Below, in pieces: positions 1 to 64,000 of a stretch of DNA of 64,000 nucleotides. The first letter of the stretch is position 1. Every line of letters begins with the position of its first letter. The stretch spans positions 15,745 to 79,744 of the forward strand of contig JALUTT010000171.1 in assembly GCA_027021705.1 (NCBI GenBank). The letters are read 5' to 3'. Source of the stretch: Anaerolineae bacterium (GTDB lineage: Bacteria; Chloroflexota; Anaerolineae; S140-20). The translations under genes were made by a program, and so were the position numbers. Below the pieces are notes generated by a model. That model searched no databases. It worked only from the letters and a program-made list of their open reading frames with translations, and had not been told where the DNA came from.

Positions 1-1040
1 TCCAGCCCGACACCTTTGAGGAAGATCCCCAGCGTCACCTCCACGTAGTAGCGCAGCGGGCTCAGGTAGATCAGCCACTGCAGGAGGCGGGGCATGTTCT
101 GGACGGGCACGATCGTCCCGGACAGGAAGGCCAGCGGGAACAGGATGAAGAAGGCCAGCAGGAGGGTCTGCTGCATGTTCCGGGCGATGGTCCCCATCAA
201 CACGCCGATGCCGCTGCTGCTGAGGAACATGAGCACCGAGATGGCGTAGAAAAGCAGCAGGCTGCCGCGCAGGGGCACGCCGAAGATCCACATAGACATC
301 GCGACCCCGATGGTCAGGCCCACCAGCTTGAGCAGGACCATCGGCACGATCTTGGCGGTGATCAGTTCGGCCCCGGTGATGGGGGTGATCATCAACTGCT
401 CGAAGGTGCCGGCTTCCTTCTCCCGGACGATGGCGGCAGCAGGAACCAGCACGCCCAGCAGCAGCACCGAGATGGCCAGCATGGTCAGCATAATGAAGTG
501 GACATACTTGAGCTGCGGCATGTAGAGGACCTGGATCTGGTTCTTCACCCGGGTCAGGAGCTGCTGCTTGCCCGGCCCCCCACGGGTGGTCTGGGCCAGC
601 ACCACCTGAGCGTTGTACTCCCGCAGCAGGTCGCTGGCGTCGGCCAGGGCCTGCCCGGCGATGCTGCTGTTGGAGCCGTCCACGACGATCTGCACCTTCG
701 CCGACCGGCCGGCCCTGAGGTCCTGGCTGAAGCCGGCCGGGATGATCAGCGCGAACTGAACCTCTCCCCGATCCATCAGCCGGTCAACGGCCGCCGGGTC
801 CTCCAGCCGCTCCACCAGCCGGAAGCTCTCCCGTTGGACGAAGGCTTCCACCAGGGCTTGGCTCTCGGCCGAGCGATCGCCGTCGTAGACCGCCGTGGGC
901 AGGTTCCGCACCTCTAGGGTCAAGGCCCAGCCGCAGATGGCGATCTCGACGAAGGTGTAGAGGATGAGCAGCACCAGCGCCTTGTCGCGGAAGAACTGGA
1001 TGAACTCCTTGCGCATGAGACCCATCAGGCGACGTTTCAT
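1..1040 (-). CDS. ABC-2 type transporter permease (runs off the window start)
   Basis: ATG at 1040 gives MKRRLMGLMRKEFIQFFRDKALVLLILYTF. Contains the ABC-2 permease motifs IVREKEAGTFEQL and PLRYYVEVTLGIFLKG. Paralog of the next gene. Confidence 0.9.
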   Translation of the reverse strand, partial: MKRRLMGLMRKEFIQFFRDKALVLLILYTFVEIAICGWALTLEVRNLPTAVYDGDRSAESQALVEAFVQRESFRLVERLEDPAAVDRLMDRGEVQFALIIPAGFSQDLRAGRSAKVQIVVDGSNSSIAGQALADASDLLREYNAQVVLAQTTRGGPGKQQLLTRVKNQIQVLYMPQLKYVHFIMLTMLAISVLLLGVLVPAAAIVREKEAGTFEQLMITPITGAELITAKIVPMVLLKLVGLTIGVAMSMWIFGVPLRGSLLLFYAISVLMFLSSSGIGVLMGTIARNMQQTLLLAFFILFPLAFLSGTIVPVQNMPRLLQWLIYLSPLRYYVEVTLGIFLKGVGL

Positions 1041-1053
1041 CTTACCCTACCTT

Positions 1054-2190
1054 TTACCCTACCTTCTTCTTGAAGCGCAACGATGCCAGCACCACCAGCG
1101 CCGCCGTGTAGACCACCAGCACCGCCAACGGCCCTGACCAGACCTCCGGTCCAACCCCCTTCAGGAAGATGCCATAGGTGATGTCGGTGTAGTGGCGGGC
1201 GGGGAAGAGGTAGGAGTAGACCTGGAAGACCTTGGGCATGGCGAAGATGGGGAACATAAAGCCGGAGAAGATGAAGGCGGGCATCATGGTGAGGACGATG
1301 GCCAGTAGCATGGCCGCCAGTTGGCTGCGGGTGAGGGTGCTCACCAGCAGGCCGATGGCCACCGTGCTGATCACGTAAGGCACGGAGGCCAGCAGGAAGA
1401 GCCCCATGCTCCCCCGCAGGGGCACCTCGAACCAGTAGCGCGTCGCCAGCAGCACCAGGACCAACTCGGCGAAGGCGATGAGGATGTAGGGGATCAGCTT
1501 GCCCACGATGAAGGCCCAGGGCCGCAGCGGCGAGACGAAGATCTGCTGGATGGAGCCACGCTCCTTCTCCCGCACGATGGCCAGCGCCGAGAGCAGCGGC
1601 GGGAAGGCCATCAGGATCACGCCGATGAGGCCGGGGACGATGAAGTTGACGCTCTTCAGGGAGGGGTTGTAGCGCACCCGGGGCACGGCTACCACGGCCG
1701 GGACCGGGGGGCCATCCTGCTCCCTCCCCCGCGTGGTCAGGGAGATGGGGAACCGCCGACTGGTGAAGAGATCGTTGAGGGCATTCGCGTAGCTCTGGAT
1801 CACCCGGGCCGAGGTGGGGAAGGTGCCGTCCACCAGCGTCTGCACGGTGGCCGTTCGGCCCTCGGCCATGGTCTGGGCGAAGCCGGCGGGGATCAGCAGG
1901 GCGACCTGGGCCTTCCCCTGGTCTAGCAGGCGCTGGGCTTCGTCGAAGCTGGTGGGCCGGTAGCGGAGGTCGAAGCGGCCAGAGCCGACGAAGAGCTGGA
2001 CGTAAGCCCGGCTCTCGGCGCTGTCGTCCAGGTCCACCACCGCCATAGGCACATCCCTGACGTCCAGGTTCAGGGAGTAGGCGAAGACGAAGAGGAGCAC
2101 CAGGGGCAAGAAGATGGCGACGCCCAGAGTGTAGGGATCGCGCCAGATCTCGCGGAACTCCTTCTTGAGGATAGGGAGGATGCCTTTCAT
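1054..2190 (-). CDS. ABC-2 type transporter permease
   Basis: Real start is MKGILPILKKEFREIWRD, overlapping the ATPase stop (ATGA). Has the IVREKERGSIQQ motif and several transmembrane segments. Confidence 0.9.
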   Translation of the reverse strand: MKGILPILKKEFREIWRDPYTLGVAIFLPLVLLFVFAYSLNLDVRDVPMAVVDLDDSAESRAYVQLFVGSGRFDLRYRPTSFDEAQRLLDQGKAQVALLIPAGFAQTMAEGRTATVQTLVDGTFPTSARVIQSYANALNDLFTSRRFPISLTTRGREQDGPPVPAVVAVPRVRYNPSLKSVNFIVPGLIGVILMAFPPLLSALAIVREKERGSIQQIFVSPLRPWAFIVGKLIPYILIAFAELVLVLLATRYWFEVPLRGSMGLFLLASVPYVISTVAIGLLVSTLTRSQLAAMLLAIVLTMMPAFIFSGFMFPIFAMPKVFQVYSYLFPARHYTDITYGIFLKGVGPEVWSGPLAVLVVYTAALVVLASLRFKKKVG

Positions 2191-4151
2191 ACGCTTTCCC
2201 TCGCCTTTCGACCGGCCTCTTCCATCTCGATGAAGAGCATAAACAGGTCCTCCAGGGAGATGGGTACCGGTTGGATCGGCCCGATGATCAGATCGTGGGG
2301 AGCCAGGGCCTCTTCGACGGCGCGCTGTCCGGCCTCGCTCTCCCACACCAGGATGCGGAGCTTGTCGCCGAAGATGGCGGTCTGGATGATCTCCGGCACC
2401 CTCTCCAGGGGGACCAGGGCGGCCAGAGGGTCCCGCACGGGGACCTCGATGAGCGAGCCCATCTTCATATTGGCCCGCAGTTGGGCCGGGCTGCCCCGGG
2501 CGATGAGCCGCCCCCGGTAGAGCAGCCCCAGGTCGTGGCAGTGCTCGGCCTCGTCCATGTAGTGGGTGGTGACGAAGATGGTCACGCCCTGAGCGGAGAG
2601 GGCGAAGATCAGGTCCCAGAACTCCCGCCGGGAGACCGGGTCCACGCCGCTGGTGGGCTCGTCCAGGAAGAGGATCTCGGGCTCGTGGAGGATGGCGCAG
2701 CCAAGGGCGAGCCGTTGTTTCCAGCCGCCGGAGAGGTCCCGGGTCAGCAGGTGCTCCTTGCCCGTCAGGCCAGCCATCTCCAGCACCCATCGCTTCCGTT
2801 CGGCCAAACGGCGGGGGGAGAGGCCGTAGACGTCGCCGTAGAAGCGGATGTTCTCGGCGACGGTCAGGTCGTTGTAGAGGGAGAACTTCTGGGACATGTA
2901 ACCGATGTGGGGCTTCATCGCGGTCCGTTGACGGACGATGTCGAAGCCGGCCACGGTGGCGGTGCCCTCGGAGGGGGGTAACAGTCCGCACAGCATGCGG
3001 ATGGTGGTGGTCTTGCCGGAACCGTTGGGACCCAGGAAGCCGAAGATCTCCCCCCGGCGCACGTCGAAGCTGACGCGGTCCACGGCGGTGAAGGTGCCGA
3101 AGCGGCGGGTGAGGCCGTCGGCGCGGACGGCGACTTCGTAGGAGGAGTCGTCCATCGGCCCAAGGGCCTCCTCCGGCAGCGGGGCCAGGGGACGGCGGGG
3201 TGCATCGGCAGCCCGTAGGTCTTCAATGGCGGCGATGAAGACGTCCTCCAGGCTGGGGGTCGTGGTTTTGACCTCCTCCACGGTCACCCCTGCCGCGACC
3301 AGCCGGTCCGGCAGGGTGTTGATCAGTTCCTGCCCGTTGCGGAGCAGCAGGTGCAGCCGCTCGCCGAAGACCTGGACCTGGGTCACGCCGGGGGTCTCCC
3401 GCAGCCGGGCAACGGCACGGACCTGGGGCCGGGCGATCATCTCGACGGCCACCCCCCGCAGGCGCTTCTTGAGGGCCGAGGGGACGTCGCTGGCGATGAT
3501 CTCGCCGCGCCGCATCAACGCCACCCGGTGGCAGCGCTCCGCCTCGTCCATGTAGGGCGTGGTGACGAAGATGGTGATCCCCTCGGCCAGGAACTCGTAC
3601 AGGACCTTCCAGAAGTCCTGCCGGGAGACCGGGTCCACGCCGGTGGTCGGTTCGTCCAGGAAGAGCACCTGGGGCTGGTGGATCAAGGTGCAGGCCAGGG
3701 CCAGCTTCTTCTTCATACCGCCGGAGAGGTGCTCCGCCCGTCGGTGGCGGGCCTCTTCCAACCGGGCGAAGCGGAGCAGCTTCTCCTTCCGCTCGGCGGC
3801 CACCTCCGGCGGCACCTGATAGAGCTCGGCGAAGAAGTCCAGGTTCTCCTCCACGGAGAGCGACCCGTAGAGGGTGAAGCCTTCGGACATGTAGCCGATC
3901 TTCCCGCCCAGGTTGCTGGCCTGGCGCACCACGTCCACGCCGGCGACCGTGGCCGATCCGGCGGTCGGGGTCAGGATGCCGCAGAGCATCTGAATTGTCG
4001 TGGTCTTCCCCGCGCCGTCGGGGCCGACCAGGCCGAAGATTTCGCCGGGCTCCACCGCGATGGTCAGGTCACGCACCGCCTCGATGCTGGCCTTGCCCCG
4101 CGACTTGTACACTTTACGCAAGTTCTGCGTGTGAATAATCGGTTGGTCCAT
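2187..4151 (-). CDS. ABC transporter ATP-binding protein with two tandem ATPase domains
   Basis: Two Walker A motifs (GPDGAGKT, GPNGSGKT), two LSGG signatures and two LDEPT Walker B motifs. Confidence 0.95.
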   Translation of the reverse strand: MDQPIIHTQNLRKVYKSRGKASIEAVRDLTIAVEPGEIFGLVGPDGAGKTTTIQMLCGILTPTAGSATVAGVDVVRQASNLGGKIGYMSEGFTLYGSLSVEENLDFFAELYQVPPEVAAERKEKLLRFARLEEARHRRAEHLSGGMKKKLALACTLIHQPQVLFLDEPTTGVDPVSRQDFWKVLYEFLAEGITIFVTTPYMDEAERCHRVALMRRGEIIASDVPSALKKRLRGVAVEMIARPQVRAVARLRETPGVTQVQVFGERLHLLLRNGQELINTLPDRLVAAGVTVEEVKTTTPSLEDVFIAAIEDLRAADAPRRPLAPLPEEALGPMDDSSYEVAVRADGLTRRFGTFTAVDRVSFDVRRGEIFGFLGPNGSGKTTTIRMLCGLLPPSEGTATVAGFDIVRQRTAMKPHIGYMSQKFSLYNDLTVAENIRFYGDVYGLSPRRLAERKRWVLEMAGLTGKEHLLTRDLSGGWKQRLALGCAILHEPEILFLDEPTSGVDPVSRREFWDLIFALSAQGVTIFVTTHYMDEAEHCHDLGLLYRGRLIARGSPAQLRANMKMGSLIEVPVRDPLAALVPLERVPEIIQTAIFGDKLRILVWESEAGQRAVEEALAPHDLIIGPIQPVPISLEDLFMLFIEMEEAGRKARESV

Positions 4152-4164
4152 GTCTCTCCGCTCA

Positions 4165-4809
4165 TCACAGTTCCGGGTAGGGAACCAGGGTGATCTCCTT
4201 TTCCAGGGGTCGAAGTCGGGCTTCTATCCAGTGGACGCGCCGACACTGCACGGCCACCAGCACCCGGCAGCCCGGGTCCCGGCGCACCGCCCACAGCAAT
4301 CGCTCCAAGATGCGAGAGTTGGTCGCCTCCCAGGCCCGCCGTCCGGGCTCACCGGCCACAGCCGCCTCTACGGCGCAGACCAACTCACATAGGTGGCTGA
4401 AGAGGGGGCTGTTCACCCCCTCCGGGCCATCGGCGATGCGCTGCAGTCCGGTCAGCAGGCGGTCGGCACCCCGCACCAGGCCGGCCCGCAGCCGTGCCAG
4501 TCCTCTACCCTCCGGGGGGACCAACTCTCCAGGAGAAGGGCTGCCCAGGGGGACGATCACCGTGTCCGTGCGACGGGCCGCCGGCACCAGCCCCTCCCGC
4601 ACTTCCAGCGGCGCACCGCTCAGGTCGCCCTGCTCCCAGGCCTCCGGCTCCACCTCCACGCCCAGCAGATCGGGCTCCAGCGTCTCCACCAGCCCGCGCA
4701 GGCAGGCCAGGTCGTAGCGCAGCGCTTCGGTGTGCAGGTGCCCCAGGGTGCCCAGCAGGGCCAGGCGGGTCTTCGGTCTATCCCCAGACTTGGGCAAAAG
4801 GTGGTCCAT
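4165..4809 (-). CDS. Hypothetical protein (possible TraB/Tiki-like metalloprotein fold)
   Basis: 214 aa with an AGGAGA RBS. The motifs GTLGHLH, PDLLGVE and RVLVAVQCRRVH resemble the TraB/EreA-type superfamily. Confidence 0.6.
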   Translation of the reverse strand: MDHLLPKSGDRPKTRLALLGTLGHLHTEALRYDLACLRGLVETLEPDLLGVEVEPEAWEQGDLSGAPLEVREGLVPAARRTDTVIVPLGSPSPGELVPPEGRGLARLRAGLVRGADRLLTGLQRIADGPEGVNSPLFSHLCELVCAVEAAVAGEPGRRAWEATNSRILERLLWAVRRDPGCRVLVAVQCRRVHWIEARLRPLEKEITLVPYPEL

Positions 4810-4825
4810 CGTCTCTCCTGCTTAC

Positions 4826-4893
4826 AGGATACCACATTTGCCCCTGCTGCAACAGCGCCAAATCACCTATGGGACATAGGTAATTCCCCCATA
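4826..4893 (-). promoter_or_regulatory. Promoter (-10 TATCCT) with tandem 7-2-7 operator, copy 1
   Basis: Same geometry as the promoters at 10816, 14378 and 23015: -10 box, 21 nt, first operator, then a second operator 23-24 nt further upstream. Confidence 0.55.
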
Positions 4894-4903
4894 AGGGATC
4901 ACC

Positions 4904-5839
4904 CTACTTCCATCCACACGCACACAGCACACGATCCACCACCCCCCGGCGTTTGCCCCTCTGGTGCCGCCGAGCAGCCGTGTCCAGCAAACGGGTCCGG
5001 ATGAGCTGTCCTGTCAGGTCCACCAAGGTGACCAGCAACAGAGTGATCAGGATGAGGGTGGACAGGTCCTGGTACTGGAACAGCTTGAGCTTGTAGATCA
5101 GTTGCGTACCGATGCCCCCGGCCCCGACGAAGCCCAGCACTGTGGCGGCCCGCATGTTGCACTCCCATCGGAAGAGGGTGTAGGAGAGGAGCATAGGCAG
5201 GGCCGTCGGGACCTGGACGTAGGCCAACACCTGGACGTCGTTGGCTCCCGCGGCTCGGGCGTTCTCCACCAGCCGCTGGTCCACGGCTTCGAAGAGCTCG
5301 GCGTAGAGCTTGCCCAGGATGCCGGCGCTGTGGGCGGCCAGGGCCAGCACCCCCGGGAGGGGGCCCAGCCCCACGGCCACCACGAAGATCAGCGCCCACA
5401 CCAGCTCCGGGATGCCTCGCAACACGTTCAGCAGGCCACGGGTCAGGTAGTACAACAGCCAGCGCGCCCCCCAGGACAGGGTGCCTTGCGCCCGTCGCGA
5501 GGTTTCCTCGCCCCGGCGTCGGGCGGCCAGCAACGAGAGGGGGAACCCCACCACCACGGCCAATGCTGTGCCCAAGAGCGAAATCTCCACCGTCTCCAGG
5601 GCGTAGCCCAACGTGCTGCGCAGGTAGGCGGGATCCAGGTTGGGTGGGAGGAGCCCGACGGCGAACTCCCGTACTGCCCGCCCTGTGCCCGGGCTGAGGA
5701 AGGCCCCCGGGGAGAACCCTGTGCCCCATGCACTGAGAAGCAGGGATGCCAGGATCGCTCCGGCCAGGATCAGGTTGAACGGGCTAAACCCGGGGCTCGA
5801 ATACGGTGCGCTCGAAAGCCGGCGCTCGCCCGTGGTCAT
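4904..5839 (-). CDS. phnE: PhnE/PtxC-family ABC permease
   Basis: RGIPELVWALIFVVAVGLGP, GILGKLYAE and RWECNMRAATVLGFVGAGGIG motifs. Confidence 0.9.
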   Translation of the reverse strand: MTTGERRLSSAPYSSPGFSPFNLILAGAILASLLLSAWGTGFSPGAFLSPGTGRAVREFAVGLLPPNLDPAYLRSTLGYALETVEISLLGTALAVVVGFPLSLLAARRRGEETSRRAQGTLSWGARWLLYYLTRGLLNVLRGIPELVWALIFVVAVGLGPLPGVLALAAHSAGILGKLYAELFEAVDQRLVENARAAGANDVQVLAYVQVPTALPMLLSYTLFRWECNMRAATVLGFVGAGGIGTQLIYKLKLFQYQDLSTLILITLLLVTLVDLTGQLIRTRLLDTAARRHQRGKRRGVVDRVLCACGWK

Positions 5840-6581
5840 CACGCACCTCCTCCTCGGTCCGATAGATCTCCAATCCCTCAATCTCCTTCGGGGGACCGTC
5901 GTACACCAGACGACCGCCGTTCAGGCCCAACAGGCGGGTGCAGTAGGCTAGGGCGAAGTCCACCTGATGCAGGCTCAGCACTACGGTCTTCCCCTGTTGG
6001 TGGAGCTCCCGCAGCACCTCGAGCACCGTCTCGGCGGTGCGCACGTCCACGGAGGCCACCGGTTCGTCGGCCAGGATGAGGGATGCCCCCTGCACCAGAG
6101 CCCGTGCCACGGCCACCCGCTGCTGCTGACCACCGCTCAGCGCTTCGGCGCGGGTGAACAGCTCCTCGGCCAATCCCACCCACGCCAGCGCCCGGTATGC
6201 CCGCTGCACTTCCTCAGGGGGTGTGCGGGCCAAGGCCAGCAGGCTGCGCCCGGTAGATAGGTGTCCCAGACGGCCGATGAGCACGTTGTGGAGCACGGAC
6301 AGGTTGGGGATGACGTGGTGGCTCTGGGAGATGACGGCCACCCGTCGCCGTAGCCGCCGCAGGGCCGCCGGGGAGAGCTGCCCCATAGGGTTCCCCAGCA
6401 CCTCCAGGCGACCGGCGGTGGGCTGCAGGGCCCCGTAGAGGAGCCGCAGGAAGGTGGTCTTCCCCGCTCCGCTGGGGCCCAGCAGCCCTACCATCTCACC
6501 GGGCCGGATCACCACCGTCACGCCCTGCAGGGCCAGGGTGCCGTCGGCGTAACGCTTGGTGAGGTCCTCGGCCCGGATCAT
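5784..6581 (-). CDS. phnC: PhnC/PtxA-family ABC ATP-binding protein
   Basis: GPSGAGKT, NVLIGRLG, LSGGQQQRVAVARAL and ILADEPVASVD. Confidence 0.92.
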   Translation of the reverse strand: MIRAEDLTKRYADGTLALQGVTVVIRPGEMVGLLGPSGAGKTTFLRLLYGALQPTAGRLEVLGNPMGQLSPAALRRLRRRVAVISQSHHVIPNLSVLHNVLIGRLGHLSTGRSLLALARTPPEEVQRAYRALAWVGLAEELFTRAEALSGGQQQRVAVARALVQGASLILADEPVASVDVRTAETVLEVLRELHQQGKTVVLSLHQVDFALAYCTRLLGLNGGRLVYDGPPKEIEGLEIYRTEEEVRDDHGRAPAFERTVFEPRV

Positions 6582-7465
6582 TCCGTCCCGCCTCCTGCCA
6601 GTCCTAGCCTCTCGGCGATCTGTCGGATCTCTTCGTAGTCGGCAGCCGAGGCGCGCACGAATCCCTCGGCCACGGTGGGGGGCAGCACGTCCGACGGTGC
6701 TTCCAGGAAAGCTTGGACCAGCTTGTCCTCAATCTCCTGGGGGATGTCGTCTCGGATGACCCAGGGGTACTGGGGGATGGGATCGGAGCGCCAGATGATC
6801 TTGAGGCGATCTTCGGCGACCAGTCCCTGGCGGATCATCTCCTGGAGCACCGGCTCTTCCACGGCCCCGGCTTCCACTTTGCCGTTGTAGACGGCCAGCA
6901 CGGTGGCGTTGTGGGCTCCGGTGTAGAGGGGCGGGCCTTCGAAATCCTTCTGCGGGTCTATCCCTGCCTCCAGCAGTGCCTGGGTGGGGATCAGATGGCC
7001 GGAGGTGGAACTGATGTCTCCGAAGGCGAAGGTGCGTCCCTTGAGGTCGGTCAGCGTTGTGATGGGGGAGTCCTTCAGGGTGATGATCACACTGTGGTAG
7101 GTATCCGAGCCGGCGATGATCGCCTTGGCAAAGGGGTGAAGGCGGACCTTCTTCGAGGCTTGAACGTAGCTCAGGGCACCGAAGTAGGCCACGTCAATGC
7201 GCCCGGCAGCCATGGCCTCCACCACGGCCGTGTAGTCGGTGGGCACGACCAGTTCGATCTGCAACCCGGTCTTCTCCTCCAGGTACTTCTGGAAGGGCTG
7301 CAGATACGCCTGGGTCTTCTCAGGGCTCTCCTTGGGCACAGCGCCGATGCGCACCACCGGGGATGCAGAAATGGGGCCTTTACCACAGGCGCTCGACAAC
7401 AAGGCGATCCCCAGGGCCAGCGCCACAGCCCACAGGATACGGCGGGAGAACAGACGGGATTTCAT
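6578..7465 (-). CDS. phnD: PhnD/PtxB-family substrate-binding lipoprotein (candidate selenium oxyanion binder)
   Basis: Start MKSRLF with RBS GAAAGGAGG, lipobox LSSAC, and TDYTAVVEAM, STSGHLIP and GAHNA motifs. Confidence 0.9.
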   Translation of the reverse strand: MKSRLFSRRILWAVALALGIALLSSACGKGPISASPVVRIGAVPKESPEKTQAYLQPFQKYLEEKTGLQIELVVPTDYTAVVEAMAAGRIDVAYFGALSYVQASKKVRLHPFAKAIIAGSDTYHSVIITLKDSPITTLTDLKGRTFAFGDISSTSGHLIPTQALLEAGIDPQKDFEGPPLYTGAHNATVLAVYNGKVEAGAVEEPVLQEMIRQGLVAEDRLKIIWRSDPIPQYPWVIRDDIPQEIEDKLVQAFLEAPSDVLPPTVAEGFVRASAADYEEIRQIAERLGLAGGGTE

Positions 7466-7565
7466 GACCTGCCTCCTTTCCTGAAGATGGTCGGCCTCTG
7501 GCCGAGCCGCTCCCCGGAGAGGAGGCAAGGTCACTCACCCCTGAGGGTGGCTATGCCTCCCGGCC
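7466..7565 (-). promoter_or_regulatory. RBS-sequestering switch upstream of phnD
   Basis: 7516-7532 (GACCUUGCCUCCUCUCC) is complementary to the phnD SD region 7466-7481 (GGAAAGGAGGCAGGUC), and alternatively to GGGAGGCA within 7553-7565. Confidence 0.7.
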
Positions 7566-7684
7566 GAGGTGAGCGGCAACGGCCGGACTGTCCGGTTGTC
7601 TTTCTGATACAACACGTGTATCACCAGGACCTTTCAGCCCGTTCAGCGGTGATGGACGGGCCGAGGCATGAACTCGGACCGCAT
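7535..7684 (-). CDS. Putative selenocysteine-containing leader peptide, 49 aa: MRSEFMPRPVHHR-U-TG-U-KVLVIHVLYQKDNRTVRPLPLTSAGRHSHPQG*
   Basis: Strong RBS AAAGGAGGTGA before the ATG at 7684. In-frame TGA at codons 14 (7643-7645), 17 (7634-7636) and 50 (7535-7537). A SECIS-like hairpin starts 10 nt after the second TGA. Confidence 0.65.
7605..7623 (-). promoter_or_regulatory. SECIS-like hairpin of the leader peptide
   Basis: mRNA UGAUACA-CGUGU-UGUAUCA: perfect 7-bp stem, G at loop position 2, loop 17 nt after UGA17 and 26 nt after UGA14. Confidence 0.6.
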
Positions 7685-7736
7685 GCCCCTCACCTCCTTT
7701 CAATGAGACTCAACGAGACGGATCGGTGTGCGAGCT

Positions 7737-7764
7737 ATTATCGCGAATTCCGTTTTCTTGTCAA
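7737..7764 (-). promoter_or_regulatory. Sigma70-type promoter of the leader-phnDCE transcript
   Basis: TTGACA-16 nt-GATAAT. Confidence 0.65.
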
Positions 7765-7810
7765 GAAAGCGGCTATTGGGTGATTCCCCACAAGTGGGGC
7801 AACGGGAAAG

Positions 7811-8494
7811 CTACGGCTTTCCGCCCGCTGGGATCTCCACCCACCCCCGTTGCACGGCCAGCACCGCTGCTTCGGTGCGGGAGCGTACCCCCAGCTTACC
7901 GTAGATGCTGGCCAGGTGGTTCTCCACGGTCCGCACGCTTAGGTACAGGTGCTGAGCGATCTCCTTGTTGCTCAGGCCGTGGCACACCAGGGTGAGGATC
8001 TCCCGCTCGCGGGGCGTCAGGCATCCGTGGGGGCCGGTGGACAAAGGCTGCGCTTGGGCCAGGTGCGCGATGAGGTCCTGGGCCAGGTCCGGGGAGAGCA
8101 CCATCTCGCCTCGGGCAGCCTGGCGCAGGGCGATCGCCAGTTCGTCGGTGGTGATGTCGGCGGAGAGGCAACCGATGGCTCCGGCTTGCAAGGTCGCCAG
8201 GGCCTGGTGCAGAGACCAGGCGAGGGAAAGGGAGAGCACCCTCACCCGAGGGTGCTCTCGCAGGAATGTGGGCAATCGCTCCAGGTCAGCGGCTCGAGGG
8301 CAGGTCAGAAGCACCAGATCCGATTTCTCCTCAAGCGAAGGGGCGGTCAGCGCGGCCAGGTCCTCCGCCTGTCCGATGGGCTCGATGCCCGGGAGCCCGG
8401 CCATCAGGGCCGAGAGGGCTTCCCCCAGCAGCCTATGCGGACTGACGAGGAGCACCCGTATGGGATTGGAGCGGCAAGACCCGGCCTCGCTCAT
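7811..8494 (-). CDS. NarL/LuxR-family regulator with an atypical receiver domain
   Basis: C-terminal LTPREREIL...SNKEIAQHLYLSVRTVENHLASIYGKLG helix-turn-helix. The receiver lacks the acidic pair (VLLVSPH) and the phospho-Asp (DLVLLT). Confidence 0.9.
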   Translation of the reverse strand: MSEAGSCRSNPIRVLLVSPHRLLGEALSALMAGLPGIEPIGQAEDLAALTAPSLEEKSDLVLLTCPRAADLERLPTFLREHPRVRVLSLSLAWSLHQALATLQAGAIGCLSADITTDELAIALRQAARGEMVLSPDLAQDLIAHLAQAQPLSTGPHGCLTPREREILTLVCHGLSNKEIAQHLYLSVRTVENHLASIYGKLGVRSRTEAAVLAVQRGWVEIPAGGKP

Positions 8495-8513
8495 TCTGCC
8501 CCGGAGATGATCC

Positions 8514-10751
<2,238 letters not shown>

Positions 10752-10815
10752 CGCTTTGACTCCTTCCTGGCAGGCGCATCGGCCTACCCGCTGTTGGTTC
10801 AGAACGCTGCAGCTA

Positions 10816-10883
10816 AGTATACCCCATTTGGGGCTGCGATGCCAGCGCCAATTGACCCACGATTTCTACGCTGTTTGGCTTAT
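10816..10883 (-). promoter_or_regulatory. Promoter (-10 TATACT) with tandem 7-2-7 operator, copy 2
   Basis: + strand AGTATA-N21-CAGCGCCA-AT-TGACCCA, then TACGCTG-TT-TGGCTTA. Confidence 0.6.
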
Positions 10884-10893
10884 GCCTGACAGG

Positions 10894-11394
10894 TTAGAGG
10901 GGAGTGCGGCGGCGACCGAGGAGCAGTGTGCCTAGGAGGGTGATCCCCGCCATGCCAGCCCAGAAGAGGAGCAGAAACGGGTTGGGGTGTCTACGGTACA
11001 GACGCCGGTAGGTTCGACCGGCCCGGCCTGCCACGTAGCTCTCGGCGGCCAGTTCCCAGGCCGCCTGGTGGACGAGGAGAGCGGCGGCGAGGCGCACCAG
11101 CCGCTTTCCCAGCGGACGCGGCCTCGACGCCGGTCCGTGTCGCCACAGCCAGAGGACGTGGGCAACGGCCAGCGGCAGCGTCTGAAGGTGTCCCAGCTCG
11201 TGCCAGTAGCTGAGGCGGTATCGCTCCTCCTGGGGTAGCCCACGCCGGATGAAGAGGTTGACCAGGGGAGGGTGGGGCAGCGGGAATGACCCCACCCTCA
11301 CCAGATGCCAGTAGTCACCTTCGATCACGATCTCGCCCGGCAGGCCGTACCAGGTGCGCACCTGGCGGGAGAGTCCTTCCGCGTCCTCACTCAC
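10894..11394 (-). CDS. Membrane protein with an HExxH motif (possible metallopeptidase)
   Basis: WHELGHLQT plus a downstream WELAAE and hydrophobic segments. Its start overlaps the dsbA-like stop. Confidence 0.7.
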   Translation of the reverse strand: MSEDAEGLSRQVRTWYGLPGEIVIEGDYWHLVRVGSFPLPHPPLVNLFIRRGLPQEERYRLSYWHELGHLQTLPLAVAHVLWLWRHGPASRPRPLGKRLVRLAAALLVHQAAWELAAESYVAGRAGRTYRRLYRRHPNPFLLLFWAGMAGITLLGTLLLGRRRTPL

Positions 11395-12190
11395 GAGTTG
11401 CCTCCAACTCTGCTTCGATCATCTGCTGGAAAGCTTCGAAGGGTTGAGCGCCCACGAGGGGCTTGCCGTTGATCAGGAAGGTGGGAGTGCCCCTCACGCC
11501 CAGGGATCGGGCGATGGACGTCTCCGAACGCACGATGGAAGTGTACCGACCGGAGTCCAAGCAGGTCTCGAACGCCTCGCGGTCCAACCCCAGCTCGGTG
11601 GCGAACTGTTTCAGGTTCTCCCGGCTGAAAGCCCCCTGGTTCTCACCGGCCTGGCGCTCGAAGAGCAGGTCGTGATAGGCCCAGAAAGCCCCTTGCTCGG
11701 CGGCACATTCGGTCGCCTCGGCGGCCCACTGGGACTCCGGCCCCAGGAAGGCGAAGTGCCAGTAGCCGAAACGGACCTCTCCCGTTTGCACGTAGACCTG
11801 GTCAATCTGACGCCCCGCGTCAGCGGCGAATCGCCCGCAGAAGGGTCACTGGAAGTCGCCAAACTCGATGATGGTCACGGGAGCGTTGGGGTTCCCTTTG
11901 AAGTGGCGCACCCGGGCGGTCAGGTCTTCCAACGAGCCTGGCAGGCTCGCCGGGTTGACGGGTGTGGGGTCGAGGCTGGCCGGCGGAGGATCGGCGTCCT
12001 GGGCCGAGGCGGCCGGGGAGCCGAAGAGGGATCGCGGCGTCACCAGCGGGCGTACCCCGTAGCCGATCAGCACGCCGATCACCAGCCCGACGGCGAGCAT
12101 GGCCAACGGATTGGTCCAGATCGGGGATGAGGAGGCCGGAGACGGCGCCTCATCCGACTGCTGTTGGGGCAGAAACGGCTCTCTCTCCAT
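11387..12190 (-). CDS. DsbA/thioredoxin-like selenoprotein (U-P-F-C), 267 aa with UGA readthrough
   Basis: The ORF track pieces 11846-12190 and 11387-11791 are in one frame, joined by TGA at 11846-11848: VTIIEFGDFQ-U-PFCGRF...GVRGTPTFLING. N-terminal TM anchor. Hairpin CUGACGC-GGG-GCGUCAG at 11807-11823. Confidence 0.9.
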
Positions 12191-12208
12191 ACCGTGACAA
12201 CCTCCACG

Positions 12209-13222
12209 TCAGGGGTGGGCGGGTTCCTGGCTCTCCCGTCCCAGCATCTTCTCCAGTTCGTGGCTCACGTCGTGGACTTCGCCGGCTTTCACGGCGGTCA
12301 GCAGGGCCTCCAGTTGGGCCTTCTCCTCCCCCGTCGCCTCTTCAATGGCCTGTTCCAGGTGGGCGATCGCGTCGTCGTAGTTGTCGCCCTCCAGGGCACT
12401 CAGGGCCAGGACGATGTGCAGTTGCATCGGGCTCAGGTCCTCCCCCTCGGCCTGGAGGAGCAGGGTTTCCAGTTCGTGCTCGGCCTCATGGACCTTGTTC
12501 TCCTCCAGCAGGGTCAGGATCTCCTGGGCCTTCTGCTGGGACTCGCCCTCGCCGGAGGCGACGAGGTCCTGGAGGTGGGCTCGGGCGTCGGGGAGGTCCT
12601 CGGCCTGGAGGGAGAGGAGGGCCAGCCGCAGATGGGCCGCCTCGGTCATAGAGCCGAGGAAGGGTCCCGCACCGGTGGGCGGCCCCAAGCTCAGGATGAA
12701 GGCAGCGATCTTCTCCAACTCCTCATCGCTGATCTGGTCGGGGCCGAAGGCGGGCATCTGGACGCCGGGTGGGGAGACAGGGCGGGGCTCCCGCACCTGC
12801 TTGAAGACGGCCTCTTTGGAGTGGCCCGCCAGGGCAGGCCCCAGGTCCTCGACCCCTTCGCCGTTCTCGCCGTGGCAGGCGGCACAACCTTTGGCCACAA
12901 AGAGGGCTTGCCCTTCGGCGATGATCTCAGCTTCTACGTCGGCAACAGGCTCCTCGGTTGCCATAGGTTCCTCGGTCTCGGCGGGCATCATTTCGGTCTC
13001 GGCGGGGGCCATCTCGGTCTCGGCGGGCATCATCTCGGTCTCGGTGGGCATCATCTCGGTCCCGGCGGGGGCCATCTCGGTCGCAGCCGACGGAAGTGGT
13101 GTGGGCGCTGTCGTGGGGGCCGCTGTGGGCGTGGCCTGACCGCCACAGGCAGCCAGGACCAGCACCAGGGCGAGGACTGCCACCGATAATCCGATCGTCA
13201 TACGGCGCTTGCTCTTGATCAC
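12209..13222 (-). CDS. Cytochrome c lipoprotein with a Met-rich linker
   Basis: Lipobox LAAC, repeated ETEMMPA linker, CAACH heme motif, distal Met (QMPAF) and a His-containing helical C-terminus. Confidence 0.85.
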   Translation of the reverse strand: MIKSKRRMTIGLSVAVLALVLVLAACGGQATPTAAPTTAPTPLPSAATEMAPAGTEMMPTETEMMPAETEMAPAETEMMPAETEEPMATEEPVADVEAEIIAEGQALFVAKGCAACHGENGEGVEDLGPALAGHSKEAVFKQVREPRPVSPPGVQMPAFGPDQISDEELEKIAAFILSLGPPTGAGPFLGSMTEAAHLRLALLSLQAEDLPDARAHLQDLVASGEGESQQKAQEILTLLEENKVHEAEHELETLLLQAEGEDLSPMQLHIVLALSALEGDNYDDAIAHLEQAIEEATGEEKAQLEALLTAVKAGEVHDVSHELEKMLGRESQEPAHP

Positions 13223-13238
13223 GCGATTATCCTCCCTC

Positions 13239-13769
13239 TCAGTCCAGACTCTTCAGGAAGTCCAACAGGTCTTCTAGGTCTTCGTCGCTCATCGTCCAGC
13301 GGGGCATCGGCCATTCCAGCGGTTCTCCCGCCGGGTTGAGCCCCTGGGTGATGGCGCGTTTGATGGTCTCGTCGGTGTAGGGGGGATGCTCTTCCGCCCC
13401 TTCGTCGTGCTCCATCTTCTCGGCGGTCAGGGTCTTGTAGCGGATGTCGGGGGCGACGAAGGTTTCCATCATCATCCGCACGGTGCCGCCACGACCATCG
13501 GGGCCGTGGCAACTAGCACAGCTCAGGGCGCCCCCACCCATCATCCCCATCCCCATGTCCGAGGTGATAGGGGTACCCCGCTGGCTGGTGGCGGTGAAGT
13601 AGATCTGCTCACCGTTGGAGCGGAACTGGCGTCCGAAGCCGAATCCCCGCCCGCGCCAGCCTCCAGCGGTACAGCCGGCCAGGACGAGGACCAGCCCCAG
13701 GAGGGCAAGGCCTCGGACGCCGGATCTGGTGTATCGGAAGCGTGGTTGGTTGGGTGTTTCTGTGTCCAT
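13239..13769 (-). CDS. Cytochrome c lipoprotein
   Basis: Lipobox LAGC, CASCH heme motif, APDIRY and distal Met in PMPRW. Confidence 0.85.
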   Translation of the reverse strand: MDTETPNQPRFRYTRSGVRGLALLGLVLVLAGCTAGGWRGRGFGFGRQFRSNGEQIYFTATSQRGTPITSDMGMGMMGGGALSCASCHGPDGRGGTVRMMMETFVAPDIRYKTLTAEKMEHDEGAEEHPPYTDETIKRAITQGLNPAGEPLEWPMPRWTMSDEDLEDLLDFLKSLD

Positions 13770-14000
13770 ACTCTGTCCTTTGTGAACTCTGTCGGTTCGG
13801 ATCCGCCTTCTCCCGCCCCCGGTCGGCGGATGAGGATCCGCCGGGGGCTTGGGGAAGCGGAGTCCGACGGATCGTGGGTTTCTCCTCTCCTGCTCCCCCC
13901 GATGGACAATCTGGCGCAAGAGGAAGCCTGAGGAGGGGGAGAGCGCCGGACCTGTCCCCCCGCCGCGCCGGATAGCGTGTCCGGCAGGAGGGGATAGCGG

Positions 14001-14291
14001 TCAGACGGGCTCCCGCAGGTATCCCCCGGCCTGCAGCAGCCTGCGAACGTGGTGGCTGTTGACGCCGAAGCCGATCAGCACCTCGCCGTCAATGACGAGT
14101 GTAGGGGTGATGAAGCGACCGGCCAGGCTCTTGAGTTCGTCCATGTAGAGGGGGTTGGTGGTGACATCCTTCTCGGTGAAGGGGATGTTGTGCCGGGCGA
14201 AGAACCTCTTCGCCGCCTGGCAGTCGCCTCACGTGGGCTGGGTGTAGAGGACGACGCCTCTGGGTCTGCGGTGGAAGAGTCGGCGAAACAT
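14001..14291 (-). CDS. Glutaredoxin/NrdH-like selenoprotein (U-G-D-C), 96 aa; absent from the ORF track
   Basis: AAGGAG RBS, then MFRRLFHRRPRGVVLYTQPT-U-GDCQAAKRFFARHNIPFTEKDV...ITPTLVIDGEVLIGF. TGA at 14229-14231 is followed by the stem GGCGAAGA-GGU-UCUUCGCC, loop 22 nt downstream. Confidence 0.9.
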
Positions 14292-14377
14292 AGCGTTGCT
14301 CCTTGGCAGGGTTTCATCGGTCGGGGTTCGTCCCTGAGGCGATGAATGCCTGCCCCCCGATGAGGATTTGTGCCCCC

Positions 14378-14445
14378 AGTATACACCAAGGTCGGAAACC
14401 CGACCACGGCCATTTGGCCTATTGCTCCCTCGCTGTTTGGCCTGG
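14378..14445 (-). promoter_or_regulatory. Promoter (-10 TATACT) with tandem 7-2-7 operator, copy 3
   Basis: + strand AGTATA-N21-CACGGCCA-TT-TGGCCTA, then CTCGCTG-TT-TGGCCTG. Confidence 0.6.
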
Positions 14446-14517
14446 TGTAGGCAGCGCCCTTTTGGGAGCTTCGAGCGCCTGTGGTTCGGTCAGAGGTCCC
14501 CCATAAAAAAACGGATG

Positions 14518-14735
14518 GCTGTCAACGAATTGGGAAACGGATTAAGCGGATGGGAAACCTCTCTCCGTTCGATCCGCTTCCCCAGTCCGTTGACAGCACC
14601 CGTTCACAGCATCCGCTGACAGCGGCCTGCCTACTATTGAAATGAAAGTGAAATGAAAGCTGTCAGCGGATTCGAGAGCCGATTGAGCGGACGGGATCCT
14701 CTCCGTTCAACCCGCTCCCCCGATCCGCTGACAGC
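14518..14735. repeat. Two REPIN-like inverted-repeat units
   Basis: GCTGTCAACG...CGTTGACAGC and GCTGTCAGCGGA...TCCGCTGACAGC, each about 78 nt with internal ACGGAT/GCGGAT versus TCCGTT/TCCGCT repeats. Confidence 0.7.
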
Positions 14736-14747
14736 ATCCACTGGCAG

Positions 14748-16847
14748 CTACTCAGCCTCGGCCGCCGCCGGCCTCGGCACCCCGCAGAACTGGTGGTAGT
14801 CAATGAGCTCCGTCACCGTGGGGTTCTCGCCGCAGACGGGGCAGTCGGGCGCGGGGGGCACCGAGACCTCCATGAACTCGCCGTCGAGGGCGTCGTAGAG
14901 GAGCAGCCGCCCGATCAGCGGTTCGCCGATCCCCAGGATGATCTTGATGGCCTCCATAGCCTGGAGGCTGCCCATGATGCCGGGCAGGACCCCCAGGACG
15001 CCGGCCTCGGCGCAACTGGGCACCAGCCCCGGCGGGGGCGGCTCCGGGAAGAGGCAGCGGTAGCACGGCCCTCCCCGGGCCGGGTCGAAGACGGTCAACT
15101 GCCCCTCGAAGCGGAAGATGCTGGCGTCCACCAGCGGCTTCCCCAGCATCACGCAGGCGTCGTTCACCAGGTAGCGGGTGGGGAAGTTGTCGGAGCCGTT
15201 GATCACCACATCGTAGTCGCGCAGCACCTCGAAGGCGTTGGAGGAGTCCAGCAGCAGGTGATGGCCGACGACCTCGACATCGGGGTTGATGCTGTGCAGG
15301 GTCTCGGCTGCCGACTCCACCTTGGGCCGACCGATGTCCTCGGTCTTGTGGAGGATCTGGCGCTGCAGGTTGCTCAGGTCCACCACGTCGTGGTCCACGA
15401 TGCCGATGGTGCCCACGCCCGCCGCCGCCAGGTAGAAGGCGGCCGGCGACCCCAAGCCACCCGCGCCGATGATCACGGCCTTGGCCTCCAGGAGCTTGAT
15501 CTGCCCCGCTTCGCCCACCTCGGGCAGGAGGAAGTGGCGGCTGTAGCGCACCCGCTGGGTGTCGGTGAGGACCTTGGGGATGACGAAGGGGAAGCCGGCC
15601 GACTTCCAAGCCTGGAAGCCGCCGACCAGTGACTCCACCCGCGTGTACCCCATCTGGCGCAGGGCGAGGGCGCCAAGGGCGGAGCGCACCCCACCGGCGC
15701 AGTAGACGACGATGGGCGCATCCCGGTCCGACACCAGCTCCTCGATGCGCAGCTCCAGGAAGCCGCGCGGGATGAAGTGGGCACCGGGGATGTGGCCCTG
15801 CTCCCACTCGTCCCGCTCCCGGATGTCCACCAGGTGAACGGGCTCACCGGCGTCCAGCCGGCGCTTCAGGGTGTGCACGTCCACCTCGGCGATCTGGCTG
15901 CGGGCCAGGGCCACCACCTCGTCGCGGGAGCGGCGCTTGAACTGGCCGTTGTCGGCGACGACCACCGCCCGTGGGGCGGGGGTGGCAGGCAGGCCGCAGG
16001 GGCCGACGGCCCCCTCGCCGGCCGGCACCTGCTCCCGAGCTTGGCCTTCGATGGGCAGGTCGGTCCGGCGGCTCCACTCAGCCCACGACCCCTCGTAGTT
16101 GCGCACCCGAGGGTAGCCCAGCCAGCGCAGGACCAGGTAGGTGTGGGAGGAGCGGGCACCCGTCTCACAGTAGACGACGATCTCCCGGTCCGGCGTGATC
16201 CCCCGTTCCTGGAAGAGGCGGTGCAGCTCCTCGGCGGGCCGGAGGGCGGGTGGTGCGGTGTCGGCCAGGACACTGTCGTAGGGGAGGTGGACCGCGCCGG
16301 GCAGCCGGCCGCTCTCGAACTCGGCCTCCGTCCGCACGTCCAGGAGGACGATGTCGGGATGGCCCAGGTGGGCGGCGATCCAGTTGGCCGTGGCCAGCTT
16401 GCTGCTCTCCGGTTCAGCGGCGTAGAGGGCCGGCTCCGGCGTGACCGTCTCGGTGCTCACCTCCCCGCCGGCCTCTTCCCAGGCTTCCCAGCCCCCCTCG
16501 AGGATGTACACCTTGGCGTGGCCGTAGTAGTCCAGGAGCCAGGCGAACTGGGCGGCCAGGGGGCCGAAGCCCTCGTCGTAGATGACGACCGGGGTCTCGC
16601 GGGTCAGCCCCAGGCGGCCCAGCACCTCCTCGGCGGCCGACTGGCCGACCAGCCGTCCGGGCACCCCGTTGACGGTGGTGAAGAGTTCCTGGAGGTCCAG
16701 GGAGACCGCTCCCGGCACGTGGCCGTAGGGGTAACCCAGTTCCAGGTCCGGTAGGGTGACGCGGAGGTCCACGATCCGTATCTCCGGGTCCGCCAGGCGG
16801 TCCTGCAGCCACGCCGCGTCCACCAGGTGGATGGGCCGCTTGGTCAT
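14748..16847 (-). CDS. moeB: Triple-rhodanese-MoeB/ThiF fusion (sulfurtransferase-adenylyltransferase)
   Basis: Tandem rhodanese (GHVPGAV, YCETGARS, YEGSWAEW), a third rhodanese (GHIPGA, YCAGGVRS), then MoeB (RYSRH, GAGGLG, SNLQRQ, CYRC, SCAEAGVLG, CPVC). Confidence 0.9.
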   Translation of the reverse strand: MTKRPIHLVDAAWLQDRLADPEIRIVDLRVTLPDLELGYPYGHVPGAVSLDLQELFTTVNGVPGRLVGQSAAEEVLGRLGLTRETPVVIYDEGFGPLAAQFAWLLDYYGHAKVYILEGGWEAWEEAGGEVSTETVTPEPALYAAEPESSKLATANWIAAHLGHPDIVLLDVRTEAEFESGRLPGAVHLPYDSVLADTAPPALRPAEELHRLFQERGITPDREIVVYCETGARSSHTYLVLRWLGYPRVRNYEGSWAEWSRRTDLPIEGQAREQVPAGEGAVGPCGLPATPAPRAVVVADNGQFKRRSRDEVVALARSQIAEVDVHTLKRRLDAGEPVHLVDIRERDEWEQGHIPGAHFIPRGFLELRIEELVSDRDAPIVVYCAGGVRSALGALALRQMGYTRVESLVGGFQAWKSAGFPFVIPKVLTDTQRVRYSRHFLLPEVGEAGQIKLLEAKAVIIGAGGLGSPAAFYLAAAGVGTIGIVDHDVVDLSNLQRQILHKTEDIGRPKVESAAETLHSINPDVEVVGHHLLLDSSNAFEVLRDYDVVINGSDNFPTRYLVNDACVMLGKPLVDASIFRFEGQLTVFDPARGGPCYRCLFPEPPPPGLVPSCAEAGVLGVLPGIMGSLQAMEAIKIILGIGEPLIGRLLLYDALDGEFMEVSVPPAPDCPVCGENPTVTELIDYHQFCGVPRPAAAEAE

Positions 16848-17068
16848 GATGACACCTCCCGGGTCAGGGTGATGACCCACTCAGGGTTTCCCGTCTGCTC
16901 GATCTTCACGCTGAACCCCCGGCGTCGGGCCTGGGTGGGGATGCTCTCCAGGGCCGGCGCGTGGTCGGTGATCACCTCCAGGACTTCGCCCTCGGGCAGC
17001 CGTTTCATCGCTTCAACCGCTTTGAGCATCGGGTAAGGGCAGATCTCGCCTCGCACGTCCAATCGCAT
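16844..17068 (-). CDS. tusA: TusA/YeeD-family sulfur carrier
   Basis: MRLDVRGEICPYPMLK contains the CPxP motif. GAGGAGG RBS. Confidence 0.9.
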   Translation of the reverse strand: MRLDVRGEICPYPMLKAVEAMKRLPEGEVLEVITDHAPALESIPTQARRRGFSVKIEQTGNPEWVITLTREVSS

Positions 17069-17090
17069 CGTCTTCCTCCTCATTGTGGTT

Positions 17091-18584
17091 TCAGGGTAGT
17101 CGTCGGATGATCTGAACGCCGATCCAGGCCCCGCCAACCAGCCCCAGCCCGAAGACCCAGCCGTTGAGGGCCAGGGAGGGGATGGCGGAGAAGAAGCCGC
17201 CGATGTTGCACCCCATGGCCAGGCGAGCGCCGTAGCCCATAAGCAGCCCTCCGCTGAAGGTCTGCAGGTAGCGGTAGCGGCGGCGGGGGAAGCGGAGTTT
17301 GAACTCACCGGCCAAGAGGGCGGCGGTGAAGGCTCCGAAAATGAGCCCCCAGTTCAGCAGCGTGCCGCCACTCAGCCAGGGGATATGGCTCAGCAGTTCC
17401 TTGCCGGCCGGCTTGTCACCGAAGTAGAGCAGGTTCTGGGCCGGATAGCCCAGGGTGTAGGCGACCCATCCCGCCCAGCGGGAGACGGCGGTGGTGATCC
17501 CCCACGGCTTTTTGTACAGGTACTCGAAGATGTTGAGCATTCCTAGAGCCAAGCCGCCGGCGGCCGCGGGCCAGGCTCGCACGAAGATCTGCTGCCAGCC
17601 GACGCGCAGGCGGTCGGCGAAGGTGCGGACCGGCCCGGTCGGCTCCTCCCAGGTGGAGATGCCACCGGCCCGGCTCTCCCACCAGACGATCAACAGGTAG
17701 AAGCCGAAGAGGACGATGAGGGTGAGGACAAGGGCGGGGCCCCATCCCAGCGCCCGGGGGAACCAGAACTTGGGCTGTCGGGAGATGACGTTGGGCCACC
17801 ACCACTCCCAGTGTAGGGCCAGGACGAAAGAGCCGGCGATCATCCCCACCAGGGCGACCCACTGAGCCACGTAGCCCTCGCCCATCCGGTAGAGGGTGCC
17901 CGAGGCGCACCCACCGGCGACGACCATCCCGGTGCCGAAAAGCAGGCCCCCCAGCAGGGTGTGCCAGCCGGTGGGGTAGACGTTGCCGGCCATCCCCTGG
18001 GTCGGGTCGGGCACCGCCTTGTACATAATGAGCGTGAAGCCGACGGTGGCAATGGCCAGGCCGACGATCACCCCTTTCATCAGGCGGCCATCCTGGAGCA
18101 GGAAGAGGTCCCGGAAGGCCGAGGTGAAGCAGAAGCGGCTCCGCTGGACCACGAAGCCGAAGGCCAGGCCAAAGGTCCAGAAGATGGCCAGGGAGGTGCT
18201 AATCCGGGCGTAGAAGAGGAGCACCAGCAGTGCCCCCACGGTGGCCAAGAGGCCGTAGAGGATGTGCCGCCGGATGCCGGGCAGGATGGGAAGGGTGGAC
18301 GCTTTGGCCGTCGCCCCACCGGCCACGGCAGGCACCAGGGTGACCTTGTCGTCAGGTTGGAGCGGGGTGGCCAGGCCCTGCAGAGCGCGGGCGTCCTGGC
18401 CGTTGACGAAGAAGCGGACGTAGGGTCGGAGTTGACCGGTCTCGTCCAGCAGGTGGACGCGGAGGTCAGGGAACCGCTCGCTCACCTCTGCGACGAGAGC
18501 GCCCAGCTCGTCGGCGGTGACCTCCACCTGGGCCTGACCTTCGGTCATCCGACGCAGGAATGTGGGAAAGTACAAGGTTGCCAT
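17091..18584 (-). CDS. MoaD/ThiS ubiquitin-like domain fused to a YeeE/YedE sulfur (thiosulfate/selenium) transporter
   Basis: Residues 1-90 end in FVNGQD...PAVAGG. The rest has the three YeeE Cys motifs QRSRFCF, AGGCASG and AMGCNIG. Confidence 0.88.
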   Translation of the reverse strand: MATLYFPTFLRRMTEGQAQVEVTADELGALVAEVSERFPDLRVHLLDETGQLRPYVRFFVNGQDARALQGLATPLQPDDKVTLVPAVAGGATAKASTLPILPGIRRHILYGLLATVGALLVLLFYARISTSLAIFWTFGLAFGFVVQRSRFCFTSAFRDLFLLQDGRLMKGVIVGLAIATVGFTLIMYKAVPDPTQGMAGNVYPTGWHTLLGGLLFGTGMVVAGGCASGTLYRMGEGYVAQWVALVGMIAGSFVLALHWEWWWPNVISRQPKFWFPRALGWGPALVLTLIVLFGFYLLIVWWESRAGGISTWEEPTGPVRTFADRLRVGWQQIFVRAWPAAAGGLALGMLNIFEYLYKKPWGITTAVSRWAGWVAYTLGYPAQNLLYFGDKPAGKELLSHIPWLSGGTLLNWGLIFGAFTAALLAGEFKLRFPRRRYRYLQTFSGGLLMGYGARLAMGCNIGGFFSAIPSLALNGWVFGLGLVGGAWIGVQIIRRLP

Positions 18585-18628
18585 AGTCGTTCCCTCCTTG
18601 CAAGTCGTTTGGCAGATCTACCAGATGC

Positions 18629-18662
18629 AAAAAAGCCCATCGCCACGAGGACGCGATGAGCT
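18629..18662 (-). terminator. Intrinsic terminator/attenuator in the 5' leader of the MoaD-YeeE operon
   Basis: mRNA AGCUCAUCGC-GUCCUCGUG-GCGAUGGGCU followed by a U-run, 45 nt before the start codon. Confidence 0.8.
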
Positions 18663-18805
18663 CGCAAGGAGGCATAGGCAGTCGCCCCACCGATCGCTGT
18701 TACGTCGGGTTCTAACAGGCCACCCCGCCCTCTCGGGAGAAGATCGGCCTGCCGGGGCTGGTATGGGGTTGGCAGGGCTCGCGCACCTGGTGATGTGGGG
18801 CCTGC

Positions 18806-19003
18806 TCACTCCATGCGGCTCATCGCATCAGACCCAGGGACGCGGGCACAGACGGCAAAGGGCCGACAGCTTCGGGCCGCCGTCTCAACCGCCGACGGCC
18901 GGCTGTCGGACACCGTCTGGGCCCGCCGGGTACAGATGCACTTGAGCGCGGTGAAGGACGTCCCTCGATTGTCCTTCATCCGAGTGAGCCAGGTCCACGT
19001 CAT
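18806..19003 (-). CDS. Possible Cys-containing leader peptide (65 aa, four Cys)
   Basis: GGAG-N10-ATG just after a promoter. Cys at 22, 24, 46 and 52. Codons 60-62 overlap the antiterminator segment. Confidence 0.35.
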   Translation of the reverse strand: MTWTWLTRMKDNRGTSFTALKCICTRRAQTVSDSRPSAVETAARSCRPFAVCARVPGSDAMSRME

Positions 19004-19045
19004 TACGGGATCGCTCCAGAGATCGGGAGTGGAATTTGCGCCCGA

Positions 19046-19074
19046 ATTATAGCGCAGTTTGCCCAATCTGTCCA
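19046..19074 (-). promoter_or_regulatory. Sigma70-type promoter
   Basis: TGGACA-17 nt-TATAAT, about 460 nt upstream of the MoaD-YeeE start. Confidence 0.75.
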
Positions 19075-19080
19075 GCCGAA

Positions 19081-19650
19081 TTAGTCGGTTTGGGAGAGCA
19101 AATCCCGGATAACGGCGTCCAATTCGCCCGGCATGAACGGCCCAACCTTGGTCAGAACGATGTACCCCTCCCGGTCAATGACGAAGGTCTCGGGGACCCC
19201 GGTGATGCGGTAGGCGGCGGAGATGCGCCCTTGTAGGTCGGGGCCGTTGGGATAGGTGATGTCGAACTCCTCCAAGTAGGCGCGGGCCTTGCTCTCGATG
19301 TCCACGTAGTCCACGCCCAGGAGCACGACTCCCTGATCCCGGTACTTGCGCCACACCGCTTCCAGCTCGGGAGCCTCCCGGCGGCACTCGACGCACCAGG
19401 AGGCCCAGAAGTTGACGACGACGATCCGTCCGCGCAGTTGGGAGAGGGTGACCTCGCCACTGGTGAACTCGTTTTCGTAGCCGCTGAAGATGGGCAGCGT
19501 GAAGTCGGGGGCCAGGCCCGACTCCGGCCGGCCCTGGGCCTGACGGACGAGCCCCCAGCCCAGGAGTCCCAACAGCGTGAAGATGCTCACCCAGACCAAC
19601 AGACGACCGATCCGCAGGCGGGCGCTCGGTCGCGTGGCGTTCTCGCTCAT
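19081..19650 (-). CDS. TlpA/CcmG/ResA-type thiol-disulfide oxidoreductase
   Basis: N-terminal TM segment, APDFTL, VVNFWASWCVEC and GVPETFVID. Confidence 0.92.
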   Translation of the reverse strand: MSENATRPSARLRIGRLLVWVSIFTLLGLLGWGLVRQAQGRPESGLAPDFTLPIFSGYENEFTSGEVTLSQLRGRIVVVNFWASWCVECRREAPELEAVWRKYRDQGVVLLGVDYVDIESKARAYLEEFDITYPNGPDLQGRISAAYRITGVPETFVIDREGYIVLTKVGPFMPGELDAVIRDLLSQTD

Positions 19651-19653
19651 CGC

Positions 19654-20697
19654 TCACCTCCGGGTCGTCTCCAGCCAGAAGGCACCCACGTAGAGGGTCA
19701 GCACGCGCCGCAGCACCGGCGGCCAGCGGACGAGGGCCATCACCCCCAGGACCAGGGGGAGGGGCAGCCGGGGGAGCACCCGCTGGGCCAGGCAGAGCAG
19801 GGCGTAGCCAGAACGGCGAGCAGCTACGAGGCGGCGGTAGGCCTCCCGTCCCTCCTCCAGGGTGATCTCACCCTCCAGGACCTGGCGCAGCAGGCGGCCC
19901 AGTTGGGTTCCGAAGAAGAGGGCAGGGCGGATCCCCTCGCCTGTGAGCCCCATGCACTGACCGGCGGCATCTCCCACCAGGAAGAGGTCGCCGATCACCG
20001 GATCGCGCAGGGCGTAGGGGAAGTAGCCGCCGTGGACGCCGTCCCGCTGCACCCCCAGGCTGCTCAGGAAGCGGTCCAGACCATTGCCCAGGCGGGTCTC
20101 CCCCCGATAGCTGGCGATGCCGATACGGGTGAGGTCGCCGATGGGGAAGGCCCAGGTGACCCCCATAGGGAGCAGCCGGCGGGGGTCATACCAGAAGTGT
20201 AGCCCGTCATCCCGATAGGCCGCCGTCGTCTCGATGCCGAAGTTCAGCCGATCCCGGCGCACCAACGCGGGGTGGAGCCGTCGGCCCAGCACAGCCCGCC
20301 AGCCCGAAGCATCCACGATCAGGTCCCCCTGGAAGGTGCCTTGGGAGGTCCGCACCCGATCCCCCTCTAGGTCCAGCGTGGCGGCCAGGACGAACTCGGC
20401 ATCCCCCTGCTCCCGCAGGAGGTGACAGAGGCGGGCGTAGTCGAAGGTGCAGAAGGGCTTGTCCATCGGGTAGACGAAGGTCCGTCCCGCCGAGTGGATC
20501 ACCAGACGGTCGTGGACTTGGAGGATGGATTCCTCCAGCCCCAGAGCCTGGAGGGTGTTGACCAGCGTCCCGCAGGCCGAGGTCTGGCCGGTGCCGATAG
20601 GTTTGCGGTCCAGCAGGAGCACCCGTCGGCCTCGGAGCTGGGCGGCGACGGCCAGCCCGGCGAAGCTGGCCCCGGCGATGATCACCTCGTAGCGCAT
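19654..20697 (-). CDS. FAD-dependent oxidoreductase (geranylgeranyl reductase-like)
   Basis: IIAGASFAG, IVDASG, WAFP and VGDAAG...GEGI. Confidence 0.8.
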   Translation of the reverse strand: MRYEVIIAGASFAGLAVAAQLRGRRVLLLDRKPIGTGQTSACGTLVNTLQALGLEESILQVHDRLVIHSAGRTFVYPMDKPFCTFDYARLCHLLREQGDAEFVLAATLDLEGDRVRTSQGTFQGDLIVDASGWRAVLGRRLHPALVRRDRLNFGIETTAAYRDDGLHFWYDPRRLLPMGVTWAFPIGDLTRIGIASYRGETRLGNGLDRFLSSLGVQRDGVHGGYFPYALRDPVIGDLFLVGDAAGQCMGLTGEGIRPALFFGTQLGRLLRQVLEGEITLEEGREAYRRLVAARRSGYALLCLAQRVLPRLPLPLVLGVMALVRWPPVLRRVLTLYVGAFWLETTRR

Positions 20698-20734
20698 CGT
20701 CTCACAGCCTTGTGGCCCGGTTCGGGCCCTGCCT

Positions 20735-21211
20735 TCATCGCCCTTTGTTCACCAAGGAGTACCCGGCCGCCTTCCAGGCGATCATCCCGCCGTCCAGGTT
20801 CCAGACGTCGGTGTAGCCCAGTTTGACCAGCGTGCGGGCGGCGACGGCGCTCATACCCCCGCTACGGCAGTAGACCACAAGCCGGGCTCCCTTGTCGGCA
20901 GGCAACTGATCCAGGTTCTGCTCGATCTCGTTGAAAGGGATGAAGAGGTCGGTTCCTTCGATCTCCCCCTCGTAGGGGACGTGGACGTTGATGAGGGGGA
21001 AGTCCTTCTCCTTCAGCATCGCGGCCAGGCCGGCGGCGCTGACGTCGGTGTAACTGCCACCTCCCTCCACCGGCACTTTCTGGGTCTCCGAAGCCAGGTC
21101 AACGGATCCCGATGGGAAGGCGGGGGTGGTCTTCGGGCTACTACAGGCCGCCACGACGAAGAGGACGGCGAGCAGGATGAGCAAGAGGGTCAAGCCTTTA
21201 GGTTTGGTCAT
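20735..21211 (-). CDS. Rhodanese-domain lipoprotein
   Basis: Lipobox VAAC, VYCRSGGMS and NLDGGMIAW. Confidence 0.88.
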   Translation of the reverse strand: MTKPKGLTLLLILLAVLFVVAACSSPKTTPAFPSGSVDLASETQKVPVEGGGSYTDVSAAGLAAMLKEKDFPLINVHVPYEGEIEGTDLFIPFNEIEQNLDQLPADKGARLVVYCRSGGMSAVAARTLVKLGYTDVWNLDGGMIAWKAAGYSLVNKGR

Positions 21212-21887
21212 CGGTTGTCACTCCCAGAGCGCGTTCTTCGGTGATCTCTCCCTGCAGGGCCTGGAGTTCCTGGCGGGTTCGCAGGGCTTCCAGCTCCGTG
21301 ATCTTGGCTTCCAGGGTTCCCCGCAGTTCGTCGAGCCGGGTCAGGTCTGCCTGGAGGGCCTGGGCCTGGGCTTCCAGCCGGGCCCGGGTCTCCAGCAGTT
21401 CCTGCTTTTCCATCAAGTAGCGGCGTGCTAGGGCTTCGTCGGTCGCCACCACCCGGCGGGCGGCTTCCTCCCGCTTCTGAATGCGGGCCGCTACGTCCTC
21501 GATCTGCTCCCGCAGCGAGGCGAGCACCTGGGCGGAGGCCTCCCGTGCCTCCTCCAGTTGGGCGATCCGGGCGCGGAGCTGCCGCAGGGCGGCCTCTTCC
21601 TCACTTTCTCGGCGCCGGAGCCGGCCTTTCCGCCGGCGTTCGTAGCGCAGCACCGCCAAGTCCACGGGCCGGAGCTGGCCTCGGGCGGCCAGCTCCTTGA
21701 GGGCGCTGAAGGTCTCCTCGTCTATCTCGCCCCGCCCGTACATCTCGTAGAGCTGTTCCTGGAGCGAGGGGCCGGAGGGCTGCGGCTGCCCCATCGGACG
21801 GTGGACGGCCTGGCGTCGGGAGCGGTTGTCCCGCACCAGGGTGTCCGCCAGGTCGAAGAGCCGGAACAGGTCTGGGCCACATCCCAT
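21198..21887 (-). CDS. SHOCT-like plus coiled-coil (PspA-related) protein
   Basis: YGRGEIDEETF SHOCT-like motif followed by a long coiled coil. Confidence 0.65.
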   Translation of the reverse strand: MGCGPDLFRLFDLADTLVRDNRSRRQAVHRPMGQPQPSGPSLQEQLYEMYGRGEIDEETFSALKELAARGQLRPVDLAVLRYERRRKGRLRRRESEEEAALRQLRARIAQLEEAREASAQVLASLREQIEDVAARIQKREEAARRVVATDEALARRYLMEKQELLETRARLEAQAQALQADLTRLDELRGTLEAKITELEALRTRQELQALQGEITEERALGVTTDDQT

Positions 21888-21912
21888 CAGGTCCCCTCCT
21901 TCTCGTGCTCCC

Positions 21913-22617
21913 TCACGACGTGGTCACCTCCCGCTTGAGCCGGGCCAGTTCGGCCTCGACAGCCTCGGAGCGGGTGATGCGGGCCAGTTCGCGGTCAATC
22001 ATGTCCATCCCAGGCTCCAGCACGTTCTCGAGGGTGCCGGTGGCGATCAACTCTTCGATGACCTCCGCCCGGGCCTGCATCTGCTGGATGCGCTCTTCAG
22101 CCCGTTGGATCACCCGCCCCACATCGGACAGCTCCTTGGAGACGCCGCTGAGCGCTTCCTGCACCTTCAGTTGGGCCTGGGCCGAATCGTAGACGGCCTT
22201 CAGCTCTTCCCTTTTGCTACGGAAGAGCTCGATCCGCGTGCGCAGGCTGGCCTGAGCCGTCTTCAGGCTCTCCAGTTGCTGTTCCAGGCTGGCGATGTTG
22301 GCCTCCAGTTCCTCCTGGCGGGCCAGGGCGAACTGTTTGCGCTCCAGGGCCAGCTTCGCCAGGTCCTCCCGGCCCTTCAGCAGGGCGGTCCTGGCCTGTT
22401 CCTCGTAGCGCTCGATGGCCGTGGCCAGGGCGTTCCGCTGACTCTCCAGCTTGTGCTTGGCGGTCGCTACCTCGACCAGGCTCTGGTTGATCTGACGCAG
22501 GTTCTCCTGGAGCCGGCTCAGGCTGTAGTCCAGGCTTGCCTTGGGGTCCTCCAGGTCATCCAGGGCCTTGTGGGCCCGAGCCCGGAAGATCGCTTTGAGT
22601 CGAGCCAGCAGTCCCAT
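21913..22617 (-). CDS. pspA: PspA/IM30 family protein
   Basis: MGLLARL..., LEDP, GREDLAKLAL and C-terminal VEAELARLK. Confidence 0.9.
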   Translation of the reverse strand: MGLLARLKAIFRARAHKALDDLEDPKASLDYSLSRLQENLRQINQSLVEVATAKHKLESQRNALATAIERYEEQARTALLKGREDLAKLALERKQFALARQEELEANIASLEQQLESLKTAQASLRTRIELFRSKREELKAVYDSAQAQLKVQEALSGVSKELSDVGRVIQRAEERIQQMQARAEVIEELIATGTLENVLEPGMDMIDRELARITRSEAVEAELARLKREVTTS

Positions 22618-22646
22618 CGTTCGTACCTCCTCGGTCCCTGAGGGTC

Positions 22647-22898
22647 CTACGCGGACTCCTCAAGGGTGCTGCCGCAGTAGGGGCAGATGGCCCAGTCTAC
22701 ATTCACGGCCCGGTGGCAGGAGGGGCACGACCGCTTCAGCGGGGTGCCACAGCGGGGGCAGAGGATGAAGTCGGCTTCAACGGGACTGCCACAGTTGGGA
22801 CAGGATTGGGCGATTTCGGCCACCTGTGTCCCCGGTTTGGGGTCGTGAGTCTCTTGGTGAGCGGTGTGTCTGGTGTGGGAATGTCCTCCACAGCACAT
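22647..22898 (-). CDS. Double zinc-ribbon protein with a Cys/His-rich N-terminus
   Basis: AAGGAGG RBS, MCCGGHSHTRH, then CPNC/CPRC/CPSC/CPYC. Confidence 0.8.
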   Translation of the reverse strand: MCCGGHSHTRHTAHQETHDPKPGTQVAEIAQSCPNCGSPVEADFILCPRCGTPLKRSCPSCHRAVNVDWAICPYCGSTLEESA

Positions 22899-23014
22899 AG
22901 TGGGTGCCTCCTTAGCTAGTTGTCGGATTTGAGCGTGACCGAGACGGGGGGTGTAGGGCGACCGATCGGTCGCCCCACTCCCCTGACGGGTTCCGGCCCC
23001 ACTCGTCTGCTTTG

Positions 23015-23082
23015 AGTATAACATCGGTGCGGTGGGACCGGTAGCGCCATTTGGTCCGTCAGGCGTAGGCCATTTTGCGCAT
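23015..23082 (-). promoter_or_regulatory. Promoter (-10 TATACT) with tandem 7-2-7 operator, copy 4
   Basis: + strand AGTATA-N21-TAGCGCCA-TT-TGGTCCG, then TAGGCCA-TT-TTGCGCA. Confidence 0.6.
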
Positions 23083-23088
23083 TGGCCG

Positions 23089-23457
23089 CTAGACGAGACT
23101 CTCACCACAGTAGGGGCAGAGCTGCCAGTCCTCCTGGACCGTCCTCCCGCAACTGGGGCAGGTCTTCCCCGGAGGGGATGCCGGGGGCGGGGCGGGTGGA
23201 CCGGCCTGGATGCCGCCGGCCAATCGGATCAGCCAGACGACGCCCAGGATCAGCAGGACCAGGAATCCCAAGGGGAAGACCATCATTAGGAAGAAGCCGG
23301 GCCATCCCCACCCCCAGGAGCCGGTCATCCCCCAGCCCCCCATCATGCCGGGGCCCATCATCCCGCCCCAACTCCAGAAGGAGAAAAGGCTGAGGCCCAG
23401 GAGCAGGACCAGGAGGAGGACGATGCCGATGGCGATGATCTGATTGATCCGGTTCAT
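23089..23457 (-). CDS. Membrane protein with a Gly/Met-rich loop and a C-terminal zinc ribbon
   Basis: Two TM segments, GMMGPGMMGG and CPSC...CPYC. Confidence 0.8.
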   Translation of the reverse strand: MNRINQIIAIGIVLLLVLLLGLSLFSFWSWGGMMGPGMMGGWGMTGSWGWGWPGFFLMMVFPLGFLVLLILGVVWLIRLAGGIQAGPPAPPPASPPGKTCPSCGRTVQEDWQLCPYCGESLV

Positions 23458-23858
23458 CGTCCCTCCAGAGACTCGAGCGCCCGCTGGAGCCGCGTGCGGG
23501 CCTCCAGGGCCACCGGCTCCAGGTCGGGGTTCCCCACCACACTCATCATCACCACGGGGTCTACGATGGCGACCGTGCTCCCACCGTCCGCCTCGTAGAC
23601 GATGACGTTGCAGGGCAGGAGCAGCCCGATCTCCAGCTCGGTCTGCAGCGCCTGGTGGGCGAGGGGTGGGTTACAAGCCCCCAGGATGACGTAGCGGCGG
23701 AAGTCCGCGTCCAGCTTCTGCTTCAGGGTCGCTTTGACATCAATCTCGGTCAGGATGCCGAACCCTTCTTTCTTCAGGGCGGCGGTCACTTCTTCGACGG
23801 CCTGCTCGTAGGGTAGGCTCAGCGTTGTGCGAAAGGCATACTCGGTTGTGTGTCCCAT
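23454..23858 (-). CDS. DUF302 family protein
   Basis: GFGILTEIDV, ILGACNP and GLLLPCNVIV. Confidence 0.9.
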   Translation of the reverse strand: MGHTTEYAFRTTLSLPYEQAVEEVTAALKKEGFGILTEIDVKATLKQKLDADFRRYVILGACNPPLAHQALQTELEIGLLLPCNVIVYEADGGSTVAIVDPVVMMSVVGNPDLEPVALEARTRLQRALESLEGR

Positions 23859-23933
23859 CTTTCTTGCTCCTTGTGTTTGTCTCTGCTCTTCTTGTCGTTG
23901 GAATGCGCTCGTTGCACCCTGCCCCTGGGTTCG

Positions 23934-24206
23934 CTAGCGGGGTAGGTTGTCCGAAGCAGCTTCTAGGTCGCGGCGTATCGCTTCGTACTCCGCTTTGGAG
24001 ATCTCTCCCTGGACGTAGCGTCGCCGGAGGATGGCCAGAGGAGACTCCGGCGTGCTCTCCTGCTCCGGCGGTGTGGACCGGGGCGGTGCGCTGCTCGTCA
24101 CCCGGGGGAAGAGACTGCTCAGCAGCCAGATGGCCAGGGCGGTGATGACCACCCAGAAGATGATCATAAACACGAAGCCAAAGCCACCAAAGCCGAATCC
24201 CATCAT
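23934..24206 (-). CDS. SHOCT-domain membrane protein
   Basis: MMGFGFGG, one TM segment and ILRRRYVQGEISKAEYE. Confidence 0.85.
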   Translation of the reverse strand: MMGFGFGGFGFVFMIIFWVVITALAIWLLSSLFPRVTSSAPPRSTPPEQESTPESPLAILRRRYVQGEISKAEYEAIRRDLEAASDNLPR

Positions 24207-24274
24207 CGTTCATCTCTCCTCTCGTGTCAAGGGGTGCCTTGGTGAGGCACCACCGGCCTCCATAAACCATCAAA

Positions 24275-24328
24275 AGTATACCAGGCCGGTATGACGAACC
24301 ATTGAAGGGAATATGACGATTTGGTAAC
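24275..24328 (-). promoter_or_regulatory. Promoter (-10 TATACT) with OmpR-like direct repeats
   Basis: AGTATA followed by ATGACGAACCATTGAA and ATGACGATTTGGTAAC, 22 nt apart. Confidence 0.45.
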
Positions 24329-24342
24329 AAAGGCTAGGGTTC

Positions 24343-24499
24343 CCGGTGATTACCCACAAGGGAGCGAGAGAGTGATCCGTAGCAGGCCGTCCACGAATTT
24401 CTCACAAATGCACGAATGAGGCGGTCCTTAATCCGTGTATTCGTGCCCCATTCACGGACGGCCAGTCTCCCTATCTCCAAAGATACGGGTAATCACCGG
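24343..24499. repeat. Nested inverted-repeat (MITE/REPIN-like) element at the island boundary
   Basis: Outer CCGGTGATTACCC / GGGTAATCACCGG. Inner GGCCGTCC...CACGAAT / ATTCGTG...GGACGGCC. Confidence 0.6.
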
Positions 24500-24687
24500 T
24501 AGGGTTCTACTTGTCACTTCGTCGGGAGTAAGGTAGAATTAGGGACCCACGGTGAATCGGGAAGGCGACGATAGACGGCTCGTAGCGGGTCGGGGGGATT
24601 TGGTGAGAAATGATCGGAGCTGGCCTGAGGCCGAGGAGAGGGCTTCGCCTGAGTTCGGGGCGAAGCTTGACGGAGAGGAGGAAAAGG

Positions 24688-25026
24688 ATGCCCGTCGCCT
24701 ATGAGAAGTTGAAAGCCCAACTGGAGAGGGAGCGTGCCCGGCTGCTCTCCGAACTAGAAGAAGTGAAGACCCTGGCCCCGGAGGTCGTCGGCTACGGCAA
24801 CCATATGGCCGATGCCGCCTCTGGTGCCTTCGATCAGGCCCGCGATCTGGCGCTCCGGCAGAACGTGGAGCGTATGCTGCGCAAGGTGGAGAAGGCGCTG
24901 AGCCGCTTTGAAGAAGGCACTTATGGGCTCTGCGAGGAGTGCGGCCAGCCCATTGATCCCGCCCGCCTCACCGCCTTGCCCTGGGCCACCCTCTGCCTCG
25001 ACTGCCAGCACCGAAGGGAGCAGTGA
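24688..25026 (+). CDS. DksA/TraR C4 zinc-finger protein
   Basis: GNHMADAA, YGLCEECG..I...RL.ALP.A.LCLDC. Confidence 0.9.
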   Translation: MPVAYEKLKAQLERERARLLSELEEVKTLAPEVVGYGNHMADAASGAFDQARDLALRQNVERMLRKVEKALSRFEEGTYGLCEECGQPIDPARLTALPWATLCLDCQHRREQ

Positions 25027-25030
25027 TCCG

Positions 25031-25633
25031 TTGAAGCGCTGGACCTGGCGGCACGCCATCTTACCTATCACGGCGGCCACCGCCCTCGCCCTCGACCAGT
25101 CCACCAAGCGGCTGGTGGCCGAGCGGCTGGCCCTCCACGAATCCTGGAACCCCATCCCCGCCCTCATGCCCTTCGTGCGCATCACCCACGTGACCAACAC
25201 GGGGGCCGCCTTCGGACTGCTCCCCAACCAGGGCAACCTCTTCATTCTCATCGCCATTGTCGTGGTAGCGGCCATCGTGTTCTATCACCGCCGGCTCCCC
25301 GACGGCTACCTCCTGGTGCGCTTGGCCCTGGGCCTCCAGTTGGGGGGAGCGCTGGGCAACCTGCTGGACCGCCTCCGCCTGGGGTACGTGGTGGACTTCA
25401 TTGACTTCCGCGTCTGGCCGGTCTTCAACCTGGCCGACAGCAGCATCGTCCTCGGCGTGGTCCTGCTGGCCTACACGATGCTCCGGGAGGAGGAGGTGCA
25501 GGCCAAGGAGGACGAGGCGGCGGAGGCTCCTCCCCGCTCCCCGGACAGCGGCACCCCCCTCTCCCCCCTCGCCCTCTCCGAAGGTCCACCGGCAGGGGAC
25601 GATGGCCGACGACGTGATACGGTTGCAGGTTGA
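25031..25633 (+). CDS. lspA: Lipoprotein signal peptidase
   Basis: DQSTK, NTGAAFG, GGALGNLLDR, VVDFI and FNLADS. Start codon (TTG) uncertain. Confidence 0.93.
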   Translation: MKRWTWRHAILPITAATALALDQSTKRLVAERLALHESWNPIPALMPFVRITHVTNTGAAFGLLPNQGNLFILIAIVVVAAIVFYHRRLPDGYLLVRLALGLQLGGALGNLLDRLRLGYVVDFIDFRVWPVFNLADSSIVLGVVLLAYTMLREEEVQAKEDEAAEAPPRSPDSGTPLSPLALSEGPPAGDDGRRRDTVAG

Positions 25634-26510
25634 GGCGGAGGGGGAGCGCCTGGACCGCTATCTGGTTCAGGCGTTGCCCGATCTCTCCCGCTCGGCCATC
25701 CAGCGGCTGATCCGGGCGGGCGCGGTCACGGTGGGCGGCCGGCCGACAAAGCCCAGCTACCGCGTGGAGGTGGGCGACCTCATCACCGTTCACCTCCCCC
25801 AGGAGCCCCCGGAGCAGGTGGAGCCGGAGCCCATCCCCCTGACCATCCTCTACGAGGACGAGGACCTGCTGGTGGTGGACAAGCCGGCGGGGATGGTCGT
25901 CCACCCGGCCCACGGCCACACCAGCGGCACGCTGGTCAACGCCCTCCTGGCCTACGATCCGGCCCTGGCGGCCGTGGGGGGGCGGTGGCGGGCCGGCATC
26001 GTCCATCGGTTGGACAAGGATACCTCCGGCCTGCTGGTCATCGCCCGCAGCGAGCCGGTGCGCATCGCCCTGCAGGCTCAGTTCCAGCAGCGGGAAGTGG
26101 AGAAGGTTTACCTGGCCCTGGTGGAGGGCGACATCCAGCCGCCGGTCGGCCTCATCGAGGCCCCGGTGGGGCGGGACCGCCGACGGCGCAAGCAGATGGC
26201 CGTCGTCCAGGAGGGGCGCCCCGCCCGCACCGCCTACCGGCTCCTGGAGCGACTGGGCGGCTACAGCTTGTTGGAGGTGCGCCCGGAGACGGGGCGGACC
26301 CACCAGATCCGCGTCCACCTGGCCTGGCTGGGCTACCCGGTGGTGGGCGACACCGTCTACGGCCGGCGAAGGCAGCGGCTGCTCCGCCACCGCCACTTCC
26401 TCCACGCCCACCAACTCGCCTTCCGCCACCCTCGCCGGGACGAGCGGATGCAGTTCACCGCCCCGCTGCCAGAAGAGCTGACCCGCCTGCTGGAGCGACT
26501 GCGCTCGTAA
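25602..26510 (+). CDS. RluA/RluD-family pseudouridine synthase
   Basis: S4 domain, KPAGMVVHP, HRLDKDTSG and TGRTHQIRVH. Confidence 0.95.
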   Translation: MADDVIRLQVEAEGERLDRYLVQALPDLSRSAIQRLIRAGAVTVGGRPTKPSYRVEVGDLITVHLPQEPPEQVEPEPIPLTILYEDEDLLVVDKPAGMVVHPAHGHTSGTLVNALLAYDPALAAVGGRWRAGIVHRLDKDTSGLLVIARSEPVRIALQAQFQQREVEKVYLALVEGDIQPPVGLIEAPVGRDRRRRKQMAVVQEGRPARTAYRLLERLGGYSLLEVRPETGRTHQIRVHLAWLGYPVVGDTVYGRRRQRLLRHRHFLHAHQLAFRHPRRDERMQFTAPLPEELTRLLERLRS

Positions 26511-26677
26511 CGCGCCACGCACCACGCAACCCTAGATAAACCCTGACACACCCCCCTCCGGTATTGTACCCAAACGGCTTTTGTGATAAAATGGCAAGAG
26601 GATGGGACCTGTGAATCCCCATCACGGAGTACAAATCCCCTAAACGCTTCGCCAGAGAGCCTGGAAAGGGAAACCGG

Positions 26678-28006
26678 ATGGCAACGCCGCGACGTCCGAT
26701 ACGACTTTCACCACGTCCTCCCGCCAGTCGAGAGGGAGGTGCATCGTCGGGACACCTCTTCCGTCCCCGCGTTCCCCGTTCCGTCAAAGAGACCGGACTG
26801 GGCCTAGGTTTCCTGGCCGATTTGGTCCTCAAGGTGATGTACTTTGAAGGAGTCGTCACAGGTGTTGACCTCTCTGAGCGGATCAAGCTCCCCTTCGCCG
26901 GCGTCCTGGAGGAGGTGCTGGAATTCCTAAAGCGGGAGAAGCTCTGCGAGGTCAAGGGGGCTGAGGGCTTCGGCGGGGCGACGTATCAATACGCCATCAC
27001 ATTGAAGGGAAGTGAGCGGGCCCGTGAGATCCTGGAGCGAAGCCAGTACGCCGGCCCTGCCCCCGTCACCCTAGAAGCCTACACCGAGGCGATCCGGCGG
27101 CAACCGCTGGGGCGTATGGTTGTCCACCAGCGGACGATGCGCCAGGCGTTGTCCCACCTGGTCATCAGCGAGGAGACCTTCAGCCAGATCGGGCCGGCCG
27201 TCAATTCCGGTCGCTCCATCTTCCTCTTCGGCCATCCCGGCAACGGCAAAACGGCCATCGCTGAGAGCATCGGACGGATGCTGATGCAGGGGGACATGTA
27301 CATCCCCTACGCCGTCGAGGTGGATGGTCAGATCATCAAGGTCTTCGACAGCGTGAACCACCGTCGGCTGGAAGAAGAGATCCCCAAGGGGATGGACCCC
27401 CGCTGGGTGCACATCCGCCGGCCCGTCATCACCGTCGGGGGCGAGCTCACGATGGAAAGCCTGGACCTGGTCTACAACGAGACCAACAAGTACTACGAAG
27501 CCCCCTTCCAGATGAAGGCCAACGGTGGGATGTTCCTGATTGACGACTTCGGTCGCCAGCAGGTCCGCCCGCGTGACCTGCTCAACCGCTGGATCGTGCC
27601 CCTGGAGAAACGGGTGGACTACCTGACCCTCCACACAGGCCGGAAGATCGAGGTCCCTTTCGACGTGCTGATCGTCTTCTCCACCAACCTGGCCCCCAAG
27701 GACCTGGTGGACGAAGCCTTCCTGCGGCGCATCCGCCACAAGATCGAGATCAAAGACCCTACCTTCGAGCAGTATCGGGAGATCTTCAAGCGGGTCTGCC
27801 AAGACCGTGGCGTGCCCTACGACGACGCCGGGCTGCGCTATCTGCTCAAGACCTACTACGTGGACGCCCGGCGCCCCCTGCGGGCCTGCCATCCCCGAGA
27901 CCTGGTGGACCAGTTGATTGACATCGCCCGCTACTTGAACGTGGAACCCCGGCTGAGCAAAGAGCTGATTGACCGTGCCGCCCACGCCTACTTTGTGGAA
28001 CTCTGA
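26678..28006 (+). CDS. AAA+ ATPase
   Basis: GHPGNGKT, LIDDFGRQ, FSTN and DEAFLRRI. Confidence 0.88.
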   Translation: MATPRRPIRLSPRPPASREGGASSGHLFRPRVPRSVKETGLGLGFLADLVLKVMYFEGVVTGVDLSERIKLPFAGVLEEVLEFLKREKLCEVKGAEGFGGATYQYAITLKGSERAREILERSQYAGPAPVTLEAYTEAIRRQPLGRMVVHQRTMRQALSHLVISEETFSQIGPAVNSGRSIFLFGHPGNGKTAIAESIGRMLMQGDMYIPYAVEVDGQIIKVFDSVNHRRLEEEIPKGMDPRWVHIRRPVITVGGELTMESLDLVYNETNKYYEAPFQMKANGGMFLIDDFGRQQVRPRDLLNRWIVPLEKRVDYLTLHTGRKIEVPFDVLIVFSTNLAPKDLVDEAFLRRIRHKIEIKDPTFEQYREIFKRVCQDRGVPYDDAGLRYLLKTYYVDARRPLRACHPRDLVDQLIDIARYLNVEPRLSKELIDRAAHAYFVEL

Positions 28007-28748
28007 GCGCCCGTTGATCTTGGCCCACCGAGGGGCCAGCGCCTACGCCCCCGAGAACACCCTGGCCGCCTTCCAACGGGCCGCCGAGATGGGCGCCGAT
28101 GGGGTGGAGCTGGATGTCCGGCTCTCGGCTGACGGCGTGCCCGTCGTCATCCACGACGCCACCGTGGGGCGGACCACCGATGGCTACGGAACGGTATCGC
28201 AGCTCACGCTGACCCAGCTCCGGACCCTGGACGCGGGAAGCTGGTTCAGCCCCGACTTCGCCGGCCAGCGCATCCCGACCCTCCCGGAGGTCTTCGAGGC
28301 CCTGGGGGGCCGGCTCCTCTTCAACGTGGAACTGAAAAGCACCTCCCGGCGGGATTGCGGCCTGGAGGCTGCTGTGCTGGCCGTCATCGAAGCCCAGGGG
28401 ATGATGGACCGGGTGCTCATCTCCTCTTTCGACCCCTTCGCCCTGCGCCGGATGAAACGGCTGGCCCCCCAACTCCCCGTAGCCCTCCTCTACGCGCCCG
28501 ATTTGCCCCTCTACCTGCGCCGGGCCTGGCTGGCCCCCCTCCTGCCCCACGAGGTCCGCAACCCCCAGCACACGATGGTCACGCCGAAAGCGATGGCCTG
28601 GTTCCGCCGGCACCACTACCGGGTCGTGACCTGGACGGTGGACGACCCGGAGGAGATGCAGCGCCTGGCCCGGCTGGGCGTGGATGGGATCATCACCAAC
28701 CGACCTGACGTGGCCCGTCGGGTCCTGGTCCGGCCCCCAGCGACCTGA
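27969..28748 (+). CDS. Glycerophosphodiester phosphodiesterase
   Basis: AHRGAS, PENTLAAF, ELDV, HD, ELK and DGIITN. Confidence 0.93.
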   Translation: MTVPPTPTLWNSERPLILAHRGASAYAPENTLAAFQRAAEMGADGVELDVRLSADGVPVVIHDATVGRTTDGYGTVSQLTLTQLRTLDAGSWFSPDFAGQRIPTLPEVFEALGGRLLFNVELKSTSRRDCGLEAAVLAVIEAQGMMDRVLISSFDPFALRRMKRLAPQLPVALLYAPDLPLYLRRAWLAPLLPHEVRNPQHTMVTPKAMAWFRRHHYRVVTWTVDDPEEMQRLARLGVDGIITNRPDVARRVLVRPPAT

Positions 28749-28766
28749 TAGATATGGAGGTGCACC

Positions 28767-29687
28767 GTGCCCCGCTTCCTCATCATCAACGGCGACGACT
28801 TTGGTCGGACCCCTGGCGTCAGTCGAGGCATCCTGGACGCCCATCGGCGGGGTATCGTGACCAGCACCACGGCGCTGATGAACATGCCCGCCGTCGAGGA
28901 GGCGTTGCTCTGGGCCGGCAACTGCCCCGACCTGGGGGTGGGCGTCCACCTGGTCTTCACCTCGGGCCGCCCCCTGCTCCCCCCGGAGCAGATCCCCACC
29001 CTGGTGGACCGGGAGGGGCGCTTCCACGATCAGCGCACCGCCCTGGCCCGGGCCGATCAGGTGGACCCCGATCAACTGCGGGCCGAGTTCGCCGCTCAGA
29101 TCGAGCGCTTCATCGCCCTGACCGGTCACCTGCCCGACCACCTGGACTGCCACCACTTCACCCACCTGCACCCCCGCTACTTCGCCGTCTACCTGGCCGT
29201 GGCCGCCGACTACGGCCTCCCCGTGCGCAACCCCCTGCCCTCGGACGACGACCTGGCCGCCTTCGCCGCGCGGGGGATCCTGCCGGGCTCCCTTTCCCTA
29301 GAAGCGGCCCAGGCCCTGGTGGCGCAGGACCGGGAGCTCTTGGCCAAGAGCGGGGTGCGCCACCAGGACCACTTCATCGGAGCCTTCTTCGGCGACGATG
29401 CCCTCAGCGTGGAGTTCTTGGTGGAGCTGCTGGCCGGCCTGCCTGAGGGGACGAGCGAGTTGATGACCCATCCCGGTTACGCCGACGACCGTCTCCGGGC
29501 CGAAAGCGGCTATGCCGACCAGCGGGACCGGGAGGTGGCCATCCTCACCGACCCCCGCGTCCGCCGGCAGATCGAGGCGCTGAGCATCTGCCTGATCACC
29601 TATGGCGCTCTGGACGAGGTGGGCCGGGGCGAGCCAGAGCGACGAGGTCACACCGGCCCAAACAAACCACCCGACCAAGCGGCCTAG
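28767..29687 (+). CDS. ChbG/YdjC-family deacetylase
   Basis: NGDDFG, GVHL, DHLDCHH and ELMTHPG. Confidence 0.9.
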   Translation: MPRFLIINGDDFGRTPGVSRGILDAHRRGIVTSTTALMNMPAVEEALLWAGNCPDLGVGVHLVFTSGRPLLPPEQIPTLVDREGRFHDQRTALARADQVDPDQLRAEFAAQIERFIALTGHLPDHLDCHHFTHLHPRYFAVYLAVAADYGLPVRNPLPSDDDLAAFAARGILPGSLSLEAAQALVAQDRELLAKSGVRHQDHFIGAFFGDDALSVEFLVELLAGLPEGTSELMTHPGYADDRLRAESGYADQRDREVAILTDPRVRRQIEALSICLITYGALDEVGRGEPERRGHTGPNKPPDQAA

Positions 29688-29751
29688 GGGCCTAGCGTCC
29701 TGCGCTTCAGCCGTCGGGTGGGTTCCGTACCCACCAAAGTCATCCCTCGAT

Positions 29752-29779
29752 TTGACATCCCCCCGAAGGGCCGTATAAT
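29752..29779 (+). promoter_or_regulatory. Sigma70 promoter of tex
   Basis: TTGACA-16 nt-TATAAT. Confidence 0.7.
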
Positions 29780-29854
29780 GGACGTTGCGTGACCCGTAAG
29801 AGGACGACGGCCTGTCGAGCCGCTCGTTGCGCCGTGATCCCTCAACGCGATCCG

Positions 29855-32041
29855 ATGACCGATCCCGCCATCATCCAAACCGTTGCCCGAAGCCTAAACC
29901 TGCCGGAGCCCTCGGTGGCCGCGGCCGTGGCCCTGCTGGAGGAGGGGAACACCATCCCCTTCATCGCCCGCTACCGCAAGGAGCGGACGGGCGGGCTGGA
30001 CGAAGAGCAACTGCGGGCCATCGCCGAGCAGACCGCCTACCAGCAGCGCCTCCGGGAGCGCAAGGCGGCGGTCCTCAAGCGCATCGCCGAGCAGGGGAAG
30101 CTGACGCCGGCGCTCCGGGCGGCCATCGAGGCGGCCACGACGATGCAGGCGGTGGAGGACCTCTACCGCCCCTACCGGCCCAAGCGGCGCACCCGGGCCA
30201 CCATCGCCCGCCGGCGAGGGCTGGAGCCCCTGGCCGCCCTCATCCTGGAGCAGACGGTGCGGGGCGACCGGGAGGCGATCGCCCGCCCCTACCTGAGCGA
30301 GGAGGTTCCCACCGTCGAGGAGGCCTACGCCGGGGCCCGGGACATCGTCGCCGAGCAGATCGCCGAGGACGCCGAGGTCCGGGCCGAGGCCCGGCGGCTG
30401 GTCCAACGCCACGCCACCCTGGGGGCCGAGCTGACCGACGCCGGGAAGGACCCCCGGGGTGTCTACCGCCTCTACTACGACTTCGCCGCCCCCCTGCGCT
30501 CCCTCCGCCCCCACCAGGTGCTGGCCCTCAACCGGGGGGAGCGGGAGGGGGCGCTGCGCCTGCGGATGGACCTGCCCGGGGAGGCGATCCGGGAGGCGAT
30601 CCTGCGCCGCTATCCCCCCCACCGGCGCTGCCCCCTGGCCGCCGACCTGCTGGAGGCGGTGGACGACGGCTACCGGCGGCTGCTGGCCCCCGCCCTCGTC
30701 CGGGAGGCCCGCCGGGAGCTGACCCGCCGGGCCGAGGAGCACGCCATCGCCGTCTTCGCCCGCAACCTGCGCCACCTGCTCCTCCAGCCGCCCCTGCGGG
30801 GCCGGCGGGTGCTGGGCATTGACCCCGGCTACCGGACCGGCTGCAAGGTGGCCGTCGTGGACCCGACGGGGCGGCTCCTCGCCACCGCCACCATCTACCC
30901 CCACCCGCCCCAGGCGCGGCGGGAGGAGGCGATGGCCGTCCTGCACCACCTCATCACCACCCACGCCGTGGAGGTGATCGCCATCGGCAACGGCACCGCC
31001 TCCCGCGAGACGGAGCACCTGGTGGCCGAGGTGATCGCAGCCCTCCCCCCGGAGGCCGACGTCCACTACGCCATCGTGGACGAGGCCGGCGCCTCCGTCT
31101 ACTCGGCCTCGCCCCTGGCCCGCCAAGAGCTGCCCGACCTGGACGTGGCGATGCGGGGGGCCGTTTCCATCGCCCGGCGGCTCCAGGACCCCCTGGCCGA
31201 GTTGGTGAAGATTGACCCCAAGTCCATCGGCGTCGGCCTCTACCAGCACGACGTGGACCAGAAGCGGCTGGCGGAGGCGCTGGACGCCGTCGTCGAGTCG
31301 GTGGTGAACCGGGTCGGGGTGGACGTCAACACCGCCTCGCCGGCCCTGCTCCGCTACGTGGCCGGCATCGGCCCCAAGCTGGCCCAGGCCATCGTCGCCT
31401 ACCGGGATGCCCACGGCCCCTTCCCCTCGCGGGCGGCCCTGCTGAAGGTGCCCGGCCTGGGGCCGAAGAGCTTCCAGCAGGCGGCCGGCTTCCTCCGGGT
31501 GCCCGGGGGCGAGAACCCCCTGGACAACACCGGCGTGCACCCCGAATCCTACCCCGTCGTCGAGCGGCTGCTGGAGGCGATGCGGGACACCGGACGCAAG
31601 TGGAACCAAGCCCTGAACTGGGAGACGCTCCCCCGCCTCCTCCCCCGCTTCGTCGCCCGCTTCGACGACCTGAGCGAACTGGCCGACTGGCTGGAGGTCG
31701 GCCTGCCCACGCTGGAGGACATCATCGCCGAGCTGACCCGCCCCGGCCGGGACCCCCGCGACGAGCTCCCGCCCCCCATCCTGCGCCAGGACGTGCTCAC
31801 GATGGAGGACCTGCGGCCGGGGATGCGGCTGCGGGGCACCGTGCGCAACGTGGTGGACTTCGGGGCCTTCGTGGACATCGGCATCAAGCAGGATGGGCTC
31901 ATCCACGTCAGCCAGATGGGGGACCGCTATGTGCGGAACCCCCACGACCTCCTCGCCGTGGGCGACATCGTAGATGTAACCGTCCTCTCGGTGGACGTGG
32001 AGCGGGGGCGCATCGGCCTGCGGCTGGAGGGCAGGGCCTGA
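29855..32041 (+). CDS. tex: Tex (S1-domain transcription accessory) protein
   Basis: TIPFIARYRKE, DPGYRTGCK, EAGASVYSAS, RRLQDPLAELVK and a C-terminal S1 domain. Confidence 0.95.
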   Translation: MTDPAIIQTVARSLNLPEPSVAAAVALLEEGNTIPFIARYRKERTGGLDEEQLRAIAEQTAYQQRLRERKAAVLKRIAEQGKLTPALRAAIEAATTMQAVEDLYRPYRPKRRTRATIARRRGLEPLAALILEQTVRGDREAIARPYLSEEVPTVEEAYAGARDIVAEQIAEDAEVRAEARRLVQRHATLGAELTDAGKDPRGVYRLYYDFAAPLRSLRPHQVLALNRGEREGALRLRMDLPGEAIREAILRRYPPHRRCPLAADLLEAVDDGYRRLLAPALVREARRELTRRAEEHAIAVFARNLRHLLLQPPLRGRRVLGIDPGYRTGCKVAVVDPTGRLLATATIYPHPPQARREEAMAVLHHLITTHAVEVIAIGNGTASRETEHLVAEVIAALPPEADVHYAIVDEAGASVYSASPLARQELPDLDVAMRGAVSIARRLQDPLAELVKIDPKSIGVGLYQHDVDQKRLAEALDAVVESVVNRVGVDVNTASPALLRYVAGIGPKLAQAIVAYRDAHGPFPSRAALLKVPGLGPKSFQQAAGFLRVPGGENPLDNTGVHPESYPVVERLLEAMRDTGRKWNQALNWETLPRLLPRFVARFDDLSELADWLEVGLPTLEDIIAELTRPGRDPRDELPPPILRQDVLTMEDLRPGMRLRGTVRNVVDFGAFVDIGIKQDGLIHVSQMGDRYVRNPHDLLAVGDIVDVTVLSVDVERGRIGLRLEGRA

Positions 32042-32042
32042 G

Positions 32043-32891
32043 ATGCAGATCGCCATCAGCACCCACAGCCTCTCGACGGACACCCGGGCCGCCGTCGCCC
32101 AAGCGGCCGCCCTGGGCTTCACGGCCCTGGAGGTCCACATCCAGCAGGCCGAGCTGGGCTACGGCTTCCGGCGGCAGGCCAACCTGGCCTTCTACGAGAC
32201 GCTGGCCCAGGAGATCGCCCTGCGCCGGCTCACCGTCGTCGCCCTGCACGCCCCCCGCCTGACCGGTCACCAAGCCTTCTCCCAGCGGGCCCGCCGGGAG
32301 GTCCTGGCCCTGAGCGGCCGGGTCGCCGGCCTGCTGGGCGCTCCCCTCCTGGTCGTCCACCCGCCCCACCTCTTCCTCAGCGAGGAGGCGCTGGCGGACT
32401 ACCTGGCCGGTTCGCTGGCCGAGCCCCCCTTGGTGGAAGGGGTGGAGGGCGTCGGCGCCGAGATGGCCGACCGGGAGGTGGGGCTGGCCCTGGAGAACGT
32501 CGCGCCCTGGCACGACCTCCCCCTGACCAACGAGGCCACGGCGATGGCCCGCCTGGTCGAGGCCCTGGGCTGCCGGGTCGCCCTCGACGTCCGGCAGGCG
32601 CTGGAGGCCCCAGGGCCGGAGGGTGAGACCGGCCTGGCCTCGTGGGTGGAGCAGGTGGGCCCCCAGGTCGCCCTCCTGCGCCTCTACGACCGGGCCGAGG
32701 CGGCGGGGGAAGCCGGCCCCGGCCCGACGGAACGACGTCTCCCCCCCTTGGAGCCGGCCTGGCGCGAACGGCTCCCCCTGTTGCGCCGGACGGCGGCCCG
32801 GGCCTGCGTGCTGGAGGCGACGGCGGACCCTCGCATCCACGGCAGCCTGCGGGCCAGCCGCACCTTCTGGGAAACGCTGTGGGCCGCCTGA
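32043..32891 (+). CDS. Xylose-isomerase-like TIM barrel protein
   Basis: LGFTALE, ALHAP, VVHP, LALENV and ALDV. Confidence 0.7.
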   Translation: MQIAISTHSLSTDTRAAVAQAAALGFTALEVHIQQAELGYGFRRQANLAFYETLAQEIALRRLTVVALHAPRLTGHQAFSQRARREVLALSGRVAGLLGAPLLVVHPPHLFLSEEALADYLAGSLAEPPLVEGVEGVGAEMADREVGLALENVAPWHDLPLTNEATAMARLVEALGCRVALDVRQALEAPGPEGETGLASWVEQVGPQVALLRLYDRAEAAGEAGPGPTERRLPPLEPAWRERLPLLRRTAARACVLEATADPRIHGSLRASRTFWETLWAA

Positions 32892-32955
32892 TGCTGCCGC
32901 CCACCCTGGCGCGATGCCCCGGTGGGGTGGAGCGCGCCGGCTCTGGGGAACGCCG

Positions 32956-34914
32956 ATGACCTTGACAGATCGCTCTCGCCGCCTGCTCGCCATCCTGCTC
33001 CTCGCCCCTCTCGTCGTTGGGGTGCTCGCCGCCGGTTTCCCCGACCCACCGGAGCCGCCGACGGCGGCCCCGGGATCGGACCGACGGCCGGCCTCCGTCG
33101 CCCCCGCCCTCTGGGAGGCCGTCGCCTCCGGCGGGGAGACCCGCTTCCTCGTCGTCCTGCGGGAGCAGGCCGACCTGAGCCCGGCGGCCCGCCTGACCGA
33201 CAAGCGGGCCAAGGGCCGTTTCGTCGTCCAGGCCCTGCGGGAGGTAGCCCTGCGCACCCAGCCGCCCCTCTGGGCCTTCCTGGAGCGGCGGGGCGCTTCC
33301 TACCGCCCCTTCTACGTCGTCAACATGCTGGCCGTCACCGGCGACCGGGCGCTGGTCGAGGCGCTGGCCGCCCATCCCCTGGTCGCCCGCCTGGAGGCGA
33401 ACCCGGCGGTGGCCGCCCCGCTCCCCCGGCGCCGGGAACCCCCCGTCCTCCCCGACTTGGCTCGGCGGCTGAGGCCGGCGCAGGAGGCCGGGCTGCTCTG
33501 GAACCTCTCCGCCATCGGTGCCGACGCCGTCTGGTCGCTGGGCTACCGGGGCCAGGGCGTCGTCGTGGCCGGCCAGGACACCGGCTACCAGTGGGACCAT
33601 CCCGCCCTGATCCGCCAGTACCGGGGCTGGAACGGCACCACCGTGGTCCACGACTACAACTGGCACGACGCCGTCCACGAGGACCTGGGGCCGGCGGACA
33701 CCAACCCCTGCGGCTACGACTCCCCCGTCCCTTGCGACGATCACGGCCACGGCACCCACACGATGGGCACGATGGTGGGGGACGATGGGGCGGGCAACCA
33801 GATCGGTGTCGCGCCGGAGGCCCGCTGGATCGGCTGCCGCAATATGGACAACGGCTGGGGCTCCCCGGCCACCTACGCCGAGTGCTTCGAGTTCTTCCTG
33901 GCCCCCTACCCGGTGAACGGCGATCCTCTGACCGACGGGGACCCCGACATGGCCCCCGACGTGATCAACAACTCCTGGGCCTGTCCTGCCCAGGAGGGCT
34001 GCTCCTGGGCGACCCTGCAGCAGGTGGTGGAGAACGTGCGGGCGGCGGGCATCCTCGTCGTCGCCTCGGCCGGCAACGAGGGACCTACCTGCGGTTCGGT
34101 ACAGTGGCCGCCCGCCCTCTACGAGGCCACCTTCTCGGTGGGCGCGACGGACAGCGCCGGACAGATCGCCTCCTTCAGCAGCCGGGGGCCGGTGACGGTG
34201 GACGGGAGCAACCGCCCCAAGCCCGACCTCAGTGCGCCGGGGGTGGACATCCGCTCTAGCGTGCCCGGAGGCGGCTACCAGGGCGGATGGAGTGGGACTT
34301 CGATGGCCAGCCCCCACGTGGCCGGGGCCGTCGCCCTGCTCTGGTCGGCCGGCCCCAGCCTACGGGGCCACGTGACGGAGACGGAACGCATCCTGCAGGA
34401 GACGGCCCGACCGGTGGTGGACACCACCTGTGGCGGCGACGCCGACGGCCATCCCAACAACGTCTACGGCTGGGGGATCGTGGACGCTTGGGCGGCGGTC
34501 CAGGCGATCGCGCCCGCCCTGGCCCTGCGCCTCACCGCCTGGCCGGCCTGGGCCCGGCCGGGGCGTTCGCTCACCTACACCTTCGCCGTGACCAACACCA
34601 CCGCCCTCACCCAGACCGGCCTGGTGCTGACGGACCGGCTCCCCCTCTCCGTCACCCTGACCGCCACCGCCCCATCCGCATCCCGGGGGGATGGGGTGGT
34701 CACCTGGACCTGGCCCTTCCTAGCCCCTCGAGCATCGGTGAGCGCCGTGCTGATCGTCACCGTCGGCCCGGCGGCGCCGGGGACGCAGATCGTCAACGGG
34801 GCCTACGGGGTCAGGAGCACGACGGTCACCGAGACCATCACCGGGACGCCCGTCGGCGTCCTCGTCCCCTGGTCTGTCTACCTGCCCGTTGTCCTGCGCC
34901 CACCAGCCCGCTGA
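32956..34914 (+). CDS. Secreted S8 subtilisin-like peptidase with a DUF11-like C-terminal domain
   Basis: Signal peptide, DTG, HGTHTMG, SAGN, GTSMASPH and a C-terminal YLPVVLR tail. Confidence 0.92.
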   Translation: MTLTDRSRRLLAILLLAPLVVGVLAAGFPDPPEPPTAAPGSDRRPASVAPALWEAVASGGETRFLVVLREQADLSPAARLTDKRAKGRFVVQALREVALRTQPPLWAFLERRGASYRPFYVVNMLAVTGDRALVEALAAHPLVARLEANPAVAAPLPRRREPPVLPDLARRLRPAQEAGLLWNLSAIGADAVWSLGYRGQGVVVAGQDTGYQWDHPALIRQYRGWNGTTVVHDYNWHDAVHEDLGPADTNPCGYDSPVPCDDHGHGTHTMGTMVGDDGAGNQIGVAPEARWIGCRNMDNGWGSPATYAECFEFFLAPYPVNGDPLTDGDPDMAPDVINNSWACPAQEGCSWATLQQVVENVRAAGILVVASAGNEGPTCGSVQWPPALYEATFSVGATDSAGQIASFSSRGPVTVDGSNRPKPDLSAPGVDIRSSVPGGGYQGGWSGTSMASPHVAGAVALLWSAGPSLRGHVTETERILQETARPVVDTTCGGDADGHPNNVYGWGIVDAWAAVQAIAPALALRLTAWPAWARPGRSLTYTFAVTNTTALTQTGLVLTDRLPLSVTLTATAPSASRGDGVVTWTWPFLAPRASVSAVLIVTVGPAAPGTQIVNGAYGVRSTTVTETITGTPVGVLVPWSVYLPVVLRPPAR

Positions 34915-34965
34915 CCCGTTGACTCGCCGACTCGTTGACTCGCTGACTCGTTGACTCGCCGACCC
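34911..34965. repeat. Tandem 8-9 nt GACTCG(TT/CC/CT) repeats
   Basis: gactcgcc gactcgtt gactcgct gactcgtt gactcgcc. Confidence 0.75.
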
Positions 34966-34987
34966 ATCCACCCATCGCCCTGTCGCT

Positions 34988-35827
34988 ATGCATCCATCAA
35001 TCCCTCAACTGACCATCCGTGTTCCCACTTCTTCGGGATCCCCCACCGCCCCCCTGGCGGCCATCATCGGTGCCGGGGGGCCGCCCGACGATCCGCTGAC
35101 GGCCTACACGGGCGTTGCCCGCAAGGCGCTGATCCCCCTCCTCGGTCGTCCGATGGTCCTCTACGTGGCCCAGGCGCTGGCCGAGTCGGCCCGGGTAGCC
35201 CACCTCATCATCGTGGGGCTGGAGCCGGAGGAAGGGCCGGCCTTCCCCCTGCCGGTGACCTACCTGCCCGACCGGGGGTCGCTCTTGGACAACCTCCTGG
35301 CCGGCGTCGCGGTCCTGCAGCGGCTCTATCCGGGCGCGGAGCGGGTCCTCTTCGCCGCGGCCGACATCCCCCTCATCACCGGCGAGATCGTCCGAGAGAC
35401 GGTGGACCTCTCCCTGGCCTCCGGGGCCGACGCCTGCTACACCATCGTGCCGCGCCCGGTGATGGAGCGGCGCTTCCCCGACGCCCGCCGCAGCTACGTC
35501 CGGCTGCGCGAGGGGGAGTTCGCCGGTGGGGACCTCCATCTGTTCAACCCGGCGATCCTCCATCGGCGTCCGGCCCTCCTGCAGGCCCTGATGGGAGCCC
35601 GCAAGAGCGTTCTCCGGCAGGCCCGCATCATCGGCCTGGGGGTCTTGCTCCGCTACCTCTTCCGCCGCCTGAGCCTGCCCGAGGGGGAGCGCCGGGCCCG
35701 GCAGATCCTGGGGGGGCTGCCGGTGCGCTTCCTCGTCAGCCGCCACGCCGAACTGGCGATGGACGTGGACAAGCCCCACCAGTTGGACCTGGTCCGGGCG
35801 GAGTTGGCACGGCAGAGGTCCGCCTAG
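34988..35827 (+). CDS. MobA-like nucleotidyltransferase family protein
   Basis: AAIIGAGG, KALIPL, ADIPLI and DVDKP. Confidence 0.8.
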   Translation: MHPSIPQLTIRVPTSSGSPTAPLAAIIGAGGPPDDPLTAYTGVARKALIPLLGRPMVLYVAQALAESARVAHLIIVGLEPEEGPAFPLPVTYLPDRGSLLDNLLAGVAVLQRLYPGAERVLFAAADIPLITGEIVRETVDLSLASGADACYTIVPRPVMERRFPDARRSYVRLREGEFAGGDLHLFNPAILHRRPALLQALMGARKSVLRQARIIGLGVLLRYLFRRLSLPEGERRARQILGGLPVRFLVSRHAELAMDVDKPHQLDLVRAELARQRSA

Positions 35828-36040
35828 GGCTTATCCAGGCTCGAGCAGCACCCAGATTCCCGAGGTCTCCGTGAGGCGATCTCCCCCTTGGGATGCCTGC
35901 AAAAAGGGGAGCATGTTGCCTCTCAGGGCCGCTTTCCAGACCTCAGGAATCTCCGAGGTCAAAGCGTTGAGGAGCCTCGGAGGTCCGCTTCTGCTTGAGC
36001 AGGACCACAGAATGTGGTAGAATACACCCAGCAGCACCAA

Positions 36041-36113
36041 TTTCACACGTCACGCCTCATCCTTTCACGCCTTACGTTTCACGCCTTACGTTTCACGCCT
36101 TATGTTTCACGCC
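36041..36113. repeat. TTTCACG/CCTTACG heptamer repeat tract
   Basis: tttcacg ccttacg tttcacg ccttacg tttcacg ccttatg tttcacg. Confidence 0.75.
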
Positions 36114-36171
36114 TCCCGCATCCCCCTTCCCGTTCCGGCGGGCAAGGAGCCCTGCTGCTGGAGAGAACGCG

Positions 36172-36696
36172 ATGATCAGTGAAAGCCTGGCGATGGACAT
36201 TTTGCTGGCCTTCGGGCTGGTGGTCGGGCTGATCATTGGGGCCCGAAGGCGCACGGTGACCCAGTTCTTCGTCCTTATTGGGGTGATCTTTGCGATCATC
36301 GTCGCCTCCGGTTTCTACCGGCTGATGGGGAACACCCTGATCCAGGGACTGGGCGAGATCGGCTTTCCCATCACCTGGCGCTCGGCCTACCCTTTTTCCT
36401 TTCTGGCGTTGACGCTGGCTGCTTACATTCTGGCCGAGGCGGTGATCCGGGCCTACATGCCCGGTGGGGCCATTCGTTCCCTCTGGGTGCTGGATAACCT
36501 CATCGGCGCGGGGCTGGGCGCGATGTGGGCAGCTCTGTGGCTGGGCGTTCTGGTGGGCACCTTCCAGTACGTGCTGGCTTACCAGGGAGCCTCTCTGCTG
36601 CCCTTCATCGCCCGCCTCTTCCGCCTGCTGGTACTCTTTGTGCTACGTTTCTTCTATCCTCAGGGTTTGCCGCCCATCTTCGACCCGCTGGTATGA
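36172..36696 (+). CDS. CvpA-family membrane protein
   Basis: MDILL...GARR and LDNLIGAGLG, with 4-5 TM segments. Confidence 0.7.
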   Translation: MISESLAMDILLAFGLVVGLIIGARRRTVTQFFVLIGVIFAIIVASGFYRLMGNTLIQGLGEIGFPITWRSAYPFSFLALTLAAYILAEAVIRAYMPGGAIRSLWVLDNLIGAGLGAMWAALWLGVLVGTFQYVLAYQGASLLPFIARLFRLLVLFVLRFFYPQGLPPIFDPLV

Positions 36697-36904
36697 GAAC
36701 CGGCGCTTGATCGCTCCTGCCAGGTGGGCTCTTCCTAACGTCTAGGCGAGGGGTCTGGGCGAAGAGGCCTGCCTGTCCGGGACATTGTCCAAGGCCCCAG
36801 GATGCTCCCCTGGGCCAGCCCCCAGGAAGCAGTGCGTGGAGACAGCCCCGATGGGAGGCGGGCTGGCGCCCCCATCCACAGCCACGTCGAAGGAGGAGGT
36901 TCTG

Positions 36905-38800
36905 ATGGCAAATCTGCATGGCGAGGTGTACTATCCGCCTGAGGAGGTCGTAGCCCGGGCCCACGTCCAGGATTGGGAGAAGCTCCTGGAGGAGGCCGCC
37001 GCGGACCCCGTCGCCTTCTGGGAGGCGCGGGCCAAGGAGTTGGTGGATTGGTTCGAGCCCTGGGAGCGGGCCTTCGACGACTCCAATGCGCCCTTCTACA
37101 AGTGGTTCATCGGGGCCAAGACGAACATCGTCCACAATGCCCTGGACCGGCACATCACCACCTGGCGGCGCAACAAGCTGGCCTACATCTGGGAGGGAGA
37201 GGATGGCACGCGGCGCACGATGAGCTACTACCGTCTCTGGCGGGAGGTGAACCGCTTCGCCGCCATCCTCAAGAGCATGGGCGTGGAGAAGGGAGATCGG
37301 GTGACGATCTACATGGGGCGGCTGCCCGAACTCCCCATCGCTATGCTGGCCACAGCCAAGATCGGCGCCATCCACTCGGTCGTCTACGGTGGTTTCAGCG
37401 TCGAGGCCCTGGCCGAGCGGATCGAGGATGCCCAGTCCCGCGTCCTCATCACCGCCGATGGCGGCTTTATGCGGGGCAAGATCGTTCCCCTCAAGGAGAT
37501 TGCCGATGAGGCGGTCCGGCGCAGCCCCGTCGTGGAGCATATGGTCGTCGTCCGCCGCACGGGCCACGAGGTCAATATGGAAGTGGGCCGCGACTACTGG
37601 TACCACGAACTCTGCCAGCTCCCGGTGGCCAACGGCACCGTGGAGACGGAGGTGATGGATGCCGAGGATCCCCTCTTCATCCTCTACACCTCCGGGACGA
37701 CGGGCAAGCCCAAGGGGGTGCTCCACACCCACGGAGGCTACCAGGTGGGCATCGCCACGACGCTCAAGTACGCCTTCGACCTGAAGGATGAAGACCGATG
37801 GTGGTGCGCTGCCGACCCCGGCTGGATCACCGGCCACTCCTACATCGTCTACGGGCCGCTGATCCTGGGGGCCACGTCCTTCATCTACGAGGGAGCACCC
37901 AACTACCCCTACCCAGACCGCTGGTGGCGGATGATTGAGGAATACGGTATCACCATCCTGTACACCGCGCCGACGGCCATCCGGGGGCTGATGCGCTTCG
38001 GCAACGCTTGGGTGAACCGGCACGACCTCTCCAGCCTGCGCCTGCTGGGAACCGTGGGCGAGCCCATCAACCCCGAGGCCTGGCGCTGGTACTACGAGGT
38101 CGTCGGAAAGGAGCGTTGCCCCATCATTGACACCTGGTGGCAGACGGAGACAGGCCACTTTATGATCACCCCGTTGCCGGTCACGCCGCTCAAGCCCGGT
38201 TCGGCCACCAAGCCCTTCCCCGGCATCCTGGCCGAGGTGGTGGACGAAGAGGGGAACCCGGTGGAGCCGGGCGTGGAGGGCAACCTGGTGATCAAGCACG
38301 CCTGGCCGGGGATGCTCCGCACCATCTACGGCGATCCGGAGCGCTACAAGGAGCAGTACTGGTCCAAGTATGCCAAGCAGGGCTACTACCTCACCGGCGA
38401 CTCGGCCCGCAAGGACGAAGACGGCTACTTCTGGATCATCGGTCGGGTGGACGATGTGATCAAGGTGGCCGGTTACCGCTTGGGCACGGCCGAGATCGAA
38501 TCGGCCCTGGTCAGCCACCCCGCCGTCTCCGAGGCGGCGGCCATCGGCGTCCCCGATGAACTCAAGGGGAACGTCATCCACACCTTCGTCATCCTGCGGG
38601 AGGGCTTCACGCCTTCGCCGGAACTGGAGGAGGAGTTAAAGCAGCACGTGCGCCACGAGATGGGTCCCATTGCCGTCCCGGCCAAGATCAACTTCGTCGA
38701 GAGCCTGCCCAAGACCCGCTCGGGCAAGATCATGCGGCGTGTCCTCAAAGCCCGCACCCTGGGGCTGCCCGAGGGCGACCTGAGCACGCTGGAGGACTAA
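36905..38800 (+). CDS. acs: Acetyl-CoA synthetase
   Basis: [31 protein letters not shown] and [12 protein letters not shown]. Confidence 0.96.
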
Positions 38801-38859
38801 GAGGACGTATCGCCCCCTTCCTCCTCTGCGCCGGGAGGGGGAAGGGGGCAACCGGCCCA

Positions 38860-39002
38860 ATTAGTCGGGTGGTCGGATGGTCGCTTGGTCGCTTGGTCGC
38901 TTGGTCCACGGTCCTCAGTCCTCAGTCCTCAGTCCGCTGCTAAGCCGCTAGCCGCTATGCCGCTATGCCGCCAGCCGCTACACCGCTTGGCCCCTGCCCC
39001 TT
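38860..39002. repeat. Mosaic of short tandem repeats
   Basis: TTGGTCGC x3, GTCCTCA x3, GCCGCTA x5. The same motifs recur at 40070-40195 and 41265-41410. Confidence 0.75.
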
Positions 39003-39080
39003 GCGCCGGCGGCGGGGTGATGCTACAATCTTCTGCACTGCCGATTCCGGGAGCAACACACCGACGAGAGGAGGAAGACC

Positions 39081-40064
39081 GTGGGCCGGGCGGACATCGG
39101 GAGCAAGTACGTGCTGGCCGGCGAGCCGACGGAGTGGGCCCGCTGGCTGCTGGGGGACGAGACCATCCGGGTCGAGGAGCGGCTGTCGGGAGAGTTCCAG
39201 TTCTTGATGCGCCACAGCGACGAGGTGCTGCGGGCGCGGGGGCAGGAAGGCCCCTTCGTCCTGGTGGTCGAGGTCCAGTTGCGGGCGGACGAGCGGATGC
39301 CCCGGCGGATGCGGGCCTATGCAGCGCTGGCCGAGGAGCGATACGACCTGCCGGCCTATCCGCTGGTGCTCTACTTGCTGCCGCCGGGAGAGGGGGTGCA
39401 ACTGCCGGAGCGGTACCATCAGGAGTTTATGGGCTTGACGGCCCGCCAGGACTTTCGGGTGGTGCGGGTGTGGGAGCTGGAGGCGGAGCGGGTGGTGGCG
39501 GCGGGGGTGGTGGGGCTGGTGCCCTTCGTGCCGCTGATGCGGGGGGCGGACGAGGGGGTGATCCGGCGAGGGGTGGAGGTGTTGCGGGAGCGGGGGGTGG
39601 GAGAAGAGGTCGAGGCGGCGCTGGCCTTGTTCGCCAGCTTCGTGATGGAGCCGGAGCAAGTGCGGCAGATCGTGAGGTGGGATATGGCGGTTCTGAAGGA
39701 ATCACCCTGGTACAAGCAAATCTTGGAGGAGGGATTGCAGGAGGGGCGGCGGCTGGGGCTCCAGGAGGGCCTTCAGCAGGGCCTCCAGCAAGGCCTCCAG
39801 CAGGGCCTCCAGCAGGGGCTTCAGCAAGGGCTTCAGCAGGGCCTCCGACAAGGGATCCTAGAAGGGCAGCGGGAAGCCATCCTGCACCTGCTGCGGGTGC
39901 GGTTTGACCCGACGGGGCCGGCCCTGGAGCCCGTCGCCGAGGGGCTGGCCGAGATCGAGGACGCTACCCTGCTCCAGGACCTGCTGGTGGAAGCGGCGCA
40001 GGCGGAGAGTTTGGAGGCCTTCCAGAAAGGGCTCCAACGGCTGTTAGGGGGCTCATCGGGGTAG
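39081..40064 (+). CDS. Rpn/YhgA-like PD-(D/E)XK protein, copy 1
   Basis: SD...VEVQ...MPRRM..Y nuclease-like N-terminus, ESPWYKQI, (GLQQ)n repeats and a C-terminal helical domain. Promoter TTGCGC-17-TACAAT at 39001-39029. Confidence 0.85.
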   Translation: MGRADIGSKYVLAGEPTEWARWLLGDETIRVEERLSGEFQFLMRHSDEVLRARGQEGPFVLVVEVQLRADERMPRRMRAYAALAEERYDLPAYPLVLYLLPPGEGVQLPERYHQEFMGLTARQDFRVVRVWELEAERVVAAGVVGLVPFVPLMRGADEGVIRRGVEVLRERGVGEEVEAALALFASFVMEPEQVRQIVRWDMAVLKESPWYKQILEEGLQEGRRLGLQEGLQQGLQQGLQQGLQQGLQQGLQQGLRQGILEGQREAILHLLRVRFDPTGPALEPVAEGLAEIEDATLLQDLLVEAAQAESLEAFQKGLQRLLGGSSG

Positions 40065-40275
40065 GAGCGCGGTCCTCAGTCCTCAGTCCGCTGTTTGGTC
40101 GGGTGGTCGAGTAGTCCTTGGTCCTCAGTCCATGGTCCGTCGCTAAGCCGCTAGCCGCTATGCCGCCAGCCGCTACGCCGCTTGGCCCCTGCCCCTTGCG
40201 CCGGGGGCGGGGTGATGCTACAATCTTCTGCACTGCCGATTCCGGGAGCAACACACCGACGAGAGGAGGAAGACC

Positions 40276-41259
40276 GTGGGCCGGGCGGACATCGGGGGCA
40301 AGTACGTGCTGGCCGGCGAGCCGACGGAGTGGGCCCGCTGGCTGCTGGGGGACGAGACCATCCGGGTCGAGGAGCGGCTGTCGGGAGAGTTCCAGTTCTT
40401 GATGCGCCACAGCGACGAGGTGCTGCGGGCGCGGGGGCAGGAAGGCCCCTTCGTCCTGGTGGTCGAGGTCCAGTTGCGGGCGGACGAGCGGATGCCCCGG
40501 CGGATGCGGGCCTATGCAGCGCTGGCCGAGGAGCGATACGACCTGCCGGCCTATCCGCTGGTGCTCTACTTGCTGCCGCCGGGAGAGGGGGTGCAACTGC
40601 CGGAGCGGTACCATCAGGAGTTTATGGGCTTGACGGCCCGCCAGGACTTTCGGGTGGTGCGGGTGTGGGAGCTGGAGGCGGAGCGGGTGGTGGCGGCGGG
40701 GGTGGTGGGGCTGGTGCCCTTCGTGCCGCTGATGCGGGGGGCGGACGAGGGGGTGATCCGGCGAGGGGTGGAGGTGTTGCGGGAGCGGGGGGTGGGAGAA
40801 GAGGTCGAGGCGGCGCTGGCCTTGTTCGCCAGCTTCGTGATGGAGCCGGAGCAAGTGCGGCAGATCGTGAGGTGGGATATGGCGGTTCTGAAGGAATCAC
40901 CCTGGTACAAGCAAATCTTGGAGGAGGGATTGCAGGAGGGGCGGCGGCTGGGGCTCCAGGAGGGCCTTCAGCAGGGCCTCCAGCAAGGCCTCCAGCAGGG
41001 CCTCCAGCAGGGGCTTCAGCAAGGGCTTCAGCAGGGCCTCCGACAAGGGATCCTAGAAGGGCAGCGGGAAGCCATCCTGCACCTGCTGCGGGTGCGGTTT
41101 GACCCGACGGGGCCGGCCCTGGAGCCCGTCGCCGAAGGGCTGGCCGAGATCGAGGACGCTACCCTGCTCCAGGACCTGCTGGTGGAAGCGGCGCAGGCCG
41201 AGAGCCTGGAGACTTTTCAGAAAGGGCTCCAACGGCTGTTGGGGGCCTCATCGGGGTAG
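40276..41259 (+). CDS. Rpn/YhgA-like protein, copy 2
   Basis: Near-identical to copy 1 (3 amino-acid differences), period 1195 bp, promoter included. Confidence 0.85.
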   Translation: MGRADIGGKYVLAGEPTEWARWLLGDETIRVEERLSGEFQFLMRHSDEVLRARGQEGPFVLVVEVQLRADERMPRRMRAYAALAEERYDLPAYPLVLYLLPPGEGVQLPERYHQEFMGLTARQDFRVVRVWELEAERVVAAGVVGLVPFVPLMRGADEGVIRRGVEVLRERGVGEEVEAALALFASFVMEPEQVRQIVRWDMAVLKESPWYKQILEEGLQEGRRLGLQEGLQQGLQQGLQQGLQQGLQQGLQQGLRQGILEGQREAILHLLRVRFDPTGPALEPVAEGLAEIEDATLLQDLLVEAAQAESLETFQKGLQRLLGASSG

Positions 41260-41430
41260 GAGCGCGGTCCTCAGTCCGCAGTCCACAGTCCTCAGTCCGC
41301 TGTTTGGTCGGGTGGTCACTTGGTCGCTTGGTCAAGTGGTCAGATGGTCACGTGGTCACTTGGTCCTTGCTCCTTGCCCCTTGCCTCTTGCCGCTAGGCC
41401 GCTAGGCCGCTTGATCAGCAGAGGCGGAAT

Positions 41431-41487
41431 ATGGCGGTTCTGAAGGAATCACCCTGGTACAAGCAGATTCTGGAGGAGGGCCTCCAG
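41431..41487 (+). pseudogene. Rpn internal fragment (MAVLKESPWYKQILEEGLQ) in frame with mutS2
   Basis: Matches 39684-39740 and 40879-40935 exactly at the protein level. Confidence 0.7.
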
Positions 41488-41508
41488 TTCCCTGGCGGAC
41501 AACCACCG

Positions 41509-43920
41509 ATGAACCCTAAGCACCGGACGACACTGGAGCTTCCCAAAATCCTGGAACGGCTGGCCGGCCATTGTGCCTTCTCGGCGGGCAAGGCCCTGGC
41601 CCGCTCCCTGACCCCCTCGACGGACCCGGAGGAGGTCCGCTACCGGCTGGCCGTCACCCGGGAGGCCCGGACGTTGCTGCGCACCCATCCGGGAACCTCC
41701 ATCGGCGGGGCCCGCGACGTCCGCCCTCTGCTGGAGCAGGCCCGGCGCGAGGCCACCCTCCTCCCCGGCGAACTGCTGGACGTGCGCCAGACGCTGGTGG
41801 CCGGCCGGACGCTGCGCCGCACCCTCACCCGCCTGGAGGCCGACTTCCCCCGCCTGGCCGGGATCGCCCGGCGGATCGAGCCGGTCCCCGGCCTCATCGC
41901 CGAGATCGGGCGTTGCATCAACGACGACGGCGAGGTCCGCGACGAGGCCAGCCCCGCCCTGGCCCAGGCCCGCCGGACGGTGCGGCTGGCCCACCGGCGA
42001 CTCCAGGAAAAGCTCCAGCGCATCGTCACCTCGCCCCAGACGGCCCGCTTCCTGCAGGAGCCCATCATCACCCAACGGGCGGGGCGCTACGTCATCCCCC
42101 TGCGGGCCGAGTTCAAGGGGCGCATCCCCGGCATCGTCCACGACCAGTCGGCCAGCGGGGCCACCCTCTTCATCGAGCCCCTCTCCGTCGTGGAGCTGAA
42201 CAACCGTTGGCGGGAGGCCCGGCTGACCGAGGAGCGGGAGGTCCAACGGGTGCTGGCCCGGCTGACGGCCCAGGTCGCCGAGGAGGCCGAGGCCATCCGA
42301 CGCACCGTCGAAGCGCTGGCCGAGCTGGACCTGGCCTTCGCCAAAGCCGCCTACGCCGACCTCCTGGAGGCGGAGGAGCCCCGGATGCTCGCCTTCGGCG
42401 AGGGGAAGCGCCGCCCGGTGCTCCGCCTCCGCCAGGCCCGCCACCCCCTCCTCGATCCCCAGACGGTGGTGCCCATTGACCTGGAATTGGACGAGGAGAC
42501 CTTCATCGTCGTCATCACCGGCCCCAACACCGGGGGCAAGACGGTGACGCTGAAGACGGTGGGGCTCCTGGCACTGATGGCCCAGTGCGGGCTGCACATC
42601 CCGGCGGCCCAGGAGTCCGCTCTGCCCGTCTTCCGGGCGATCTACGCCGACATCGGCGACGAGCAGTCCATCGAGCAGAGCCTTTCCACCTTCTCGGCCC
42701 ATATGACCAACATCCTGAGCTTCCTGGAGCGGGCCGACGACCGTTCGCTGGTGCTGCTGGACGAGTTGGGGGCCGGCACCGACCCGGCGGAGGGATCGGC
42801 GCTGGCCCGGGCGCTCCTGGACTACCTGCGGGCCCGGCGGGTGACGACGCTGGTGGCCACCCACTACCCGGAGCTGAAGGTCTACGCCCACGCCACGCCG
42901 GGCGTGGTCAACGCCAGCGTCGAGTTCGACCCCGAGACGCTGGCCCCCACCTACCGGCTCCGGCTGGGGCTGCCGGGCCGCTCCAACGCCTTCGCCATCG
43001 CCGCCCGCCTGGGGGCCCCGCCCGAGGTGATCGCCCAGGCCCGGCAGATGATGGCGGAGACGGACCTGCGGGCCGAGGAGATGCTGGCCGAGATCGCCCG
43101 GGCCCGACGGGAAGCCGAGGAAGCCCGCCGGGAGGCCCAGATGGCCCAGGCGGACCTCCAGGCCCAGGCGGAGGCGCTGCGCCAGCGGCTGGCGGCCATA
43201 AACGAGGAGCGCCGCCGGGTGCTCAACGAGGCCCGACAGCAGGCCCAGGCGGAGCTGGAACACCTGCGGGAAGAAGTGGCCCGGCTGCGCCGGCGGCTGC
43301 GCCAGGTCGAGCAGGTGCTTCGCTTCCGCTCCCTGGAGGGGGCAGAGCAGCCCATCGCCGAGGAGAGCCCCGCTGCCGTCCTCCAAGAGGTCGAGGCGCA
43401 CCTGGAGGCGCTGGAGCGGGCCGCCGGGCCGGAGCCGGCCCCGCCGCCCCCGGCTCCCTACCCCCAGCGCCCCATCCGACCGGGAGATACCGTCTGGGTG
43501 CCCACCCTCCAGACCACCGGCCAAGTGATGGCCCTGGAGGATGGCGAGGCGGAGGTCCAGGTGGGGCGAATGCGGGTGCGAGCCCGGGCCGACACCCTCC
43601 AGTGGCGTCCCCCGGAGCCGGCCCCGGAGGTTGAGGAGCCTCCTCGCCTGGCCCGGACCCCGGCCCCCTCCCCCGGCGTCGAACTGGACCTGCGAGGGCT
43701 GACGGTGGAGGAGGCGCTGCCCCGTCTGGACCGCTACCTGGACGCGGCAGCGCTGGCCGGCCTCCCCTGGGGGCGCATCATCCACGGGAAGGGGACGGGG
43801 CGGCTGCGCCGGGCCGTGCGCCGTATGCTGGCCGATCACCCCCTCGTCCAGCGCTACGAGCCGGGGCGGGAGAACGAGGGGGGAGACGGGGTGACCATCG
43901 TGCACCTAGCGTCTTCGTGA
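41509..43920 (+). CDS. mutS2: Endonuclease MutS2
   Basis: HDQSASGATLFIEP, GPNTGGKT, QSLSTFS, DELGAGTDP and Smr domain IIHGKGTG. Confidence 0.95.
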   Translation: MNPKHRTTLELPKILERLAGHCAFSAGKALARSLTPSTDPEEVRYRLAVTREARTLLRTHPGTSIGGARDVRPLLEQARREATLLPGELLDVRQTLVAGRTLRRTLTRLEADFPRLAGIARRIEPVPGLIAEIGRCINDDGEVRDEASPALAQARRTVRLAHRRLQEKLQRIVTSPQTARFLQEPIITQRAGRYVIPLRAEFKGRIPGIVHDQSASGATLFIEPLSVVELNNRWREARLTEEREVQRVLARLTAQVAEEAEAIRRTVEALAELDLAFAKAAYADLLEAEEPRMLAFGEGKRRPVLRLRQARHPLLDPQTVVPIDLELDEETFIVVITGPNTGGKTVTLKTVGLLALMAQCGLHIPAAQESALPVFRAIYADIGDEQSIEQSLSTFSAHMTNILSFLERADDRSLVLLDELGAGTDPAEGSALARALLDYLRARRVTTLVATHYPELKVYAHATPGVVNASVEFDPETLAPTYRLRLGLPGRSNAFAIAARLGAPPEVIAQARQMMAETDLRAEEMLAEIARARREAEEARREAQMAQADLQAQAEALRQRLAAINEERRRVLNEARQQAQAELEHLREEVARLRRRLRQVEQVLRFRSLEGAEQPIAEESPAAVLQEVEAHLEALERAAGPEPAPPPPAPYPQRPIRPGDTVWVPTLQTTGQVMALEDGEAEVQVGRMRVRARADTLQWRPPEPAPEVEEPPRLARTPAPSPGVELDLRGLTVEEALPRLDRYLDAAALAGLPWGRIIHGKGTGRLRRAVRRMLADHPLVQRYEPGRENEGGDGVTIVHLASS

Positions 43921-43986
43921 GCTCAATCCCGAGCGGCGCGATTCGATCCGGTTTTTGGACAAATTTGGGGAATCTGGAAAACGTAA

Positions 43987-44214
43987 ATGACGTTGCTGGA
44001 CGCGCTCAGGGAGCGAGCCAAAGAAGAAGAGCTTCCTCTGAGGGTCATCCTGAAAGAGGTCCTTCAGGTCTACGCTCTGGCTGCCATCTACGGTCAACCG
44101 GCGTCGGACCAGATCGTCTTCCAGGGTGGAACCTGCCTACGGCTCGTCTACGGGGGACCGCGCTACTCGGAAGACGTGGACTTCGTGACGAAGCTGGAGG
44201 AAGCCGTGCCGTGA
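43987..44214 (+). pseudogene. Truncated AbiEii-type nucleotidyltransferase toxin
   Basis: FQGGTCLRLVYGGPRYSEDVDF motif, but only 75 aa. Confidence 0.8.
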
Positions 44215-44828
44215 GCCGCTACTACACCGTGGATCGCTGGATCGCCCTCCTGCAGGACCTGGCGCGGCAAGGGCAGGACTTCCTCACCCTGCCGAGCCTC
44301 CAGCGCCTCACCGGGCTTCGGGAAGCGGCGGTGCGCAAGGCGGTGCTCCGGCTGGAGAAGAAGGGGTACCTGGTGCGGGTGGGGCGCAACCTGTACGCCA
44401 ATCGCCTGGGGCATCCTTCCCTGGAGGCCCTGGCGATGATCCTGGGCGTGCCCTGCTACGTTTCCTTTGAGAGCGCCCTGGAACGGCACGGCCTGCTCTC
44501 CCAAATGCCCTTGGTCCTCACCTGCGCGTCCACCTCTCAATCGGGGTGGCGTCGGACCCCGCTGGGCGAGATCCGGTTCCATCGCGTGCAACCGGCCCTC
44601 TTCTTCGGCTACCGGGCGGAGCAGGGCATCCTCTGGGCAGAGCCGGAGAAGGCCCTGCTGGACTGGCTCTACATCCACCGCAAGCTGTACGGCGCGACGC
44701 CATCCCTGGACGAGTTGGCCTGGGACGCCTTAGACATCGAGCGGTTGCAGGAGTGGGCAGGCCGTTACCCCCGCCCCGTCAGGATGGCCCTGGCGGGGAC
44801 CCTCCCGCAGGTTCCCTCCACGGCCTGA
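44211..44828 (+). CDS. AbiEi-type (type IV TA) antitoxin
   Basis: GTG start with GGAGG RBS. wHTH followed by YVSFESALERHGL and AEPEKALLD. Confidence 0.8.
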   Translation: MSRYYTVDRWIALLQDLARQGQDFLTLPSLQRLTGLREAAVRKAVLRLEKKGYLVRVGRNLYANRLGHPSLEALAMILGVPCYVSFESALERHGLLSQMPLVLTCASTSQSGWRRTPLGEIRFHRVQPALFFGYRAEQGILWAEPEKALLDWLYIHRKLYGATPSLDELAWDALDIERLQEWAGRYPRPVRMALAGTLPQVPSTA

Positions 44829-44972
44829 GGCGCGTTGTAGGCAGCTTCCGATCGGCCGGGGCTGTCGTGGGCGCTGCGGGGCCTGCGGGAGTCCGACAGC
44901 CGAGGCCGCCGTGGGCACCGTGGAGCCCGCGGGAGGGTGGGTGAGAAAGCTACAAAGGGAGGCATTCGTCCG

Positions 44973-45236
44973 ATGATCCTCTTCACCCTGGTGGACCTAC
45001 TCTTTACCCTCTACTTCTTTGCCCTGCTGGCCCGCGTCTTCCTGCCGGTGCTGGGCCTCAGTCCCTACGATCCCGTCTATCAGTTCATCTACCGAATCAC
45101 CGAGCCGGTGCTGGCCCCCATCCGCAACGTCTTGCCCTCCACGGGGGCGGTGGACTTCAGCCCGCTGGTGGCGTCCATCCTGTTGATCGTCGTCCAGCGC
45201 ATCGTCCGTATGCTGCTGGCCTCCTTGCTCTTCTGA
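44973..45236 (+). CDS. yggT: YggT family membrane protein
   Basis: ITEPVLAPIR...DFSPLV. Confidence 0.9.
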   Translation: MILFTLVDLLFTLYFFALLARVFLPVLGLSPYDPVYQFIYRITEPVLAPIRNVLPSTGAVDFSPLVASILLIVVQRIVRMLLASLLF

Positions 45237-45245
45237 CGGTACCCG

Positions 45246-48200
45246 ATGAGCGAGAACGACCATTCGACCACGGTGCCGGCCTTCCAGCGGCCCGATGCCG
45301 TGCTCGCCCAGTTGGTGGAAACGCTGCTGGCGAAGAGCCGGCCCGAGTTGGCCGAAGCGATCCGTCTGGCAGCCATCCCCTTCTGGTTCGACCAGCCCCT
45401 TCTGACCGCCCTCCGGGGTCGGGAGGACGGCCTGGAGGGGAAGCTCCTGGCCCGTCTCCGCCGCCTCTCTTTCGTCCACGAGGAAGACGGGCGCTACACT
45501 TACAGCCAGGAGGTGCGCCACCTCCTGCTGGAGCAGTGGCAGCAGGACCGGGAGGGCTTCGTCGAGGCCCATCGGCGAGCCCTGGCCTACTTCGAGGAAT
45601 GCCTCGCCACCGCGCCACCCCGGGAGCCCGCTGCCTACGAGCGGCTGGTCCAGGCCCGCCTCTACCACCTGCTCATCGCCGACCCCCAGGCCGGCCTGCG
45701 CTTCCTACAGGAGCGCTTCCAGCAGGCCGAGGACGAGCACCGCCTGGCCGTCGCCGAGCAACTCCTGGCCATCGCCGACGAACAGCGTCCCCTTCTGAAG
45801 CCCGAAGAGCGGGCCTATGTGGACTACTTGCATGGCCGGCTCGACCAACTCTACGAACGCTGGCCCCGAAGCCGTGACCGCTTCCGCCGTATGCTGGCCC
45901 GGGGCGGGCTGCCCCCCGACCTGGAGGCCCGGATCCGCCGTGCCCTGGCCCACACCCTTGCCCAGGAGGAGCAGTGGGCGGAAGCCATCGCCTTCTACGA
46001 AGAGGCCCTGGCCACTTTCCGGCAGTTGGGGGACGAAGCGGAGGCCGCCCTCACTATGATCGGCCTGGGCAACGCCTACCTGGACCTGGCCCTCCACACC
46101 TGGGGCGGGGGTGAGCCTTTCCAGCCCGACCAGCTTCCCGCCCGGCGCATCGTCGCCCTGGTGAGCCTCTTCCCCCGACTCCCCCTCGTCCTCTACCTGA
46201 TCACCCAGTTGGGGCTGCGTCCGCTGCTCCCCGTCCTCCACCGGGTGGGCTGGGAGATGGATTGGGTGATCGTCCGCCTCTTCAGCATTGCCGCCCGCTG
46301 GTTCCACCGGGCCGCAACCCATCTCCGGCGGCTGGACGACCAGGTCGGGCTGACTCGGGTCGAGGAGAACCTGGCCCGCCTCTACCTGGCCCTCGACCAC
46401 CCCCGCCAGGCCGAGGCCATCTACCGGGCGCTCCTGGACAAAGAGGGGGTGCTCTTGGGGGAGTACCGGGCCGCCCGCGCCCGCCTGGGGCTGGCCACAG
46501 CCCTCCTCCGCCAGGGGGAGGTCGCCCAGGCCCGCGCCCTTCTGGAGCGTGTGCTCCCCATCTTCGTCGGCTACGGGCACCAGCAGCGCATTGCCCAGAC
46601 CCAGACCCTCCTGGCCCAGGTCGCCGTGCTGGAGGATCGGCCCGACCAGGCCGTCGAAGCCTATCAGGCTGCCCTGGAGGTCTGGCAACGGGTGGGGGAC
46701 CGCGTTGCCCTTACCGACACCGTTCATCAGATGGAAGCGCTCCAGGACCGGCCCGATCTCTCCGCCCAGGCGCGGGAGGCGCTGCACCGGGCCGCCCAAC
46801 AGATCACCCACCGTCGCTACCTGACCCGCTACAACCATCCCCTCCTCCAGCGCTTCCGCCAGGCTGCCCTTCTCGCCCTGGCCCTGCTCGTCTTCTTCAC
46901 CCTCTTCATCGCCGTCCGCACCGAGGCCGGCACGGAGATCGGGGCCAACGCCGTCCTGGTCAAGCCTCCTCTCCCCGCGCCTGAGGAGGAGTTCAGCCCC
47001 GTCATGCGCCTCAACCTCCAACAGCAGCTCCGCCCCACCCTCAACGCCCGGATCGCCGTTCCCATCGTCGTCGCCGCCCTCCTGGGCTACCTGGTCCTCT
47101 ACACCGCCGTGGGCCTCTTCTTCATCGTCCGCACACCGCTGAAGGCCATCCAGGCGGGGCAAGCGCGGGATGTGGTGGTGACGCCGGAGGGGATCGGGCG
47201 GGCGGGTGCCGAGTTGTTGCCCTGGGACGCCGTGACCATCCTGGTGCGCTCGGACCGCTGCCTGGTGCGCCACCCGCTGCCCTCCCTCTCCTTCTTCGCC
47301 CTCTTCGGCAAGACCCGGCATCTCCTCATCGAGGGCGTCACCCGCCACTACGAGGGGCTACAGCGGCTGGTCTGGGAGCGGCTGGCCGACCGGGTGACCG
47401 TCCACGATGTCGGCTTCTCCCTCCTGCGTAGCAAGAGCGGTTGGCTCTTCCTCGCCTCCCTGGTCTACCTGGCCCTCTTCGTGGTCCTGGCCCAGTTCGC
47501 CCCTGACCTCCTCATCGTCCACCTCCCGCTCCCCGAATCCCTGGGGCTGCCCTTCGTGCCCTACACCCTGGCCGACCTCTACGGCCTCAGCTACCTGGGG
47601 CTCGCCTTTCCCCTGGGCTGGTGGTTCGCCGTCCAGCCCCTGCGCACCCGCTGGTTGCTCCGGCCCGAGAGCCCCCTCGTCTGGGCCGTCGGCGGCGGTG
47701 GGTTCGGCCTGGCCCTCCTCTCCCTGCTCCAGTTGAACCGCTGGCGGTTTCCCCTGCCCCGGCCCGACGTGGCCGTCGGGCTCCTGGCCGCCTTCCTCGT
47801 CAGCCTCTCCGCCGCCCACATCGCCCAGGCCCGCCCTCGGTCGCCGGGGAGCACGGACGCCGCCGAAGCTCCCCACCTCTACCCGGCCCCCGTCCGGCGG
47901 GCCGCGCTCCTGGCCGCTTTTCTGGCCCTCCTCCTCATCTTCCTCTCGGTGGGACAGGAGCTGGTCAGCTACCACTACCTGGTGATGGGACGGGCCTACC
48001 AGCAATGGGCGGAGCGGGTCCAGCAGGCCAAGGAGGAGGACGAGGAGGAAAGGGAGATCACGGAGGAGGTCCGGCAGCTCTACGAGCGGGCGCTGGCCGC
48101 CTACGACCGTTCCCTAACCTGGCGGCGGACCGCCTCGACCTACAACAGCCGGGGGGCAATCCTGGCCCAACTGGGGCGCTACCAGGAGGCCGTCTCTTCT

Positions 48201-49556
48201 TACACCTTGGCTTTGGCCCTCAACCCCAAGGAGCCGATCTACTTGAGCAACGTCGGCCTGGCTTACGAGGCCCAGGCAGCCGTGGCCGAGGACCGAGGAC
48301 TGCGGGTGGTTCTCTATGATCAGGCTCTGAACGCCTACAACCAGGCCCTTCAGATGATGGAAGCCTCCCCGCTGCGGTACGCCCAGCAGTTCGTCACCCT
48401 CCGCCTGTTGCGGGGCGGCATCTACTACCAGCGGGGGCAGGACAGGACGCTGGCCGGGGACCGGGAAGGGGGGCTGGACGACTTCCGGGCCGCCCTGGAG
48501 GAGTACCAGTGGGTGGTGGACCACGCTCCTCGGCGAGCCGACGGCTACGTGGGCCGAGGATGGAGCCGCTTCTGGCTGCGGCGGCAGTACCCCGTCGAAG
48601 AGGTCGAGAAGCGGCGGGCCTTCCTGGAGCAGGCCCTCGCCGACTTCCAGCAGGCCGTCGCCCTGGACCCCAAGGCCGTCTCCGCCTACACCGGGATGGG
48701 CTGGTCCCACTACTTCCTGGCCGTCGGCTATCCCCGCTGTGAACCGGGGGATCAGGACCCGCCGGGGGCTCGGAACTACCGGCGGCACATCGAAGAGGCG
48801 ATCCAGGCCCTCAACCAGGTGATCCGCCTGGAGCCGAAGGTCGCGGTCCACTACCGGACGCGGGCCCAACTCCACTATCTGCTGCGCCACTGCGACCCCC
48901 TGTACACCTTCGAAGAGCAGATCCGGGCAGCCATCGCCGACTACGACCGGGCCCTGGCCCTGGCCCCCGACCGGGCCGACTGGTACATCCGGCGGGGCAA
49001 CCTCTACTATGCCTTGGGCCGTCAGTACTACAAAGAGGCCGCCGCCAACTACGAGCAGGCCCTGGCCTTGCAACCGGAGCAGGCCGACTGGTGGCTCACG
49101 CTGGGGAAGATCTACCGAGCCCTGGGGGAGGACTACTACGACGAGGCGATACAAGCCTTCCGGCAGGCCACCGAGCTGGACCCGGAGAACTACGGCGCCC
49201 ACCTGCTCCTGGGCTGGACGGCCTACCTGGCCGGCGACTACCGGCGCTCGGCCGAGGCCTCCGGTCGGGCTGCCGCCCTGAAGCCCGATGACCCCCGCCC
49301 CTACTTCAACCAGGGGCTGGCCTACGTGGCGATGGGGAGGCTACAGGCCGCTCGGCAGAGCTACCAGGCCGGCATCCAGGTCGCCGATCAGCTTGACCCC
49401 GCTCTCCGCCAGGCCCGCTACGAGGAGGCCATCACCGACCTGCGCCAGATCCGCGACGACCCCCGGCAGGCCGCCGAGCGGTTCATCGAGCTGTTGCAGG
49501 AGGCCCTGGAGCGCGGGGGGCAGGCGCAAGCAGCTCAGGGTGGGGAGGCCGCTTGA
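45246..49556 (+). CDS. Large membrane-embedded TPR protein (1436 aa)
   Basis: N-terminal TPR block, about 8-9 hydrophobic segments in the middle and a C-terminal TPR array. Confidence 0.85.
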   Translation: MSENDHSTTVPAFQRPDAVLAQLVETLLAKSRPELAEAIRLAAIPFWFDQPLLTALRGREDGLEGKLLARLRRLSFVHEEDGRYTYSQEVRHLLLEQWQQDREGFVEAHRRALAYFEECLATAPPREPAAYERLVQARLYHLLIADPQAGLRFLQERFQQAEDEHRLAVAEQLLAIADEQRPLLKPEERAYVDYLHGRLDQLYERWPRSRDRFRRMLARGGLPPDLEARIRRALAHTLAQEEQWAEAIAFYEEALATFRQLGDEAEAALTMIGLGNAYLDLALHTWGGGEPFQPDQLPARRIVALVSLFPRLPLVLYLITQLGLRPLLPVLHRVGWEMDWVIVRLFSIAARWFHRAATHLRRLDDQVGLTRVEENLARLYLALDHPRQAEAIYRALLDKEGVLLGEYRAARARLGLATALLRQGEVAQARALLERVLPIFVGYGHQQRIAQTQTLLAQVAVLEDRPDQAVEAYQAALEVWQRVGDRVALTDTVHQMEALQDRPDLSAQAREALHRAAQQITHRRYLTRYNHPLLQRFRQAALLALALLVFFTLFIAVRTEAGTEIGANAVLVKPPLPAPEEEFSPVMRLNLQQQLRPTLNARIAVPIVVAALLGYLVLYTAVGLFFIVRTPLKAIQAGQARDVVVTPEGIGRAGAELLPWDAVTILVRSDRCLVRHPLPSLSFFALFGKTRHLLIEGVTRHYEGLQRLVWERLADRVTVHDVGFSLLRSKSGWLFLASLVYLALFVVLAQFAPDLLIVHLPLPESLGLPFVPYTLADLYGLSYLGLAFPLGWWFAVQPLRTRWLLRPESPLVWAVGGGGFGLALLSLLQLNRWRFPLPRPDVAVGLLAAFLVSLSAAHIAQARPRSPGSTDAAEAPHLYPAPVRRAALLAAFLALLLIFLSVGQELVSYHYLVMGRAYQQWAERVQQAKEEDEEEREITEEVRQLYERALAAYDRSLTWRRTASTYNSRGAILAQLGRYQEAVSSYTLALALNPKEPIYLSNVGLAYEAQAAVAEDRGLRVVLYDQALNAYNQALQMMEASPLRYAQQFVTLRLLRGGIYYQRGQDRTLAGDREGGLDDFRAALEEYQWVVDHAPRRADGYVGRGWSRFWLRRQYPVEEVEKRRAFLEQALADFQQAVALDPKAVSAYTGMGWSHYFLAVGYPRCEPGDQDPPGARNYRRHIEEAIQALNQVIRLEPKVAVHYRTRAQLHYLLRHCDPLYTFEEQIRAAIADYDRALALAPDRADWYIRRGNLYYALGRQYYKEAAANYEQALALQPEQADWWLTLGKIYRALGEDYYDEAIQAFRQATELDPENYGAHLLLGWTAYLAGDYRRSAEASGRAAALKPDDPRPYFNQGLAYVAMGRLQAARQSYQAGIQVADQLDPALRQARYEEAITDLRQIRDDPRQAAERFIELLQEALERGGQAQAAQGGEAA

Positions 49557-49653
49557 CGTCAATTCTCAATTATGGTAACATAGGACCGGCGCGGTGGTCC
49601 GGTGGACAAGCGAGAAGTGGGTTTTGTGCTCCAACTGTGATAAGGAGGATGGT

Positions 49654-50364
49654 ATGGGGAGAAAAGTGGTTCTTATTTTGGGGATCGTCGTGCTCCTGGG
49701 GGTGGTTGTGGTCAGTGCAGGGTGCACCCGGGCCAAGTCGGCGGGACCGGTTCCTACCACGACCGCGATCGCCGGACCTCAAGCGGTTGGGGGGACACCA
49801 TCGCCAGCGGTTCCGCTCAGCGACGAAGAAGCAATGAACGCGGCGGCGACGGCGTTGGCGGCCACGCAGACGGCCGAGGCGAAGGGACCCCAGATCACCC
49901 CGACGCCCAAGAAGCCTGCGACGACGGTAGCGCCGACGCCGACGAAGAAGCCTGCGACGACACCCGCGACCAAGGTGGTGCCCACGCCTACCGTTGCCCC
50001 TACGGGCCAGGCGACGCCAAAGCCGACCGCACCGCCGGCCACGCCGCAGGTCTACGTCGTCCAGCCGGGGGACAATCTCTTCCGCATCGCGCTGCGCTTT
50101 GGGACGACGGTGGAGGCCTTAGCGGCGGCCAACAACATCGCCAATCCGGCGCTGATTTACTCAGGCCAGAAGCTGACCATCCCGGCGGGGACGACCGGGC
50201 AGCCTGCGACGGGGCCAGTGATCTACGTGGTGAAGCCGGGGGACAACCTCTTCCGCATCGCGCTGCGCTACAACCTGCTCTACACCGCGGTGGCCCGGGC
50301 CAACAACTTGTCGCCGCCGTACACCATCTATCCGGGGCAGCGGCTTGTGATCCCCTTGCCTTAG
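49654..50364 (+). CDS. Lipoprotein with two LysM domains
   Basis: Lipobox SAGC, Pro/Thr-rich linker and two YVV.PGDNLFRIA repeats. Confidence 0.92.
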   Translation: MGRKVVLILGIVVLLGVVVVSAGCTRAKSAGPVPTTTAIAGPQAVGGTPSPAVPLSDEEAMNAAATALAATQTAEAKGPQITPTPKKPATTVAPTPTKKPATTPATKVVPTPTVAPTGQATPKPTAPPATPQVYVVQPGDNLFRIALRFGTTVEALAAANNIANPALIYSGQKLTIPAGTTGQPATGPVIYVVKPGDNLFRIALRYNLLYTAVARANNLSPPYTIYPGQRLVIPLP

Positions 50365-50369
50365 CGAGG

Positions 50370-50562
50370 GCTGGTTGGGCGATCGCGTAGTCGAGTGGTC
50401 GGATAGTCGCTTGGTCGCTTGACCATAGGACTATCCGACCATCTGACTATTTGACCGCCGACGGCCGACCGCCGACAGCCGACGGCCGACCGCCGATAGC
50501 CGACCACTCGACCAAGGGACCACTCGACCACCTGACCACCCGACCATCCGACCACCTGACCG
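50370..50562. repeat. Short tandem repeat mosaic forming an imperfect inverted structure
   Basis: TGGTCG/TAGTCG units, then CCGAC(C/G)G x7 and CGACCA units. Confidence 0.7.
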
Positions 50563-50568
50563 CCCTAT

Positions 50569-50790
50569 TTGCCCCTCGTGGCACTTTGTGGTACAATCTC
50601 TGCTCGGGCCGCCCACGGGTGGCCTTATTCAACACGCCTCTGGACTGACGGGTGGTGCCGGCGACCGATGGGCGGGAGGGTTTGACAACCCTTCCCCATC
50701 GTAACCGGTATTTTTACGCTGGGAGCCGGCTCCCGCTCAGGAAGAAGGGGGCGGACGTCCAAAACCACGGATTGCGGAGGTTATTCGCTT
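50569..50790 (+). promoter_or_regulatory. rpsB promoter and structured 5' leader (probable S2 autoregulatory leader)
   Basis: TTGCCC-17-TACAAT with an extended TG. About 190 nt leader with AACAC...GGTG and hairpins. Confidence 0.55.
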
Positions 50791-51828
50791 ATGGCTGCTA
50801 TCACGATGAAGGCCCTGTTGGAGACGGGGGTCCATTTCGGCCACCGCACGCGCCGATGGAACCCCAAGATGAAGCCCTACATCTTCACCGAGCGCAATGG
50901 GATTCACATCATTGACCTGCAGCAGACGATGGAAGCCCTCGACGAGGCCTACGCTGCTGTGCGCGATACGGTCGCCCAGGGGGGGATCATCCTCTTCGTG
51001 GGCACGAAGCGGCAGGCCAAGGATACCATCGCGGAGCAGGCCCAGCGGTGTGAGATGCCTTACGTGAACGAGCGCTGGTTGGGGGGAACGCTGACCAACT
51101 GGCGCACCATCCGACAGCGGATTGATCAGCTCATCGAACTGGAGGCGCGGCGCGACCGGGGGGAGTTCGACCGGCTAACCAAAAAAGAAGCCCTCCGCCT
51201 GGCCCGCAAGATCGAGAAGCTGAACCGGCGTCTGGGCGGCATCAAGCATATGGAACGGTTGCCCGATATGCTCTACATCGTAGACGTGCGCCGGGAGGCT
51301 ACAGCGGTCCGCGAGGCCAACTCTCTGGGGATCCCCATCGTCGCCCTCGTGGACACCAACTGCGATCCAGACCCCATTGACTACGTCATCCCCTCCAACG
51401 ACGATGCCATCCGCGCCATCAAGCTGCTCACCACCTATATCGCCGATGCCGTTTTGGAAGGGCTGGCGATGCGCAAGGAGTTCGCGCCGGAGCTGGCTGA
51501 AGAGGAGATGGTTCCCGAACTGGTCTACGCGGCTGAAGACGAACTCTACCTGGGTGAGGCCACCCTGGCTAAGCTGCGAGAGGGTGTTCTGGCCTTTGAA
51601 GAGGAAGTGGGGGACGAGGAGGTCCTCGAGTTGGAGGTAGCCTTCGAGTTGGAGGAGCCCCCTGTCGCCGCCGAGGTTGAGGTTGCTGCTCAGAACAGTG
51701 GGGAGGAATCAGCCGAGGTGACCAACGTGGAACCCGAGGAGGTGGGAGAAGCGGAAGAGGGAACGGCTCCCCAGGAGGCGGAGCCGTTCCTCGCCGATAA
51801 GACCAATGAAGAAGCCAACAAGGAGTAG
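50791..51828 (+). CDS. rpsB: 30S ribosomal protein S2 with an acidic C-terminal extension
   Basis: GVHFGH, WNPKM, RWLGG and DTNCDP. Confidence 0.97.
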
Positions 51829-51832
51829 AGCC

Positions 51833-53220
<1,388 letters not shown>

Positions 53221-53380
53221 GTCCGCGGAGGGCCGGTTGCCGATCGCCACGGTCCGCTGCCCGGCAGTAGCGTTGGTGAGGTGGGGCCGCCTGGGCCGGA
53301 CCGGTGGCCGATCTCTCGATCATCAGGCAACGTGGAAACGAGGCAAGGGGTGAGGCAGAGAGAGGAGGGAGAAGACGGGG

Positions 53381-53584
53381 CTGCCTACCACTGTTCTAAC
53401 TCAGGAGCAGACCAAAGAGCTACTTTGGCAAGTGCTTGTTGAGCTGCTTGAGGAACGGAGGTCTGAGTTTCACGAACTCACTATGGAAGCTATTGAGGAG
53501 GTCGCGCTTGCCAACGCCATTCGTGCGGGGCGGAATAACGAATTTGTTAGCGAAGACCAGATTCGAGCTGTATTGGAAGCATAG
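53381..53584 (+). pseudogene. Small antitoxin-like ORF lacking a canonical start
   Basis: Low-GC frame LPTTVLTQEQTKELL...EAIEEVALANAIRAG...FVSEDQI*, starting at CTG directly upstream of the RelE remnant. Confidence 0.6.
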
Positions 53585-53586
53585 GA

Positions 53587-53852
53587 ATGAAAGTCGCCTA
53601 TGAGGCTGCCTTTCTCCGTGATTTAAAGCGTGTCCGAAGCAAGAAGGTTCGCCGTCGGGTGTAAGGAGTTATGGAGACGGTCAAGAGAGCTTCTGCCCCG
53701 CACGAGATTGCGGGTCTGACCAAACTTCGTGGTTATGAGACATTCTACCGCATTCGCCTTGGGGATTATCGGGTAGGCGTCGAGATCGTTGGTGATACGG
53801 TGATCTTTGTTCGGTTTCTGACCGGCAGGACCTCTATCGCTACTTCCCGTAG
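53587..53852 (+). pseudogene. RelE/ParE-family toxin pseudogene
   Basis: MKVAYEAAFLRDLK... with an in-frame TAA at 53662, then KLRG..FYRIRLGDYRVG, and a 1-nt deletion before (H)RQDLYRYFP*. Confidence 0.85.
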
Positions 53853-53895
53853 CGAATTTCCATTCGAGGGAGTTTCCATTCGAAGGAGATCGCCG

Positions 53896-54453
53896 ATGAT
53901 TAAGGAGCTAATGCGCGAGACCGAGGGCAAGATGAAGAAAGCGGTCGAGGTTCTGGAAGCGGACCTGCGCACGCTGCGCACGGGACGGGCGTCGCCGGCG
54001 CTGGTCGAGCGGGTGATGGTGGACTATTACGGCACCCCCACACCGTTGAACCAACTGGCGACCATCTCGGCTCCAGAGCCTCAACTGCTCACCATTCGCC
54101 CCTACGATCCCCAGTCCCTGGCCGACATCGAACGGGCCATCCTGAAGTCGGAGTTGGGGTTGACCCCCAACAACGACGGCAAGATCATCCGTCTGGTGAT
54201 CCCCCGGCTGACGGAGGAGAGACGACGTGAACTGGTCCGGGTCGTCCGCAAGCGCGTTGAGGAAGGGCGGGTCGCCATCCGCAACATCCGCCGTGATGCC
54301 CTGGAGGACCTGCGGGAGTTCGAAAAGGAGAAGCTGATCAGCGAGGACGACTTCTACCGGGCCAAGGATGACCTCCAGGAGTTGACAGATCGGTACATCG
54401 AGCAGATGGAGGAAGTAGGGCAGCGCAAGGAAGAAGAGATCATGTCCATCTGA
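53896..54453 (+). CDS. frr: Ribosome recycling factor
   Basis: [21 protein letters not shown] and RNIRR. Confidence 0.97.
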
Positions 54454-54484
54454 GGCTGGTCTTCGACCAGCCTGGGGTGCCGGG

Positions 54485-55264
54485 ATGGGAGGGAGTACGG
54501 TGGTGGTTTCTCCTGTGCGGGATCGTGTATCCCTGAACTCACGGAATGCCAAGAGACGAGAGGGCCTGCCCTGGCAGGTGCCCTATCACCTGGCCATCAT
54601 TATGGATGGCAATGGGCGGTGGGCCCAGGAGCGAGGATTGCCCCGTCTGGCCGGCCACCGGGCGGGCACGGAGAACCTGCGCCGTATCCTGCGGGCCTGC
54701 GTGGACTTTGGCATCAAGATCCTGACCATCTACGCCTTCTCCACGGAGAATTGGGGACGCCCGGAGCCAGAGGTGCGGGGGCTAATGAGCATCCTGGAGC
54801 GGGTGATAGATCGGGAACTGGCCGACTTGGACCGGAACGGGGTGCGCATCCGCCACCTGGGCCGATTAGAAGGCATCTCCCCCCGTCTCCAGCAGAAGAT
54901 CCGCTACGCCATCGAGAAGACGGCTCACAACGACCGGCTGATCCTCAACGTCGCCTTCAACTACGGTGGGCGGGCTGAGATCCTGGATGCTGTGCGCCGG
55001 ATCATCCGGGAGGGCATTCCGGCCGAGCGGGTGGACGAGGCCCTCTTCAGCCGGTACCTCTACACGGCGGGGCTGCCGGACCCGGACCTGATCGTGCGGA
55101 CCAGCGGCGAGGTGCGCATCAGCAACTTCCTGCTGTGGCAGGGAGCCTACGCCGAGTACTACGCAACCCCGACCTACTGGCCCGACTTCGATAAGGAGGA
55201 GCTGCGCAAGGCGATCGAGCACTATAGCCGACGGGAGCGACGCTTTGGCCGGCTCCGCCAATAA
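54485..55264 (+). CDS. uppS: Undecaprenyl diphosphate synthase
   Basis: [21 protein letters not shown] and [14 protein letters not shown]. Start uncertain. Confidence 0.95.
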
Positions 55265-55416
55265 CCCGCAAGCCCTCAGTCCACCTCTCCTCTGCTCTGG
55301 TCGGGCGAGCCACCCGGCGAGCCAGGTAGGTGGTGGCTCGGCCTGGGGCCAGATCATGCTCCGTGCGCTGGCTTCCCCTGGGTGATTGAAGACCGTAAAA
55401 CCGCTTGAGAGCGTCT

Positions 55417-56208
55417 GTGCTGCGTAAACGGGTCCTCAGTGCGTTGATCTTGGGTCCCCTGGTCCTGGGGATCGTTGTGGCCGGCCCCCTCTGGTTTGCC
55501 GGATTGGTCTCCCTGGCCGTGCTCATCGCGGCCTGGGAGTACGCCCGGCTGATGGAGCGAGGGGGCTTTCGTCTTTCCCTTCTGTGGACGTGGGGCAGCA
55601 GCTTGGTGGGGCTGGCCATCGTGGGGTGGCCGGGATGGGATGGCCTACGCCCGGCCCTCACCTTCCTGCTGATGGGGTCCATCACCAGGCAGATGGTCCG
55701 ACGGGACCGACCGGCTCCGGTGGCCGAGTGGGCACTGACCGTGGGAGGGGGGCTCTACCTGGGGCTGCTGGGGGGCCACCTGGCCGCCCTACGGGCCACG
55801 GAACAGGGGCTGTTTTGGTTGCTCCTGCTGCTCTTGGTGACCTGGGCCGTGGACAGCGGGGCCTACTTCGTCGGCTCGGCGTGGGGGCGGCACAAGATCG
55901 CCCCTCACCTCAGCCCCGGCAAGAGCTGGGAGGGATTCTGGGGCGGGGAGGTATCGGGCGTCGGGGTGGGAGCGCTATTGGGGCACTTCCTGGGCGTCGG
56001 CCTGACCCACGGGCTGGCAGTAGGCGTGCTCGTCGCCACGCTGGGCCTTTTGGGGGACCTGGCCGTCTCGATGATGAAGCGCCAAGCAGGGGTCAAGGAC
56101 TCGGGCCACCTGATCCCCGGGCACGGGGGGATGCTGGACCGGATAGACAGCCTGCTCTTCGCCGGTGTGGTCGGCTACTACTACGTCCTGTGGGTTGTGG
56201 GGGCGTAA
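55417..56208 (+). CDS. cdsA: Phosphatidate cytidylyltransferase
   Basis: SPGKSWEG and KDSGHLIPGHGGMLDRIDS. Confidence 0.95.
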   Translation: MLRKRVLSALILGPLVLGIVVAGPLWFAGLVSLAVLIAAWEYARLMERGGFRLSLLWTWGSSLVGLAIVGWPGWDGLRPALTFLLMGSITRQMVRRDRPAPVAEWALTVGGGLYLGLLGGHLAALRATEQGLFWLLLLLLVTWAVDSGAYFVGSAWGRHKIAPHLSPGKSWEGFWGGEVSGVGVGALLGHFLGVGLTHGLAVGVLVATLGLLGDLAVSMMKRQAGVKDSGHLIPGHGGMLDRIDSLLFAGVVGYYYVLWVVGA

Positions 56209-56221
56209 GGAATCAGGCTAT

Positions 56222-56375
56222 GGAAAGCCCTCCTACGGGGGTGGGGTGGAGTGTAGGAGGCCCTGCCAGGGCCGAGGTCGGGCTTGGGAGGTCGGGCTTG
56301 GAAAGCCCTCCTACGATAGGTCTCCTACGAGGGCGAGGTGGGGTGTAGAAGGCCCTTCCAGGGCCGAGGTCGGGG
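56222..56375. repeat. REP-like repeats, two direct units
   Basis: GGAAAGCCCTCCTACG...GTGTAG(G/A)AGGCCCT.CCAGGGCCGAGGTCGGG, twice. Confidence 0.75.
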
Positions 56376-56402
56376 TCTGACCAATTCTTGATGAGGAGTG
56401 AG

Positions 56403-57425
56403 ATGATGAACGGACACAGCACGGTGATTACCATCGAACGGCACATCCTGGACCAGGAGCGAGCCCACCCCGAAGCGACGGGCGTGCTGACCAACCTGCT
56501 GTACGATATGGCCCTGGCGGCCAAGGTTATCGCCCGGGAGACGACGCGGGCCGGCCTGGCGAAGGTACTGGGGGAAGCAGGTCTGGTCAACGTCCAGGGG
56601 GAGCGGGTGATGAAGCTGGACCTCTTCGCCAACCGAACGATCATCCGCCTGAACGATCACACCGGGCGTCTGGCGGTGATGGCCTCGGAAGAGGAGGAGG
56701 ACGTCATCCCCATCCCCGAGCGCTATCCGGTGGGCAAGTACGTGCTCCTCTTCGACCCGCTGGATGGTTCCTCGAACATTGACTACAACGTCAGCATCGG
56801 GACGATCTTCGCCATCTACCGGCGCAAGAGCCCTGATGGGCCGGGACGGCTGGAGGACTGCCTGCAGAAGGGACAGGATCTGGTGGCCGCCGGCTACGTC
56901 ATCTACGGGTCCAGCACGATGCTGGTCTACAGCACGGGCAACGGGGTCCATGGCTTCACCCTGGACCCCAGCCTTGGGGAGTTCCTGCTTTCACACCCCA
57001 ATATCCGCATCCCGGAGACGCCCAAATACTACAGCGTGAACCAGGGGTACGAGCCTCACTGGAGCGAGGGGGTACGGCGCTTCACCGCCTGGTTGCAGGG
57101 GCGGGAGGAGCCGAAGCGCAAGCCCCTCTCCCTGCGCTACATCGGTTCGCTGGTGGCCGATTTCCACCGTAACCTCCTGGCCGGAGGCGTCTTCTACTAC
57201 CCGGCGGAGGCGAGGAAGCCCCAGGGCAAGTTGCGGCTGGCCTACGAGGCCATTCCCCTGGCCTTCATTGCCGAGCAGGCGGGAGGCTACGCCTCGGACG
57301 GGCACCGGAACATTCTGGACATCCAGCCCACCACGTTGCACCAGCGCACCCCCCTCTTCATCGGCAGCCGGGACCTGGTGGAGATGGCGGAGCGGTTCAT
57401 CCAGCAGTACGACGATGGGGCGTAG
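56403..57425 (+). CDS. fbp: Class 1 fructose-1,6-bisphosphatase
   Basis: [21 protein letters not shown] and GKLRL.YE. Confidence 0.95.
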
Positions 57426-57512
57426 TGGATGGGGTGTAGTGGAGGGAGGCCGGCGGCCTATTGGCGGGGTATGGAGTACGACATTAGGCCGCCGCTCGCC
57501 GCCCCCATCCCA

Positions 57513-57860
57513 TCAGCGACCCCCACCCACCCTTGCCAACACCGCGAGGAACAAACACACTCCAGCCAGGCCCAACAGCATCCCGACTATCGCCGTATCC
57601 CTCCGCCGACGTCTCCCTAACAGCCCGGCCGCCCCAAGCATCGCTCCCAACAGCCCTAGGAACCCGCTGCTTGCCCCACATACGTACAGTACCGTCCCCG
57701 CAATCGGCAGCCAGCCTTGCTCCAACCCCACCAATGTGCACAACCCTATCCCGAATACCAGCGAGACCGATATGATCCCCAGGATCAGGCTCGCCGTTCC
57801 CAACGTATTCGGACCTGGCGGTAACGATCTTGATGGCGGTGATTGCAGCGGTGTCGCCAT
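57513..57860 (-). CDS. Small membrane protein (DUF4190-like)
   Basis: Pro-rich N-terminus, ASLILGIIS and AIVG..LG. GGAGG RBS. Confidence 0.65.
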   Translation of the reverse strand: MATPLQSPPSRSLPPGPNTLGTASLILGIISVSLVFGIGLCTLVGLEQGWLPIAGTVLYVCGASSGFLGLLGAMLGAAGLLGRRRRRDTAIVGMLLGLAGVCLFLAVLARVGGGR

Positions 57861-58133
57861 CCGCGTACCTCCCTTCTCTCCCCAAGGCCTAACGGCTCGC
57901 TTAGGCCATCCTGCGCAGTCAAGGGGCGAAGCGGTCGAGGTGCTCAATGCGACAACGTCTTTGAATTTGGCCTATGATAGCGTGCTTCGGCTGCTTTGTC
58001 AAGCAAAGCCCAAATCGGTTGGGTCATCCCCTCTCGAAGCATCCCTCTCCGATCAATCCGCCGCAGCCAATAGACGCACGCCTCCAGCGGGAGTCCTTCT
58101 CTGCCGCCGAGACGCCGAGGGGCTAGAGAGCAA

Positions 58134-58189
58134 AATCGCGCAAGATCGCGCAGAAAGGACTTGACAGATTGCGCGGTTTGCGTTAGAAT
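58134..58189 (+). promoter_or_regulatory. Promoter with probable DeoR operator repeats
   Basis: TTGACA-17-TAGAAT. ATCGCGCA twice upstream and TTGCGCGGTT in the spacer. Confidence 0.65.
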
Positions 58190-58234
58190 GGGACAACCTT
58201 GCCAGGACAGGCCCCTCGGAGAACAGGGGAGACG

Positions 58235-58984
58235 ATGCTAACCGCCGAACGACGCCAGGCGATCCTGCAACTCCTGCGGGAGTCCGGCGTGGTGCGTGTA
58301 CCGGAGCTGAGCCACCGCTTCCACGTCAGCGAGTCCACCATCCGCCGAGACCTGGAGTACCTGGCCGAGCAGGGGTGGGCCCGCCGTACCTACGGCGGTG
58401 CCGTGGCCGTCCGCAACGGAGAGAAGCCCTCCCCTCCTCAGACGGGAGACGCCGAGGCCGAGGCCATCGGGCGCACCGCCGCCTCCCTCATCCGGCCCGG
58501 CGAGACGATCTTCCTGGGAGCCGGCCCCCTCATCGAAGCCCTCATCCCCCACCTGGCCGAAGCCCAAGACCTGACGGTGGTCACCAACGGGCTGGAGACC
58601 GCCCACCGCCTGGCCCGGGAGACCCCGGTCACGCTCATCGTGGCCGGCGGACAGGTGGAACGACCGGCGATGGCGCTGACCGGCCACCTGACCGAAGCGG
58701 CCCTGACGGAACTGCGGGCCGACAAGGTCTTCCTGGAGGTGGACGGCATCAGCCCCCTCGAAGGCGTCACCGTGGAAGACCTCCACCAGGCCTCGGTCGT
58801 CCGCACACTGCTGAACCTGCCGGCCGAGGTGACCGTCCTGGTCCGGGCCGAGCGGCTGGGGCGGGTGGGGCCGGCCTGGGTCGCCCCGGTGGACGCGGTG
58901 GACCAACTGGTGACCGGCCGGGCCGCGCCCACGGCGGTCCTCTGGGACCTGAGCGAACAGGGGCTCCGAATCGTCCTGGCCTGA
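58235..58984 (+). CDS. DeoR/GlpR family transcriptional regulator
   Basis: VSESTIRRDL...RTYGGA and VVTN. Confidence 0.92.
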   Translation: MLTAERRQAILQLLRESGVVRVPELSHRFHVSESTIRRDLEYLAEQGWARRTYGGAVAVRNGEKPSPPQTGDAEAEAIGRTAASLIRPGETIFLGAGPLIEALIPHLAEAQDLTVVTNGLETAHRLARETPVTLIVAGGQVERPAMALTGHLTEAALTELRADKVFLEVDGISPLEGVTVEDLHQASVVRTLLNLPAEVTVLVRAERLGRVGPAWVAPVDAVDQLVTGRAAPTAVLWDLSEQGLRIVLA

Positions 58985-59035
58985 TGCAACCGGCAATCCG
59001 TAACCCGTAACCCGCAACACGGAAGGAGAGCACCT

Positions 59036-60136
59036 ATGGCCAGTGTGACCTACGAACACGTCTGGAAGCGCTTTGGGGACGTCGTCGCCGTGCGGGACCT
59101 GGACATCCACATCGAGGACAAGGAGTTCCTGGTCTTCGTCGGCCCCTCCGGCTGCGGCAAGACGACCAGCCTGCGGCTGCTGGCCGGCCTGGAGGAGATC
59201 ACCGAAGGGAACATCTACATCGGGGACCGGCTGGTCAACGACGTTCCGCCCAAGGACCGGGACATCGCTATGGTCTTCCAGTCCTACGCCCTCTACCCCC
59301 ACATGTCGGTCTACGACAACATGGCCTTCGGGCTGAAGCTGCGCAAGACGCCGAAGGACGAGATTGACCGACGGGTGCGGGAGGCGGCCCGCATCCTGGG
59401 GATCGAGAACCTGCTGGACCGGAAGCCCAAGCAGCTCTCCGGCGGTCAGCGCCAGCGCGTCGCCGTCGGGCGGGCCATCGTCCGGGAGCCGGCCGTCTTC
59501 CTGATGGACGAGCCCCTCTCCAACCTGGACGCCAAGCTGCGGGTCCAGGCCCGGGCCGAGATCTCCAAGCTCCACCAGCGGCTGGGCACCACCTTCATCT
59601 ACGTGACCCACGACCAGGTGGAGGCGATGACGATGGGCACCCGCATCGCCGTGATGAACGCCGGCGTCCTGCAGCAGATTGACACGCCCCAGAACCTGTA
59701 CGACTACCCGGCCAACATCTTCGTCGCCGGCTTCATCGGCAGCCCCAGTATGAACTTCTTCAACGCCACCCTCGTCCTGGAGGACAGCACCCTGTGGGTG
59801 GACACCGGCGTCTTCCGGGTCAAGGTGCCCGAGGACCGGGTGGCCGTCTACAAGCCCTACGTCGGCAAGCAGGTGGTCTTCGGCATCCGCCCCGAGGACA
59901 TCCACGACCCCGAGTACGCGCCGCCGGGCATCCAGGCCGCTCCCGTCGAGGGGCAGGTGGACGTGACGGAGCTGATGGGCAACGAGGTCATCGTCTACCT
60001 GGTGGCCGGGGAGCACCAGTTCCTGGCCCGCGTGGACCCGCGCACCAAGTTCCGGGTGGGCAATCAGGTCCAGGTGGTCTTCAACATGGACAACATGCAC
60101 CTCTTCGACAGAGAGACCGAAGCGGCGATCCGCTAA
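59036..60136 (+). CDS. ugpC: Carbohydrate ABC transporter ATP-binding protein (MalK/UgpC/MsmX type)
   Basis: GPSGCGKT, VFQSYALYPHM, LSGGQRQR, DEPLSNLDAKLR and a TOBE C-terminus. Confidence 0.92.
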   Translation: MASVTYEHVWKRFGDVVAVRDLDIHIEDKEFLVFVGPSGCGKTTSLRLLAGLEEITEGNIYIGDRLVNDVPPKDRDIAMVFQSYALYPHMSVYDNMAFGLKLRKTPKDEIDRRVREAARILGIENLLDRKPKQLSGGQRQRVAVGRAIVREPAVFLMDEPLSNLDAKLRVQARAEISKLHQRLGTTFIYVTHDQVEAMTMGTRIAVMNAGVLQQIDTPQNLYDYPANIFVAGFIGSPSMNFFNATLVLEDSTLWVDTGVFRVKVPEDRVAVYKPYVGKQVVFGIRPEDIHDPEYAPPGIQAAPVEGQVDVTELMGNEVIVYLVAGEHQFLARVDPRTKFRVGNQVQVVFNMDNMHLFDRETEAAIR

Positions 60137-60218
60137 GAGGGTGCCCACCGGGGGCCTCATCGGAGGCCCCTTGATTTTGCGCCCTTGGCCCCCACGGAAG
60201 CCACGAAAGGAGCCCTCG

Positions 60219-61427
60219 ATGGACCATCTCGACCTGCTGAGCAGCCTGACCGTGGAAAGCCACCGGAAGATGATCCTCCTCGTCCTGGACGGACTGGGGG
60301 GGATGCCCCGCCCCGAAGACGGCCAAACCGAGCTGGAGGCCGCCCACACGCCCCATATGGACCGGCTGGCCCGCGAGGGGATCACCGGCCTCAGCATCCC
60401 CATCCGACGGGGGATCACGCCGGGCAGCGGGCCGGCCCACCTGGCCCTCTTCGGCTACGATCCCCTCCGGTACGAGGTGGGGCGCGGGGTGCTGGCCGCC
60501 CTGGGCATCGGCTTCGAGCTGCAGCCCCAGGACGTGGCCGCCCGGGGGAACTTCTGCACCGTGGACGAGCGGGGGATCATCGTGGACCGCCGGGCGGGCC
60601 GCATCCCCAGCGAGGTCGGCGCCGAGCTCTGCCGGCGGCTGGACACCATCGAAGTGCCCGGCGTCGAGACCTTCGTCCGCCCGGTCAAGGAGTACCGCTT
60701 CGTCCTCGTCCTGCGGGGGCTGGGCCTCTCCCCCGCCATCGCCGACACGGACCCCCAGCAGGTGGGCTACCCCCCGCTCCCGGCCACGGCCGAGAAGCCG
60801 GAGGCCCGCCACACCGCCGACCTGGTCAACCGCTGGATCGCCCAGGCCCGCCGGCTCCTGGCCGACAGCCACCCGGCCAACATGGTCCTGCTGCGGGGCT
60901 TCGCCCAGGACCCCAACCTGCCCAAGATGCCCGACCTCTACAAGCTGCGGGCGGCCGCCGTGGCCGTCTACCCCATGTACCGGGGCGTCGCCCGCCTGGT
61001 CGGTATGGAGCTCCTGGAGACCGGCGACCCGGTCCGCCGCGAGTTCCAGACGGTGGCCGACCACTGGGCCGACTACGACTTCTTCTTCGTCCACGTCAAG
61101 CCGACGGACAGCCGGGGCGAGGATGGGGATTTCGAGGCCAAGAAGGCGGTCATCGAGGCGGTGGACGAGGCCCTGCCCATCCTGCTGGACCTGGAGCCGG
61201 CGGTGCTGGTGATCACCGGCGACCACTCCACCCCCTCCCAGCTCCGCAGCCACAGTTGGCACCCGGTGCCGCTCCTGCTGTGGGCCCCGGCGACCGTCCG
61301 CCCGGACCGCGTGACCGCCTTCGGCGAATCGGCCTGCGCCCAGGGCGGCCTGGGCCACTTCTACGCCCAGGACCTGATGGCGCTGATGCTGGCCCACGCC
61401 GGCCGGCTGTCCAAATACGGTGCCTAG
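60219..61427 (+). CDS. apgM: 2,3-bisphosphoglycerate-independent phosphoglycerate mutase (ApgM type)
   Basis: LDGLGG, TELEAA.TP, PGSGPAHL, GDHSTP and HSWHPVP. Confidence 0.92.
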   Translation: MDHLDLLSSLTVESHRKMILLVLDGLGGMPRPEDGQTELEAAHTPHMDRLAREGITGLSIPIRRGITPGSGPAHLALFGYDPLRYEVGRGVLAALGIGFELQPQDVAARGNFCTVDERGIIVDRRAGRIPSEVGAELCRRLDTIEVPGVETFVRPVKEYRFVLVLRGLGLSPAIADTDPQQVGYPPLPATAEKPEARHTADLVNRWIAQARRLLADSHPANMVLLRGFAQDPNLPKMPDLYKLRAAAVAVYPMYRGVARLVGMELLETGDPVRREFQTVADHWADYDFFFVHVKPTDSRGEDGDFEAKKAVIEAVDEALPILLDLEPAVLVITGDHSTPSQLRSHSWHPVPLLLWAPATVRPDRVTAFGESACAQGGLGHFYAQDLMALMLAHAGRLSKYGA

Positions 61428-61502
61428 ACCTCGACGGCGGGCAGCAGGGAGTGGGCGACGGCTGCTCCCTGCTGCCCGCTTCACGGTAGCGGGAGGAGTT
61501 CG

Positions 61503-62087
61503 ATGGATCTCCGTGCGCTTCTGCCGGTCATCCTGCTGACCTTGGCCCTGTCGGCCTGCGGGGGAGCCGCCCCAACGCCGACGGCCCCCTCACCGCCCCG
61601 GCCCCCGGCCCCTTCGGCGTCCTTCGCCCTCACCAGCACCGCCTTCGAGCCCGAGGGCCCGATCCCGGAACGCTACGGCCATTTCCGCGACGATGTCTCG
61701 CCCCCCCTCGCCTGGGAGAGCCCGCCCCAGGGCACCCGGAGCCTGGTCCTCTTCCTGGAGGACTGGGACGCTCCCGGCGGCCTCTTCGTCCACTGGGTCC
61801 TCTACGACATCCCCCCCACCGCCTCGGGGCTGCCGGAGGGGGTGCCCCGGGACCCGGAGCTCTCCGACGGCTCCCGGCAGGGGAAGAACAGCGCCGGCAG
61901 CCTCGGCTACATCGGCCCCTACCCGCCGCCCGGGGAGACCCACCGCTACACCTTCGTCCTCTACGCCCTGGACACCCGCCTGGACCTGCCCGCCGGCGTG
62001 ACCCGGGAGCAGGTCCTGAAGGCGATGGAGGGCCACGTCCTGGCCCAGGCGACGTTGGTGGGAACCTACCGGAGCGTGCAGCCCTAG
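61503..62087 (+). CDS. YbhB/YbcL (PEBP) family lipoprotein
   Basis: Lipobox LSAC, SPPLAW, DAP, HWV, GP.PP.G.HRY and YALD. Confidence 0.9.
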   Translation: MDLRALLPVILLTLALSACGGAAPTPTAPSPPRPPAPSASFALTSTAFEPEGPIPERYGHFRDDVSPPLAWESPPQGTRSLVLFLEDWDAPGGLFVHWVLYDIPPTASGLPEGVPRDPELSDGSRQGKNSAGSLGYIGPYPPPGETHRYTFVLYALDTRLDLPAGVTREQVLKAMEGHVLAQATLVGTYRSVQP

Positions 62088-62307
62088 GGAACCCTCCCGC
62101 AGGTCCTTCCCACGGCCCAAAGCGCGTCGTAGGCCGCTGCCGGGAAGCCGTTGCCATCGCCGAATACCTTGGGACCTGCGGGAGGGTGATCTCCCGCAGG
62201 TTCTGTCTTGACCGAGAGGGCAAGGACGAGTACAATAGGGGCCATCGCAAGACCTCGCGTCTTTCGGGTAGTTGTTCCGGCGTTCAGACAGGAAGGAGTG
62301 GAAGAGC

Positions 62308-62760
62308 ATGTTGCCCACGGAGGTGTTGGAGCGTGTTTCCATCTTTGCCGGCCTCTCCCAGGAGGAGTTGCAGCAGGTCGCGGCCCTCTCCCGCCCCGTG
62401 CAGTACAATCGCGGGGACGTGGTCCTTCGGGAAGGCGAGGCCAGCAACGAGCTGTACGTCATCGGCAAGGGGATGGTGGAGATCGTGTTGGGGGCCGGGG
62501 ACCAGGACGCCCGCCCGGTGCTGAACCTGGGGACCGGCCAGGTGTTCGGCGAGATGGCCCTGGTGGACCGGGGGGCCCGTTCGGCGACGGTGCGGGCGAC
62601 GACCGACGAGACCGTCCTCTACGCCATCCCCAGCGACGCCCTGCTCCGGCTCTGTGAGGAGAACACCCACATCGGCTTCGTGATGATGCGCAACCTGGCG
62701 GCCGAGCTTTCCCTCAAGATCCGCCTGCGCAACATCGCCGATCGGATGGGCGCCGGCTGA
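62308..62760 (+). CDS. Stand-alone cyclic-nucleotide-binding domain protein
   Basis: FGEMAL...RSATV with no HTH domain. Confidence 0.88.
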   Translation: MLPTEVLERVSIFAGLSQEELQQVAALSRPVQYNRGDVVLREGEASNELYVIGKGMVEIVLGAGDQDARPVLNLGTGQVFGEMALVDRGARSATVRATTDETVLYAIPSDALLRLCEENTHIGFVMMRNLAAELSLKIRLRNIADRMGAG

Positions 62761-62782
62761 GGGAGAAGAGGAGGGGCGCAGG

Positions 62783-62986
62783 ATGATCTACAAAGTCAGC
62801 TACCTGGTCGTGGAAGCGGACCACCCGGGGGCCGTGCTGGACCAGGAGAAAGCGCCGGAGGTGGGGGACCGGGTGCAGTTGGGCGACCGGGTCTTCGAGG
62901 TCCTGGAGGTCGAGGAGTTGATCCCCCCGATGGGGGAGTTCAGCTTCCTCCACGTCACCTGCCGGCCGGTGGAGGATGAGCAATAG
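62783..62986 (+). CDS. Small hypothetical protein
   Basis: GAGGAGG RBS, 67 aa, host-like codon usage. Confidence 0.7.
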   Translation: MIYKVSYLVVEADHPGAVLDQEKAPEVGDRVQLGDRVFEVLEVEELIPPMGEFSFLHVTCRPVEDEQ

Positions 62987-63742
62987 GGGGCAAGGGGCAA
63001 GTTGCAAGTTGCAAGGGGCAAGGGGCAAGGGGCAAGGGGCAAGGGGCAAGGGGCAAGGGGCAGGGGGCAAGCGACCACCCGACCAAGCGGCCTAGCGGCC
63101 TAGCGGATAGCGGCTTGGCGGCGGGCCGAGGGGTGAAGACTTCATACCCCCGTAGTGTCCTTTGTGCTCGTTGTGCGCTTGGTGGTTAGGATTGGGGCGA
63201 CGCGGCGGGAGACACGAAGGACACGAAGAGCACGAACGGCCGGCGGCCTGGCGGATAGCGGATAGCGGCGGGCCGAGGGGTGAAGACTTCATATCCCCGT
63301 AGTGTCCTTTGTGCTCGTCGTGCGCTTGGTGGTTAGAACCGGGGCGATGCGGCGGGAGACACGAAGGACACGAAGAGCACGAACGGCCGGCGGCCTGGCG
63401 GATAGCGGATAGCGGCGGGCCGAGGGGTGAAGACTTCATATCCCCGTAGTGTCCTTTGTGCTCGTTGTGCGCTTGGTGGTTAGAACCGGGGCGATGCGGC
63501 GGGAGACACGAAGGACACGAAGAGCACGAGCGGATAGCGGCCTAGCGGATAGCGGCTTAGCGGCGGACTGAGGACGCTGTCCGACCGCCGACGGCCGACG
63601 GCAGACCGCCGATCAAGCGGCAAGGGGAAGGGGCAAGTTGCAAGTTGCAAGGGGCAAGGGGCAAGCGACCACGTGACCACCCGACCAAATGACCAAGTGA
63701 CCACGTGACCACCCGACCAAGTGACCAAGCGACCACCCGACT
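62987..63742. repeat. Composite repeat region with three tandem 147-bp units
   Basis: Units begin at 63118, 63265 and 63412, flanked on both sides by GCAAGGG/GCAAGTT, TAGCGGA and GACCA tracts. Confidence 0.9.
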
Positions 63743-63745
63743 GCT

Positions 63746-64000
63746 ATGGACCACGACATCCAGGTTGGCGGCGACGTCACCGATTCTACCTTGGTTACTG
63801 GCTCCTACAACGTGATCGTCCGGGCCGAGCAGGTGATCGTCCGGGCGGCGGAGGAGGCCCGCGCCCACCAACGCGACCCCGCCCGGATGCTCCGCGTGCT
63901 GGCCCTCCTGGCCGCGCCGGTCCTCGACCCCGAGCGGCCCGACCGCGCCCCTCCCCCCCTGGACCTGAAGCAGGAGTGGCACCAACTGGCCCAGGAGGTC
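63746..64000 (+). CDS. N-terminus of a probable CHAT-domain protein (partial)
   Basis: MDHDIQVGGDVTDSTLVTGSYNV...LRVLALLAAP...PPLDLKQEW resembles the start of a CHAT domain. Confidence 0.55.
   Translation, partial: MDHDIQVGGDVTDSTLVTGSYNVIVRAEQVIVRAAEEARAHQRDPARMLRVLALLAAPVLDPERPDRAPPPLDLKQEWHQLAQEV

Follow-up and report, generated by a model that had tools for sequence, protein, structure and literature searches.

A candidate translational switch with selenocysteine decoding as its possible input in the leader of a PhnCDE-like importer operon from Anaerolineae

In a 64,000-nt stretch of DNA from an Anaerolineae bacterium (the window; host genome G000), a phnDCE-like importer operon is preceded by a leader of roughly 265 nt, in which a short open reading frame (uORF) ends on a UGA codon followed by a hairpin resembling a bacterial SECIS element. 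The locus raises the question of whether the decoding of this UGA as selenocysteine (Sec) could govern translation of the importer. An earlier note on the same DNA had suggested that it does, in the manner of a leader-peptide attenuator; its observation is confirmed by the present analysis, and its interpretation is partly supported.

The features of the leader were read on the minus strand (Table 1). The promoter and the strong ribosome-binding site (RBS) described in the earlier note are both found there; 7300-8000 contains no other promoter-like site, and shuffled sequences give 0.2 for this stretch. The frame of the uORF reads MRSEFMPRPVHHR-UGA-TG-UGA...QG-UGA, with UGA at codons 14, 17 and 50, and is in phase with the phnD-like ATG, 219 nt away, as had been claimed. 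UGA50 is the next in-frame stop after read-through of UGA14 (and UGA17). UGA is the commonest stop codon in this genome of 66% GC. Both UGAs and the hairpin recur in a strain variant of about 97.6% identity, whose C>T change at 7676 is synonymous in the uORF.

Table 1. Features of the leader, the importer operon and its surroundings (positions in the window; empty cells, nothing assigned).
Feature	Position	Strand	Remarks
Sigma-70-like promoter	7737..7764	minus	TTGACA 7764-7759, 16-nt spacer, GATAAT 7742-7737; 11/12 positions match
uORF Shine-Dalgarno (SD), GAAAGGAGG	7693..7701	minus	8 nt before ATG
uORF	7643..7684	minus	ATG at 7684, 12 sense codons MRSEFMPRPVHHR, UGA14 at 7645-7643
UGA17	7634..7636	minus	Second in-frame UGA; inside hairpin I outer helix
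UGA50	7535..7537	minus	Inside conserved GGUGAGUGA; 8 nt before anti-SD segment C
Hairpin I (SECIS-like)	7585..7640	minus	About 56 nt; begins five nt on from UGA14
Hairpin I, outer helix	7640-7635 with 7590-7585	minus
Hairpin I, middle helix	7631-7625 with 7598-7594	minus
Hairpin I, apical stem and loop	7623-7617 with 7611-7605	minus	Loop CGUGU 7616-7612
Hairpin II (ON fold)	7500..7584	minus	RNAalifold consensus
E:F helix	E 7584-7580 + 7576-7568 with F 7515-7507 + 7504-7500	minus
B:C helix	B 7564-7554 with C 7527-7519	minus
Small hairpin enclosed by hairpin II	7551-7546 with 7539-7533	minus
Anti-SD core of segment C, GCCUCCU	7520..7526	minus	Partner is B or the phnD SD
phnD-like SD (segment D) and start codon	7463..7477	minus	SD AGGAGGC 7477-7471; ATG 7465-7463
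phnD-like SBP	6578-7465	minus	Pfam Phosphonate-bd, E = 4.8e-74
phnC-like ATPase	5784-6581	minus	Pfam, NCBIfam
phnE-like permease	4904-5881	minus	Start uncertain; Pfam, NCBIfam; whole operon 4904..7465
LuxR/NarL-type response regulator	7811-8494		Directly upstream
DsbA-like selenoprotein gene	TGA at 11848		UPFC motif; Thioredoxin_4 at 1e-35 spanning U
Glutaredoxin-like selenoprotein gene	TGA at 14231		UGDC motif; Glutaredoxin at 8.8e-17

The SBP of the importer passes the cut-off of the broad subfamily TIGR01098 (249.5 against 112), and it scores below those of the PhnD equivalog TIGR03431 (230.1 against 261.1) and of the 'putative selenate' SBP family TIGR04553 (191.6 against 250), its score being higher for PhnD than for TIGR04553. 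The permease exceeds the PhnE cut-off (240.2 against 216.7). Neither phn C-P lyase nor ptx genes were found among the window genes at 2187-38800; the part beyond 38800 and the flanks of the loci L025 and L072 were partly scanned. The window also carries sulfur-trafficking genes, and the two selenoprotein genes that the earlier note had placed 4-7 kb away lie 4.1 and 6.5 kb from the leader, with matching Pfam domains. The expectation that the host probably decodes Sec is borne out by selA, selB, selD and tRNA-Sec (selC), which are present in its genome and in that of G061, the host of the ortholog L025. Since selA occurs in 155 of 201 sampled Chloroflexota, the Sec machinery of both hosts carries no weight here, and the presence of the Sec trait was rejected as support because it is uninformative.

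One ortholog locus, L025, was compared with the window; its PhnD is 76% identical, and a cys cluster (sulfite reductase, PAPS reductase and siroheme genes) lies 3' of its operon in G061. Protein searches with PhnD gave only two paralog-like matches of 33-37% in 60 relatives of G000 (E <= 1e-40), no ortholog in 80 relatives of G061, none in 400 genomes of the class (E <= 1e-75) and none in 400 of the phylum (E <= 1e-65). A scan of genome contigs returned L025 only and a scan of metagenome contigs the window's own contig only; the protein database has closer relatives at 76% (P0002) and at 60-63% identity (P0004-P0007), and homologs from Bacillota at roughly 50%. Unpublished genomes are included in the phylum samples (G282 in the hairpin scan and probably in the PhnD search; G177, G282 and G310 in the selA tally), and only negative counts and that tally rest on them. 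All covariation counts given below come from one comparison of two independent sequences, the window and L025, and the ON structure was derived from the same two sequences that were used to score its pairs.

In L025, the uORF reads METGLMLWSMSNG followed by UGA, with the same length (13 codons) and stop and with the same SD sequence and spacing as in the window. Upstream of this SD the two sequences do not align, and the window promoter is without counterpart in the L025 leader (0 found). From the uORF ATG to UGA50, 150 nt are aligned with no indel. UGA14 is kept in both orthologs (2/2) and in the strain variant, UGA17 in one of the two. A conserved UGA-N6-UGA pair, as the earlier note had envisaged, is contradicted by L025, where UGA17 is CGG; its U (column 70) belongs to a covarying helix, pairing with column 117 as U-A in the window and as C-G in L025.

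The differences between the two uORFs fall 9/4/5 by codon position, from which we conclude that the peptide is not under selection. Between window and L025, the uORF UGA lies outside any conserved protein-coding frame, with neither codon-position bias nor peptide conservation and with no known homologous protein. A real small selenoprotein of 49 residues would agree with the L025 frame being open from UGA14 to UGA50 without indels; however, the differences in codons 15-49 are spread evenly over the codon positions (12/12/13), radical replacements occur outside the RNA-conserved blocks and the window has a second UGA, so that we give this explanation hardly any credence.

Two mutually exclusive folds are predicted for the rest of the leader. 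In the ON fold, E:F and B:C would form hairpin II and leave the phnD SD free, while in the OFF fold the anti-SD segment C would pair with this SD (segment D) and E would tend toward the uORF's own SD, the pairing found being that of 7692-7689 by the uORF SD with 7573-7570 in E. All 52 pairs of the ON fold form in both sequences, with 8 changed on both sides compared to 0-1 in slid controls; for hairpin II alone, 28 pairs are all formed in both and 3 are changed on both sides. The OFF fold has 25 pairs common to both sequences, 3 of them compensatory, and C:D comprises 7 column-consistent pairs, one of them compensatory. In the window, columns 150 (B), 181 (C) and 236 (D) read G-C-G, and in L025 they read A-U-A, a three-way covariation. 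The duplex energies in the window and L025 are −30.4 and −26.1 kcal/mol for E:F (shuffles as good, 1/300 and 0/300), −16.6 and −21.3 kcal/mol for B:C (27/300 and 0/300) and −26.5 and −19.1 kcal/mol for C:D (0/300 and 5/300). In the strain variant, G7561A converts a G.U pair to A-U and strengthens B:C. Taken together, the pairing patterns of the two sequences support the view that B:C and C:D are the mutually exclusive folds of a real, conserved translational switch.

Of the alternative pairings listed in the earlier note, three were found in the window and again in L025, namely B:C, C:D and that of the leader RBS with 7566-7582. Helix A:B lacks such conservation: it amounts to −19.2 kcal/mol in the window and to −8.1 kcal/mol in L025, where 231/300 shuffles are as good, and it was rejected as a conserved element. 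No intrinsic terminator was found on the coding strand of either leader, so that control would be translational and not a trp-type transcription attenuation; what stands of the proposed leader-peptide attenuator is a short ORF with its own RBS and an alternative fold that hides the SD, in a translational version.

Thermodynamics leaves the switch unsettled, since the single-sequence MFE folds of both leaders are OFF, with the phnD SD sequestered, yet the RNAalifold consensus is ON. In fold calculations with ribosome masking, the phnD RBS stays closed, with an opening cost of 10-22 kcal/mol in all states; in L025, masking of the uORF start turns the MFE into the B:C fold. This flip would be expected from a generic uORF-coupled translation, in which translation of the uORF frees E, hairpin II forms and the phnD SD becomes exposed, the output tracking translational capacity or mRNA age. 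The sequestration of both RBSs in the MFE folds and one compensatory change in the pairing of the uORF SD with E (columns 14-136, where the U-A of the window is C-G in L025) also agree with it. However, this duplex, of −23.8 kcal/mol in the window (5/300 shuffles as good), is weaker in L025 (−15.9 kcal/mol) and there no better than shuffles (73/300), and the coupling would give no role to the conserved hairpin I, its SECIS-like loop and its spacing. We therefore regard generic coupling as improbable.

Hairpin I contains 17 pairs, all formed in both sequences and 4 of them changed on both sides. Its apex, UGAUACA-CGUGU-UGUAUCA, is the perfect 7-bp hairpin of the earlier note, and the loop starts 26 nt past UGA14 and 17 nt past UGA17, as stated there. 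The distance of 26 nt from UGA14 to the loop is the same in L025, whose apical 17 nt are those of the window save the last loop base (U or C); the loops are CGUGU on a 7-bp stem in the window and CGUGC on a 6-bp stem in L025, both stems being perfect. Alignment with the ortholog thus upholds UGA14, the hairpin, the 26-nt spacing and the covariation of B, C and D, and removes UGA17 and A:B from the conserved scheme. The apical motif occurs once in the host genome; among 401 genomes of the phylum the exact motif was found only in G000, and matches with 2 mismatches look like noise against a reversed-pattern control.

As DNA, TGATACA-N5-TGTATCA is a perfect 7+7 palindrome with a regulator gene directly upstream, and a dimeric transcription factor, e.g. 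this LuxR/NarL-type regulator, could use it as its operator. The repeat, however, is found about 110 nt past the predicted transcription start, it is conserved at the L025 locus where the regulator gene and the promoter were not found, and its flanking helices covary as RNA; an operator is thus very improbable.

For comparison with hairpin I, ten selenoprotein genes with Pfam or NCBIfam support were verified in the two host genomes. Nine are from G000 (DsbA-like, Grx-like, PCYCGC, SelD, rhodanese, two further DsbA-like, FlpD and [NiFe] hydrogenase) and the tenth is the SelD of G061. The screens used were a Cys-motif screen and then a hairpin descriptor combined with a coding score; a GC3-based screen was rejected as too noisy and a strict codon score because known cases were lost. 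The candidates UPHC (C3) and C49 were left out of the set as they had no Pfam match, and two more descriptor matches, C164 and C99, looked spurious.

All ten verified genes exhibit a stem of 5-8 bp with a pentaloop N-G-(G/U)-N-N, 21-32 nt past the UGA. The loop of the leader, its closing pair and the UGA14 spacing are all within the range of these ten elements, and the 17-nt spacing of UGA17 is outside the observed 21-32 nt. The CGUGC loop is present in 3 of the 10 hairpins, and the 9-mer CA-CGUGC-UG of the L025 leader is identical to that in G061's own SelD. The leader stem is AU-rich and weak, with −5.2 kcal/mol in the window and −3.6 kcal/mol in L025, compared to about −6.6 to −11 kcal/mol for the stems of real SECIS elements (pentaloop form). 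A background descriptor (stem of at least 6 bp, NGKNN pentaloop, 19-34 nt past TGA), composed after the leader had been seen, matched 9 of 3470 long-ORF TGA stops (0.26%) and 32 of 20000 random sites (0.16%); a CGUGY loop was found at 0/3470 and 0/20000 of these sites. With a looser descriptor (stem of at least 5 bp), 525 TGA sites were matched genome-wide, of which 5 end a short SD-led ORF; the leader site has the longest stem of the 5 and the other 4 look like chance. The SECIS likeness of hairpin I is thus based on a loop and a spacing that match ten verified host elements, with a background of about 0.3%.

At gathering scores, the Rfam families, with riboswitches, SECIS_2-5 and pan among them, gave 0 matches in the whole window, and at E <= 10 it gave nothing in 7000-8300 apart from 4 chance-level matches. 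This says little on SECIS, as the two real SECIS elements in the window were missed too. The identity of the leader as a pan motif was rejected, there being no Rfam match. The leader could instead be riboswitch-like or protein-bound and independent of Sec: hairpin I or the conserved internal loops of E/F would bind a metabolite (e.g. of a sulfur pathway) or a protein, the binding would pick hairpin II versus C:D with the uORF as expression platform, and the SECIS likeness would be coincidental. Conservation between window and L025 goes beyond pairing and is in line with a bound ligand, as stretches of 16-17 nt share their sequence, and no variation is seen in any of the 6 apical pairs or in 7 of the 8 pairs that form the main helix of E:F (E:F has 13 pairs in total). 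The conservation of E may nevertheless be explained by its two partners, the uORF SD and F. The operon heads the cys cluster in G061, and distant PhnD-like paralogs in G008 and G009 have a different, pan-motif-like structured RNA upstream, an indication that within the class this transporter family does come under RNA control. Against a Sec-independent ligand stand the Rfam result and the fixed-length SD-led uORF, its UGA and the match of loop and spacing with the SECIS set, all of which it leaves unexplained; we consider it rather unlikely.

Returning to Sec decoding, the second UGA of the window needs consideration, because UGA17 would halt read-through there unless it were recoded too. The [NiFe] hydrogenase of the window host has the L1 motif R-I-U-G-V-U and a single CGUGC hairpin, 32 and 23 nt after its two UGAs, which from its sequence would be an in-genome precedent for UxxU decoded with one SECIS. 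Hydrogenases of UXXU type are already in print (PMC13582414).

Considering the loop, the spacing and the covarying folds, we propose that the leader is a translational switch whose input is Sec decoding; control by Sec or SelB is plausible, and in our estimate falls just short of an even chance. Once bound to hairpin I, SelB-GTP-Sec-tRNASec would bring about the recoding of UGA14, upon which ribosomes would cross E and B and reach UGA50, which is conserved and lies immediately ahead of C; for this, L025 would need a single recoding event and the window two. If Sec-tRNASec is lacking, ribosomes would stop at UGA14 and hairpin II would remain intact. The distance travelled by the ribosomes would thus choose the fold and, hence, importer translation. 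In the direction that we prefer as a model, the one put forward in the earlier note, plentiful Sec would strip E and B, allow C:D and turn the importer OFF, and scarce Sec would turn it ON. The sign may also be the opposite, as termination at UGA50 would place a ribosome over C and leave the SD exposed, and by analogy with selAB, SelB binding may have an effect on its own.

The complete reading is that of a Sec-recoding attenuator, in which UGA recoding via a SECIS mimic would set the ribosome run and switch an oxyanion importer (possibly for sulfate, selenate or selenite), providing a feedback of Sec charging on uptake. We put it forward tentatively, as possible rather than probable. If true, recoding efficiency itself would be usable as a regulatory signal. 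It would be the first case of Sec recoding in a leader peptide that serves regulation, and the RNA part concerned, compact at about 220 nt, would lend itself to mutation and testing. The PhnD-family importer, which has cys genes as neighbours in G061 and genes for selenoproteins and sulfur carriers as neighbours in G000, would then be a candidate sulfur/selenium-oxyanion transporter and a pointer to a dedicated bacterial one; a 2024 paper states that a transporter specific for selenium had yet to be identified (PMC11097638). Even without a role of Sec, what the leader contains is a structured switch that shows clear covariation and has not been described before.

In bacterial SECIS elements, the consensus places a G at the apical loop's first or second base (PMC13582414, PMC1794560). 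The leader is like them in that after its UGA comes a stem-loop whose second loop base is G, and unlike them in lying outside a conserved coding frame and in its AU-rich stem, weaker than those of real elements. The operon resembles PhnCDE importers, as SBP, ATPase and permease are all present and the TIGR01098 and PhnE cut-offs are passed; it differs from PhnCDE and TIGR04553 systems in that the SBP is below both of their cut-offs and that the neighbours in G061 are cys genes.

In the trp, his, ermC and cat attenuators, the position of the ribosome on a short leader ORF picks one of two exclusive helices, one of which may hide an SD. A short leader ORF with an RBS, followed by mutually exclusive helices of which one hides the downstream SD, is found here likewise. 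Unlike in these systems, regulation would act through a stop codon that is recoded, in place of a run of sense codons, and the recoding would depend on a hairpin in cis and on a special elongation factor. There is no terminator, and the leader peptide sequence is not conserved.

In full-text searches of the literature, we found no sensor of Sec supply acting through a leader uORF, the only related case found being the SECIS-like element in the 5'-UTR of E. coli selAB, a precedent for SelB acting on a leader by translational repression (PMC13449736). Both systems share a SECIS-like hairpin in an mRNA leader, a complex of SelB, GTP and Sec-tRNASec as the putative sensor and an output at translation initiation. 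In selAB, however, the hairpin is 3 nt from the regulated SD, no UGA is needed and the Sec machinery is what is controlled, whereas here the hairpin lies about 130 nt upstream of the phnD SD (it ends at 7605 and the SD starts at 7477) and 26 nt after the uORF UGA, a separate bistable anti-SD switch follows, and the regulated genes are those of a transporter.

The leader of the PhnD-like gene was confirmed on the minus strand, the promoter, Shine-Dalgarno sequence (SD), in-frame UGA codons of the upstream ORF (uORF), hairpin and PhnD-like gene all lying where the earlier note had placed them, and the translational switch that it carries is real. The promoter is the sole such site in 7300-8000, against 0.2 in shuffles, and the PhnD-like gene is followed by phnC-like ATPase and phnE-like permease genes. 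The leader showed no match to Rfam families, and no tRNA genes were found in the 64-kb window.

Features of the phnD leader, its neighbourhood and the selenoprotein reference set (window positions unless a contig is given; A-F are leader stretches, C being the anti-SD and D the phnD-like SD)
Feature	Position	Strand	Remarks
LuxR/NarL-type response-regulator gene	8494-7811	minus	upstream of promoter
Promoter, near-consensus	TTGACA 7764-7759, 16-nt spacer, GATAAT 7742-7737	minus	11/12 positions match
uORF SD GAAAGGAGG	7701-7693	minus	
uORF	ATG at 7684, then 12 codons (MRSEFMPRPVHHR), UGA14 at 7645-7643	minus	
UGA17, second in-frame UGA	7636-7634	minus	
Hairpin I	7640-7585	minus	begins 5 nt past UGA14; bears conserved apical stem-loop
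Perfect hairpin UGAUACA-CGUGU-UGUAUCA	7623-7605	minus	
Hairpin II	7584-7500	minus	E:F and B:C paired; phnD SD left free
UGA50, third in-frame UGA	7537-7535	minus	8 nt before C
PhnD-like binding-protein gene	ATG at 7465, preceded by SD	minus	Pfam Phosphonate-bd, 4.8e-74
Sulfur-carrier cluster	14748-18584	minus	
DsbA/Thioredoxin_4-like, UPFC	~11390-12130, TGA at 11848	minus	reference set
Glutaredoxin-like, UGDC	14001-14291, TGA at 14231	minus	reference set
PCYCGC-family (PF13798), Sec in AAY-U-RIC	L074 (G000:C171:11000-15800), TGA C171:12358		just before window; reference set
SelD of G000			reference set
Rhodanese (CT-U-PNEE), two DsbA-like (UPYC), FlpD/MvhD (AAG-U-LPGDC)	L075-L078, contigs C5, C5, C16, C92		reference set
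[NiFe] hydrogenase large subunit	L081 (G000:C27:25217-26968), loop at C27:26714	minus	NiFeSe_Hases 1.4e-235; reference set
SelD of G061			reference set

Within the sequences searched, the phnDCE-like transporter is rare. No PhnD-like protein was found in 60 relatives of the host genome (G000), in 80 relatives of G061, or in 400 genomes of the class and 400 of the phylum, and the collection scans returned, besides the window's own contig, one relative, the ortholog locus L025 of G061 (a Chloroflexota MAG, PhnD 76% identical). A close strain, ~97.6% identical (28 differences in ~1190 bases), is present on contigs of three other vent metagenome runs, and the protein database holds more PhnD-like relatives at 60-76% identity. 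All leader comparisons are therefore with one ortholog and one close strain.

A conserved RNA of two hairpins (L023 2445-2521 in genome G008, L024 ~1190-1340 in genome G009), together with a terminator-like hairpin, precedes distant PhnD-like genes (33-37% identical). The L023 RNA is similar to the Rfam pan motif (RF01749; 31.8 bits, below the gathering score of 36.2; E = 0.033), which is known upstream of pantothenate genes and, to our knowledge, not upstream of PhnD-like transporters.

Window and L025 are alignable from the uORF SD onwards, and not upstream of it. In L025 the uORF SD and its spacing are the same, the ATG is followed by exactly 12 more codons (METGLMLWSMSNG) and a UGA, and the apical hairpin is that of the window except for the last loop base (CGUGC). 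The conserved blocks are CCGGCCGUUGCCGCUC, GGUGAGUGA and GGGAGCGG.UCGGC, with no indels over the 150 nt from the uORF ATG to GGUGAGUGA. The uORF peptide is unconserved, with 9/4/5 differences by codon position, and codons 15-49 give 12/12/13; from this evenness, the two-sequence alignment indicates that what is under selection is the leader RNA and the presence and length of the uORF, rather than the peptide. The earlier note had looked to conservation of UGA-N6-UGA with the hairpin: UGA14 and the hairpin are kept in L025, whereas UGA17 is replaced by CGG. The U of UGA17 takes part in a helix, its pair being U-A (window) or C-G (L025), and UGA17 therefore looks like a by-product of helix covariation. 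The close strain retains both UGAs and the hairpin, and differs at two positions of the uORF-to-phnD part (7465-7700, 236 nt), one synonymous in uORF codon 3, the other G7561A, which turns a B:C G.U pair into the A-U of L025; two more differences (7714 and 7734) lie between promoter and uORF SD.

The RNAalifold consensus consists of two long hairpins side by side which, with a 7-pair helix inside the uORF, comprise 52 pairs, all forming in both sequences. Changes on both sides affect 8/52 pairs, vs 0-1 with the 3' partners slid, a comparison inflated by the derivation of the structure from the same two sequences on which its pairs were counted. The single-sequence MFE folds differ from the consensus: the partner of C is the phnD SD (D), and that of E is the SD of the uORF itself (uSD). 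They have 25 pairs in common between window and L025, three of them compensatory. At column 181, which lies in C, the window has C and L025 has U. This column covaries with column 150 in B as well as with column 236 in D (G/A at each), direct evidence that C has two partners excluding each other, which bears out the alternative B:C and C:D pairing proposed before. The duplex energies (kcal/mol in window and L025, with shuffles as good out of 300) agree: −26.5 (0/300) and −19.1 (5/300) for C:D, −16.6 (27/300) and −21.3 (0/300) for B:C. The E:F duplex reaches −30.4 (1/300) and −26.1 (0/300), while uSD:E is good in the window (−23.8, 5/300) and ordinary in L025 (−15.9, 73/300). The A:B helix, also proposed before, has −19.2 (30/300) in the window and is not conserved in L025 (−8.1, 231/300). 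Neither leader was found to have an intrinsic terminator on its coding strand, which would make the control translational. In silico, the leader folds as a bistable SD-sequestering switch.

An extra helix, closing a loop that contains UGA14, joins 7656-7662 with 7636-7642 (GGCCCGU:ACGGGCU in the window, GGUCCAU:AUGGGCC in L025; one compensatory pair). It is in competition with hairpin I's outer helix.

The machinery for selenocysteine (Sec) whose presence the earlier note had asked about, selA, selB, a Sec-containing selD and tRNA-Sec, was found in both G000 and G061, which carries little weight because selA occurs in 155/201 sampled Chloroflexota. Both selenoprotein genes noted near the leader are present, although table-11 ORF lists split or miss them, and they belong to a reference set of 10 selenoprotein genes with the UGA inside a Pfam or NCBIfam match. 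In 10/10, the SECIS, the hairpin directing Sec insertion, has a 5-8 bp stem and a pentaloop N-G-(G/U)-N-N beginning 21-32 nt after the UGA (CGGGG, AGGUU, CGGGA, GGUUC, CGUGC, CGGAG, UGGAU, UGGAA, CGUGC, CGUGC). The leader loops, CGUGU in the window and CGUGC in L025, lie 26 nt past UGA14 and, in the window, 17 nt from UGA17, the latter outside the observed range; in G061 the leader 9-mer CA-CGUGC-UG is the same as in its own SelD SECIS. One UPYC DsbA-like selenoprotein of G000 is fused to a cyclophilin domain. The [NiFe] hydrogenase has an N-terminal R-I-U-G-V-U, with two UGAs 6 nt apart, a C-terminal DPCMAC with Cys, and a single CGUGC hairpin 32 and 23 nt after the two UGAs, so that G000 itself contains a UGA-N6-UGA with one element for both codons. 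The cytochrome-b-like gene after the hydrogenase gene points to a Group 1-type enzyme. In silico descriptions of UXXU-type hydrogenases exist, and N-terminal UXXU is reported for Group 4 hydrogenases only (PMC13582414).

By a descriptor written after the leader had been seen, the arrangement is rare: with stems of 6 bp or more it was found at 9/3470 long-ORF TGA stops and 32/20000 random sites, and with a CGUGY loop at 0/3470 and 0/20000. A looser descriptor gave 525 TGA sites genome-wide, five of which end a short SD-led ORF; the other four look like chance, inside or antisense to genes. CGUGY-loop hairpins number 29 in the genome, two being verified SECIS elements and one the phnD leader. 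In silico, then, the leader presents a translated-looking uORF with its stop at SECIS distance from a SECIS-like hairpin, and control by Sec or SelB is the best single explanation, put forward tentatively at somewhat under an even chance. Compared with real SECIS stems, that of the leader is weaker, being rich in AU, and the genome, at 66% GC, has UGA as its most frequent stop. The main rival, a Sec-independent riboswitch-like or protein-bound leader, is considered less likely.

Under Sec control, the input of the switch would be SelB binding, UGA14 recoding and ribosome run-on. Given Sec-tRNASec, SelB would attach to hairpin I and recoding of UGA14 would follow, the ribosomes travelling through E and B up to the conserved UGA50; in its absence they would terminate at UGA14. 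In the direction proposed before, traffic over E and B would block hairpin II, so that C:D pairs and the importer is off when Sec is plentiful, and termination at UGA14 would hold ribosomes on the uORF, leaving E free for F, keeping hairpin II and exposing the phnD SD. The sign may also be the opposite, a ribosome terminating at UGA50 covering C and freeing the SD, or SelB binding may act by itself, in the manner of selAB; computed folds in which ribosome footprints were masked did not discriminate between these readings. We prefer importer shut-off by plentiful Sec, as this direction gives a part to each of the three conserved partners of C and E and, should selenium be what the importer brings in, amounts to feedback.

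The substrate-binding protein scores above cut-off solely for the broad phosphate/phosphite/phosphonate subfamily; it falls short of cut-off for both the PhnD equivalog and TIGR04553 ('putative selenate'). Downstream of the operon in G061, same-strand genes (L072 6352-10902, contig C1) encode sulfite/nitrite reductase, PAPS reductase, a siroheme synthase and a tetrapyrrole methylase, which together are an assimilatory sulfate-reduction set. The sulfur-carrier cluster of the window encodes a ThiS-like domain fused to YeeE/YedE 'Sulf_transp', three rhodanese domains fused to ThiF/MoeB and, by eye in translation, a TusA-like frame; other neighbours are a further rhodanese, a thiol peroxidase-like protein and the two selenoprotein genes. 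YedE-family proteins have been discussed as selenium transporters. One of them is listed among selenium-regulated genes in PMC11097638. A sulfur- or selenium-oxyanion is a reasonable guess for the substrate, no more. The genes for the permease and for a DrrA-like ABC protein with a double ATPase flank a 214-residue ORF (4165-4809, minus strand) with a good coding score and no Pfam or NCBIfam match.

Leader-peptide attenuators have their logic in common with the phnD leader, and differ from it in their use of sense codons and, usually, of a terminator. No leader uORF with a SECIS in regulatory use was found in the open-access full-text literature searched. The closest known case is the SECIS-like element in the E. 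coli selAB 5'-UTR, where SelB with Sec-tRNASec represses translation (PMC13449736); there, unlike in the phnD leader, the hairpin abuts the SD, without a UGA and without a second switch.
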